A DNA stretch of 62,913 nt, the filler included, from Lenisia limosa (Eukaryota; Protista; Breviatea): NCBI GenBank assembly GCA_001655205.1. It is 14 parts of 14 records of this genome, joined end to end, with 100 filler letters (N's around TTAATTAATTAA, not from the genome) between each part and the next. Parts side by side here need not be neighbours in the genome. Positions count along the whole stretch, not along the records: positions 34,914 to 40,943 come from LPNZ01011180.1; 13 more parts are not named here. One strand, written 5' to 3'. The notes under the pieces were generated by a model. That model did no database searches. It worked only from the letters and a program-made list of their open reading frames with translations, and was not told the origin of the DNA. How positions within the stretch are numbered: the stretch's first letter is position 1; each line of letters begins with the position of its first letter. Shown in pieces: positions 1 through 62,913 of the stretch. Position numbers and translations under genes: made by a program.

Positions 1-656
1 AGTATATATAATAATGTAGACATGTATATCATTTACTAACCTTTCTCTCTGAGCTGACTCTTCAGGGTTAACTCTGCTGAATTGAAGTCATGCATCCAAA
101 ACCCGCATTTGAGCAACATGTGGTTGGAGGGCGGGTACATTCCCAACAGTGTTTCAAATATTTCTCATAGTTGGCTTTTATTTCATCTCAAAGGTTCAAT
201 CGAAGCCCTGATATTTTGGCAGCAGCTGGCCATACGGTCAATGCTCCTCTTGGTGAAATTTGGCAGGTTGGAAGGCCTCATATCATAAGAACGATTCTGG
301 TCGATATGCATCTAACATGGAGTATTATATGAGATATTGATATCTAAACTGATTCCGTAATCCTCTTTTACGCTCAAGTTCTTTGTATTGTGAATTGCTT
401 ATTTACTCCCCTCTCCCAGCTTACACGGTTGATGAAAGGATTGGTACTGCAGCATACCCATGATGAGGGGTGTCAGCCTTACAGCCACTATCTCAGAGCG
501 AACTTAATGGTGCTGGGGATGGAGACAGACAGTTGTCCATATTATTGGTTTATTATTATTATTATTATTATTATNNNNNNNNNNNNNNNNNNNNNNNNNN
601 NNNNNNNNNNNNNNNNNNNNNNNNNNNNNNNNNNNNNNNNNNNNNNNNNNNNNNNN

Positions 657-1470
657 ATGTTTCACCATCTTTAGACGGTTTTCTCGGCTCTGATCTCTAT
701 TGTCATGTTGATTACGCCGTATATCGGAGTAACTGCGCTTCAGGTTAGCAGGGGAGGGGAGTTTGTTAAGTGGGCAGAGTATAGGCAGCGTTGAGGTTGG
801 AACTGTTTTTCCAATATTTTGCCGTCGCTCCACGTCCCTTATCTCCATGTGGAGATTCAAATTACTTACCTGGGTTTTGTTTTTCCACCCTAAATAATTT
901 AAATGTTTAGGCAGTGATGATTCTTATTATGTAGGCAAATGATTGGGTGAATTTATCTTATGCTATAATCCAATATCTCTGACAAGCGTGAAGGTGTGGA
1001 CGGCTTTGGCCAGATACATCCTTATATATAATTTTTTTTTTGTTTCTCATTGCTATATATGTTGTAACACGACATCCACTCCCTTGTTGTCATAAATTGT
1101 CATAACCACCCACCCACAGCACTTCCATTGTCTGTCAGTGGTATCTGGGTTTTCGGTGCTTGCCCGTCACCCTGAGATTGAGTGTTACAACAACACATGG
1201 CGCCAACACGGCAACTTCGCCCTACTCTTCTTTCTACTCTACTTCCTCCTACTGCCAGGACTGCTGGTCGCGTTTTTACGGTGGGCTCGCTTTTCACTAC
1301 CATATTGTGTGCATGGAGTTTTATGGCACATGATTGTGATAATTCATATGATACTGGAATTAGTAATTAGTATATCATATTAATATTATGATGTGGATGT
1401 CTTCGGTCATCTACGCCTTTTATCCATTTCTAGGCAGCGTTCCAATTGGGCTCCTACACACAAACACACA

Positions 1471-1502
<32 letters not shown>

Positions 1503-4500
1503 NNNNNNNNNNNNNNNNNNNNNNNNNNNNNNNNNNNNNNNNNNNNNNNNNNNNNNNNNNNNNNNNNNNNNNNNNNNNNNNNNNNNNNNNNNNNNNNNNN
1601 NNNNNNNNNNNNNNNNGAAGCCCTCACAGGTAGGGGGTGGACCACAAGGACAGTTTTGGTGTTTTTCTGGAAGCTGTTCATTCTCGTTCAGGCCACTTGC
1701 GCCCCGGAATGTACCTGTGGGAGGTCATGTCGCTGTATCTTCGGTTTCTTCTACTAATTGTTGTGGAAATCCTTCGGTACAGCGCATCAAAAAGAGTCAT
1801 TTTCCAGACCATCGTGTGTTTCGCATTTCTTCTGGTGGGAAGGATATGAAGAAAATGCCAATGTATCACCTTTCTGAGTGTTTCATGAGTGTTGATTTAC
1901 CTTTTTATTTCACTTCCATTTTCGCTTTAACGTTCTAGTGCTTAGTCCAACTTCGTCCATACAAATCGGCCAAGCACCGTAACGTCCTCTTTGCCACCAT
2001 CTACTGCTCCCTGATTGTGTCGGTTCTCGGCACTTTGAGCATCACTGAGGACGAGAAAACGTATTCAGCACGGTGGAGTGGGGTCATAGATACCGTGTGA
2101 ATAGGGCTTCACTTCGGTTCGAAAAAAAAGACTGAATTTCTCGATAAATTCTCGAAAACTATCGATATTTTACCGGTCTTTTTCGAACCGAAGTGAAGCT
2201 CTACTTATGAATATCAGTACAATATGGATGACCCTTATTAACCCAATCAGTATGACGCGAGACTCAATCAATGGCATTGTGTTTATTAACACACTTGTTC
2301 TGGTGCTGCTTCCCTTCGTCTTCATCATCCGCCACGCAATGAACTATGTAAGGGGACTTGGCTTTGATACACTCTAAGCATAATAGCTGTAAGGGGACTT
2401 GGCTTTGATACGTTCTAAACATAATAGCTGTAAGGGCTTGACTTTGATAAGTTCTAACTAAAAGCTACTTTTTTATTGCGCCATAGAGGTGAATGTAATA
2501 GTTTTTGCTTACACTCCCACTGACCCCCCCTGCAGAGTTTGGCTAATACGATGTGGGCTGCTGGAGAGGCGTTTGACACCATCGCGAGAGCAGGGTTTAT
2601 TCTGCCGTCTTTGGATATAGAGGTTGGTGGGGACGTCAATATACCGCCAACATGGCGTCAATATTGCCAACATAACATTAATATAGCCAACATGGCGTGA
2701 ACATAGTGTTAGCATAGCGTCACTATACCGTTGAAGCGGCAATATATGTGTATTCTTATCCCCGTTTCCTCACCCCCCCCCCCANNNNNNNNNNNNNNNN
2801 NNNNNNNNNNNNNNNNNNNNNNNNNNNNNNNNNNNNNNNNNNNNNNNNNNNNNNNNNNNNNNNNNNNNNNNNNNCCATGAATTTGATTTTCCGCGCTGCC
2901 CGTGCCGCGGCAGTTAAGACCCTGGAGGACAAGGGTGAGGGGCCTTGCTTCTGGGTTGTACAGTAATGTGTTGAACTGTGCATATCAAAATCATAATGAG
3001 CATAACAGAGATATTTCATTTGTCTTTTCAAAAGAAAAACATTTTTCTATCGGTGTTTGTTTATGACACTCCCTTTTTTATCTTTATCACCTTTCTTATT
3101 CTCATCATCACGACCCAGACCTGGAAGAAGGCATTCTGGTGTTTGTGTCAGTGGACAGTTGGCAGCAGTTATGGTCCTCCACACCGAATCTTGCGGCGGT
3201 TTGGGGGGAGGTGAATAGGTACTGACTGTATTGAGCTTTGCTATTTACGGTGCATTGATTTATTAAATCTGTACCATTTTTGCTTCATAAGGCACGCAGA
3301 AAGCTGTGTGCACAAAGTTGTAAGGCAAAATTGGGTGTAATAATATGATACTATAAACCAATATCGATATCTCTTATAAGCGTGATGGTGTAGACGGCTT
3401 CGGCCAGATATATCCTTATATTTTTTATCATTGCAATCTATTGTTGATATCGGGTTGATTTGGCGATAGCATTTTACCCGGGGAAAGCTGGGTTCCTTTT
3501 TTGGCTCTCTTTTAACATTGTCACTGTATAGGAGGTTTTCGAAGGCTTCAATAAAACGTTTTCCCAGCTGCTTCTTGATGCGAAGTAAANNNNNNNNNNN
3601 NNNNNNNNNNNNNNNNNNNNNNNNNNNNNNNNNNNNNNNNNNNNNNNNNNNNNNNNNNNNNNNNNNNNNNNNNNNNNNNNNNNNNNNNNNNNNNNNNNNN
3701 NNNNNNNNNGGATAGAGTTGCTTGAGAAACTGCGCTCGTCTCACGCTAAACAAACCAGGGCAAAACCCAAAGACCTTTTCAGTCCTCACCATTTCAGCGG
3801 TCATTCAGCTGGTACTGTGTCGTCATCGGGAATGGAGCGCATCGGCTTCTTCAATGACGGTAAAAAGGCCCTAAGATTTGTCTTCGCTCTACATGAGACT
3901 TCACTCAAGGTTAGCGAGTGCTTTTTTCTGTTGTATTGAGTGATTTTGTCTTTAAATTAGAGTACTTCATTCAATACCCTACTTTCTCCTAATCATTCAG
4001 TATCCTTGGTCTAAACACGTCTTGCAAAGCCCCTATCTTTGCGTTGAATCCCTGAACAATAGTTCACAGGTATGGAAGGGGGTTGGTGCCAACCATTTTT
4101 GGAGGGACGTGTAGGTTTTCATATCCATGATTTTTAAGTTGACTTATTAACCTACCTCTGTGAGTCTCCGCATCTCCACTAACTGAACAGTGCATTTGGA
4201 GAGGACCGCGGCTCACAACCAGCATTGTGTATGGCAAGTTCCACACCTCCAGCCGATGGAACGAAATGGTGTGCTCACACAAGAGCAAAATTCAAGAAAC
4301 TGTTCCGGGCTTTTTTTTGTTGTTGTTTTCTATAAATAACAACACCTCGATGTGTCAGATATGACCTTCCTCCCCTCCACCAGGATGCCTGTAAAACCAA
4401 TGGAGCTGAGTTCTCTACGGCCGCCCTTATAATTCGCGAGGCTAGTCCAGGGCAAATTGTGATGACAGCAGCGTCCGCAAGCTATATCGGCGTCACGATG

Positions 4501-4727
4501 GTGGGAATAAGATTTGGTACTAGTGGATTCGGCAACAGTTTACTTGAATAAAAGCTTTTCTCAATATTAATCCAACTGAAAATGTGCGGTGCGTTGTAGC
4601 ATGGTATTATTGATGGTACCTGGATTGATTTTCCTTTTCAATTCCATTTCCCTGGCTATTGTTGGTTCACCATTCCTGACCTCTCAGTCTGACTTGTTCG
4701 ATCCTGGATGGGACATTTTACTGCCCC
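657..4727 (+). CDS. Multi-exon polytopic membrane protein with C-terminal degenerate class III nucleotidyl cyclase-like domain (partial)
   Basis: GT-AG exons give TM segments (ARHPEIECYNNTW..ALLFFLLYFLLLPGLL; LRPGMYLWEVMSLYLRFLLL; VQLRPYKS) then GILVFVSVDSWQQLWSSTP, DGKKALRFVFALHE, CIWRGPRLTTSIVYG and AALIIREASPGQIVMT, collinear with trypanosomatid/bacterial-type cyclase motifs. Confidence 0.65.
931..1058 (+). mobile_element. Family B dispersed hairpin-rich element
   Basis: ggcaaatgattgggtgaatt..ataatccaatatctct..gtggacggctt(c/t)ggccagatac plus T-rich tail. Confidence 0.85.
2102..2203 (+). mobile_element. MITE family A, subtype A1
   Basis: TA-GGGCTTCACTTCGGTTCGAAAAA..TTTTTCGAACCGAAGTGAAGCTC-TA; ~27-bp TIR. 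Confidence 0.9.
2348..2458 (+). repeat. 41-bp tandem repeat x~2.7, each unit starting with donor-like GTAAG
   Basis: gtaaggggacttggctttgatac..taatagct at 2348, 2389, 2430. Confidence 0.9.
3291..3440 (+). mobile_element. Family B, near full length
   Basis: Begins ggcacgcagaaagctgtgtgcac; includes GGC-TTCG-GCC hairpin. Confidence 0.9.
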
Positions 4728-4794
4728 CAGGTAGGCCCCTCCCACATATTATCACCAAAGCTATCCTCTCCTCATGCATACGACACATTACATG

Positions 4795-4874
4795 TACAGT
4801 GACCGGGATAAGTCCTGACCGATTTGCTATGATTTCCCAAAGAAAATAGGTCAAGAATTATCCCGGTCACTGTA
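4795..4874. mobile_element. MITE family E (Tc1/mariner-like ends)
   Basis: TA-CAGTGACCGGGATAA..TTATCCCGGTCACTG-TA. Confidence 0.85.
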
Positions 4875-4934
4875 TATACTCAGCACTACCAAGACCCGGA
4901 TGTAACCCCCAGACTCCATGCCAGCAGGCTGCAT

Positions 4935-5034
4935 NNNNNNNNNNNNNNNNNNNNNNNNNNNNNNNNNNNNNNNNNNNNTTAATTAATTAANNNNNNNNNN
5001 NNNNNNNNNNNNNNNNNNNNNNNNNNNNNNNNNN
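4935..5034. other. Artificial contig linker (first of 13)
   Basis: 44N-TTAATTAATTAA-44N, stops in all six frames; same at 6847, 12253, 14717, 26074, 27863, 29045, 34814, 40944, 43210, 46153, 57716, 60751. Confidence 0.97.
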
Positions 5035-5132
5035 ATGAAATCTCCAACACCACCACCATCCCCATGTTGTATATCATATCCCCCCACCACACACACCCCA
5101 GGTACAATATAATCCCTCATATAACTCCCCAG

Positions 5133-6418
5133 AACGGACCTCTTAGAAGCGGTCCTTTCCGCCGCCGTGTCTGCCGACTCCTCCGAAGGCATTATCGACG
5201 TAGGGAAGAGGTGTAATTGTTTTATTTGTAACATTTTTTTCTCATTGCTGTATATCATATATGAAACAAATTATATGTGTGGGGATTTATGCATGAGAGT
5301 TAGGGCCTCACTTCTGTTCGAAAAAAGACTGAATTTCTTGATAAATCCTCGAAAACTTTTGATATTGTACTGGTCTTTTTCGAACCGAAGTGAAGCCCTA
5401 ATGAGATTATAGAATACGATTGTTTTTTTTTTTTTGTTTTTGGGGGAGGAGGAGGGGCATTCATTATGATACGCAACATGTANNNNNNNNNNNNNNNNNN
5501 NNNNNNNNNNNNNNNNNNNNNNNNNNNNNNNNNNNNNNNNNNNNNNNNNNNNNNNNNNNNNCCCAGAACGCGCTCTTTGACGATGCTGGGTTCGTGCAAA
5601 ACGTTGTGAGGCTCAGCGAAGTGGGCGGGACTGCAAATTAGCAGGTTCTTAATTAGGAAATGTTACAAAGACGTGTAGTTGTGTTGTTGTTTTTTTAGCC
5701 CCCCCCCCCCTTATACGGCTAGGGCTTCACTTTGGTTCGAAAAATTCGATATTTTACCAGCCCCATTGTTAACACTCCAGGCCGCTCGCTCCGCAAAGTC
5801 CCAAATGTCCCCTGATAAGGACGCTGTTCTAGAGACTGTGGTGGGGGGAGGAGGCAAGGTAAATGTTATAATCAAAATTTTACATAGTATCATATATTGA
5901 TATCATATTTTTATTGATTTATTTTTATTGAATTATTATTATTGAATTGTTATTATTCTAGATGGGGTGGAGATCATTATACGGTCTTTGGACATCTTTT
6001 TTTCATTTATTCAACAATTTTCCGAGTTAACCCCCAGGCGGACGCATATGAGCCGCTGGCAGCCACATTGGCGTCTGTGGTGATGACGTGTCTCGAACTG
6101 ACCCTCTGCAACTCCACTTCCGGCCTGTCTTGGTCCGCCGCCGCCCACCGCATTTCCTCCAATCTTCACACCCAGGTAGGCAGTATTTTGTTGATGTGGT
6201 TGTTTTTCGTGTTGATTTGGTTGTTTTAGTGTTGATTTGGTTGTTTTTGTTGATTTGGTTGTTTTTAGTCTTGACCTGATTCTTTAAAGTCGTTGATTCC
6301 GGGCTGTTTGTTTTGTTTTGTTTTATAAAATTTCCATTTTTACTCACACCCCAGGTTGACACATCCACCTCTTGCGTAGCCAAACGAGTCACTTCACTGA
6401 CCAAGTTGCTCACCAACG
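5133..6418 (+). CDS. Multi-exon hypothetical protein fragment
   Basis: GC-rich open exons bounded by CAG/GT: TDLLEAVLSAAVSADSSEGIID, NALFDDAGFVQNVVRLSE, AARSAKSQMSPDKDAVLET, ADAYEPLAATLASVV..NLHTQ, VDTSTSCVAKRVTSLTKLLTN; no family recognised. Confidence 0.5.
5301..5400 (+). mobile_element. MITE family A, subtype A1
   Basis: Full TIRs, TA at both ends; internally deleted copy at 5720-5760. Confidence 0.9.
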
Positions 6419-6946
6419 GTAGGCGGCTGTATTAGGAAGTTGCCCAAATAAATACAATTTATGGATACATGTACACTATCTGGACACTACATTTGCTAAT
6501 GTCAAATCCATGAAGGCTTTTACACGTCCTTTCAATATTTCCAATATAAGAACCGTTCTTTACTCANNNNNNNNNNNNNNNNNNNNNNNNNNNNNNNNNN
6601 NNNNNNNNNNNNNNNNNNNNNNNNNNNNNNNNNNNNNNNNNNNNNNNNNNNNNNNNNNNNNNNNNNNNNNNNNNNNNNNNNNNNNNNNNNNNNNNNNNNN
6701 NNNNNNNNNNNNNNNNTCAGGTTCGTACCCCGATGTAAAATAATAAGTATTTATTTTCATTTCTAGGTTTGTACCAAATTAATAATTATTTATATTTGTC
6801 TCCATAGGTGTGCCCCCATGTATTAATATTCAGCATCATCCTCAGGNNNNNNNNNNNNNNNNNNNNNNNNNNNNNNNNNNNNNNNNNNNNTTAATTAATT
6901 AANNNNNNNNNNNNNNNNNNNNNNNNNNNNNNNNNNNNNNNNNNNN

Positions 6947-8150
6947 ACCTGAGGAAGACGAGCTCTGCTGCCGTGAGGCTGACCAAGACTGTATTTACAC
7001 CATGTATGGATACAACAAGGTCTACAAGTGCGTCTGCAAGGAGGAGTTCACTACCTGTGGTGACAACTGCTGCCCTGAGGGAGAGGAGTGCATTGATAAT
7101 GTCTGCACTGTTCCCCAGAAGACCTGCCCTACTGGCACTATGATCTGCGGACCTGAGGAAGACGAGCTCTGCTGCCGTGATGCTGACCAAGACTGCCATG
7201 AATCCATGACAGGCTACAACAAGATCTACAAGTGCGTCTGCAAGGCTGGACTTGAACAGTGTGGTGACAACTGCTGCATTGCCGGGTATGGCTGTGATAA
7301 TGGTGTGTGTACACCCCCCCAGCGAACTTGTCCTACTGGCACTATGATCTGTGGACCTGAGGAAGATGAGCTTTGCTGTCGTGAGGCTGATCAAGACTGT
7401 GTTTCGACAATGTCAGGCTACAACAAGATCTACAAGTGCATCTGCAAGGAGGAGTACACTACCTGTGGTGACAACTGCTGCCCTGAGGGTGAGGAGTGCA
7501 TTGACAACGTCTGCACTGTTCCCCAGAAGACCTGCCCTACTGGCACTATGATCTGTGGGCCTGAGGAAGACGAGCTTTGCTGCCGTGAGGCTGATCAAGA
7601 CTGTGTTTCGACTATGTATGGCTACAACAAGATCTACAAGTGCGTCTGCAAGGAGGAGTACACTACCTGCGGTGACAACTGCTGCCCTGAGGGTGAGGAG
7701 TGCATTGACAACGTCTGCATTGTTCCCCAGAAGACCTGCCCAACTGGCACAATGATCTGTGGACCTGAAGAAGACGAGCTCTGCTGCCGTGATGCTGACC
7801 AAGACTGCCATGAATCCATGTCAGGCTACAACAAGATCTACAAGTGCGTCTGCAAGGAGGAGTTCACTACCTGTGGTGACAACTGCTGCCCTGAGGGTGA
7901 GGAGTGCATTGATAATGTCTGCACTGTTCCCCAGAAGACCTGCCCTACTGGCACTATGATCTGCGGACCTGAGGAAGACGAGCTTTGCTGCCGTGAGGCT
8001 GATCAAGACTGTATATACACCATGTCAGGCTACAACAAGGTCTACAAGTGCAAATGCAAGGCAGAGTACACTACCTGCGGTGACAACTGCTGCCCTGAGG
8101 GTGAGGAGTGCATTGACAATGTCTGCACTGTTCCCCAGGTTACCTGCCCC
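6947..8150 (+). repeat. 204-bp (68-aa, 12-Cys) coding tandem repeat, more than 5.5 units
   Basis: YKC(V/I/K)CK recurs every 204 bp from ~7023 to ~8043. Confidence 0.95.
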
Positions 8151-10190
8151 ACAGGCACTAGTGCCTGTGGTGAAGTGTGCTGTCCTGATACTGCCTCTTG
8201 TGTGAATGAGATTTGTTACTGCCCGTATGGAATGGTTCTTTGTGGAAACCAGTGTGTTGCCCCTGCCAACTTCCAAACCGACAATGAAAACTGCGGTTCT
8301 TGCGGACTCAAGTGTGCCGAAACCGAGACTTGCACAGCTGGTGTCTGTGGTATGTTGGGGTCTAGATCAACCAATATCTGATGCATTTTGGTTTTATGTG
8401 TAATGTTATTGTTTCCTTCTTATTCTTGTAGTTGAAACTGGCGGTCAAGAAACCTGTGAAGCAGTTGAAGTACCTGATCTTGACATGAAGTCTCGTGTGT
8501 TCCTTGACGAGTCATCTGATTTGAAGCTTGGGTTCCTTGACCTCCTTATCAAGACCATCTGGGTTAAGGACGGTGAAGTTACCCGTATCGAACTCAACCA
8601 TCAGGTAAGTAGCTTCTAATACTGATTTTATCTGATGTCGTTTAAACAGCATTGATTGATGATTTAGAACAACGATGTCTGCGCTTACCCCGGAGACAAC
8701 TGGAGTGAGTCTTTCAATGAAGATGACGACTGCATGTTCAAGTTTATGTCTCATATTCCTTTTGCTGATGCTATTGAGAACTGCCAGTTCGAGATGGATA
8801 TGACTTCTACTCTCTACATGTACCAAGGACACGCTGACGTCTTTATTGACATCAAGCTGTCCGAGGGTGTCATGAGAACTGTCAAGACTATCTTGAAATT
8901 CACCATCATTCTTCCCAAGGTTCTGAAGGTCTCTGCTGAAGCTGAAGTTATTGCTGACGTTGAAATCAAGGCTTGGCTTACTGAGAAGTCCTGGACCTGG
9001 CTCACAGGTCTTGGAACGCTTGAGTACTTCACTCGCACTTCCAAACCCTACAAGCTTGACTTCACTTCCATTGTCGTTCCTGCTGGACTCTCTGCTACTG
9101 TTGAGGAGAACACACTGAAGGGTAACTGCCCTGAGGACGATGGTGAAGCCCTCTGCGAGCAATACTGGACCGTGACTGTTGACCCTAACGGACTTTGCGC
9201 ATTCACTGGCTCCTACCAACTCAACTTCGACATTCTTTGCCGTGCTGGTTATGACTGCAGAGCAGACACCGCCGTTCTTAACAGTCAAGTCATTAGTGAT
9301 GACACTATCTGCAACAGACTTGAGATCGACATCCACGTCGATGCTGAGCTCACTACTCGTGGCAACGTTGTTTTATTCAACAACGGTGACGACATCATGT
9401 TTGACCTCAAGGTCAACAGTGCTGATGCCCATATTCAAAAAATTGACCCTGTTCTTATCACTACTGGTGTTGGTGCCGCGGACATTGTTCTCTACTCTGA
9501 GGAACAAGGAGGCGCCCAAGACATTGCCATTGCCAACGACTGGGAGCTTGAACTCAACCAGCCCGGACCTACTGACGTCATCGCCTTCGGCTTCACGTAT
9601 GAATGGATTTGTTTTACTGCCTCCACTTGTGTTACCTTATGAATTGTCCTAATCTTTTTAGAATCTCTGTTGGAGACGGTGAGAATGACCTCTACCCCAA
9701 GCCAACTACCGCCACCTTCACCTTCATTGTCGAGATCACCTTCCGCATCACCTACCAAGGCATGTCTGAGAGGGAAGGCCAAGTTGAGTCCATGATTATG
9801 GGCGATTCTGGATCATTCACTCTTGTGATGGACGGCTTTGAAACCACTTGCCCCGCAGACTGGGTCAACCCCTGTGATAACAAGAACGGAGGCTGCTCCT
9901 CTGAGCCTTTCGTTGAATGCAAGCCTCTTGGCTGCTCTGCTGAGGTTGTTTGCGGCAAATGCCCTGGCGCTGTGGATCGTGACGGCAACTGTGTTACCGC
10001 TGAGGCTGATGAAGACAACTCTACTCTTATTGCTGCTCTCGCCGCTGGTGGCGCTGGTCTTCTCGCTGCTGGAATCATTGCCTTTGTCGTGATGAAGAAG
10101 AAGAAGTCTCCTGTCACTGACACCGCCGACGGACTTGTTGACCCCAACGACGGCTCTCAATTGGAGACAATGGGCTCTTCGAACCTTTAA
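6947..10190 (+). CDS. Type I membrane protein: Cys-rich tandem repeats, Stig1-like Cys motif, beta-rich domain, EGF-like module, TM, short tail (5' truncated)
   Basis: Exons ~6947-8350, 8432-8604, 8669-9596, 9662-10190 splice in frame; CGNQCV..FQTDNENCGSCGLKC; NPCDNKNGGCSSEPFVECKPLG..CGKCP; TM LIAALAAGGAGLLAAGIIAFVVM followed by KKKKS; TAA stop. Confidence 0.85.
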
Positions 10191-11009
10191 GCTGATTTTG
10201 GTGTGTGTGTGGTGTGCATGTTTTGGTTGTTTCCTATATCTGATTCCATGTGGCTCTCGGTAGCTTTTTACATCTGATTCCAGTTGTAGAGACTTTATCT
10301 ATTAATTAATGTATTTGATTTCATTTTGTATCATGGATTGATTCAGATTATCCGAACATAAACTTTAGAAGTTACTACTTTTTTGAAAATTTATTATTGA
10401 CAATTGTGGCAATTTACGATTCCTGTTTTCTACTACCAAACCCCTCTTTAACTACGAGCTGGTAGATGGTACTTTGGTTGAATACTATTATACTCCTTTT
10501 CAACATTTTTAAAAGGCAAAACTGGCGTGATTCACGTTCAATATGAAGCACGGTAAAGATTAGATATTAGCGACATGAGGCGAAAGCTGGATTAAAACGC
10601 TATAGGCAGTTGTAGTGGTTCATCAAACTGAAGCAACAACACATGCATCAAGTATCAAGCGCAAAAAAAAGACATACAAAAGGAAACAAATCAAACAACC
10701 TAGAAAAAGAAACAACCCAAAAATACACGCACAAAAAAAGAGCCTAAAGCAAAACAGTATCTGTTTCAGGAGAAAGAAGGACTTCCACGGTTTCCTTTTC
10801 CTTGGATGTTTAGTCCTTAATCCCTTTTGGTTGGCTCTTTATTTGGCTTGTGGTTATATATCATATATAATTAGTATATTGATTGTATATATCGAGAAAA
10901 ATAGTATATATGTTACATAATTAGTACATATCATATTATATAGTCATTTCTCCTCATTCTATCAATAGTATCAAATCAGAAGAGAAAAAACTGTATTTGT
11001 AATTCCCAC

Positions 11010-11515
11010 TTGAATCGGGAGAGGGGCTTGGCCTTCAGGAGGAAGCAACTCATCACAATCACGACTTGGCGGAAGTGGGGCTACAGATGAAGGGGGTAGG
11101 ATGCAGTCAAAATGATTCGTTGTAGGCAAAGGTGCTGATTCTGTTTCATTAACCAAGGGAGCCGGCATGGAAAGATCCAAGAGATCAGCAGGGACGGAAG
11201 TAACCATGTGCGGAATAGCAGTTGCTTTTTTAGGCTGGGATGGCTTTGACGGTGTTGGAGGCAACGGTGCGGACTTGGGCGGAGGAAGGGGAGCGGATTT
11301 CCTGGGGACTTGGCATGGGGTGGGAGCTGCCTGTTTGGTGGGAAGGGGTGTGGTAGTTGACTTAGTGGGAGGTAATGGGGCTTGTTTTCTGGGGGCGTGG
11401 CAGGGACCAGTGGATTCTGTCACAGTTTCAGTTCGTGTTTTCCGTGCCACTTTGACCACTTTCATTGCTCCCATCAGCTTGTTGGAAATAATACTCTTGA
11501 GTTTTGGCTGTGGTT
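11010..11515 (-). CDS. Proline-rich exon with repeated APLPP motifs, hypothetical protein
   Basis: Open frame between a CCCCAG acceptor and a GT donor; APLPPT/APLPPP/APLPPS repeats. Confidence 0.45.
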
Positions 11516-12849
11516 CTGGGTGAGGGGAAGGGGTGGGAGGAGAGTAAGGTGTGTGGTGGGATTGCATGCGGGGCCGAGGGNNNNNNNNNNNNNNNNNNNN
11601 NNNNNNNNNNNNNNNNNNNNNNNNNNNNNNNNNNNNNNNNNNNNNNNNNNNNNNNNNNNNNNNNNNNNNNNNNNNNNNNNNNNNNNNNNNNNTGGGCAAG
11701 CGGGAGGCTTCCAAGAGATTGGATCAATATTGACAGAATTACACGGGTTTGCTCCAACCCTAATGAATTTACTAAAACCTGGATGTTCCAACACAAACCG
11801 ACAACACTTTGAGGAGTGTAAAACTTAGCAATTACTTCTGAAGAGGAAAGGATGAGGTAAAACCATTGAGGAAACTTCCCTGTCCTGAAAGGTAAACAGA
11901 GTAATCAGGCTTAGGAGGCCCTCAATGAAGAAGACTATTATAATATTACACTAATAAAACGGTATTCCGCCTTGAGCCCATGCCCATCCCGAACCATGTA
12001 TAATATTAATTTCGATTAAGAACCAAGTCAATTTTACTCCTGATAGGAGAAAATATCTACAGTATTGCTTGAGCGACCCCTGGTTAAGGTGGTTAATAGG
12101 GTAGAACTGTGCGGGTAATTTTCCAAAAGACCCTTTGAGATAAATCCGCAGACGAGGGTAGATTTTCATATGTAGTATATATATGCATATACAATAAGTT
12201 ATAAGGCAAATGATGGATGAATTAATATTATAATATAATCCAATATCTCTTANNNNNNNNNNNNNNNNNNNNNNNNNNNNNNNNNNNNNNNNNNNNTTAA
12301 TTAATTAANNNNNNNNNNNNNNNNNNNNNNNNNNNNNNNNNNNNNNNNNNNNTCCCCCCACTATTATATTCTTTGCAGCAAGTTGTGCTTCACAAATAAA
12401 AACCATGACATACTTGAAACTCAGAGAGTAAACCAAAACATGATATTGCAAAAAAAAAACAAGAATCGCTTCGTCACAAAGGACAATTGGGGATCTGTTG
12501 GGCCTGATTTATTAAACGACAGACACATGTTGTTTTCTTTTAAATCAGCAACAGCCAGTTTTACATTAAAATAATCAAAGATATGAAAAAAAAAAACACA
12601 AAAGGCTTACCACAGAAACTGCTAAAATTGAGCTTCATTAAGTGGTTACGCAAGACAAACAATGCGCTTTTGACGTGAGACTGGATTCTTCTCGGGGGGC
12701 TGAACTTCGGAGACACACCTTTAATTATTACTAGAGAAAAGTAAGTTTTTGAGCTTTTAAATATTGTTAATTCGGTGTAAAGCGTGTCCAAAAAACAACA
12801 TTGCAAATATATACGAATAAGATACCTCACTATCTGGAATAGATACATA

Positions 12850-14716
12850 CCAGGAGGACGGAAAGTGGAGAGGGTCCCAGCAGCCATCGAGACCTGCCTG
12901 GGTGTTTTTTGACCTCAGTAGTTACACCAAGGCACTCCGAACACTTCTCACATGGAGGGATGGGCTCGAAACCATGGTGTAGAGGCGTGTTAATTGCCGC
13001 CACAATGCAACCCTGGTACTGTAAGATTTCATTCAATTTTGATCTCACTTTCTTGGCAAATGCCGCCCGATGGTGTTGCAGGCGCCGCCGATGTTTGTGA
13101 ACTTCATGTCAGGTTTGCCTCGAACCATCACACCCCAGGCCTCAAACTCGTTGCCACGCCAGCCAGCACGTCCAAAGCCCTACGTTATCAGGGGCTATTG
13201 TTATTGTCATGTACGTACCTGTGTTGCCTTGTGGACGGGATCATCTTTGGTCAGCATAACCAAAACAAAGTCCACATTATCACTGTCGAGCCCCTGAATT
13301 AGCATTAGATAAAAGAAAGACAGGTTGTTGGTATATTTTAACCATAATACAAAAGCTACGAGAATCTAAAGACCATGGTTTTTTCCATTCCAAAAGTAAT
13401 TTAAAACCTCATCAGAATGGAAGAAGACCCAATCACGATGTCTGCTGGATCGTCAGGATTATTCAGCCTTTTGGAAGCATCAGCTTTCATCTCAGCATCC
13501 TGTTGGCCGAAGACGTAGACAACCTGCATGTTAAAAAAAGGCTGTCACTCCCTGTTCTATTATTCCCTCAAAAAACTAAAAACTAGGAATTCTTAATCAA
13601 AAACCAGGGGTAGAAATAGTGAATTACAAAGTGTTGTATAGGTATATAATCCATCATACCTTTCCGCGAGACTCATTTATCGAGTCGTACCGCAGGCGCG
13701 CATCAGTAACCTGATTCATCTTCATACAGACAAAGACACCGCGCTTTTTCTCCTATAAAAGTGCCTCCACCTTCTCGGACATGAACTCCACCTGTTTTAT
13801 GAGGGTACAACATTTGAAAACACTTCTTGATAATATTACNNNNNNNNNNGTCCAAATTAACCATGATTTTCCGCAACTTTATGCTTTTTTGGAACCAAAG
13901 CGAAGTTCAGATTATCTTCCTACTAAGCCTGAAACTATAGTCCAATAATAACAACAACAAAAGAACATATGATGATAATAGGACTGCCCCAACAAACGGC
14001 CTCTGTGTTCGCTCGCCATCCTCCAATGGTATACCATCCGCAACTTGTCAAAATGAAGAAGCACAACCCAAGAAGAAGAAGCAAAAGGAAGGAGCAAGAG
14101 GGTGATCTCTCTCGGTTGTGAAATATCATTTTATGATTAAAGATCATTAAAAAACAAATACTTTCAGAAATATAATAATAATTTTGAGGCCAATAATACT
14201 CAGAGAAATTCAATATGTCAAGTGGAAAATAATATTTTTTGGAAAAATACAAATGCAATTAAGATTAAATGTAGTTCCTCAGGGGAACTCTTGGTTTCGA
14301 AAGAGGCAGATAAAGAAGGTGATGGAAGGGGTGTGTGAAAGACAAAAAAAAGTTTGGAGATCAGTAAAAAAAAATGTACCCCCAAAAATATGAAATTTTT
14401 AATTTCCTCATTTTTTTTTATCCAAGCACTCTTGAGTACTTTGAAGAAGAAGTTTATACATAGTTAAGAACATTGTGCAAGATGGAAGCAGGTGACGAGC
14501 AGTCAATCGCTGTCAAGCCCTTCTCTGAAAAACAGTTAGAAAAGTGTTTTACCAGTAGACTACCACGCATTTGAATACCTTTACGCAAAAGAAGTGAATT
14601 GTTACCTCAGAAGCGCAATAGTGCTCTCTAATGCCCTCCCAAGGGATGCATTCCGGCGCATTGACACTGATAGTGAAGTTTCTATTGTGTTCTCGTCAAT
14701 GCACCTCAAAAGAGCT
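12850..14716 (-). pseudogene. Divergent spliced RecQ-like SF2 helicase, apparently disrupted
   Basis: Exons give KRGVFVCMK (motif IV-like), DIVIGSSSILM-GLDSDNVDFV (motif V), TQGFGRAGWRG (motif VI), GCIVAAI..PCEKCSECL (RQC Zn-like); in-frame TAG at 13753-13755 and a 1-nt phase mismatch at the ~13408/13293 junction. Confidence 0.55.
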
Positions 14717-14928
14717 NNNNNNNNNNNNNNNNNNNNNNNNNNNNNNNNNNNNNNNNNNNNTTAATTAATTAANNNNNNNNNNNNNNNNNNNNNNNNNNNN
14801 NNNNNNNNNNNNNNNNTAATACTTGTATTAGTATATAACTATCTGTGAGATACCCCTCACCCAAAATATTTCAAGGACACACAACTTAATATTTTAGCCA
14901 CGTCATCCCATTGCTACTCACCCTACCA

Positions 14929-15110
14929 GGTCCGTGACAAAGGCCCTTGCGAATCTCAAACTCAGTCCCGCGACCGCAGCCGAAATGGAGGTTGTCCGAG
15001 CCAACTTCAGCCGCCTCCCTTGCTTTGCTCTCTTCTGTGCCCTCAGATCCCTGTGCTCGCCAGTGATGGAAGGAGTCGTCCTGGCTGACATGTGGGGGGT
15101 CATCCGTTGC
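14929..15110 (+). CDS. Probable coding exon(s), unknown product
   Basis: GC-rich open stretch after a CCAG acceptor: SVTKALANLKLSPATAAEMEVVRANFSRL. Confidence 0.3.
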
Positions 15111-15497
15111 CTCTGCTTCCCATATCTACATTTTTATACTTGGTACGATATTTCGATAATTGCTTTGAATATAATAGAGTATTGATAACAGGGCAATATC
15201 CACTTCATATATTCTCGTTAGCTATCGAAAATTTATATTTTTGTGACCCTGAAGACGCTCCACTTTATCTGTCATTGGGTTTTTGTTTTTCTCACTCCCA
15301 AGAGCCCTGAGCCTGGAAGAAGGCGGGAAGACCAATGTGACTGTCTCTCCAGGATTCACTGATAGTGTTTGTGGAGTGGGAATGTCGGATTTATCGATTT
15401 ATCTTTGTTCGGGACTGCAGAGAAGAACTGTGTGTTATATCCTAAGAAGGTAGCACCGTAGCCCTGTCTTAATAGTATTCAGATGTATGTAATTATA

Positions 15498-15574
15498 TAC
15501 ACTGACCGGATAAGTCTTGACCGATTTCTTTGTGATTTAAGGAAAACCGCTCAAGACTTATCCTGGTCACCGTA
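15498..15574. mobile_element. MITE family E
   Basis: Second TA-flanked copy; partial third copy at 59337-59398. Confidence 0.8.
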
Positions 15575-16304
15575 TATTATATGAGATAATACATGATAGC
15601 TACCCAACAACGTATGATACAATTTTATAGCCTTCACTAACCCCCTCTCTCCTCAGGCGACTCAAAGAAACTTGATTGTGTCCTTCCACTCCTAAAAAGG
15701 CTTGAGGTTTGTTGATATTCAATATCGGTACCAGAACTAGCAGGGGTCTCAAAAAGGCCATTGTCTTGATACTTGAGAATTTAGTTTACAGATTGGAAAT
15801 GAAATACGGCTGCAATTGAAGTTCATGTTTCAGGTACCCCTGAGAAGCTTTTAGCAAGGCTAATATCAATGATGAAGAGGCTCTAAAGATAGAAATGTAT
15901 AATGCAGTTTATTATAAACGGTGACCATCCACGCTTTGTCTATTATATCTCCCCAGAGTTCAAATACGGTTTGCATCATATATCATATAGATGCATATAA
16001 CCAGCCATTAATCATCCTATAACAGCAATATAGCAGAGCTATAAGCTGGCTATAAGAGCCAATTAGTAATATTACCCAATTACATTGTCATTTTGCAGTG
16101 TGATTGTGATGTAGTCAGCGGTGAAATTATTACCGGACCCCGGGCCGAAACTCTAGCAAAATTACACCGGTCTTCAATTCCCTCATATTTCTTCTTTCTT
16201 CCCTCTCGTTATTATTAATAAGTCTAAAACTGCAAAACTGCATTCTAACTTTTATAAACTACTCCTGAAGAGAAATAAAACAAAAGAGACTCTCCTCGTC
16301 CAAA

Positions 16305-19300
16305 ATGGCTGATCCTGAAGTGATAGATGTGGATGACGTGGAAGACTTCCTTGCCTGTGAAATGTGCACAAGCGTAATGGTGCGACCGATGTCCTTTTTA
16401 CCCTGTCTGCACTGCTTCTGCGCGTGAGAGGGATATGCGTTTTGTCCGTTTTCTCTCCTCTAATTTACGCTCCTTTTGTTGGAAAGTCAATTGTCTGATC
16501 ATGTTATGTTTCTTGTTTTAATGGATGAAATGTCGTTGCTTATAGAAGCCATTTAACAGAACATTACTTTCACCATGCGGTTTCTCTATGTTTTTTTTTT
16601 TTTTTTTTNNNNNNNNNNNNNNNNNNNNNNNNNNNNNNNNNNNNNNNNNNNNNNNNNNNNNNNNNNNNNNNNNNNNNNNNNNNNNNNNNNNNNNNNNNNN
16701 NNNNNNNNNNNNNNNNNNNNNNNNNNNNNNNNNNNNNNNNNNNNNNNNNNNNNNNNNNNNNNNNNNNNCAAAAGCCCATTTTCCGGACTAAGGGTTTTTT
16801 CCAATTTTTGAGGTTTAAAGGTATAATATTTGGGGGATTTGAATAACATTTCCTCCAAGACTGCGTCATTCTCTCATGCAATTTTGGCCTCATATAGCCT
16901 CGGTTAATCACAGCCATTATCACCCATTTTTAAATTTCCATGTCAGGGTCTCTCCTATGAAATATCTTGAAGGGTCATTTTATTTCACACGATTTTATCA
17001 ATTTTTGGCCACATCAAAAAAAGGACTGAAACACCTTATGAATCAATTAAAGCACAAAATTATTCGAGTGGGTCTATCTGGTGGAGGGGTATCATGACAC
17101 ACAAGTATTAGTGTTATGGATGACCACTCTTACAACTTAATTTGTGTTTTTACCCTTCATCCTTGCAGTTCTTGTAGCGAAGACTATCAGAAAAACCACC
17201 AGAATTGCCCCTTTTGCAAAACACCAATAAAAGGGTGGGGGGTAACGGTGCTGCTCTTAATCCGCTTCAACTATTTGATCGCTTTTATCTTCTGAAAATG
17301 TCAACAGCGAACACCCATGCAATCTTCTTTCATTTTCTCGAATATTGGCCGTAAATCATATCACAATTGGCTTTTTAATGAGCCAGAACAGCAAGAAACT
17401 TGGGCCTTGAGCACGTCATTCAGAAGTTCGGTAGTGTATGCATTGATTAAATATATTACTGTGTCCAACACAGCCACCATTCATCTAATTCTTATTGCAT
17501 TGGTATTTGTCTTTATTTTTAGCAGTATGAATTTTCAGTTATATTACCATCAATATCCTTGAAATGGTCTGGCCTACTTCAGCCTGATATGTAACGCTTT
17601 AATGTCTTCGTACTCTTACTGTGAAAGAATTGCCGTCTACTCTTACCTCTAGAAACTACCTGGAATTCTGCCTACTGAGGAGCAGGAAATGGCAGGCAAG
17701 GTCGCAGAACTGTCTTTGGTTTGTGGAGGGGGTCTCTTTCAATTGGTGCTTCTGTTGGGGGGTCTTCACACCATCCCTCATCCCTCACAGTACAGGTACG
17801 AGCACACTCGGATGCAATGGGCTCTTGCGACTGTGAAACATGCAAATCTGGTTGGTTGATAACTAGGGCTTACCTACGGTCCCAAAAAAGACAAATCTCT
17901 CGATAGTTCCTCGATAAATATCGATATTTAACAGGACTTTTTCGGACCGTAGGGTAGTCCTATTATAACATATCCCTTTTTGGGGCATTTGAGGCATGTT
18001 CACACATCTTAGTATAATACCATCTGATTTGTATTCTTTATTGGGCAAATGTCACAAACTGGGAACTATACTCCTTATCTATGAACCTCAAGTAGGAGAA
18101 TTTACTTTCTGCTTTTCATTGGATATTAAGTTTTAGGAAAAATTATTCGGATCTAGCTTGAACCCTCTTGTTTTCTTCGTTCATCATTTTCACTTGAAAG
18201 TCGGACATATGGTCATATCACTAGTGGATGTGGGTTAACGTATCAAATACAAAGTCGGTCATATTTCTCCTAATCATTCAGAAAAGGTGACAGACCAGTG
18301 TTCGAATGGCACGGGTCACGTCAAATGCGAATGCGGCAAAGTGGTCAACGAAGCGTCTTGCAAAACGAAATGTTTGCCTCGAAGTTGCATTTGTCTTTTG
18401 GAGCCTTTAGCCCCATTCCCTCAATCAATTTTATTCATCGAAATTTCTTCGCTTTACCCCTCCTCCCATGTTTCTAGCCAACAAGTTGACTGGGCTATAT
18501 TATTTCATAAATTTTCCATCTTTACTTACGTTGGAGTGATGGGGTGTGGTGCTGCAGAAGCGACTGGTCTGGGCTTTGTTTTGTTGTTCTTAGCCGTCGT
18601 GTGTTGTCAGCCAATAAAGTTGATTTTGGGCTTTGTTGTTTCATAAATTTTCTATCTTTACCATCCCTCTAGGTCTATTCTGTCCCATTGTGGACTGCAG
18701 CGGCAACACAACACGTCATCCTGCCAAGTTTGTCCAGCCCTTTGACCAGTGGCCCTCATACATCCCCACTGGCTACAATAGAAACAATCCCGTAGGGGGT
18801 ACAAGGACATCCCTTTGGTTCCAGAAAATACATGTAAATGAAATACATAGATACCGCTTTTTGGTAAGTCCAAAGTATGACAAAAGTTCTTATAGAAGGG
18901 GGAGGTACATTGAGAGCCTTACTATCATAGAAGCAACGTTGGAAACACGATTGTCCCTTTTCACTCTTCTTGTCATTAATCGTATTGTTTTATCATTTTG
19001 ATAGCGGTTCCTTCAGGTTCTTTCTGACAGCATTTAGTACGAAGTCAAGGTGATACAGAAGTACATTGGAAGAGACCGTAAGAAGATGGAAGAGTATCAA
19101 GCGATGAGTCTCAAAATCCTCAACTTGAAGGGCATGCAATGTGAGAGGGCAGATAGTTTTGTTGTTTCATCCCATCATGAGGCTATTCCCTTAAAGTATA
19201 CACCGTTCTCCAGCATTCTTTATAAATTTTTTTCGTTGTATTCCCAGGTTAGATGTATTTCTCTGTCTTCATGCTTATCATTATCCTTTTTTGTCATAAA

Positions 19301-20149
19301 GCTCATTATTGAACAAAGAACATAAATAAACAGGATACAAAAAGAATACCAGTGAAAGAGCACCTTTTTCGAAAGTAGCCATTCAGTTTCAAAAACAATT
19401 TTACTCTCTGTGACTCCCACTATTTCTATTGTTTCACCCTCCCCCCTCCCAACAGAGTTGATTTTGGGCCAATTTTACTCCCCACAGACAAGGACATCCC
19501 ATTGTCTTCTACCTGCAGTTGCTGCCACGAATGCCACAAGAAACTGGTCAATCGTGTTATTGCTCTCAGATACCGAATGATGATACATTCTAANNNNNNN
19601 NNNNNNNNNNNNNNNNNNNNNNNNNNNNNNNNNNNNNNNNNNNNNNNNNNNNNNNNNNNNNNNNNNNNNNNNNNNNNNNNNNNNNNNNNNNNNNNNNNNN
19701 NNNNNNNNNNNNNNNNNNNNNNNNNNNNNNNNNNNNNNNNNNNNNNNNNNNNGAGGGGCATTTTATTAGATTCTCTGTATATGTCTGTGGAGGGGCATTT
19801 GATTAGATTCTCTGTATATGTCTGTGGAGGGGCATTTTAGGGGAGGGGGTACAGAGGTAGTTAAGTACTACCTTACTTCTGTTCATTTCTTCGAACTATT
19901 CAACCAAAGATTGTGTTTCTAAGCCACTCCCTGTAGATTATTAGCGGGGTCAGTACCTAGGTACTTGAGTGTCTTTTTATTCAACAATTCAGGATAGCTT
20001 AATGAAGTACCCCAATTCCTCCTTATTCCTCAGGCAAGACACAACGCAAAGAGAGCCATGCAGAGCGCCTCAGTCACTTCGGCCCCAGCAAAACTGCCGA
20101 AGATGTAAGCCATGGCCGCGATCTTAAAAACGTTATAGAGCTGGTATGA
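16305..20149 (+). CDS. CHFR-like RING E3 ubiquitin ligase (RING, Cys-rich region, PBZ-like end; no FHA seen)
   Basis: MADPEVIDVDDVEDFLACEMC..PCLHCFCASC..CPFC RING; GYNRNNP-YEVKVIQKYI; CSCCHECHKKLV..LRYRMMI; CKTQRKESHAERLSH, collinear with the CHFR C-terminal region; 3' end approximate. Confidence 0.7.
17864..17962 (+). mobile_element. MITE family A, subtype A2
   Basis: TA-GGGCTTACCTACGGTCCC..GGACCGTAGGGTAGTCC-TA in a CHFR-like intron. Confidence 0.9.
18531..18672 (+). mobile_element. Family C, acceptor-forming element (full copy, preceded by a tandem 3' fragment 18476-18529)
   Basis: (t)tggagtgatggg..gcagaagcgactggtctgggctttgt..gttgattttgggct..tttcataaattttc..ccctctAG then CHFR-like exon. 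Confidence 0.85.
19449..19486 (+). mobile_element. Family C, short 3' derivative ending at acceptor
   Basis: ccaacagagttgattttgggccaattttactcccacAG. Confidence 0.7.
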
Positions 20150-20816
20150 CAATACCCCCCCGTAACAATTAACAATTGTGAACTCCCCTCCCCTCTCCTA
20201 AAGTGCTAACTCGGCCTGATTAATCCATGGATATCTGGGTATCCCAAACAATGCTGAAGAAAGCACAGTTTATGATCTTTCACCACTGTGTGTATTTTGT
20301 AAAAATGGAGATTTCTTTCAAGCATTTCCCCCAATTACAGTGCAAACTGACCTTCCAGATTAAGGCCCAGCAGTCCCAGTAATCCGAAGGCCAAATCACC
20401 CCCCCCCCCCNNNNNNNNNNNNNNNNNNNNNNNNNNNNNNNNNNNNNNNNNNNNNNNNNNNNNNNNNNNNNNNNNNNNNNNNNNNNNNNNNNNNNNNNNN
20501 NNNNNACGATGTGGTGTGAGTTTGATCTTAACTTTATTTAATAGACTTAGTTGTTTCACAATTGGACTGCTTTCTAGTATGTCGTATACTCCCCACCACA
20601 CACTCCCATATCTTCAATATAATATAGTAAATGATATTGCAAAACACAAGAGAGAATGATGAGCTATGATTTTGGGATTCTCGAATATCCTGGCTGAGAA
20701 TACATTAAAACCACGATGTACAGAATTGGGACTGAGCTCACCCAGGTCCCTACAGAGTAAAATATAGTATTGATCGATAAAATTGTAGGGGTGTCTTTCA
20801 GATAAGTCATTATTAA

Positions 20817-20893
20817 AGCTTCCACGATCCCAAAGACTGATTTTTCTCGATAAACATCGATATTACTTCTTTTTCGGACCGAAGAGAAGCCCT
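20817..20893 (+). mobile_element. MITE family A, degenerate
   Basis: aaagactgatttttctcgataaacatcgatat..tcggaccgaagagaagccct; another degenerate copy at 22656-22730. Confidence 0.75.
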
Positions 20894-21220
20894 TGTCATT
20901 ATTTGTACAAACAATACAAACACCACAAACCTGAGTAGGAGGACAGAAATGCTCTCTTCCCGGCACTTCTGACACTCCAACAGTCACCATCAAAAAGGCG
21001 CTGAAGTATGAGATTCCGGTTCAAACATCCACTCCTCTCCCAAAAAAGGACACAGAAGTTAAGATATTTGATAAATCACTGTTTTGGTACCCCCGTGCAA
21101 CTGATAGGGAAATTGTTAAAATTGAAGTATGCCATCTAGAACTTGAAACCAGATCCATTTCTGATATATTTTAATTTTACGGTCCAAGCTGTTTTGCCCC
21201 ATATTAGGGATGGGAACATG

Positions 21221-22437
21221 GAATTTTACCCAAAAATATTATCCAACCCAGGAATTTTACCCAAATTTGTTTTTGCCCCCGACCACTATTTCTCAGAACT
21301 CAAGTTTCACCAACACCAAACTTTTCCTTTCCTACCTACGATTAAACGACAATAATGCCCCCAATGTTAAGCAAAGCGACCACCTTGGGACATGACTTAA
21401 CGGTGTGAAATTGTAGGTGTGATGTTCCCACTGTTTAGTAGGGGAGGATTGCACAATTTATTAGCCAAAATAATTGTATGCTAGAAGCCAGGCCAGTCGC
21501 TTTCTGCGCGCATAAAAATTTTGAGTTTAACCCAGCCGGTTTGAATTTTACCCAAATGTAAAGAAGTTACCCAAAAGAGTTGAATTGGGTACAATTCAAA
21601 GCGTTGAACACTTGGGTAAAACACTTGGGTAAAATAGCAGAATTGGAAGAAAAACGGGCTAAAAAAGGATAATGAGGAGTTGAAATGCACTGTTGGTCGA
21701 CCTTTGGACTGAATTGTTAAGAGGTAAGGTTTTCAAACTACTGATAAAGAATTTTTCAGGAAAGACTTCCAGTACCGAATCGCTAGATTGGATGCATTTT
21801 TCAGATTGTTTATTCAAAACATTTTTCACCATTGCTATTATAACTTTTGATTGGTTGAAATAATACTACTATAATCCAATATCTCATGGGTGGACGGCTT
21901 CGGCCAGACACAACTTTGTTTTAATTCTCATCTATATACTGTACATTTAGTATATCATATATATCCGATATATAATGCTAATCTAAATGTTTTGGGATTC
22001 TTTTGAAAACGATTTCAAACGCTTTTTAGTAGTCGAGCAAAATAAACGGAAACTAACGCTCTATACCCCCACCTTTCTTAACTATCTTCATCCCGATCAC
22101 CTCTGTAGAGGTGCCCTATCGCCCCCATGAACACTCTTGGTTTACGATTTTACCCGTCTGTGTATTTATCCGATTCGATGTTTTACTTATTTATATTCTG
22201 TGCCATTACAAACGGGGAATGGTATAGAGTGGGCACGGCATGAGAGCATACAGAAATTTTTTAAAATTCCACTTGGGTAAAATTTCAGAAAAGAGGAAAT
22301 ATTTGGCTAAAATTCCAAAAAAATTCCCCTTGTTGGGTAAAATTCCACCCTAAAAACCTTCCTTATAAGGCAAGTGTGACAGCAGATTGGGTAAAATTCC
22401 ACCCTTTTGGGTGAAATTCTTGGGTAAAATTCCACCC
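21221..22437. repeat. Cluster of TTGGGTAAAATTCC-like motifs in convergent orientations
   Basis: Reverse copies at 21221, 21252, 21543, 21566; forward copies at 21585, 21612, 21625, 22273, 22303, 22333, 22387, 22407, 22420. Confidence 0.85.
21849..21935 (+). mobile_element. Family B, 5' truncated
   Basis: ataatccaatatctc..ggacggcttcggccagacac; other partials at 12198, 28100(-), 31787, 35497(-), 39068(-). Confidence 0.8.
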
Positions 22438-23401
22438 TTCCATTGGAGATATGTGTCAACCTGAATGTGGGGGCCTTTTACCTTGTCCTATCCCTGCAAC
22501 TCTCAATTTTGCACGGATTTCATTTTGCCCCAGATAGGATGCGAGTTTCCCCCCTACTCGCCGCTGACGGACACGTTGTGCATATTCTGCGGTCTCACCC
22601 GGAAGTCCACCGGTTTGCGGTACCTTCGTAGGTAAGTACATCATATGTTGCTTCTATGGCTTCCCTACTGTCCCAAAAAAGATTATTTCTTGATAAATCG
22701 AAAAAAGATATTTTTTCGTTGGAAAGCCTAATCACTTCCCCCTACATCACGCTGCACCCCTGCCACCCCACAAAGGCAGTCTATGAGGCCCAGTGGTCAG
22801 ATGATTGAGGCTCATGACTGTCCACGCCGCACAAGACACTTTCCTCTTCTCATCTTTGTAGTGGTTGATGCTAAATATTGCCATTGTATCTAATGGGTAA
22901 ATAACGGCGGTAACATTTCAACCAATAGCTTCACTTTCAGCAATCTTGATCATTCATCCCCTTATCAATATGATAGTATCGTATCCTTTACCACACACCT
23001 GAAGGCAACTCCTTCGTTGCAGACTCCAAAACAACATCGCCGCCAACACGCCAAGTCAGCTGAAGGGGTAAGTCTGGAGAAATACATAGCTACATCATAT
23101 TATAAGATATTACATGACTGTGGGAAGACAAATACATTGACATATTTAAACACAAGAATTAAAACACATTTCCATGTTCAGCTGTCCCCTCTACCATTCT
23201 AGGATTTACTATAACGGAAGGAGGAATAGTTTTCGGTCGTTCAACGACATTTCCAGCAATATCTACACGATCAACAGCGTTCTAATTCGATTCAAAAAAG
23301 GTAGATTTGTGCTATATGCTAAGCTTATTTATTTGGAATGTTCCATAACCATCCAAGGATCCAGTGGACCACACCACGAGCCGATGTACCTAAGTCACTA
23401 A

Positions 23402-25854
23402 CCTATAATGTAGATCGTTATGAAGGCATCTTGCATATAAACTCTGTCAGGAATACGGCAGGTGGTAGCCTTTAGTGAAATGTAATGCGGCTGAACGATA
23501 AAGCTTAGTGAGAAAAATATATAAATTGACTGTAAAAACCTGAAACAATTCAGAATGATGAATAGTGAATAAATGGAGAATTTGGACTTATCCTTGACCA
23601 AAGGCATCAACATTCATTCATCCAAGCTCAATGACTTGGCCTAGCCTACCACTTTCTTCTGTTGGGAGTTTTTGCCAATAATGGACGAAATATCAGCAGG
23701 CTACAAAATCAGAGAAAAACAGGTGGCATATCCGGTCTTGAGCGGAAGGCACAAGAAGACTCGAGATTCGGGGCTACCAAAAAGCATTGTGAAGAAAGGA
23801 GCTTGACATGAAGCTTAACAACAATACCTTGACGTCGGTTTTAGGAGGAGATGGAGGTGCTGGAGGCTTCTGAGCGTCCTCATTCGTAGCAGGAGGCGAC
23901 TGGAGGGTGTAAAGATTCTATGATTCCAGCCTTCCAGCAACTATAATTAAGATTACTTTTCTAAAAGACAATAAAAAAATACCAACTATTGTCCCATTCT
24001 AGTATTGATGTAATTTGAAACGAAGAAAACCCAGTTATATGCCCACTTTCTTTACTGTTGGGACAGACGAAGACTTATATCGAAGCGGTGTTTGGGGCTG
24101 AGGATCCGAGTGGCTCTTCGGCTGAAATTGTTAATACTCGAGCTTTGTTGATCTTGTTATCAATTAGTTCTTCTGGTTGCAAATGATGCATTTCAAAATT
24201 ATGGATTTTAGGACATGGGAAAAAAATAGTCTGGAAGTAATACACTAAAACTGTAGAATAACGCAGCACTGACTGTGCTGGTTCAGGGTCTTAAACAGAT
24301 GTTCGATACGGATGCCATACCACGGGGATGGCCAAAGTGGCGCGAGTTTTTGGGTCTCTTTTCAGCCGGACTTGTGACGGCAGGCTTGATTCCTAGTCAC
24401 AGTTATCTTTACTGGGGTAATGGAAATTTCTTGGTGGATAATGGACACATGATNNNNNNNNNNNNNNNNNNNNNNNNNNNNNNNNNNNNNNNNNNNNNNN
24501 NNNNNNNNNNNNNNNNNGGCAATGGGCTTCTAGATGCATCTACAGAGTTCTGGTCCTCCTTGGGTTCTAGTCTTTCCTCTATCTGGGAGCTTATCTTCAA
24601 CGGTCATGAAGCTGCCCTAACAAGGTTCATAGCACCGTATATTCTCGATAAACCCTTTGTCAATATCGATATTAACAAAGGGTTTAACGAGAATATGCGG
24701 TGCTGTGAACTTTGTTAGGGGGGGGGGGGCAACTTCATTGCTATTGAAGATCATTCTCAACCCCACGCTGGGTAACAAGCACAACTCCAAGCTAACCTTG
24801 ATGCTTATGGCTTCGATTGGCTCTGCCTTGAGGGTGGGGGCAAAAGGGTCGAAAATAGCCGTAGGGGCAACGGCAGGCCCCTTGGGGGTGGAACCTACCT
24901 TTCTAGAATGGTTGTAAGTAGGGCTTCTTCCGTACGGTCCCAAAAAAGACTGAATATCTCGATAAATATTCGATAACTCGATATTTTAACGGTCTTTTCG
25001 GACCGTAGGGAAACACTAGATACGAATATTCCAGCCGTTTGAGAGAATGTAGCAAAATTGAAAGGATAGTTATGTTTTGGGTCAGACTGTATAATGATCA
25101 CCCCACCCCCCATGAATGGCAATCAGAGATTTTCACGTCAAAAAAGACAAATTAGCAATTCAAACACCCCAATCAAACACTGGCGTACTTCGAGAACTGT
25201 CGTGAGGGGTGCAAGTCCTTGGCGTCTTGTCGGTCCAAAGGCGCCGAAAATGGGTCAAAAGGCCGAATATCCTGTCCGTCAGATACTGCACATTCGGTTT
25301 TTGTCTGCAGGGCTTATTCTTTACCAATTCTGATAGTAGTAGCATAACATGTCTTCATTTACATCAAAATAAACTTTCTTAATACACCATGTGTTTTGTG
25401 AACCTGAAGGGAATCCCTTAAAACTGGTATGAGCCCGGCTTTGCAATGTGCACTTTACCACCCTCACCCCCTACATTCTCCACATTCTTTGCGTCCTTCA
25501 ACGCGGTAGCAATTGTGGGCTTGAGGGGGAGGGTTGGAGTTGAGGGGATCACATTTGAGGTGTGTCGTGGATCCTGGGTGGTAAGGTGTTTTGTTAATGA
25601 TAGGTCAAACAAAGAAATATAACAAGGAAGTATACGATATGATATATAGCTATATTACATTATAACTTATTATATTTTATCTAGCTATTCCATGGGATAA
25701 ACAGAAAGATGCATAAAATTGTAAAAGGTAGGTCAATAGTGCAAATTCGTCCAGATACCACCGTTAATTGCATTTTGCCGTATTTCCCTACAAAAGGGTT
25801 GAAGCCGTCTTCGTTGGAGACAACGAGAGGAGGCGACTTGAGGCGTTTGCGACC
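23402..25854 (-). CDS. Multi-exon Pro/Ser-rich hypothetical protein
   Basis: AG/GT-bounded minus exons: GRKRLKSPPLVVSNEDGFNPF, DPRHTSNVIPSTPTLPLKP.., KVGSTPKGPAVAPTAIFDPF.., IEERLEPKEDQNS.., SPPATNEDAQKPPAPPSPPKTDVK; full joining not verified. Confidence 0.4.
24919..25018 (+). mobile_element. MITE family A, subtype A2
   Basis: TIRs and TA flanks; further copy at 25897-25985. Confidence 0.85.
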
Positions 25855-27586
25855 CTAAGAAGTAAGCCAGATATGGAACTCTGTATCACTAATAAATAGG
25901 AGTTTCCTACGGTCCCAAAAAAGACTAAATGTCTCGATAAATCCTCGATAAATATCGATATTGTACCGGTCTTTTTTTAGACCTAATAATAAATATAATC
26001 TCATTATAACCAAATAGCACTTGGAGGTATATATCAGCTAGTGATATATTAAAACCCCACCCCCACACACACGNNNNNNNNNNNNNNNNNNNNNNNNNNN
26101 NNNNNNNNNNNNNNNNNTTAATTAATTAANNNNNNNNNNNNNNNNNNNNNNNNNNNNNNNNNNNNNNNNNNNNTGGGGGGGAGGTAAGTATAAACTAACA
26201 GGTGTTGGGCTCCGTGCAATTAATTCAATCATCGATTGCAAAATTTGAAGTGAGACCGATTGTCATGGGAGCTGTATTTCAGACACTTTAATATCAATTT
26301 TGTCAATTTATTTCTTCAAACAATTGTTTGCACGAAGGACTAAACAGAATAGAATTTAGTTTAGAGCCTCGTCTAGATACCCAATAATGACTGCTTCAGG
26401 CTCGACCTCGCTGTACGCTTGTGCGGCCAAATCCGTGACTATCGGCGGNNNNNNNNNNNNNNNNNNNNNNNNNNNNNNNNNNNNNNNNNNNNNNNNNNNN
26501 NNNNNNNNNNNNNNNNNNNNNNNNNNNNNNNNNNNNNNNNNNNNNNNNNNNNNNNNNNNNNNNNNNNNNNNNNNNNNNNNNNNNNNNNNNNNNNNNNNNN
26601 NNNNNNNNNNNNNNNNNNNNNNNNNNNNNNNNNNNNNNNNNNNNNNNNNNNNATGTTCGGGTGAATTAGTGCGCAATAAACTGTCCGGTTCGCATTACAG
26701 CCTTCTCGTTCATGGATGTGGGAAGGGAGGGAGGCTCTTTTGATGATGACTTTCATTTTTCCATTGTCATTACAAATTCATATCTTATGATATTCAAATT
26801 TAACCAGTGCCCACTCATCTTAGTCTGCATTAATTGTTTTGCTTTTGCATGATTTCTGTTGTAATCACAACTGTGTTGATTTGTTGTTTCAAATATCTCT
26901 TTTGAGTGAATAATACATATTTAGCCTGCCCTGGGGTCATGGGTATGGCGTCTGCTCATGCTGAAGCAAAATGCCGCTCTTCTGGGTCTGCTTCTGAGGT
27001 GGGAAGGGGGTGAAAATTGAAATTGTTGAGAAAAATCAACTGTTGTCAGTACATTCACATTGGTCTCATTTCTGCTCTTAATGAATGGAAGCCAGTTCAT
27101 CCTAAATACATCTACTCACAATTTTAGTTAGAACAGATTGCAAGTTTACCCAGTATCTACCGTGAAGTTGTCGGGGGGTCCGCACATATCGCGGCTATTT
27201 AGTTTGTATTTATGTTGTTATGTTTCAAAGTTACAAATTTGTATTAGATTTTATGCTCTCTTTTTGGGAAACCCACATGGGGTACTGTAGAAAAATCTCA
27301 TACACATTCGTAGTGCGCAGCTCACAGGAATAATGGAAACTCTCAGGATCCTGCTTTCAACTTCATTTCACACCCCTCTCAACATAAATTCTTCATTTCA
27401 CACCCCTCACCGCAACATAAATTCTTCAAAAATCCCTCTGTGTCCTTTTTGATTAGTGATTCTGATTAGATAGGGATGTGTGGGTAAAATCGGACCATTT
27501 ACATAACAAAAGAAGCGTGTGACTTGACATGGGTGGCACCCTAGAATCTCGAAACAGACAGCACACGTTACCATAACAAAAAATGT

Positions 27587-27680
27587 CTAATCCGCATAAT
27601 CATCGTCATAATCATCGTAATCATTGTAGTCATAGCCCTCCTCGAAGACCTCCTGATAACCACCTTCGCCATAGGGATAC
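27587..27680 (-). CDS. Possible terminal exon, Tyr/Asp-rich
   Basis: YPYGEGGYQEVFEEGYDYNDYDDYDDDYAD-stop after an AG acceptor. Confidence 0.3.
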
Positions 27681-27962
27681 CTATCATGAGTGGAATCAGG
27701 TATAGTGCTATATGGACAGGAAATCATGTATAATGTCACGTGAGGAGGGAATCGTGTATAGTTCCATATGAGCAGGACTATATACGGATATACAATTTCA
27801 TAAGAGTAGGGATATCCACCCTCACCCCCCCCCCCACCTCATTTTATTGTCCCTCCTGCGTCNNNNNNNNNNNNNNNNNNNNNNNNNNNNNNNNNNNNNN
27901 NNNNNNTTAATTAATTAANNNNNNNNNNNNNNNNNNNNNNNNNNNNNNNNNNNNNNNNNNNN

Positions 27963-29044
27963 GTCGTCCATTCCAGAGGCGGCGTCCAGCACCGCATCTT
28001 CAAGTGACATGCCTGGGGGTGTAAGATTGGAAAATGTATGAAACAAAAAAAGAAGCCCAAAATCAACTCTGCTGGGGATGTTGTACTTATAATTGACGAA
28101 TAGAGACATAGTACATAAAAATAAAAAATAAGGTTGTGTTTGGCCGAAGCCGTCCACACCATCTGATTAATGCCCCCGCACCATCGGGAAGCTCAAAGGG
28201 GCCGACAGAAATCTGAACCGACGCCGCTGCTGAACATCCCAAACGGTCACTGTGATATAAGGGATGAAATTGGAGAATTGATGAAACAAAAAACAAAAAC
28301 AAAAAACATCCCAAAACCAAGCAGTTAAAATGTTTACACCATGACCCGATCCACACGCAGACATATGTATATCATATGATAATATTAGAAAAGTACAATG
28401 TACTACATGTAAATAATGCACCCCCCACCTGATTATGATAACGATTGATGCGTTGCCAGCAGGGAGGGCAAGAGTGGCAGAAGGGAGTACCGTTGGAGAG
28501 GTCAGAGTAGAAAGCGAAGAGTCGGATTGAAGAAGGAACTGCAAAGGTTAGTGTGTGTTATTTGTTAGTTTGAAGAAGGGACTGCGACGGGTTAGTTTGA
28601 AGAGACGAGATTATAGTATGAGAATATTAACACTTTTCCATAATATAAATTGCTCCTACCTAAAGCTTCACTTCAGTTCGAAATTCAGTCTTGTTTCGAA
28701 CCGAAGTGAAGCCCTACTTACCCCATGCAGTTCCCACCTCCAAATTGATACTTCACAGCCTTCTAAACTTCCTCCTACCAATCATCACTTTATAAACATC
28801 CCTCTTCCCCATAACTAGGGCTTCCCTACGGTCCCAAAAAAGACTGAATTTCTCGATAAATCTTCGATAAATATCGATATTTAACCGGTCCTTTTCGAAC
28901 CGTAGAGAAGCCCTACCCATAAGACAAGAAAACACCCTCACCTGATAAGAAAGTGGCAGATGCTCAGATTCATCCTCCCATCCTTGACACGTGACCGTCA
29001 AGCTGCTTCCTGCTGTGGGTGCGGCGCCGGAGCTGAGTGCACAT
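27963..29044 (-). CDS. REJ-domain (polycystin-1/REJ-like) protein fragment
   Basis: Four exons join as LTVTCQGWEDESEHLPLSYQF..LPAGNASIVIIISDRLGCSAAASVQISV, matching the REJ pattern C.GW.D..LPL.Y.F..LP.G..D.LG. Confidence 0.65.
28013..28078 (-). mobile_element. Family C, 3' half ending at acceptor of REJ-gene exon
   Basis: Minus strand: cagagttgattttgggcttctttttttgtttcatacattttccaatcttacacccccAG; degenerate copy near the next acceptor at 28250-28330. Confidence 0.85.
28816..28915 (+). mobile_element. MITE family A (A2 left arm, mixed right arm)
   Basis: TA-flanked full copy; deleted A1 copy at 28660-28716 in the same intron. Confidence 0.9.
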
Positions 29045-29558
29045 NNNNNNNNNNNNNNNNNNNNNNNNNNNNNNNNNNNNNNNNNNNNTTAATTAATTAA
29101 NNNNNNNNNNNNNNNNNNNNNNNNNNNNNNNNNNNNNNNNNNNNGATATATAATATTAGTATATCTCATATATATGCCTCCTAGCTGAAGTTTCAAAGGG
29201 AAAACAACGAAATATCATCATTACAGCTCATTAGTTTACTTACTGATACTGTGATTATTGTTAGTGTCTTGTTTATTGATAAACATAGATAGAAAGGAAA
29301 GAGAGGTAACTTCTCCATTTCACTAAAATAAAATCACTTCAAACAACATTCTACCCCTTCATATATTCTTCTTTTGTGTATATATTGACGTTCTCACAAT
29401 ACTGACTCTAAATAAATGCGTGAGTGCGTTTGGGTTTTTTTGGGGAATAAAGGAGTGAACTGAACTTAGGTCACCCAGTTTTTTGCTTTTATAAAAAAAT
29501 TTTTCGTCGCAGAAGGCCTTTTAGAATCCCATTCTTAGGGTTTCTACTTTTAAATCAC

Positions 29559-32500
29559 ATGTCTGATCAAGATAGGGCACAGTCAGCCCGGTTTGTTGAG
29601 CTTTGTATTTCTTACCCCATGCTAACTGACCTTTAGGCCAAGGAACCAGCAGGGAAACCAACCTCATCCTCAAGGTAATGATTGTTCTGTATTTATTATC
29701 TTTTTTTTTGCTCAAACTAATTCCCAAATCCCGATATTTCCTGTGTTTTATTCAAATTTGGCTTTGATTAACTCATTTTAGCTTTCCAGCAAGGGGGGGT
29801 CCCCCCCCCTCACATCCAGAATCCTAGGGTAGGCCTTCTTGGATGTAAATTCCTTGCATAAGTTGATAGTGTTGATATTCACGATATTTTGAGCGGATTG
29901 TTTTCTTGTTTGACTGAGATTAGCAGCAGTATTTCAATCCTCGTCCTCAGCCAGGCTTCTATCCCGGTCCCCAGTACCCCATCCATCCTCAATATGGTAT
30001 GAAGGGCATTTTCTCAGCCTAAGCAACCCCATATATTACTTTCCCTCCTCATTCGCTTTTCTTTTACTTTGCTTCTGAACATCTTTCTTGTACTTATCAT
30101 CTAATTTGTATCAACATTCATACACCGTAGGGTTATAATCAGCAAGAAATATGTCCTAGTAAACAGAGGAAAAGGTGCTCATCATTATACATCCGACTCT
30201 GAGGAACTCTCCCTGCATTTCCATCAACAATCGTCAATTTGAAAATGTACATAGTTTACGCTTCTAGCCGGCTATAGTAACATGATGCCTGGACAACCTT
30301 CCGTGATGGTTCTGCCTCCTGTAAGCAATCTTGCCACCTTTTGTCTCCATATTAGTCAACCAACACTTCCATTCTTCCATCACAGACTGAGAATATCAAT
30401 AGTCTTGCCATGCTTTATTTTGGGTTGAAGTGAGCCCTTTCCAGATACATCTACAATTCTTCTTCTCTCTCTCCCGCGCTTACGCCAATATTTTTTATCG
30501 AAATTTCCTTCGTTTTACTACCCCACTTACACCCCGTAGCAGCAACCCCCTGTTGCCGCTCAGCCCCAGCCTAAGCCCGTCACCATCAAAATCACCGTAA
30601 GAGGGGGGGGGGGCTGTTTCGGGGCCAATATGGAGGGGAAAGTCAAGAATTTCAATGATAATGTATAAACAACTGGCCTGGCTTTGTTTTTGTTGTTATC
30701 AACCCTTGTGTGTTGTCCCTTCTAAAAAGGACCCCTACCCTTACCCCGTTCGTTTCAAAGTGGACAGTTTTTCCTTTTTACTCTCCCCCTGACCCTTACT
30801 CCTGAAGAAAAAGGGACCCCATGGACACGTTTCCTAGTTTAGCCCCTCACACACACGCACACCTCCTAAATCATCATGCACATTATTCCCTTCTTTTTTC
30901 CCCCTGTCACCCTTGCAGAAGAAGGACGGCTCTGACTGGAAGGCTCAGAACAGCCCCAGTGAACCTGCTTCCACCGCCACCGCCGCTCCCGCTGCTGCCC
31001 CGGGTGAGCGTTGCTATTAGATCTTCATCTCTATCCGAAAATAGACTGAATTTCTCTAAATCGTCGAATGATGTCGTATATAACGGTCTTTTTTTTGCCT
31101 AGTTACCTGGGCTTCTTTACCCCCATTAGCCCACACAAACTGATTCACTTTGAGACTTAGTGGTCTCTTCTCAGTCACCCCCCCCCCCCCNNNNNNNNNN
31201 NNNNNNNNNNNNNNNNNNNNNNNNNNNNNNNNNNNNNNNNNNNNNNNNNNNNNNNNNNNNNNNNNNNNNNNNNNNNNNNNNNNNNNNNNNNNNNNNNNNN
31301 NNNNNNNNNATTGTCCATCGTTTACCCACCAGCCCCGGTCGCCACCCCCCAGTTCAGCATCAAAACCCGTGATGGCAACGACTTTAAGCCGAAGGAAACG
31401 CTTGCCGCGTCCCCCAAAGCCGTGTCTGCCCCCGTCATCAAGCCCAACCCCAACAAGGTATCCCGAAGTGTTGAATCATATCCACTAGTGATGAGCATAT
31501 GACCAACTTTCGAGTCGAAATGATGAACGAAGATAGTGAATATCGAAATACTATGATATTATCATGTGTTGACCCAACTCCCATAATTACGATTCTTTGA
31601 CTATCATTGTTTAGTATATTTCTCTTCACCTGATCTTCATTCACCCCCCAGCCTGTTGTCACCAAGCCTACCGAGAAGGTTGTCAAGGAGACCAAGAAGG
31701 ACGCTGAGCCTGCCACGCCCAAGGAAAAGCCCATTAAAGTGGGATGGGTTTTGTCTATCGTTTAATTGTCGTTTTTATTGTCACTATTATAGTATATGAT
31801 AGATAATTCAATAATTCTTGGACGGCTTCGGCCAGATACAGCCTTGTTTTTTATTTCTCGTTGCTATGTATTATTATTGTTCTTTTCATTATATCAAGGC
31901 AATAATAATAATAATAACGACAGTATCGATATTTATCCAAGATTTATCGAGAAATTATGAACCGCACCTTGACGGAGTAGATCGAGGTCAAGCCCAAGGT
32001 TGAGCAGAAGAAGCCCGAAAAGAAGGCTGAAACCAAGCCCGCAGCCAAGCCTGCCAAGGCCGAGAAGCCTGCCCCCAAGACCGAGAAGACCGAAAAGCCT
32101 GCCGCTAAGGTTGAGAAGCCCGCTGAGAAGCCGGCTGTCAAGAAGGCTGAGCCTGTCGTTGCTGGTATGAGGCTTCTTTCTGTGACTCCTTGCATTCAAT
32201 GTGTGAATNNNNNNNNNNNNNNNNNNNNNNNNNNNNNNNNNNNNNNNNNNNNNNNNNNNNNNNNNNNNNNNNNNNNNNNNNNNNNNNNNNNNNNNNNNNN
32301 NTCCAATTGAGTTGACATACTGTAAGGAGAACGCTATTTCAAACTTCAACTTTCAAATGTGGCCATCTTATTAATTACACTGACTGACTTCTTTCATTGT
32401 TCTCATAAACAGTTATTTTTGTGATATTTCTTTTGCTACCGAAACGTTTCTGTCAAAACAATCAACTTATGCCAGTTCAATCGCAAACCCCTGACCATCC

Positions 32501-34718
32501 AGCCGCCCCAGTCGCTGTAGCTCCCACCCCCGAGGCCGAAGACGATGATGACGGCGGATGGGTGACGTCATCTCGCAAGCGTGGCAAGAAGAAGCCCCAG
32601 GAGAAGCCAGCCCGTGGCGGGCGTGGAGGTCGTGGCCGTGGCCGTGACAACAACGTTGAGCCTCGCGAGCGCAGCGATCGTGATGAGAACGGCCGCGGAC
32701 GTGGTCGTGGCCGTGGTGGTCGTGGAAGAGGCCGTGGACGTGATGAGCGTGGTGAGGATCGCGAAGACGTGCGGCGCAAGGATGAGGACAAGAAGAGGGC
32801 TGAAGAAGAGAAGAAGAAGCTCGCTGAGAAGAAGCAGGAGGAAGCTGAAAAGCTGAAGAAGGAGGAAGAGGAGAAGAAGAGGATTGAGGAAGAAGAGATG
32901 AAGAAACAGGAAGAAGAGGAGGAAAAGAAGAAGAAGGAAGAGGAGGAAGAGAAGAAGAAGAATGAAGAAGAAGAAGAGAAGAAAAAGAAGGAAGAGGAGG
33001 AGAAGAAGAAGCAGGAAGAGGAAGAGAAGAAGAAAAAGGAGGCTGAGGAGAAAGCTGAAGCAGAGAAGAAGAAGCAACTCGAAGAGCAGAAGAAGCGTAT
33101 TGAGGAAGAGGAGAAGAAGAAGATTGAGGAGCAAGAGAAGGCTGCCGCTGCCAAGCTTCAAGCAGAGAAGGAAGAAACCAGGCTTGTCGAAGACGCCAAG
33201 AAGGAAGAGACTGAGGCTAAGAAGAAGGTTGAGGAGAAGAAGCGCCAAGTCAATATTCTTGGCCGCAAGGCTCCTACTATTTCCCCCGCCAGCTCTCCCG
33301 AGCCTCGCCCCCAGGTTCGTCAGGGTTTTATTGGGGAAATACTAGGACTAGGGCTTCCCTATGGTCCCAAAAAAGACTGAATTTCCCGAACGTCTTTTTC
33401 GGACCGTAGAGAAGCCCCAACTATGACTCATCAGTTGATTTCTGGTATTGTGTTTCGGGACTTTCCATATTATTGGCAGTGGACTTGTTTGATTTATTAT
33501 CCCAGAATTTTGTTTCCCTCTCTCTTTTCCCCCCTATTAATAACAGTATTTTACTCTTCTTCCCCCCCGCCAGGCCNNNNNNNNNNNNNNNNNNNNNNNN
33601 NNNNNNNNNNNNNNNNNNNNNNNNNNNNNNNNNNNNNNNNNNNNNNNNNNNNNNNNNNNNNNNNNNNNNNNNNNNNNTCGTTGCCCCTGTCCCGACCACG
33701 TCATACAGCGCCGTGCCCATCAAGTCTGCCGGCAAGAGATCTTACAGCCGCGATGAGCTTCTCGAGGTGGGAACCCCAGATGGATTTAATTCCTCGTATC
33801 CTGTCAACAGAGTGATTCTGAACAGAGTTGATTCTTGGCTCTTTTTTTTAAGGTTTCATAAATTTTACAATCCCCCCGCTGGAGTCATAGGCAGAAGCTA
33901 CTGGCGTGGGCTTTGTTTTGTTGTTATCAACCCTCGTGTGTTTTTAGGCTCTTTTTATTTTGTTTCATAAATTTTCCAATTTCACCCCCCCCCCCNNNNN
34001 NNNNNNNNNNNNNNNNNNNNNNNNNNNNNNNNNNNNNNNNNNNNNNNNNNNNNNNNNNNNNNNNNNNNNNTGAGATCCCGGGCGTTACCAGTGTCACCGG
34101 CCAGCAGCAGCAGAAGGTGGGTGTTTTAGTGATACATTAGTAGGGCGTCCCTCTGGTCCGAAAAAAAGACCGTTTAAATGTCGATATTTATCGAGGATTT
34201 ATCGAGATATTTGTTCTTTTTGGGATCGCAGTGAAGCCCTACACATTAGGCAACTCTTTTTTCTTTTCTTTTTTTCCTTCTCCAAAACCAGGATCGTTCA
34301 AAGCCGTGCTGAATTCCAACTAACCCCTCAGCGCGCCGCCGTACCTCCCCACCAATACCACCCCGGACACGGCCAGCAACGCCAATATGTAGGCACGGAA
34401 AATTCATTATGATTTCATTTTCAAAGCTGTCGGAGCTTGGAGATATGTTGGTGAGGTTATGAATGCTATTTTCACTTCGGTTCGAAAAAAGACTTAATTT
34501 CTTTTTCGAACCAAAGTGAAGCCCTATTCCCAAGTCAATATTAGGGCTTCACCTCGGTTCTTGGCTTTACCCTCCAGGGCAACAGAAGCCAACGCGGCGG
34601 TCGCGGCAACAGGCAGCAAGGAGGTCAGAGAGGCAAGCGCCAATCCGCTCCCTCCACTCCCATTGATGAGTCGCTCAACCTCGCTGAGAACCGCTACATC
34701 CCCAAGGCCCTCCAGAAG
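29559..34718 (+). CDS. eIF4G: Translation initiation factor eIF4G, N-terminal part (cut by contig end before the MIF4G domain)
   Basis: P/Q/Y-rich start, RGG boxes, canonical eIF4E-binding YxxxxL-phi motif KRSYSRDELLE (~33740-33770), and LNLAENRYIP resembling the L..AE.AW.P motif before MIF4G. Confidence 0.8.
33349..33418 (+). mobile_element. MITE family A, A2, internally deleted
   Basis: Both TIRs present, core shortened; eIF4G intron. Confidence 0.85.
33822..33995 (+). mobile_element. Family C, tandem 1.4 copies at the 3' end of an eIF4G intron
   Basis: 3' fragment joined to ctggagtc.. copy at 33879; ends in poly-C running into the mask that hides the acceptor. Confidence 0.8.
34141..34241 (-). 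mobile_element. MITE family A, inverted core
   Basis: TA-flanked; eIF4G intron; partial copies at 34470-34525 and 34542-34562. Confidence 0.85.
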
Positions 34719-34913
34719 GTTTGTTCTTTTCGTGTTGTTTCGGGTTCTCTTTTTTTAAAAGCTCTTTTTTCAATTTTACCAGATTTTGTGCTTTTTTTTT
34801 TTTTTTTTTTTTTNNNNNNNNNNNNNNNNNNNNNNNNNNNNNNNNNNNNNNNNNNNNTTAATTAATTAANNNNNNNNNNNNNNNNNNNNNNNNNNNNNNN
34901 NNNNNNNNNNNNN

Positions 34914-34969
34914 AAAACAAACAAAGCCCAGGTCAGTCGCTTCTGCAGCACCGAATCCCATCACTCCAG
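34914..34969 (-). mobile_element. Family C, 5' part (cut by contig end)
   Basis: Minus strand: gcacg-ctggagtgatgggattcggtgctgcagaagcgac; sense to actinin. Confidence 0.85.
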
Positions 34970-35007
34970 CGTGCAAGATCTTAGCTCCTCCCCGCTCGAC
35001 CATACCT

Positions 35008-35093
35008 TCAGTTTCACTTCGGTTCGAAAGAGAACGGTAAAATATCGATAATATCAAAGAAATATCGAAAATTCGAACCGAAGTGAAGCCTTA
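35008..35093 (-). mobile_element. MITE family A, A1
   Basis: ttcacttcggttcgaaa..ttcgaaccgaagtgaagcctta; actinin intron. Confidence 0.85.
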
Positions 35094-35113
35094 GCTATAC
35101 CCCCCCCCTCTAC

Positions 35114-38100
35114 CTTGATCTCAGCGATCTTGGCGTCGTTCGCGGCCTGAACCTCCTCAACACGGGTGGCCACGCCCTCGGAGCGGCTGGTCAGAGTCTC
35201 CGGCTCGGGGTAGCGCNNNNNNNNNNNNNNNNNNNNNNNNNNNNNNNNNNNNNNNNNNNNNNNNNNNNNNNNNNNNNNNNNNNNNNNNNNNNNNNGAGAG
35301 AGAGAAGGAAACTTATGAAACAAACTAAAAAAAACTGAAAAAAAGAAGCCAAAGGAAGAAGAAAAGCAATATCAAAGTTGGAGGAAAGGCCAACCTGGGT
35401 GGCAGCACGCTCGCCCTGGGTCTTGAAAGCGGTGATTTCAGCAGCACCTGGGGGTAAAAGGGTGGGGGAGGTGTCACCAAGGTCCGTGGAATGAACATGT
35501 AGAATATCTGGCCGAAGCCGTCCTCATCGTATAACAGCACTTTTCGCCATATTTTTATGAAAGGGGCTGTGAGTTTGCTTATGTGATTTTATGTTGTTAT
35601 GAGGGCTTCACATCGGTTCGAAAAATGACTGAATTTCTCGTATTTCTTCGAAAATTATCGATATGTTACCGGTATTTTTCGAGCCAAAGTGAAGCCAAAG
35701 TGGAAATGTCTCACCTTATTGAGTAGTATTTCCGCGTTAAAGCTATTACGCCTCTGGGTAAAAGAAGAAAACATTCATCTCATACTATGTCATATTATTT
35801 CATATACTAGCAACATATTATCTCATATGATGTCAAAATGAGAAGGTATTGGGTGTTTGTGTCTGTTGTTATATGTTATAAAGCTGAGTCTTTAGTCCAC
35901 TCTGTCTCTTATAACTCTTCATGGCGTAAAAATGAATATATAATTCCATCCCAGCCTACTGGACTCGAGGGATCTGATCTGAGCCTGGCAGAGGGCAACG
36001 GATGACTCGGGTGTGACGGCATTGATGGATTCCTCCTAAATGGTAAGGCAAAATGGTTGATGAATGTAAGGGGAAACAGTAATAAAATGTCACTAAATCT
36101 GCGTAATGCTCACCTTAGTGTTAAGTCCCTCCTCAGCCTTGGTAGAAACGCGTTCGAAGTTGGCAACAAGGGTGTCACGCTTGGCCTGGGGGGTGTAAAA
36201 TTGGAGAATGTAAAAAACAAAAAAGGCCGAATCATCTTTGTTGGCTGACAACACACAAGGATTGATAACAACAAAACAAACAANNNNNNNNNNNNNNNNN
36301 NNNNNNNNNNNNNNNNNNNNNNNNNNNNNNNNNNNNNNNNNNNNNNNNNNNNNNNNNNNNNNNNNNNNNNNNNNNNNNNNNNNNNNNNNNNNNNNNNNNN
36401 NAAAAACAAGCAATAACTAACACGAGCAACCAACACCTTGGGGGGGGGGGTAAATGCATCTATTGAACCTGGAAATCGGTCCTACCAAATTCCCCCTTAT
36501 CTTACCTGGAGAGCGGTCTCGACGCGGATTTCGTTGTCGATTTCCTTCTCGCGGGCACAGAGAGCTTGCCACTTAGCCTCGAGGGTTGCGGGGGCCACCA
36601 TCTCGGTGGGGACGTAGGGCTTACGGTTGTTAACCTGTCCGGAGTGAATCGTGCCGAGGGCTTCCCTGCGATCCGAAAAAGACCGTTAAAATATCGAGAT
36701 ATTCAGTCTTTTTTGGGACCATAGAAGCCCTAATTGTGATAGACAGACAGAACTCAAAAAACAACCCGAAGCATGCAATTTTATGCGACATGATAAGAAA
36801 AGACTTGACAATTCTTATGGAAACAATCTTAGAATTAGACTCTCGACTATTCACACGGAAAACGCTCATCAGAATCCCCCCCCCCCCNNNNNNNNNNNNN
36901 NNNNNNNNNNNNNNNNNNNNNNNNNNNNNNNNNNNNNNNNNNNNNNNNNNNNNNNNNNNNNNNNNNNNNNNNNNNNNNNNNNNNNNNNNNNNNNNNNNNN
37001 NNNNNNNNNNNNNNNNNNNNNNNNNNNNNNNNNNNNNNNNNNNNNNNNNNNNNNNNNNNNNNNNNNNNNNNNNNNNNNNNNNNNNNNNNNNNNNNAAATC
37101 AACCTGGGGTGAGTGTGAGTGTATGTATTAACCCCCGCCCTCTATAGTAAATCCCGCACCCTTAAACTTCTCGGCGGCGGCGTTGACTTCGTCAGTGGAG
37201 TTGCCGAGAGGGTAGTCCTCAAACTCAGCTGTCTTGTTATCCATCCACAGGGAGAGCTACGGCGTGATAAGGGAAAATGATTGGAAGCTCCCCAGGTTAA
37301 ACTTGAAGGTTATAATTGACTGTGTTCTTCAAATACTGTTCCCTCCTTTCACCCCCCCCCCCACAGCGCCGGCNNNNNNNNNNNNNNNNNNNNNNNNNNN
37401 NNNNNNNNNNNNNNNNNNNNNNNNNNNNNNNNNNNNNNNNNNNNNNNNNNNNNNNNNNNNNNNNNNNNNNNNNNNNNNNNNNNNNNNNNGTAGTCAGCGG
37501 GTGTTGATGATAACGGGTGTGTAAACTTATAACTAGGGCTCTGTGTAAATAATTATTAATTGCACAATTTGAAGTGAGACCTATTATCATAGGAACGCCA
37601 TTTCAGACACTTTAATTTCAACTTTTGTCAATTAATTGCTTCAAAAAATCAATTACACGGAGCCCAAAACCCAACAGCAGTCATCTTGGCGTTCTCACGG
37701 CCGAAGCGGTTGAAGTACTCCGAAACCTGGGGTGGTAAATGACGCGCTGCGAATTTCAGTCCGCTACAAATCCTTTGTTTGTTTTATTAAGCGAAATAAT
37801 ATTCATTAGAAATCTAGGGAAACAAATAAATACATAGGGATCCCGTTGTTTCTCCTCTCTATTCATAACATTCCTCCAAAAAAGAGCGAAGGGAGAAGTC
37901 CCACCTGAGTCATGATGGATCTGTCGTCGGCAACCTCAACGTCCTCGGCGTCCATGAGGCGTGGAATGTCAAGCTCGTTCTCGGCCACATCGAAGGCGTA
38001 CTGGGGAGTAAAATTGGAAAAGTTATGAGAGAAAAAAAAGAAGCCCAAAATCAACTCTCATTACTGACCACACACGAAAGTTGGTAATAACAAAAACAAC

Positions 38101-40212
38101 GCTCAGGCCAGTTGCTTCGGCAACACCAGATCCCATCACTCCAGCATACGGTAAAAAGAGAAGATGGCAGAATAAAAGGTTTTGATTGGTGTACCATATG
38201 TATGATTGAGAAGACTAATTCTCCATTTTATTTGAGCCACACTGTGTAGAGAGTTGAACAAGGCCTTGAACCATTGCATACCTTGATGTTCTCAATGCTG
38301 TCGTCTCCAACTTGCTCGTAGTTGAGGAGGTTCTTACTGGAACATGAGAAGCCACATTGTTCATTTGTTGGTGTAAAGGTACTCTCTTTAGTCACCCAAT
38401 ACAAGGAATATCTCAAAATATCTTCAAAAACAAGCATAAGTGATAATAAAAAGGACCCAGCTCAGCAGGCCGCGAACAGCTTACCGATGGTAGTGGATGA
38501 GGGCGCAGAAGGCGCGGCCGTCATGCCAGGAGCTGTGGAAATTCTTGACGTTGACATCGCTGTAGCCCTGGGTGGAGTAAAATTGAAAAATTATGAAATA
38601 AAAAAAAAAAGCCCAAAATCAACTCTGTTGACTGACAACACACAAGGATTGATAACAGCAAAACAAACAAAGCCCAGACCAGTCGCTTCTGTAGCACCGC
38701 ATCCCATCACTAAGGGTCTGGATGGGGATTTGGTGGAGGCAGCAACATTTCCACCCATTGCGGCCAAGAGGTTGAATGTTTGCACAGTATGGAGTAATCT
38801 GATATTGGCTCTATGGACACTCCGCTATTTATTGACAAGCCTACCCTAATCTTATCGTACCCCAACTTACGGCAGTGCAGCGCTGGACCCAGAGGAGAAG
38901 AGCCTCCTAAAAGCAATAAGAATGCACTATAGTCTGCAACTACACTGTACATAATTGGCAATGTGAAGAACAATGCCAAGACCAAGCCAACAAACAAGCC
39001 GGGGACGGCAAATTACAGACATTTGACCCTCTTCCTTCATAGATGATGACATATCATATGCAATGAGAATGCACACAGCTTTCTGCGCGCCTCCAAAGCC
39101 ACCAACCTTAGCACTGAGATCCTCAATGGAAATTTCGGCAATAGAATAACGAAGAATGATGATCCCTGTGAGGTCAATTGGGATATAATATGGGGTGGGG
39201 GGTGGAGGGTAATGAAACAAAAAAAAAACTCTGTTGGCTAAACATTTGGGGATGCTTTTACTTTGCAATAAAGACGAAGTTACTTTTGAATTACAAAAGC
39301 CCCCACAAACAGACAAGGCCGAGGATAAGCTTGAGGTTTCCATCGCAGACATCTAAAACAGTAAGGACAGGCATCGAACCATTTGCCTTACATACAACTC
39401 TGTACACACAGTTTCCTACATGCCTATATTTATCAATCTACATAATTGATGAACCCCTTTTAAAGAACAACACAAAGACCCCTAAGGACCATGCGGCTAT
39501 TGTCAACTTATGAGAAATGACCCGCCACGTATACACGATCTTGATTGACTTACCTTCGGCACCGATTCCCTCGAGGCGAACAGACTGGCTGATGAAGTTC
39601 AGGCAAACGGAAAGGTTTTCAATCTGAATTGGTGAGCATTATTAGAATTTATTGCTTGGCCGCAACAATACCAACCTTCTGGATACGCATTCTTGGCTTC
39701 ATGTTGATCTAGAAGGTGAGAGAGGAAACAGTTAATATCACAAAAGCTGTCTAAAATTCAAACCTTGAAGCTAAGAGGCTCTCCGTTAAGAGAGGTGAGG
39801 AGATGGAAGAGCATAACACCGTCGTTGAGGTCATCCTTGAGTGTCTCAATCTTTTGTCCAGCTTTCTTCAAATGGGAGTTGACCCTGTAAATTAATAAGC
39901 ATCTAAGGTAATCCGTTCAGTGAAGTAGTCCTATCAAGGTTCACGGAAAAAAAAAAATCAATCCTTGACAATACCACCCTGCGGAATCTCACCAGTTAGT
40001 GAAAGTCTAAATTGTGAGCAAAGAAAATCCAATACAAGAATATTTTTTCTCGGAAGAACAAATCTTACTTTCTTTTGAACCTCCTCCCATTGTCTGTCAA
40101 GAAGACGAGCTCCCTCTGAAATCAATCAGAAGAAGTAACTCAGATTAAAGCAAAAAAAGAGGTATTTACTAGACAAACCTTCTTGGGGTCTGTTACGGAT
40201 ATCTTCGGTCAT
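35114..40212 (-). CDS. Alpha-actinin-like protein (CH1-CH2 actin-binding domain plus spectrin-like rod; 3' truncated)
   Basis: Spliced: [107 protein letters not shown]; rod [17 protein letters not shown]. Confidence 0.9.
35601..35698 (+). mobile_element. MITE family A, A1
   Basis: Full-length, antisense core relative to actinin. Confidence 0.85.
36186..36283 (-). mobile_element. Family C ending at actinin acceptor
   Basis: ..ttctccaattttacaccccccAG then GCC AAG CGT; 5' part masked. Confidence 0.85.
36657..36732 (-). mobile_element. MITE family A, A2
   Basis: TIRs with inverted core; actinin intron. Confidence 0.85.
37534..37666. mobile_element. MITE family D
   Basis: GGGCTC(T/C)GTGTAA..TTACACGGAGCCC TIR; homologous copy at 26207-26340. 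Confidence 0.8.
38001..38149 (-). mobile_element. Family C, full copy ending at actinin acceptor
   Basis: Minus strand: GTATG-ctggagtgatggga..ttttccaattttactccccAG then TAC GCC TTC. Confidence 0.9.
38568..38712 (-). mobile_element. Family C ending at actinin acceptor
   Basis: agtgatgggatgcggtgctacagaagcgactgg..ttttactccacccAG then GGC TAC AGC. Confidence 0.9.
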
Positions 40213-40432
40213 ACTACTGAAAAACAAAGAGCAAAAAAGTGTTTTCCCCAAAAAAAAAATCCAGTTTATATAGCCATTTTAATGGGGTGGATATAATTAG
40301 CCTTTTTGGGATTTTGAAATTTTTATTGATGGCCTTTTATGAGACATAGCTTTCGTTTTAAGTAGAAGTGATATAGTTTGAGTTTATAAAGAAGGAAGTT
40401 TCCGAAGAAAACACAGACGAGTTGTGTTTATA

Positions 40433-40613
40433 ATGGCGGATAAGGTTTGTTTGGTGCCTTCTTGGCATTTATTTTAACCAAATAGATCCAAAATGGAAGT
40501 CCACAGGCGGACGAACCTCTCCCGATAAATGGGTAAGTTGTTCATACGTCATTCTCTGACTTTCTAGAACACCCGAATACCTTCGTTTCAAAGAACAAGT
40601 CCCCTTTAAAAAG
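40433..40613 (+). CDS. 5' exons of a hypothetical gene divergent from alpha-actinin
   Basis: Three short exons splice in frame: MADK-IQNGSPQADEPLPING-TPEYLRFKEQVPFKK. Confidence 0.4.
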
Positions 40614-41259
40614 GTATGTATATCCCTCCAATGTTTTCACCAAGCGGCTTGATAGCATTTGCTTGCCGTTTTGGGGATATTTAAAAAAATCAACAAACTC
40701 AGTTCCAAGAGAACTGATATTGGACGGAGGGAGTTAGCGCTATTCTGCATGTATATTTTTCTTTCCTCATAAATGGATATTTAGCTTTAGTGTATGAGTA
40801 TTTCGTTCACTTTTTGTCATTTATTTTGTCACTGACATTCGAGGAGCATCGGCCATATTTATGTACACAGTCTGTCACTCATCTAATTTGCCTCAGGTCT
40901 CAGTTAAACCTATCCTATATAGCAATGAGAAATAAAAAAAATANNNNNNNNNNNNNNNNNNNNNNNNNNNNNNNNNNNNNNNNNNNNTTAATTAATTAAN
41001 NNNNNNNNNNNNNNNNNNNNNNNNNNNNNNNNNNNNNNNNNNNGCGGTGCGGCCATCCTAAAAGTAATCAAAACAATAACAATAAGAAGTAATCACAATA
41101 AAACAAAACAGTAACAATAAAAAGTCATCCAATAACAATAACAATCAAAAACAATAATAATAATAACAATAACAACAAAAAACAATCAAAGGTAGTCAAA
41201 AGCAATATCTAGATAACACACAATATCCCCTCCTCTCTACCCCATGTCTAGGATATAAC

Positions 41260-41354
41260 TTGGGCTTCCCTTAGGTCAAAAAATACATTTCTCGATAAAA
41301 CCTCGATAAATATCGATATTTGGACAGTCTTTCTTGGACCGTAGGGAATCCCTA
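41260..41354 (+). mobile_element. MITE family A, A2
   Basis: gggcttccctta..ggaccgtagggaatcccta; degenerate minus copy at 43575-43657. Confidence 0.8.
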
Positions 41355-41372
41355 ATTATAGTAATTACATTT

Positions 41373-41474
41373 GTGTGAAATAGTATTATTATCCAATATT
41401 TCTGATAAGAGAGATGGTTTGGACGGCTTCGGCCGGCCAGATACTATAATCTTTTTGTATTTCTCATCTCTATA
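41373..41474 (+). mobile_element. Family B, 5' truncated
   Basis: Same core; further copies at ~42850 and 43068-43150. Confidence 0.8.
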
Positions 41475-44276
41475 AGAGAAACAACTTTGTTTTATATTTC
41501 TCATTGATAGTTAACAAATAACAGGAAATCTCCCCGTACACTATCAAGAGCAGAAATATCTTCAACTTCCTTCAGCAGCTCCGCAAACTCGTTTGNNNNN
41601 NNNNNNNNNNNNNNNNNNNNNNNNNNNNNNNNNNNNNNNNNNNNNNNNNNNNNNNNNNNNNNNNNNNNNNNNNNNNNNNNNNNNNNNNNNNNNNNNNNNN
41701 NNNNNNNNNNNNNNNNNNNNNNNNNNNNNNNNNNNNNNNNNNNNNNNNNNNNNNNNNNNNNNNNNNNNNNNNNNNNNNNNNNNNNNNNNNNNNNNNNNNN
41801 NNNNNNNNNNNNNNNNNNNNNGACGAAGAATATTGGCGTTAAGGTACTAATCACGAACCGAATAATCTGAAACTCAAAACAAAAAAAAAACAAAAAAAAC
41901 AACACCAAATCACTAAACACATCATCATCTCCATAAAAATATGGAAACCATCATCCAAAACATAAAACCAATGCCATATGAGGTGTCCTAGCTCAATAAA
42001 GCCAACCATCGACGATCGCCTGATGCGCACGGGGAAGTACCGGAGGCTCGGCCTTTTTGAGCGGCTTCCGTCTAATTGCTTTCATTTGCGGCGTTTCTTC
42101 TCCTTTGATTAAGGGATAAAGGGAGCCAGCAGCATTGCAGCCTTTTGTTTTAAAAAAACTCAATTTAGTTACTTTAACTAGACTTAAACTAAAATATTGA
42201 CTCATACTCCTCTCTCTTCCACCATCCCAGTTTATATGATGAGAGTTAAAATCGTTAATATAGAGCGTTATATTATATATATTTGGTAAAGTATTGAAGA
42301 ATCGGGAAATGCGAACTGTCCTCGACCGGTAGACCAGTCTAATGCGGCTATGAAGACGAGTAAGCCCGGTAGCAGCTTTTCCGATTGTCAGATGCTGATT
42401 TGGGCGAATAATCCAGGAAATGGTCGTTCACAGCACGTCACTTCCAAGCCCATCTAAGTCCTCCATTTTGGTTACTCTTGCACCATCGCCTCTCTGACCG
42501 TTCTCAGTGGCTGCTGATGTGAAGCAGTATTCGCAGTCGTTCAATGACGATGTTCAGCTCACGGAAGTTCCAAAGCTTTCCATTGAGGTTGGTTGTCGGG
42601 TTATTTCATATGATCAAGATATGGCTGTTATGCTTTGGTGTTGGGATGGTTTTCTATCATGATGTTATTGGTATTAGAATCTTCATAATACTTGCTTTCT
42701 TGGACAATATTCCCTCAACTAGATATACGTTAAACTAGAACAACCCTTAAAAAAAAAACTGTGTACCTTCAATCCAATAGCGGCAATATAGTTGTAATCA
42801 ATATCTTATATATAATATATTGTTATTTGTTTGACAAGGACATATATTGAATTAACTAATTGGAAAGGGGAATATCTTATGAGCGTGATGATGTGGTTGG
42901 CGTTGGCCAGATACAATTTTCACCTTCTTTTCACAAAACTTACCTTTTTAGGAGGGAGAAGACGCGGTATGGCTTTTCCTCCTAACCCTCACCACAGCGT
43001 TTTCGAGCTTTCTTCTTGTTAATGGTAATGGGAGATACCGTAGTATTTGGGAGCAGAGAGCTGTTATAATAGGCAAATGATTGGGTGAATTAATATTATA
43101 CTATCATCCAATATCTCTTTTTTGTTGTGGACAGCTTCGGCCAGACACACCCAAAAATAGAACCCATACCCTCCGCCCCCGTCCCACGTACAGAATTGTT
43201 TATTGATCCNNNNNNNNNNNNNNNNNNNNNNNNNNNNNNNNNNNNNNNNNNNNTTAATTAATTAANNNNNNNNNNNNNNNNNNNNNNNNNNNNNNNNNNN
43301 NNNNNNNNNAATTCCGAAACTTGTCTCACCGGCCGCGACCGGAAGACTAATGATATCGTATAGTTCCTTGATAGTTCTCCATACTTTTGTTTTTTTGTTA
43401 ATTTGTGTACAATTTTGCTCGTTGTTTGTCGATTTTAGGTCTTCCTATGGTAACATGGTTATGTATGTTCTGTCAAATATTTATTCCGGTCTAGTTTCTC
43501 AGGTTTTTGGGTTTCGCTTAAGAAACCTGGAAACACAAGTTTGTATGAAGAAATAAGATCGTTTATCATGTAATGTAGATAAAAGACCTGTTAATATCGT
43601 TTTTTTCGAGGATTTATTAGGGAATTCAGCTTCAATTCGGAACCGTAGGGAAGCCAGAGCAATACTGTCAAATCAAAACAATGTAAAATGGGTTGGAGGG
43701 GGCACAAACAACTTTGGACAAGCAAATAAAGCCCCCCCCCCCCTGCAGTTGCTAATCTTTGTTGAAATCTTAACTACACAATGGTCGTGGTTAAGATCCG
43801 GGGTTTAAATCTGCCTGTATAAACATGATACAATAGATGACTATATGACTTATTATTTGTGTGATTTTGTAATTTTCGCGTTGCGTTGATTGCGTTGCAG
43901 ATGCTTTGTGGTTAAAAGTGGTTAATAAGTTAAAAAAAGTAAACATTTAAACATTTAAACATCTGGTTGAAACATTGATGATCTCTATTGTAGAAGAGAG
44001 CGCAGACATGGTGGATGACCAAGATCTCAAGATCACCGAAATTCCTGGGGACGCAATATTTATATCCCGAAATCATTTTCGATAGCTATCGAAAAATATT
44101 GGTAAATTCTCAAACATTTAAAACGGTTTTTTTCAGCCTGAATTATTGTAATTGTTGTTCATTATTGTAAAACCTTGATATCTCAAGGAAGATTAGTGTA
44201 ATTGCTGTGTTAGGTTTTATATTACCTATTCACTTAAGCAGAACTAGCAGCCACAGAGGTTGTAGTTTATCTTAAA

Positions 44277-45878
44277 ATGGCTTCTGTCGCAGTTAAAGTG
44301 GCAGTTCGTTGTCGCCCTTTCAATAGTATGCAGTTTATGTGACAACCCATTGCTTATATCGGCATTTTGCCACTGTTTTTTAACCAGGTGATGTTCTAAT
44401 CAATCAAGGTAGGGAAGATGGTACCGATGCATGTCTTGAACCGACATCTGAAAGGTCTATAACAATCAGAAATCCGGAATCGGGAAAGGTATTGAGGATT
44501 ATCCATCTTTGAAGTGCGTTTTCTACCGATATCTTACCGGACTTGCTCTTGGGCTTTTGTGGTGGCCATCTTGTTTTTGATGCAACCGTTCTCCTTGGCC
44601 ATTTCCCCTCACTTTTAAGGAACATCCGTTTTCTTTTGATCATTCCTACTGGATCGAGTCGAAACAGGAGACCGTCTTCGAAAACCTTGGTTTGGAGGGG
44701 GGGGGTCTCTTCTGGCCTTTTTTTTCGTGATCTACTTGCTTCTTCGAGAGGAGTCTGGTTGGCTTTGCTGTAGGGCTGTAGTATGAATTGTTTTTATTTG
44801 GGAAAGAAATATTGTTTAGAGTTAATTGTCTTTTATTGAGGCAAAGAAAAGGGGGGTTAACATATCCGTTTTGTTTTTAATGTGAGCTAACATAAATTCA
44901 TAGCTCCTTTTATTACTTCTTATTTCCACGAATTTCTTGAATTAGTTCTCCCCTGTTTCATCATCAACGTATCAGGACCTCCCTAGCAATTATTGATTAG
45001 GACTCCCCTTGTTGGATAAAGCTTTTGAGGGTTACAATGGAACAATTTTCGCCTACGGACAAACGGTGAGTGTAGAGCTTCAATTTGGTTTGAATGTAGA
45101 CTAAATTTCTCGATAAATCCTCGAAAGCTATCGATATTTTCCTTTTTTTTCGAACCAAAGTGAAGCGCAAGTTGAGTGTATTTTGAGATCGAGAAGATAC
45201 ATTTAGTACAAGGTAAATGAAAAATGCATGGGAATACCCTTTAGGAAATAAGCAGTGTTTAAAATGTATGGCATTTCGACACTTCAAGACAATATTTTCC
45301 GGTTATACTCAATTTTTCTATCGCTTATCCCAAGGTTTCCTTCTTTACCCCAATTTCAATACTATTATCACATGTCTATCCGGGAAGTTTAACAATTTCC
45401 CTTTCAAGATATAATCTTTCAGGGCTCTGGCAAGTCCTTCAGTATGACCGGTGCTGATGGCGATGGCCTTGAGGGAATTATTCCCAGAGTGAGTGGGGGT
45501 TGAATGGTTTGCACGCATCCGTGTACAGAGGTATAAGGTGGTTCAAGTGAATTTCAAATTTTAATCCCTTATCCCTGATAAGCGTTGAAACCCATTTTAC
45601 TGGTATGTGCTTAAAACATATATATCATATGTAGTAGCTATATGTATGTTACACATATTGAATGAATGATGGTGTTAGCCAGATAAAAGTATTTGTTTGA
45701 ACAATATTTGGTATTATCTTTTTGGTTGGATTTTAGAGTTTTGATCTAGTAAGTAATGCTTATATATGTATGATTGTCTGGGAATGAAGCGTTAAAAATC
45801 ACTCATTTTCTTTAGATCAACAAGGAAATGTTCCAGCGAATTGCTGACCCTCCTCCAAACAAGAGATACTTTGTTGTG
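44277..45878 (+). CDS. Kinesin motor domain N-terminal half, kinesin-3-like (3' truncated)
   Basis: MASVAVKVAVRCRPFN; HPFSFDHSYW (44619-44688); KAFEGYNGTIFAYGQT-GSGKSFSM P-loop; GIIPR. Confidence 0.9.
45075..45169 (+). mobile_element. MITE family A, A1
   Basis: Diverged full copy in a kinesin intron. Confidence 0.8.
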
Positions 45879-46099
45879 GTACATGGGGTTTTTAAATCGT
45901 GTAAATGCCCGTCCAAATATTAATTACATTTTTAATAATACAATTACTAATGTATTAACTATTAATTGTGCTGGTAAGAGCTTACAGTATATGCTATTAG
46001 CTATTGATAGGACGGGAACTTAAGATATAGAAAATTATCACAGTATTCCACTTAGCTTTGATGAGTGTTCCTGCTTTTCACTCCCCCTTCTACCATCTC

Positions 46100-46152
46100 T
46101 TGATGGGATGCGGTGCTACAGAAGCGACTGGCCTTGGCTTTGTTTGTTTTGT
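46100..46152 (+). mobile_element. Family C, 5' part in kinesin intron (cut by contig end)
   Basis: tgatgggatgcggtgctacagaagcgactggccttggctttgtttg. Confidence 0.8.
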
Positions 46153-46252
46153 NNNNNNNNNNNNNNNNNNNNNNNNNNNNNNNNNNNNNNNNNNNNTTAA
46201 TTAATTAANNNNNNNNNNNNNNNNNNNNNNNNNNNNNNNNNNNNNNNNNNNN

Positions 46253-46345
46253 GCTTATAAGATATATTGGATTATAGTATAGTATTAATTCACCCAATCA
46301 TTTGCCTTACAACTCTGTGTACACAGCTTTCTGCGTGCCCCAGCA
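46253..46345 (-). mobile_element. Family B, cut by contig start
   Basis: Reverse complement of the 5' two-thirds of B. Confidence 0.85.
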
Positions 46346-46934
46346 TTATAATAATAGCTAGATACATATATTGTCTGCGTTATTCTATATGATACATATG
46401 ATATCGTACACTGTATCATGTCATAATTCAGTGAAGTAAGAGCCAAAAACAGCATGTCAGACAGGCAGTAACAAGTTTTTTTTTTTTCACTTGAGTTTTT
46501 AAAGGACTGAATATCTCCAAATAAATATTGATATTGTACCACTCTTTTCTGAACTCCCAGTTCAATAAAGGAGATTTGGGGGTTGGGATTCTGACTCACA
46601 ATATGGATATACTGCATGTATTTGGGGAATACTATTCTTTTGCCCTTCTGGTTAAGTTTCAGATCTTCGGAGGTAGATGATTGTTCCCCCCTCCCCCCTT
46701 TTTTTGACTCATGTTCGTAGGTAAATGTGGTAGTTTTTCCTTTTCAAGACCAGCCGAAAGCTCGCTTGGTGATAAAACATTACCTTCCACCCCTACATAG
46801 TGAGTTGATTCGAATGATTTTTTTTTTTAGTAATATAATGTCGCATGCATTTCAGCGGTTCATAAATTTAAAAATCGGAGTGTAGTATTACGATCTTTCA
46901 TATCACATATCATATTATCTCATGACGTTTTTAG

Positions 46935-47230
46935 TGATAACTGGCTGGCTAAGAAGGCGAACATCAACGAAAACTATGAGTTTGTCGTGCCCATAAACGG
47001 TGAGAATTGTTTGGTTATTTTTTTTTATTTTTGGCAATTTCCTATTCTTTTTTGGGACTATTTTAACTTATACTCCAGGTTACTATCTTATCAACGCTGG
47101 TGGAGACTACCCGTAAGGGGGGGGGGGGCAAACAGTTTTTCTTCGAAATAGACCGGTATTACATTATTTTTTTTTTTCTTATTTTTCAGATATGAAATCA
47201 ATGTGAAGCTTACACAAGGCACTGATGAGT
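46935..47230 (+). CDS. Short exons of an unknown protein
   Basis: DNWLAKKANINENYEFVVPING-YYLINAGGDYP-YEINVKLTQGTDE join across GT-AG introns. Confidence 0.35.
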
Positions 47231-48038
47231 CATTTATTCGAATTGCTAACCCTGTTGACGTCAGCACCGAATCCCGCGACGCTGGTTAGTGGAGGAATTG
47301 TTTACAAACGTGACGGATATATTTTATTCACGATAAATATCTTGCAATACCCAATTGTCTCACCTAACTTTACAGGAGCAATGATTGTGATGTATTTGGA
47401 AGAAACAAACCTTGTCACTGTGAGGGGTGAAAGAATGAGTCTTTTCTTCTTCTTCTTCTTCTCTAAGGCAGTTTCTAATATATTTAGCTCTTTTCCACAA
47501 TTTCAAGTGGACAGTTTTCAGCTATGTTCCTCTCTGAGTAGCTCTTTTGTGTAAAAGACTTTGTACCTTCCAGTTTTTTTGAGGAACAATTTCTGTTCTA
47601 TTGATTTCATGAGGTGTCTAGCGCAACAACGAAATAATGAAACCTCTTATCAGCAAGTAATCAGACCTCCTCGCCTCCCTGTATGTCACAATAAGTTCAC
47701 AAGAGTGTATTAAGCGGGAGAAAAGGTTGAGAACTGAAAAAAATCATGCCGAGAATATACGTCCATACGTCACAAGAAAAATTATAAATCATTTTCCCAG
47801 GGCTGCACAATTTTTTTTAAAAAAAATCCCACAAGAAAAAAAAGAAATTATTGTTGCATTATTGAATTCAGTTGAGAAGTTGAGCTGGTTTGAAGAAAGT
47901 TGCTTGTGGAGTTTTTTTACTCTCCCTCCCTCCTCCGGATAACTGGGGTATAAAAAATCATCTCCACCCCAAACCCCCGAACCTGAGACTGAAACGCCCC
48001 CCTCCCTTGTGTTATATTTATTGCTGGCTGGAGCAAAG

Positions 48039-50488
48039 ATGGTCGTTCAAACAATGAGAAGAAAAATCTTCAGTACATTTGAAGGTGGGTGAATATTCAC
48101 TTCAGAATTTTTCACTCTCTGCGCTGATAATTATTATCCAATATCTTAACAATGTATTTCTTTCCTCTAGGATTTTGGGTCATTAGTTCAATGTTTCTGC
48201 TTGCTCGCACCTCCGTCACTGCCGCAATGGTGTCTTATAGTGAGAGTCTGGGAAGTAATATCACCTCGCATTTCAACGATACGAAACATCCAAGATATCT
48301 ATAATATGTGTGTATGTAAGCACGTAGCCAGACTCATGTACTACCCTAAACGTGCAAGACCATTGTCCAGTTTATTTTCTGTAGAGTTTCTTCGGAACGC
48401 AAGTTTGACTGACAGCCTACTGATTTGCTTGGGGATGGAAGTTGACAATGTGACAATGCAAGTCGTACCATCAAACTTTTACAGATCCTTTTTGATCCAC
48501 TACATAATAAGAGAGGTTGCTTTCATCATCTCTGGTCATGTTTTATACATGTAAGAGGATCCCTTAGAGGTGATGGTGATATTTATCCCTTTTTCTTCTT
48601 TATGTTTACATTTCCCTTGAATTGGTATTTGTCATTCTATCCTAAAGCAAAATCCTTTTATTTGCAATAGCAATATCAGATACTCTACATGCCCATTGCT
48701 ATTATAATAACTTTGAGTTCTTTTTTTTTTGAATTATTTCTTTGTATCTGGAAAGAAATAGAAGAATTAATTCCCTGACAGATTAACGTTGGAAGTATTT
48801 GGGCTCTACCGCTATCGATTTGCAATACTCTCACTTGTCATCTTCTGGGGTGCTCCGTTCCTGGACCCTTTAATGCTAATGTGAGGATGGGTAGGATTCA
48901 CTAATGTATGATTCATCGCTAGATTGAATACTGAAGTGGGATATTACCTCTACACCCACTCTAATTCTTGGACTATTTTTTAACAAATATCAATTCATTC
49001 AATATAATAATGAGAGTCAAATATTTTCAAACCCGTATTACTGTGCCTTACCATAGCATTCAGGACAACAGTGGCTGCACTCAAAGGCAGTATTCAAACC
49101 CTGGGACTCTTCGTTCTCAGTCATTTCGTGTTGGTGGGGGTTCTTTCTCTGAGAAGGAGACTAAGTCGTATATGTGTGCACGAGGGAGGTGGTGCTTTCT
49201 ACCTTAACAATTCAGGCTATCATATTCATCCAGTAGCTTTTGCATCAATGTAGGTCTTGTTCCTTTTTAATAAGAACACTACGTTTTTTTTTTATTTCAG
49301 GTTTTTCGCCGAGTGATCATCTGCATTTACTTGCTTGCGATTTCTTCGTTCCTGGCATGGTTTTGCAGACCAGCGTTCCCGTAAGTCGAATTTTTACATA
49401 CTGTTGTGTTTATGACTACACCTTATCAAACGAAAAGCAGTATTTTAGGTCACAAAGTTCAGAGATATTTTGATTTGCTTTGTATCATCAGGAGTTTTGA
49501 TTGGGTACCTCTTCGTTTCATTCATCAAGAGGAGGATGAGGAAAGAGCCAGATCCAGATAGTGATGAAAGTATGCCCCTATTTAAAAGTGCATATTTATT
49601 TTAAAACACCTATTATTGGGGGCTCGACTAAAAATGAGAAGTATTACCAGTAGTTGCAGTTTTAAAGGATGGAACCGCCTTTTTTACCCCTTTAGTGAAA
49701 TCAGATGATGAATCAGATGATGAAATTCCCCCTCTTAATCCGGTAAGCTATTTCACAATTTTGTTAAGGTATTATAGAATAATGGAAGATCTGACTCATA
49801 TGTAGCCACTTGCTCCGCCTCAACTATGGCTGTTCTTCCTTCACCATGGCTTTATCTTGCTGCTTATGGCTGCTTTTCAAGAGTTGGTTGGTGATAATAA
49901 CCACACCTCCTAAGATAGATACAGATGAAACCGAATAGAAGATGTTTTGTTTTGTTTTTGAGGAAATAAATGGCTCTTCAAATGAGATCACGTTATGGGT
50001 CACCCTAGCAAATTGGCAACATTTCAAACTGTGGCTCAGATACAGCCTCTATTTTGCAAGATTTTCCAAGCAGAATCAAGAACTGTTTTAATGAGAGACA
50101 AGGATATTTCTCTTTGTTTCACTCAGTGTTTAGAGCTTTGTGGTCTTAAAATATGCGAATAAGCGTCATACTATATTTATCTATGTATTCAACTAGAGGT
50201 TATAGAACTTCTAAAATTGTCATTTGCATTAGTCCTTCTCGCCTCCGGGCCACACCACTTTTGAAAATTTGTGCTGGCAACTTACATCAACAGGATTTCT
50301 GAAACTGCTGTTCTGACGCCCCTAATGGCCTGGGGTGCATCTGCTATCGTTTTTAGAAAAGGGTTGGTTAAGATCTTCTCCCGTTGTTTTCCAATCCTAA
50401 CAATTTTAGTGGACCAGGATTTCTAGCAGTCTGTAGCCTTGTTCCCTTGACTTGGGTTGTTCGTATAATCGTGGCTTTCTTCATTTAG
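48039..50488 (+). CDS. Multi-exon polytopic membrane protein, family not recognised
   Basis: Successive hydrophobic exons (GFWVISSMFLLART.., VFRRVIICIYLLAISSFLAW.., GVLIGYLFVSFIKRR.., QLWLFFLHHGFILLLM.., LVPLTWVVRIIVAFFI-stop). Confidence 0.5.
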
Positions 50489-50547
50489 TTTAGGTTTCTC
50501 TTTTTGTATTTTATGTATTATGGTTGGATATTTTTTATTTGCTTTAT

Positions 50548-53500
50548 CTATTCCACTGTTCCATCGGTCCCACTGCCACACCTCGTACCTGAGAAAAAAC
50601 AATTGTTCAATAGTATATACATAAAGAAGCCATAGAAATACTTAAATAAGAGAAACAACTAATTACCATCAACTTCTTGCACCTAAAACCGTAGAATTAA
50701 GAACATAAACTTTAATAAAACAAGCTCTGATTCCTTGTGGCAGAGTAACAGGGAAAGGGTGAGATGAACATTATGCTGATTCCTTTCTCATTTTGCTATT
50801 ATACATATGACACACTACTAACCCATAGTCCGAACTTAGTGCCCTTGAAAAGAATGCCCAACCTCAGTCTCTGCTGTTAGCTGTCCCCTTAGAGTGAAGT
50901 TTGTCAAAAGAGAACAGGACGCTAGGGGCTGTCCAGTAACTGGCGAGTGCACGTTATCCTAATTAATTATGATCAAATATTATACACAGTGTATAAAAAT
51001 GTGCAAATCTCAAAAAAGTGAAGAGAGAGAAACACAGGAAAACACTACCATAAGAAAGTTTTCAATAATGTGTCGTTCATAAGTGAAGCCATCTGAAGCG
51101 ATGACGGGATCTCTTAGCCTCTAGTTAAGTTAACAAAAGGGACCACACCAAGCTAAGAGAGTTGTTGGTGGATTTATCCGATGTTCAATACTGGTGAGTG
51201 GATTTGCTTTTTGAAACAGAAAGCAGCTTACCTGGCCTGACAGGGCACAGCAAAGTCCAGGCGTTTCACACTCGGGAATACGTCGACTGAATGGTGTTGG
51301 TGCGACACCTTCCTCTCTTTGGGCATCTTTCGTGGAGGGAAAATGAAGTGTTGATGCGCTTCCAATCAACTAGAAAAGTCAACATATTTGATAAAGAGTG
51401 AATCAATAAGTTCAATATTACTAACCTGAACACCAGTATTATGAAGCTCAACAGGCTCAGAAAGAGGCTTCATATCCGGAATCTGAGTGTGTAAATTAAT
51501 ATCACAATACAATACATATCAGTATTCCATCAAACTTCTGGATTCTCATGTTCAATTCCGAGATATTCCGGCGGGACACCAGCTGCCAAGAAGTCTTCGA
51601 CTCCCTCTTTTTCTTCTTCTTCTTCTCCCTCTGGGTGGTGTGATCAGTTTTTCATTAGATAATAATTATCAAACACAGGAAAAATACTAATCCTGTCATG
51701 AAAATATATTAAATGCTTCTCGGTGTCATATGTTCTCTATATACACTGATATGAACAGCACATAACCACCCACCCTGAGTTACAGGAACAGAAAGAAAGG
51801 GCACTTGACTCAACTCTTGCCGTCTACTGAACATTCTCCATTCTAATCCGTAAATAATAAAAAAAATGAACGCAGTCCTCCACTAATATAATATGTTTCA
51901 TAAGAAGGGTTAAGCATGCCAATGAATTCCTTTCTTTTCCCGAAGCCCAGATACTACTAGTACCAACCCCTGAAGTGACTCACTTAGAACAGTTCGGTCT
52001 AAACGTACTCGAGATCCCCTATAATGCTAAAATTACGAAGGAAAATTGAACATAAAAAGGGCATAAGGTGAATAAGTTGAAAAAGAACCTGGAAAGGAAG
52101 ACCCCACCAACTGATAAAGAGAGGTGGAGAATCTATCTTCAATTCCCTCAGCAATATCCCTGATAACTGCAATCATTGCTCCAACTACCCCCGATAAAAG
52201 GGTTTCTTCCTCAAGTTGAAGGGAAAAGTACACTTGAGCACTCTAAAAAGGATAATTTGATAGAATAGCAAAATGGAAAATGAGCACAAGTAAGAGATCA
52301 TTCATTTTGAGATATTGATTGAAGAGTGCCATATACCATTTACAATACCTCTCACATTTATTATCGGAAGAATGTAGAACAGGCCGTAATAAAAGTATCG
52401 TACAGGAAATCCAAAAACCTTAAAAGATAAAAACAGCCAGAAGGAGATATGAAACTAAGTTAGATCGAAGGCAAACACCAATTACTGGGACGAACCGAAT
52501 CATCAACCAAGAATCGAGACTCATAGTAGTTGAATGCAAGGAGGAAGGTGAACGCAAAGCTCGTCCCACAGGAAAACGGAGCTGTAACTGCAAACTGAAA
52601 AAATGAATCAACAAAATGAACATTAGATAAGGATAGGGAAATAGTATACGGATATATTTTATGGTTAAATCATATATATTATATATATACAATACATATA
52701 TGATATGATATGTACACTCGAGACAATAAATGAAACCCTCTTTTGACATCAAAGGAATCCATTATGTATGTTGGGTCATAAAAAGCTTTCTTTGCTCTTC
52801 ATTCAAAAATACTAAAGAAATAGATTGACTTCTCACGAAATACTTACTTGACTTCTCACGAAATACTTACCAAAGTTGCCCAAACGCTGTGTTGGAAGGT
52901 TATTGCCACAATGGAAATAAAGGCAGCAACAATTGATGGGCCTGAAAAATGAGAAAACGTTTGAGGTTTCTCTACTATATGAAAAAGATGGGTGATATCG
53001 AGAAATTTGGTCTTGTTTTTTGAGTGACCATATTCACAGACAATCTTTTCTGTGAGATATTTCACAGATTCCCTCCCTCAAAATCTGACAAAGAAAACGA
53101 AGAATCTGGTCGCCATCAGCTGTTATCTACCTGCATACCAACAAATAGGAAAAGAACTATCTCGGTTTTGTAGAAGGCGATACAGAGAATCAAGCTGATT
53201 ATCTGAAAAGGTATGAAAGAATAAAGTGAAAACTATCAACAAAACACAATATTATATGTATTGTGTACACAAGGACTCACAATTTGAGATATTGTGCATG
53301 CCAATATGGGAGCGAAAAGATTGAGTCGAGGCTTTTCCAAACCCAAATTATCGTTATCTAAATCAATTAATCAATTGTGATAAGCGAATGCGACCAGGAA
53401 GTAGGTTTTCAATCCCAATGGCGTCCCAACCTTCATCAAGACTGAATTCCAGAACGTTCTGTCCTCGTCTCTCCAAAAATGAAGAAAAGTCAACAGAATT
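50548..53500 (-). CDS. U-box protein, C-terminal U-box, with upstream hydrophobic exons (5' extent uncertain)
   Basis: Spliced LCCALSGQRLRDPVIASDGFTYERHIIENFLMDNVHSPVTGQPL..LLTNFTLR is a U-box consensus (exons ~51230-51370, 51049-51120, 50869-50959). Confidence 0.65.
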
Positions 53501-54349
53501 GGTCTCGCGTCCTATTTGTATAAAGTTTGTAGATTGGAACAGATTGACTCAGCTATAACCAAATTAAGATCCCTCTAACCAGTGAATGTCCCATCTGACA
53601 TCCATTCTGATGATAAACGGTTGGAAAAAACTTCAGCTTCCATTTCCCTATCAAGTTAAAATGGTTATAAAGGAAGGAAATAAAAGAATGACTCCTTAAA
53701 AGAAAAATGATAGTGCAGTGACAAGCAAGACGGGTGACAAGGGTGAAAGGGCAAAGAAGAACTACCACAAAAAGGAAAAACAAAAAACAGTCAGACCATG
53801 TCACAAACCGCCACATATTTCCCCCTATTAAAACAACACTTCCCACAAACAGTTATCTCCTAATCAGTCAAGAACCTCCATACAGTGAAAGAAGATAGCT
53901 CACTCAAAGACTAAAAACGGATAAGATTGACCTTGAAATCCATCCAAAAAAAACTTTTCCTCAAAGTTCTGCGAGAATTGCCAATTTATTATTTACTTTT
54001 GAACAGAAGAAAACAGAAAGGTGGATACACTGCCCACATATCACATACCAGTCAAAAATCCATCAATTTTGAGACTTACATCATGTCAATTATTTTATTA
54101 TACATATGCAACTCACTATCATATCCTCTACTTTATTTTTTTTTTTGTTTTGCTGTTTGCATTGGTTTTATAATTTCAATCTTGTTTTGCTATGAGATCA
54201 AGATCCCAAAGATCGTTTGGGTGCAAAACACAGGTTGTGTACCATGTGTACAGGTGTACTAGTGTGTGTGCAGGGTGTGTGTGAGAGGCTTTTGTTAAGC
54301 TTTTGTTGGTGGTGTTGGAGAGCAGGGAACGGTGAAGAAAAGTCACACC

Positions 54350-55535
54350 ATGACGGAGAAAGATGACTTGGCGTCCGCGAAGGAAACTGTCAAGGTTAGC
54401 TCCCTCCTTCATGCAGCGTCTGGTTATTGTTCGTTTAATAAGGACTACTTCAAGTCAATATCACGCTAAACCCCTTACTTCTTTCATAGTTCCTATTTGT
54501 TATCGACAAGAATTTGACAGCATACCACTTGCGAACTCTTAATTTTCCCCTAAGTAATATGATACCTTATATCAACTGGTATGAAAATTGACCAATGATA
54601 ACCTGATACACTCGGGATGAATTTTCTTCATTAAATGGTTCAATATGAATGTAACGCTGCTCTTTTTGTGTGAAAGCTTTTTTTTTATGTGATGAATCAC
54701 TGAAACTCCTTATACTCTAGACCTTTGAAAAAGAATTCAAGGCAAAATATGCAAAGCAGCCTTCATCGCAAGATATGAAAGAAGCACCAAAAGCAATTCG
54801 TGAGCCACCTCGTCTTTGATTCCCTTTTCTACACTCGTCTGAAAAAGAAAATTGTATTAGTAGCTATTTTGAGGATTGAGGATGGAAAATGTGGGAATCT
54901 AGACGAGTCTGGGCTCCAGATTACCATTTTGCTTTGCTACAATATTTTGATAACGTACTGTTTAGGCCATGCATATAAGACTGTCATTCAAGCCAAACTT
55001 GAGGTTGGAGAGAGGGGTGGGGTGAGACCACTTAATGATTTGATTTGTGGATTCTCTTTCCATCCTGTTTTATTTTATTTATTTTTTTAGAAAAAGAGAC
55101 AAAAGGAAGACAGTGCGAAGAATGGTGACAAAAAGGTATGGGGAAACCTCTCGCATTAGAGACGATTGTGAGCATTTCTTACTTGGTAGGAGAAATCTTC
55201 CAAAGGTGAAAAAGAGCAAAGATTCCAATCAAAATCCGGTAAGCGAAGATGAAGATTCACAATAGAGAGTGGATTGTTTTTTTTTCTGTTGATTTCTCCA
55301 AATTCCAACATTTTGTAGTACCCCAAGGGAAGGAAACTACCAAAGCCGAAGGTTTGTTTCACGGCCTTGACCTGATTCATCTTTTTTTATCCTTTCTATT
55401 TTTCCAAGTATCCGTTTACAATGGTCGATGAACGATCATAACTCTTTAGTTGCTACTGAACGTGCCAAAACTAAGAAGTACAAGAGCATGCTTATTGAAG
55501 AGCGGGCCCAGGCTGCGGATGATGTGGGTGCTTGA
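54350..55535 (+). CDS. Small basic protein with Sld2/RecQL4-N-like (or FAM13-C-like) helical motif
   Basis: MTEKDDLASAKETVK-TFEKEFKAKYAKQPSSQDMKEAPKAIR-HAYKTVIQAKLE resembles WE..F....G..PS..D...AP..I...Y..Y; ends ..AADDVGA-TGA. Confidence 0.5.
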
Positions 55536-55689
55536 TACTGCAGTTTGGTGTTTCCATATATATATATAGACTGGTGGTATTTTTGATAATGTAGTCGCAA
55601 CTCGTCATTTCTACTTTTTGTTTGTTTTGAATACAAAGTAATATTTTTATTTACAAATAGCAATATAAATTAAATAATATAAAAAAAAA

Positions 55690-55753
55690 TGTATATCATA
55701 TAGTTTTATGATATACTATATGTATTATATATCATATCATATCATATCATATG

Positions 55754-55788
<35 letters not shown>

Positions 55789-55900
55789 ATATGTAGCTAT
55801 ATGTATTTGTATATGTATATGTATAGTGGGTATGTACGTGTAGTATATATAGTATATGTATATCACTGACCTATGTAGTATATCATATTATATCATATTT
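55690..55900. repeat. AT-rich low-complexity tract ((TATATG)n, (ATATC)n)
   Basis: Visible microsatellite runs. Confidence 0.9.
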
Positions 55901-55945
55901 ATAGAGATCGAGAAATAAAATGTACTGATTGTGTTTTTACTGCTG

Positions 55946-56641
55946 ACAGAAGGTGGCAATGAAAGCCCAAAACAAGGCAACCAAGGTGGCGGCTACAACA
56001 TTGAACACAGCTATTTCGGAAGTAATCCTTCGCATTACCGAAGTAGGTTTGGTGCAGCTGAATACAATATTGAAATATACCTTAGGGCACAGAAAGCTGT
56101 GTGCACAGAGTTGTAAGGCAAATGATTGGGTGAATTAATATTATACAATAATTCAATATCTCTTATAAGTGTGATGGTGTGGACGGCTTCAGCCAGATAT
56201 AACCTTGTTATTTCGCATCTTTATTGATACTGATCACTCGTTAGGTCCCTAATTGACGCATCCAAACACGAAGCGGTGCTTGTTGACACTCTGGCTCTTC
56301 ATAGGCTAGATGTGAGGGGGGCTATTATGATGTGTGTGATGGGTGTGTCGCGTGTGGATATTTTGTCCTTTTTATACGTGAATGTCCATGTTTTTGAACA
56401 ACCCTCCGCGTCNNNNNNNNNNNNNNNNNNNNNNNNNNNNNNNNNNNNNNNNNNNNNNNNNNNNNNNNNNNNNNNNNNNNNNNNNNNNNNNNNNNNNNNN
56501 NNNNNNNNNNNNNNNNNNNNNNNNNNNNNNNNNNNNNNCATTTGCACACAGCTTTACAACACCCAATAAGAATCTCAGCCCCTCACCCCCTAGGAAAGTC
56601 TCGAATGCGTGACCCAGACAATTGATATCCACCATGCAAAG
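55946..56641 (+). CDS. Exons of a hypothetical helical protein
   Basis: KVAMKAQNKATKVAATTLNTAISEVILRITE, LIDASKHEAVLVDTLALHRLD, ESLECVTQTIDIHHAK, each followed by GT. Confidence 0.35.
56086..56225 (+). mobile_element. Family B, near full length
   Basis: Close match to 3291-3440; minus copies at 60440-60505 and 61220-61292. Confidence 0.9.
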
Positions 56642-56999
56642 GTGAAGAGCTATTTGTATTGACATCCATCATGCTAATGTGAAGGGCTATATATATACAT
56701 ATATTGATAACAATGCTCAAGTGAAGGGGAAGGAATTATTTGTAATTATATAGCTTTTTAATATGTAATGCACTTGCACAAATGCTTAAGTGAAGGGTAT
56801 TGATTCCATTTACAAATGTATGCCTTGGCTATTATTTGCTTATTTATATCGATATATGTAGTTGTTTATATATTTGGGCGATTTATACTGAAAACAATGC
56901 TCAGGTGAGAGTATTGTTTGCACTAGCAGCACAGCTTAAGTGGATATACTTTGTATTTTGATATAATACACACAGGTGGAGGGGCTACACAGTTATGTG

Positions 57000-57099
57000 T
57001 AGGGTTTCCCTACGGTCCGCAATCGACTGGTCAAATATTGATATTTATCAACGATTTATCGAGAAATTCAGTCTTTTTTGTGACCGCAGGGAAGCCCTA
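57000..57099 (-). mobile_element. MITE family A, A2
   Basis: TA-GGGTTTCCCTACGGTCC..GACCGCAGGGAAGCCC-TA. Confidence 0.9.
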
Positions 57100-58128
57100 G
57101 TTATAAGCTATTATTTTCTTTGATCTATGTTAAATGACTATTTTTACCGATAACAACGCTGAGGTTAAAGGGGTCTTCTTTATATTAATAGTCATCCTCA
57201 AGTTAAAATGGTATTGTTTGTTAAGATTTCTAAGATTAATGGATTAACCTGTTTTATTGATATTTTGTCATTATTAAGAAGCAAAATAGTAGGAACCTGT
57301 CATTTTTATAATGAAATCTCAACTTATCACCTACTAGCTTGAAACGTTTCCCTTGTTATTTGTACTTAACTTCTATTCAGGCGGTTCTCCTGTTATTTGT
57401 ACCTAACTTTTATTTCAGGCGGTGGGATTGGCCTCCTGTGTCAATTACCGCGTACGACAGCGGATTAAGAAAATGCACAAGGCTGAAACTCTTAGGTATG
57501 TGGGTTATCATATTGGAGGTGCTAAAAAAATAGGAATCAGCTCCAAAAGCTATCTAATAGGGGGGGGGGCACCCATATTTATTTTATTGTTATTCTTGCG
57601 CAAAAGACCAATTGACGGACCTGCTTGATGCTTTGTATGTATGTGTACTTTATGGCGGAGGGTTGTTCTGCTGAGCATACCTACTGTTACGTAGAATAAC
57701 AAAAACTATTATGTCNNNNNNNNNNNNNNNNNNNNNNNNNNNNNNNNNNNNNNNNNNNNTTAATTAATTAANNNNNNNNNNNNNNNNNNNNNNNNNNNNN
57801 NNNNNNNNNNNNNNNATCCCATCACTCGAACTGGAAAATTGCCTGAACCAGAAGACAGCCATCAACACTGTTAGCTTAACTCGTACGAGTGGGCGAGGGG
57901 GAGAGATCAAATGAGGAACATACGTAGATTTCCCCCCTCCCTCCTCCCACCCATAAGAGCAAAACAGGCCAACACAGAGCAAATGACTTTTTGGGGCTTT
58001 AGTTGCTCGAATCTTTGATGACGATACCATTCACTACTATGTAAGATTGGTACACGGTAGAATATGAAGGAATGCTAGGTGTAGATGAGGGTTTGAATTA
58101 TCTATTTAGGCGTTTTGCGCTGTGTTTG

Positions 58129-58250
58129 AGGGGGGTTAAATTGAAAAATATATGACAACCTCCCCTCAAAATCAACTCTGTTGGCTGACAACACATGGAG
58201 GATGGTGAACAGCAAAACAAACAAAAGCTCAGGCCAGTCGCTTCTACAGC
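58129..58250 (-). mobile_element. Family C, diverged copy; host gene unresolved
   Basis: caaaatcaactctgttggctgacaacac..gctcaggccagtcgcttctacagc. Confidence 0.8.
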
Positions 58251-58321
58251 TAAATGGCTTCTTCAGTTGTCACTTGTTGAGCCCTAACAAGGTGTATAAT
58301 CTGTTCGATTTATGGTGAACT

Positions 58322-58405
58322 ACATCTACCCCTCACAAGGTATACCTATTTACCCCTCACAAGGAATACCTATCTACCCCTCACAAGGTATACCTATCTA
58401 CCCCC
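58322..58405 (+). repeat. 24-bp minisatellite x~3.5
   Basis: tacctatctacccctcacaaggta units. Confidence 0.9.
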
Positions 58406-59706
58406 CGCCTTCCACATACACAAAAAATACACAACCGAACAAAAAACGGAGAGTTTTTATTGCGTTCGTTTATCTTGGTCTATTCAATCAATGAAACCAC
58501 ATCCCCACTTAACGCCTCACTTTCTCCAATATTCTTCATCAAAATATTCTTCATTTTACTTCGCCCCCCCCCCCCCANNNNNNNNNNNNNNNNNNNNNNN
58601 NNNNNNNNNNNNNNNNNNNNNNNNNNNNNNNNNNNNNNNNNNNNNNNNNNNNNNNNNNNNNNNNNNNNNNNNNNNNNNNNNNNNNNNNNNNNNNNNNNNN
58701 NNNNNNNNNNNNNNNNNNNNNNNNNNNNNNNNNNNNNNNNNNNNNNNNNNNNNNNNNNNNNNNNNNNNNNNNNNNNNNNNNNNNNNNNNNNNNNNNNNNN
58801 NNNNNNNNNNNNNNNNGTTCGTATTAAATCGGTTAAGAGAGGAATATGTGATAATAAATTGGTATTGATGGCAGAAAAGACCCACAGCTGTAGTACTTCA
58901 TAATTCATATTTATGGCAGAATATACCCACAGCTATAGTACATCATGGTGTAAGTCTGCGTAGAGAGGGGCGTGAGGGCAGAACTAAAATGTCAGTTGAA
59001 CTGGACCATTTACTGAATTCTATTTTGATAAATACATTTTTTGTCCTCTCAAAGAACTAGAGCGAAATAGTACACGTTAAACTCGACCACGTTGGATTGG
59101 GTGATAAAAACCACCTTGGAAAGAAAATACCCCACACCACCTTTACATTTATAGTTTTTCTTCAAAAATGGCTTTATATATGTATGTACATACCCCTAGC
59201 CCGCCCACTAGGCCTCAGGGAAGCTAGATTCTAGGCAGACTGAGGGAACTGCTGTGTAGCTAGAGAATCATTGAAGATGAGAGAAAAGGGCGCGGGAATC
59301 TGGTTAGGTATTTTTAGGGCTTCACTATCTATTCCATACAGTAACCGGGATAAGTCTTGACCAATTTGATAAGGGATTTCCCAGGAAAATCGGTCAGGGC
59401 ATTCCCCAAAAACAATTCATGGGATCCTAGTAAGACACAACCCACTTGTAAAAGAGCGACGCGGAGTATTCGTTGACTATTACATTGCTGTAGTCTGAAA
59501 GGGTCACTTTCAAAATGATGATGGGGGGGAAACATGATGAATTGGAAAGCATTTGAATGATGAATTGAAAAGATTGGTTTTGAGAAAACCTCCAAGTTTC
59601 AAAAAATAAAAACTAAAACTAAAAATAATGCAACTTTCCATTTAACGGGTGAAACTTACCAGTGGTCATCATTAGCACGTGACCAATGTAGTGCGCATCA
59701 ACAACG

Positions 59707-59795
59707 CCTTCCTGATATGGTAAAACTTGGTGTAATCTGCACCTTCCTGATATGGTAAAACGTGGTGTAATCTGCACCTTCCTGATATGGTAAAT
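59707..59795 (+). repeat. 35-bp tandem repeat x~2.5 spanning a putative exon end and donor
   Basis: ccttcctgatatg/gtaaaac at 59707, 59742, 59777. Confidence 0.9.
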
Positions 59796-60905
59796 ACATG
59801 TTACATCATGTTTCTAATGAATTTTAATGATGGCAATGCCAATCAAATTGCGTTTCTTGAAAATAAGCAGTGTCACACCAACCTCAAACTTCAACAAATA
59901 TCCCCCNNNNNNNNNNNNNNNNNNNNNNNNNNNNNNNNNNNNNNNNNNNNNNNNNNNNNNNNNNNNNNNNNNNNNNNNNNNNNNNNNNNNNNNNNNNNNN
60001 NNNNNNNNCTTCTTTCCATCATTATTTGGATCATTTTCACACGGTGAACTATCATTTTCCACGCAATGATATGATACCTCGGATCCACTCGAATGATAAT
60101 TGACCGACAAGTCTCAATGATATTCTGATACACTCGGGATGAACCCTCTTGTTACCTTCGTTCATCATTTCGACTTGAAAGTCGGTCACATGATCATATC
60201 ACTAGTGGATATATCAAATCACTTACCAAAGTTTTCAAGCTGCCAATGGTCGAATAAGGCAAGCCGCAGTTGGAAAGTTCAAAGGGGTTGTAGAAGAATA
60301 CTCTGCTGCTACCTAACCTATGAGGAGGGGAGGGGAGAGCAGTATGCCTGAATAAGCAAAAAAACATGAATAATTGTTTGCCTTTCACTATCAATTACAA
60401 ATTGTGAATGCTGAAGTGCACATTACGTAGAGATGATTAATTAAACAAGGTTGTATCTGGCCAAAGTCATCCATACCATCACGCTTATAAGATTTAATTA
60501 TACTCTGATACTAATTTACTTCATTTACATAAAAACATGGTTGCCTTCACAATCCCCCAATTATAACAGTCAAAAACATACTGTACAATATCCACATATT
60601 ACTATGATAATGATATAGCTGTATAACTATATCATAGTATGTAGCTACATGTATATGCATATTGTCAAGCACGGTTACACTGTATAAAAGCAATATCATG
60701 TGAATGCACCATGGGAAAACAACAACCTCTCTCAATAACCCCCCCCCCCCNNNNNNNNNNNNNNNNNNNNNNNNNNNNNNNNNNNNNNNNNNNNTTAATT
60801 AATTAANNNNNNNNNNNNNNNNNNNNNNNNNNNNNNNNNNNNNNNNNNNNATCATATATATCATATATATATATATATACTATATAGTATATATGATATA
60901 TGGTG

Positions 60906-60970
60906 TTCTTACTTTTGATGAGAGTTCTTACTTTTGATGAGATTTCTTACTTTTGATGAGATTTCTTACC
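60906..60970. repeat. 19-bp tandem repeat x~3.5
   Basis: ttcttacttttgatgagat units. Confidence 0.9.
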
Positions 60971-61064
60971 TTAGTGAAAAGAACAACATATTATATTTTA
61001 TAACATAAAAATAGTTTATCCCAACCGTTCGGTTTTGCTCACCTCATGTCTAGCTCCGTCACAG

Positions 61065-61473
61065 TGAGCACTACATGCTTGGCATCAGCCACACACATCT
61101 CATCATCTTGAAACCATCGTCAGTTTGGGCTGCTACGCGGCCGCACTACACGATTGAGCACGAGTTCACCTTTGCGGACTATCAGGTTGGGGGAGTGGGA
61201 GTGGGTTGATCTAAGGTTTGGATTAAAGTATAAAATAAATTCACCCAATCATTAGCCTGACAGCTCTGTGCAAAACAGCTTTCTGCGTACCTGATAATAG
61301 TGATGATGATGATGATGATGGTGGTGGTGGAGGAAGGTTTATATTTCCCTGATCTGTTTCTTGTTGGCATGTCTAGATTTTGATTTTTCCTTTAGTTTTG
61401 ATATATCCTTCAGATTTTCTCGCGTGGAGAAGATGATGATAAAAGCGAAGTTGTGATAACTTGCAGAAACCAG
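61065..61473 (+). CDS. Two exons, possible PH-like/FERM-C fold fragment
   Basis: EHYMLGISHTHLIILKPSS..HEFTFADYQ-IFSRGEDDDKSEVVITCRNQ; weak resemblance to the FERM-C LGI..G(I/L) pattern. Confidence 0.35.
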
Positions 61474-62495
61474 GTTAGTGGTTTTTCTTTCCTCCCAATG
61501 GTTCTTAAATTATAAATAATTTACCATATTTGGAAGTTTACTCTCTCAATATTTACCATATTAGGAAGTATGTTACGAATACACGATGTGGTGGCTAGAT
61601 GGGCGAAGAGCGGTGTCAATTATCAAGGATCATTCTCGACTTCGAAAGGTGGGTTCCACGGAGGCTTTGTCTGTTAAATAGCAATATCGAACTTAGAGGC
61701 TCGTTGGGCATTTATACTGTATATTGGTTTGTATAATCGTTTTTATTGTTGTTTTTATTGTTGTTTTTATTGTTGTTTTTGTGGTGGAGTTTGAAATATT
61801 GAATTTGTGTATCCAATAGTATTCACAGAGAGAGTTCCCTTAATCTACCCCCCACTCGTGTATGTTTTTGCTATTTTCAACCCTCGTATGTGTCGAATGT
61901 TAAGCCAATAGTAACGATTGTGGATTTTATTTTGTTTCATAGATTTCCAATTATTATCCCCCCCCCCCNNNNNNNNNNNNNNNNNNNNNNNNNNNNNNNN
62001 NNNNNNNNNNNNNNNNNNNNNNNNNNNNNNNNNNNNNNNNNNNNNNNNNNNNNNNNNNNNNNNNNNNNNNNNNNNNNNNNNNNNNNNNNNNNNNNNNNNN
62101 NNNNNNNNNNNNNNNNNNNNNNNNNNNNNNNNNNNNNNNNNNNNNNNNNNNNNNNNNNNNNNNNNNNNNNNNNNNNNNNNNNNNNNNNNNNNNGCCGAAG
62201 GAAGACATCGAAATCGTAAAGCAGTCGGAAGCATTGGAAGCGTAGGCCCGGGGTGGTACATATCGATATGAGGTTGGGGAGGGGATGGGAGTCTTGATTG
62301 AAGTGGATTTCCGCTCAACAGCAGTCGGCCAAGACTTCTATCAGTATCATGTTCAATTTTAGGCATGATAATAGTCATGAGTATAGATATACAGTATATG
62401 ATATATAGTATAGATATACAGTATATTCGCCATTATATGATAGGGTTAGGGTTAAGGTCTGGCCTTTATCGGCGTCATGCTTTTCATACATCATG

Positions 62496-62590
62496 AGGGC
62501 TTCCCTACAGTCCGAAAAAGACCGCCGAAATATCGATATTTATCGGGGATTTATCGAGAAATTCAGTCTTTTTTGGGACCGTAGGGAAGC
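62496..62590 (-). mobile_element. MITE family A, A2
   Basis: agggcttccctacagtccg..gggaccgtagggaagc. Confidence 0.9.
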
Positions 62591-62913
62591 AAAATATCAT
62601 ATTTCGGATATCAAAATTATCCTGAATGCGTTACTAAGTGTAAAAAGGGAATGCTGACATTTTAGTCTCGGCCTCGGCACCATGACTACTTCCAAATCCT
62701 CGAAAGCTCTAGGACAGCAGCAGCCGCAGACAATACAGCAATCGTGGGGGGAGGGGCTTCGGTTCTCACATAGTATTTTTGCTTCATGAAGCCGAATCGA
62801 AGTGTTATTCATAAATTACGATATTTCCCCTCTAACTCCCATCAACAGATATGTTACTCAGTCAAATGGCCTTCCTCCCCCTATAGCCCCCGCCCCTCAA
62901 ACAGCCTACACAT

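What the first reader, a model, noticed from the sequence alone, without database searches (positions are those of the whole stretch)
38001..38149. Family C: a ~145-bp dispersed element that supplies the 3' splice site of its host introns (introner-like)
Seen: homologous copies end exactly at the acceptor AG in four unrelated genes: actinin (36186, 38001, 38568), CHFR-like (18672, 19486), REJ gene (28013) and the contig-2 gene (6354, 3' end only). The eIF4G copy runs into a mask at the expected position. Every copy in a gene of known direction is in sense, while family A in the same introns occurs in both orientations and mid-intron. The ends form an imperfect inverted repeat (CTGGAGTG..ACTCCCCAG/CACCCCCAG), and the 38001 copy has a donor-like GTATG just before its left end (GCACG, TTACG in two others), so the full unit could itself be a 149-nt GT-AG intron. 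Known: introners in Micromonas, Aureococcus and fungi create introns by carrying splice sites. Unusual here: the 5' parts of the host introns are unrelated, so C seems to have entered at, and taken over, existing acceptors rather than making whole new introns. Inference: either 3'-splice-site-targeted insertion (possibly spliceosome-coupled) or strong post-insertion selection. Exceptions: a mid-intron fragment at ~30675-30720, and the 58129 copy whose downstream AG leads to stops.
Basis: partly seen in the sequence, partly recalled or inferred. Interest (0 to 1): 0.9.

Follow-up and report, generated by a model that had tools for sequence, protein, structure and literature searches.

The report
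Intron-shaped repeat that supplies splice acceptors
A 150-base repeat present in roughly ten thousand copies sits, always in the sense direction, at the 3' end of introns of unrelated genes and provides the branch site, C-rich tract and AG that the cell actually uses for splicing, so it is an introner-like mobile element with an unusual 3'-anchored build.

Summary
In the alpha-actinin gene on the minus strand, family C copies at 38001-38149, 38568-38711 and 36186-36283 end exactly at acceptor AGs, and RNA contigs show those AGs are used. DNA contig depth and 5,385 matching contigs put the family at roughly 10^4 copies. In 72 kb of the same organism I found 61 copies, 60 of them co-oriented.

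Of the first 46 copies, 35 reach the 3' end. About 26 of those 35 run into TTTTAC + C-run + AG followed by exon-like sequence.

The full consensus is an intron-shaped unit, GTAYGCTGGAGTG...CCAATTTTAC-C(4-16)-AG. There is no Rfam match and no stable fold.

Copies are often 5'-truncated (19 of 35) but almost never 3'-truncated. They form head-to-tail partial tandems and are typically preceded by another acceptor-like tail. No intact copy is a stand-alone intron, yet several host introns begin with C's own first 6-21 bases.

Best reading: an introner family copied from its 3' end, probably through RNA, and later split or nested by further insertions. The mechanism is inferred, the organism is unidentified, and prior description cannot be excluded.

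The parts
38001..38154 (-). Full-length family C copy including the GTATG just upstream of CTGGAGTG. It forms the 3' 149-154 nt of actinin intron 38001-38281 and ends ...CCAATTTTACTCCCCAG at the used acceptor.
   Evidence: Alignment. nhmmer E 1e-47. RNA contig exon ends at 38000.
38568..38711 (-). Full-length family C copy with a decayed 5' end (CTTAGTG for CTGGAGTG). It forms the 3' part of intron 38568-38870 and is preceded by an acceptor-like CCCCATCCAG.
   Evidence: The RNA loose end at 38567 joins 38871-38900. DNA depth is up to 658,000 against 32 for single copy.
36186..36283 (-). 3' two thirds of a family C copy, cut by the N run 36284-36401. It ends at the used acceptor of intron 36186-36505.
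   Evidence: RNA joint 36184->36505 (cut +1).
34914..34972 (-). 5' 59 nt of a family C copy (GCACGCTGGAGTG...), cut by the piece edge. It lies in the intron whose donor is at 35113.
   Evidence: RNA contig exon 35113-35216 with a loose end into the next exon.
38155..38281 (-). Single-copy 5' part of intron 38001-38281. It begins GTATGC (the same hexamer as C's start) and ends with a tail-like TCTCTTTTTACC. It is possibly a 126-nt insertion into C with a 6-bp target duplication.
   Evidence: Read from the sequence. No repeats found. Depth table.
38712..38870 (-). Single-copy 5' part of intron 38568-38870, with donor GTAAGTTGGGG.
   Evidence: No other BLAST hit. Depth 32.
35943..35959 (-). Donor of intron 35448-35959, GTAGGCTGGGATGGAAT. 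It matches C's first 20 nt with a 3-nt deletion, so here a C-type 5' end is used as the 5' splice site.
   Evidence: Motif scan. RNA joint 35445->35958 (cut +2).
35448..35468 (-). Acceptor tail CCCCCACCCTTTTACCCCCAG of intron 35448-35959. It is the same TTTTAC + C-run + AG module as C's end.
   Evidence: RNA joint.
36437..36457 (-). Internal acceptor-like tail GCATTTAC + C11 + AAG, directly followed by GTG, inside intron 36186-36505. It looks like the end of an older short intron upstream of the C-bearing part.
   Evidence: Read from the sequence.
37727..37745 (-). Acceptor ...CATTTACCACCCCAG of intron 37727-37904. It has the same tail type without a recognisable C body.
35006..35098 (.). Family A palindromic miniature element (arms GGCTTCACTTCGGTTCGAA), nested between the donor at 35113 and the C copy. 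A second copy lies at 35604-35696.
   Evidence: Inverted repeats I2 and I3. Many hits on both strands.

Best explanation
Family C is an introner-type mobile element. It is an intron-shaped 150-nt unit, GTAYGCTGGAGTG ... CCAATTTTAC, then a run of 4-16 C, then AG, present about 10^4 times and only in the sense strand of transcribed genes.

Shown: its 3' end is the branch-site-like TTTTAC, the C-rich tract and the AG that the spliceosome uses in at least three actinin introns. The same end abuts exon-like sequence in about 26 of 35 sampled copies, including a kinesin exon starting VSYLEIY.

Shown: copies keep the 3' end and lose the 5' end at scattered points. They occur as head-to-tail partial tandems whose junction is TTTTAC (plus 0 to n C, usually no AG) followed by GTACGCTGG. 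They are often directly preceded by another such tail.

Inferred: new copies are made from the 3' end of an RNA template, most simply the excised or unspliced intron RNA itself, whose ends are set by splicing. Copying would be primed where the C-rich tail can anneal, that is at existing TTTTAC-C(n)-AG acceptor tails and occasionally in exons. This adds a fresh acceptor module to an intron or creates a new intron.

Inferred: the unrelated 5' parts are a mixture of older intron sequence with its old tail and later insertions that split C a few bases after its own GT. That would explain why several host introns still start with C's first 6-21 bases.
For: - **RNA-confirmed acceptors:**
- **Copy number:** summed depth of 3-6.6e5 against 32, and 5,385 contigs.
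- **Orientation:** 61 copies in 72 kb, 60 co-oriented. Gene strand is known for actinin and kinesin-2.
- **Truncation pattern:** 35 hits reach the 3' end, 16 full-length and 19 truncated at model positions 15-102. Only 5 hits keep the 5' end without the 3' end; 2 of these are contig edges and 3 are tandem duplications.
- **3' contexts:**
- **Upstream flank:** carries a C-run in 13 of 44 copies against a 4.9% background (p 4e-5 and 7e-4). It resembles C's own tail with z above 4 in about 12 copies.
- **Genome-wide flank consensus:** T-rich + CCCC + TACGCTGG from 123 contigs, and tandem junctions such as TTTCATTTTTAC|GTACGCTGG.
- **Not a TIR or structured element:** no significant TIR and fold z = +0.5. 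No Rfam match.
- **C-like donors at real exon boundaries:**, one of them RNA-supported.
- **Intron positions:** C/D-tail acceptors occur only at kinesin intron positions not shared with other lineages.
Against: - No reverse transcriptase, partner element or presence/absence polymorphism was seen; only one DNA and one RNA run exist.
- Loss of 5' ends with kept 3' ends could also come from selection, because deleting the acceptor is lethal to splicing while deleting the 5' part is harmless.
- No intact copy in the sample is a stand-alone intron (0 of about 20), which is odd for an element supposed to create introns.
- Target duplications are not consistent.
- The C-run could be a species-wide acceptor preference rather than a copying scar.
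- Loci L001-L012 were found through a C-derived ORF, so they are enriched for C, and their exons are mostly inferred from composition.
Confidence: 0.55

Rival explanations
1. C is a non-autonomous DNA transposon (MITE-like introner, as in Micromonas, Aureococcus or Symbiodinium) that carries its 3' splice site and prefers C-rich acceptor regions as targets. Truncated and tandem copies are products of abortive gap repair.
For: Most classified introners are TIR DNA elements, and some carry the 3' splice site (PMC9860276, PMC12130899). Other small palindromic elements are abundant in the same introns. Upstream flanks are enriched in C-runs, which could be a target preference.
Against: The terminal inverted repeat is not above chance. 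There is no consistent target duplication. Orientation is strictly sense. The 5'-only truncation series and head-to-tail partial tandems are not typical of MITEs.
Confidence: 0.17
2. One reading: C enters pre-existing introns exactly at their 3' splice site by a spliceosome-coupled reaction (reverse splicing of the excised C intron at or next to acceptors) and takes over the acceptor. It does not create introns.
For: The element's ends equal splice sites (GTAYG...AG). Old acceptor-like tails, some with AG, lie directly upstream of C: window 38712-38721 CCCCATCCAG, 36437-36457, L007 3790-3806 and L001 1395-1408. The 5' parts of host introns are unique. Reverse splicing has been proposed for Micromonas introners (PMC4540971).
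Against: Most upstream tails lack AG. Reverse splicing should insert whole units, not a 5'-truncation series. Several host introns start with C's own 5' end. C/D-tail introns in kinesin-2 sit at unshared, probably young positions.
Confidence: 0.15
3. There is no targeting at all. C inserts at random, or spreads by ectopic gene conversion between intron ends, and only sense copies ending on an acceptor survive selection. TTTTAC-C(n)-AG is simply this species' preferred acceptor.
For: C-runs precede the AG in 8 of 24 supported introns, some without a C body. Selection would also explain why 3' ends are kept.
Against: A random insertion almost never lands with its last base on an acceptor, yet about 26 of 35 sampled 3' ends do. 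The required number of failed insertions would be enormous for about 10^4 survivors. Intergenic or antisense copies are nearly absent from the sample.
Confidence: 0.08

Closest known systems
Introners / introner elements of Micromonas pusilla and Aureococcus (Worden 2009; Simmons 2015, PMC4540971; Huff 2016, from my own knowledge) and the 1,093 families of Gozashti et al. (PMC9860276, PMC12130899)
   Same: Hundreds to thousands of near-identical copies lie inside transcription units, in sense orientation, and are removed by the spliceosome. The element carries splice signals. Some families carry the 3' splice site.
   Different: Known introners make up the whole intron, and the screens require similarity at both intron ends. 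Intact C copies here occupy only the 3' 145-150 nt of 280-510-nt introns. They show a 5'-truncation series, a variable C-run tail and tail-to-head tandems. No TIR or TSD was found.
Fungal introner-like elements (van der Burgt 2012, from my own knowledge; cited in PMC4540971)
   Same: Intron-sized units without transposon hallmarks that multiply within genes and decay into ordinary introns.
   Different: Fungal ILEs are stand-alone introns with predicted stable structure. C has no fold signal (z = +0.5) and is not stand-alone in the sample.
SINE / non-LTR retroposons and retroposed intronic snoRNAs (snoRTs, PMC1687206)
   Same: Intact 3' ends with variable 5' truncation, a homopolymer tail of variable length, partial tandems, and for snoRTs a sense bias in introns.
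   Different: C has no tRNA, 7SL, 5S or snoRNA head (no Rfam match). Its tail is C-rich and ends in AG instead of poly-A. No partner reverse transcriptase was identified.
Antisense Alu exonisation in primates (from my own knowledge)
   Same: A repeat's pyrimidine-rich end plus AG serves as a 3' splice site.
   Different: There it creates rare alternative exons by accident. Here the repeat end is the constitutive acceptor of thousands of introns and is in sense.
Possible prior description in the orthonectid Intoshia linei genome paper (Mikhailov et al. 2016, Curr Biol; the paper is cited in PMC6543705)
   Same: I recall, from memory only and unverified, an abundant intron-associated repeat near 3' splice sites being reported there. 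The run dates (2016), DNA plus polyA RNA, roughly 55-nt basic introns and animal-type genes would fit.
   Different: The held library could not confirm this. The organism of this window was not identified; the best kinesin-2 matches are about 60% identical, to Fabomonas, sponges and Pygsuia. Gozashti 2022 lists Intoshia_linei without introners.

Membership tests
Introners (intron-generating mobile elements) | Many highly similar copies inside introns of unrelated genes | tested here: met
   61 copies in 72 kb across actinin, kinesin-2, a dynein-like gene and other genes. 5,385 DNA contigs match, and depth is about 10^4 times single copy.
Introners (intron-generating mobile elements) | Sense orientation within the transcription unit and removal by splicing | tested here: met
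   60 of 61 copies are co-oriented, and the strand equals the gene strand for actinin and kinesin-2. RNA contigs skip the C-bearing introns.
Introners (intron-generating mobile elements) | The element supplies at least one splice site | tested here: met
   The 3' splice site at C's last base is used at 38001, 38568 and 36186. A C-type 5' end is used as the donor at 35959.
Introners (intron-generating mobile elements) | The element accounts for the whole intron (similarity from both intron ends) | tested here: not met
   None of about 20 copies with an intact 5' end abuts an exon. Host introns are 280-510 nt with unique 5' parts. Only C's first 6-21 nt recur at 3-4 host donors.
Introners (intron-generating mobile elements) | Intron positions are lineage-specific or polymorphic (evidence of gain) | tested here: inconclusive
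   In kinesin-2, C/D-tail acceptors occur at 4 of 9 unshared positions and 0 of 4 positions shared with two sponges and a brown alga. The sample is small, orthology is uncertain, and there are no population data.
TIR DNA transposon / MITE | Terminal inverted repeats and target-site duplication | tested here: not met
   The TIR score of 5 is reached by 84% of shuffles. There is no recurrent duplication at the copy boundaries.
SINE / TPRT-type retroposon | 3' ends intact with variable 5' truncation, and a variable homopolymer tail | tested here: met
   19 of 35 copies that keep the 3' end are 5'-truncated. Stand-alone 3'-truncated copies number 0-3. The C-run is 4-16 nt long.
SINE / TPRT-type retroposon | Head derived from a small RNA with an internal promoter (tRNA, 7SL, 5S) | tested here: not met
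   No Rfam match at E up to 1 over 37496-40943.
SINE / TPRT-type retroposon | Partner element encoding reverse transcriptase with the same 3' tail | not testable with these tools
   The organism's whole assembly cannot be searched. No RT domain appears among the called genes of L001-L012.

The most novel reading that the evidence does not exclude
The mobile unit is the excised spliceosomal intron RNA itself, with ends defined by splicing (GTAYG...AG or a tail trimmed back to the branch site). It is reverse-transcribed from its 3' end after annealing of its C-rich tail to acceptor tails of other introns. Introns would then seed new acceptor modules, tandem intron units and occasionally whole new introns. 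That would be an RNA-level, self-targeting route of intron growth and gain, distinct from the DNA-transposon introners described so far.
Probability: 0.3. Interest if true: 0.85.

Novelty: new variant of a known kind. Interest (0 to 1): 0.66.

Why it matters
How new introns and new splice sites arise is a long-standing question. The only mechanism shown to act on a genomic scale is insertion of introners that form whole introns. Here, one repeat family furnishes the working branch site, pyrimidine tract and AG of what may be thousands of introns, while occupying only their 3' ends. Its copy anatomy points to 3'-anchored, possibly RNA-templated, copying. Screens that demand similarity at both intron ends would miss such families, so their frequency may be underestimated. 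If the excised-intron retroposition reading holds, it would give direct sequence evidence for an intron-propagation route that has been proposed but hardly documented.

Tried and rejected
- **Metagenome scan:** a scan for a 22-base C pattern found nothing.
- **Sequencing runs:** only two public runs hold the locus, so no presence/absence polymorphism test was possible.
- **Organism identification failed:**
  - The diplonemid lead had no support.
  - The best matches of a kinesin-2 exon are about 60% identical, to Fabomonas, Gefionella, sponges and Pygsuia.
  - A 364-aa coiled-coil ORF found only itself.
  - Pfam on long ORFs was uninformative.
  - Lenisia and Intoshia were considered, and neither was confirmed.
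- **Literature:** searches for a prior description ('Spirit', Intoshia) found nothing in the held library.
- **Structural hypotheses rejected:** the terminal inverted repeat and a stable RNA fold, and an origin from a small RNA.
- **Upstream exon intronised by C:** rejected, because the actinin CH2 sequence is contiguous across introns 7 and 9 compared with human alpha-actinin, as I remember that sequence.
- **5' parts as another repeat family:** rejected for introns 7 and 9, whose 5' parts are single copy.
- **Correction:** my first gene model joined 39166-39553 as one intron. The RNA contig length shows a 43-nt micro-exon at 39311-39353 inside it.


Full report
**What is in the piece.** The usable piece (34914-40943) carries the N-terminal half of an alpha-actinin gene on the minus strand. 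The start Met is at 40212, and exons run down to 35113. The gene has at least 19 introns.

Introns near the 5' end are 52-78 nt long with ordinary acceptors. Further down they are 145-512 nt and full of repeats.

Four N runs (35217-35295, 36284-36401, 36888-37095, 37374-37489) are flanked by G or C homopolymers and look like assembly gaps.

**The observation.** Three copies of family C align over about 145 nt and end exactly at an intron's last base: 38001-38149, 38568-38711 and 36186-36283, the last cut by a gap. A fourth copy, 34914-34972, holds only the 5' part because the piece ends there.

A polyA RNA run of the same study (X1) gives spliced contigs that confirm the three acceptors.
- The joint 36184->36505 (cut +1) gives intron 36186-36505.
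- An exon piece ends at 38000, and the record's own coordinates leave exactly 55 letters for exon 38282-38336. Intron 38001-38281 is therefore removed in one piece, and the internal GTATG at 38154-38150 is not used as a donor in that contig.
- A loose end at 38567 continues with 38871-38900, giving intron 38568-38870.

The 5' parts of these introns are single copy. Their depth is 32-33, the same as flanking exons, and they have no BLAST hit elsewhere.

**How common it is.** The DNA run X2 holds 97% of the locus. In it, 5,385 contigs match the 38568 copy at 85% identity or more. Summed word depth over C reaches 3-6.6 x 10^5 against 32 for single-copy sequence (the same picture appears). This is a crude measure, but it puts the family at the order of 10^4 copies.

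A peptide read from C's accidental open frame found 14 called 'proteins', all from one ENA assembly, ERZ3820729. Their contigs (L001-L007, L011, L012; 66 kb) belong to the same organism or a very close one.

With a profile built from the copies, I found 61 hits in 72 kb. Sixty of them are co-oriented within their locus. For 50 of 51 non-index copies that gives P of about 2e-14.

Where the gene strand is known, C is in sense. Actinin is on the minus strand. Kinesin-2 in L004 is on the plus strand by tblastn.

**Anatomy.** The consensus is GTACGCTGGAGTGATGGGATGCGGTGCTGCAGAAGCGACTGGCCTGGGCTTTGTTTGTTTTGTTGTTATCAACCCTCGTGTGTTGTCAGCCAACAGAGTTGATTTTGGGCTTTTTTTGTTTCATAAATTTTCCAATTTTAC. It is followed by an optional T, a run of 4-16 C, and AG.

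The first five bases are GTACG or GTATG in five copies and decayed (GCACG, TTACG) in others. The unit is therefore intron-shaped.

- The inverted-repeat ends are not above chance: local score 5, reached by 84% of shuffles.
- The consensus has no fold signal: -35.2 kcal/mol against -37.1 +/- 3.8 for shuffles.
- There is no Rfam match at E up to 1.

**3' ends.** Of 35 hits that reach TTTTAC, about 26 continue with a short pyrimidine (mostly C) tract, then AG, then GC-rich, open, exon-like sequence. In L004 that sequence is the kinesin motor exon VSYLEIY.... The rest are interrupted by nested elements just after TTTTAC. The additional loci show the same pattern.

**5' ends and flanks.**
- Of the 35 hits that keep the 3' end, 16 are full-length. 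The other 19 start at scattered model positions between 15 and 102.
- Only five hits keep the 5' end without the 3' end. Two of them are contig or piece edges. Three are tandem duplications of the first 55 nt lying directly before a full copy.
- No intact 5' end abuts an exon.
- The 15 nt upstream of a copy contain a C-run in 13 of 44 cases, against 4.9% of windows overall (p = 4e-5 for full copies and 7e-4 for truncated ones).
- In about a dozen copies the upstream 36 nt are themselves a C-type tail...TTTGTTTCATAAATTTTCCAATTTTAC plus some C, mostly without AG (z above 4; sequences).
- Genome-wide, the consensus of 123 contigs beyond C's 5' end reads T-rich, then CCCC, then TACGCTGG. Several contigs show tail-to-head tandem junctions such as TTTCATTTTTAC|GTACGCTGG.

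**Do C copies invade old introns or make new ones?** There are two lines of evidence against pure invasion.

First, some host introns begin with C's own start.
- Window 35943-35959, GTAGGCTGGGATGGAAT, is the RNA-supported donor of intron 35448-35959. That intron also ends with a TTTTACCCCCAG tail.
- L004 4070, GTATGCTGGGAAGGACGGAAT, belongs to an intron that further inside holds C positions 26-80.
- L004 2593, GTACATGGG, is the donor of the kinesin intron whose 3' end is C.
- Window 38281, GTATGC, is repeated at 38154-38149 immediately before C. The 126 nt in between end in a tail-like TTTTTACC and look like an insertion with a 6-bp target duplication.

Second, I mapped the kinesin-2 introns of L004 against the gene structures of two sponges and a brown alga. 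The three or four shared positions have ordinary acceptors. C-type or related D-type tails occur only at unshared positions, 4 of 9. The numbers are small and paralogy is possible.

In favour of insertion at acceptors are the upstream tails. Some of them still carry AG:
- CCCCATCCAG before the 38568 copy.
- GCATTTAC-C11-AAG|GTG at 36437-36457.
- L007 3790-3806.
- L001 1395-1408.

I conclude that both processes occur.

**Mechanism.** The evidence fits copying that starts at the element's 3' end and often stops early, with the C-rich tail as the point of attachment. The relevant features are:
- sense-only copies;
- ends that coincide with splice sites;
- intact 3' ends with scattered 5' truncation;
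- a variable homopolymer tail;
- tail-to-head partial tandems;
- absence of TIR and TSD.

This is the anatomy of target-primed reverse transcription. The simplest template is intron RNA itself. The mechanism is inferred, not shown.

Selection against loss of the acceptor could also produce the truncation asymmetry. No reverse transcriptase or partner element was seen. A DNA transposon with a C-rich target preference, spliceosome-coupled insertion, and pure selection remain as rivals, in that order.

**Comparison with known systems.** Introners are known in about 200 species and derive from many transposon classes. Some carry the 3' splice site and borrow the 5' site from the target duplication (PMC9860276, PMC12130899). 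Micromonas introner elements share the sense-only, spliced-out behaviour, and reverse splicing has been proposed for them (PMC4540971).

Family C meets the defining behavioural features. It fails the 'whole intron' feature, which is also the criterion used in the published screens.

I therefore file it as a new variant of a known kind, with two caveats.
- The organism is unidentified.
- I have an unverified memory that the 2016 Intoshia linei genome paper described an abundant repeat near intron 3' ends. The held library could not confirm or refute this.

**Verdict.** The mechanism is open, though the sequence data constrain it. Interest is moderately high.

Noticed in passing
L004 3878-3985 and 4380-4488; L001 12370-12440; L006 3790-3835; L011 2300-2340: A second sense-only intron family ('D'), ...GGAGTTTCAGATTATTCGG...TTTACGCCAATATTCTTCATCGAAATNTCTTTCGTTTTAC + C-run + AG, ends at acceptors with the same tail as C. 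Different bodies thus share one 3' module, as SINE families share a LINE tail.
   Followed up: partly
window donors at 35113, 37364, 36505, 39310; L004 donors at 1403, 2206, 3132, 5173, 5429, 5625: Runs of 5-14 G lie within 35 nt after the donor in 6 of 24 supported introns (3% in intron interiors). C-runs precede the AG in 8 of 24 (6% in interiors). Many introns therefore have complementary G-rich 5' and C-rich 3' ends.
   Followed up: partly
window 35217-35295, 36284-36401, 36888-37095, 37374-37489: All four N runs are bordered by long G or C homopolymers or by a C copy. They look like assembly gaps caused by these repeats, and at least one hides exon sequence (19 RNA letters between 35216 and 35394).
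   Followed up: partly
window 39311-39353 (minus strand): A 43-nt actinin micro-exon (...[11 protein letters not shown]...) is needed to make the RNA contig length fit. Its donor is GTTTGTGGGGG.
   Followed up: partly
window 40370-40613 (plus strand): A divergently oriented neighbour gene has two tiny GT-AG introns of 41 and 35 nt, supported by an RNA contig (joints 40442->40484 and 40531->40567).
   Followed up: no
window 35006-35098, 35604-35696, 36662-36697; many places in L001-L007: Family A is a roughly 93-nt palindromic miniature element (arms GGCTTCACTTCGGTTCGAA). It is very abundant, lies mid-intron and hits on both strands. It is a conventional MITE-like contrast to C.
   Followed up: partly
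L005 1214-1408; L003 4-195; L001 12960-13118; L011 4437-4589: A recurrent C variant has its first 55 nt duplicated in tandem (...GGGCTTTGTTTGTT|GGAGTGATGGG...). It is seen in four loci, so it is probably a propagating subfamily rather than independent events.
   Followed up: no
L001 9066-9106 and 9850-9890: Two similar exon-like segments, each followed by a GT donor (...CTGTTGGAATGCAAGCTGCTGAATCCCTTCAG|GT and ...CTGTTGGCATGCAAGCGGCTCAATCCTTACAG|GT), lie about 780 nt apart. They could be a duplicated or mutually exclusive exon.
   Followed up: no
L004 (kinesin-2) against L008, L009, L010: Only 3-4 of 13 intron positions in the motor domain are shared with sponges or a brown alga, and most sponge introns are absent. 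This organism has had heavy intron turnover.
   Followed up: partly
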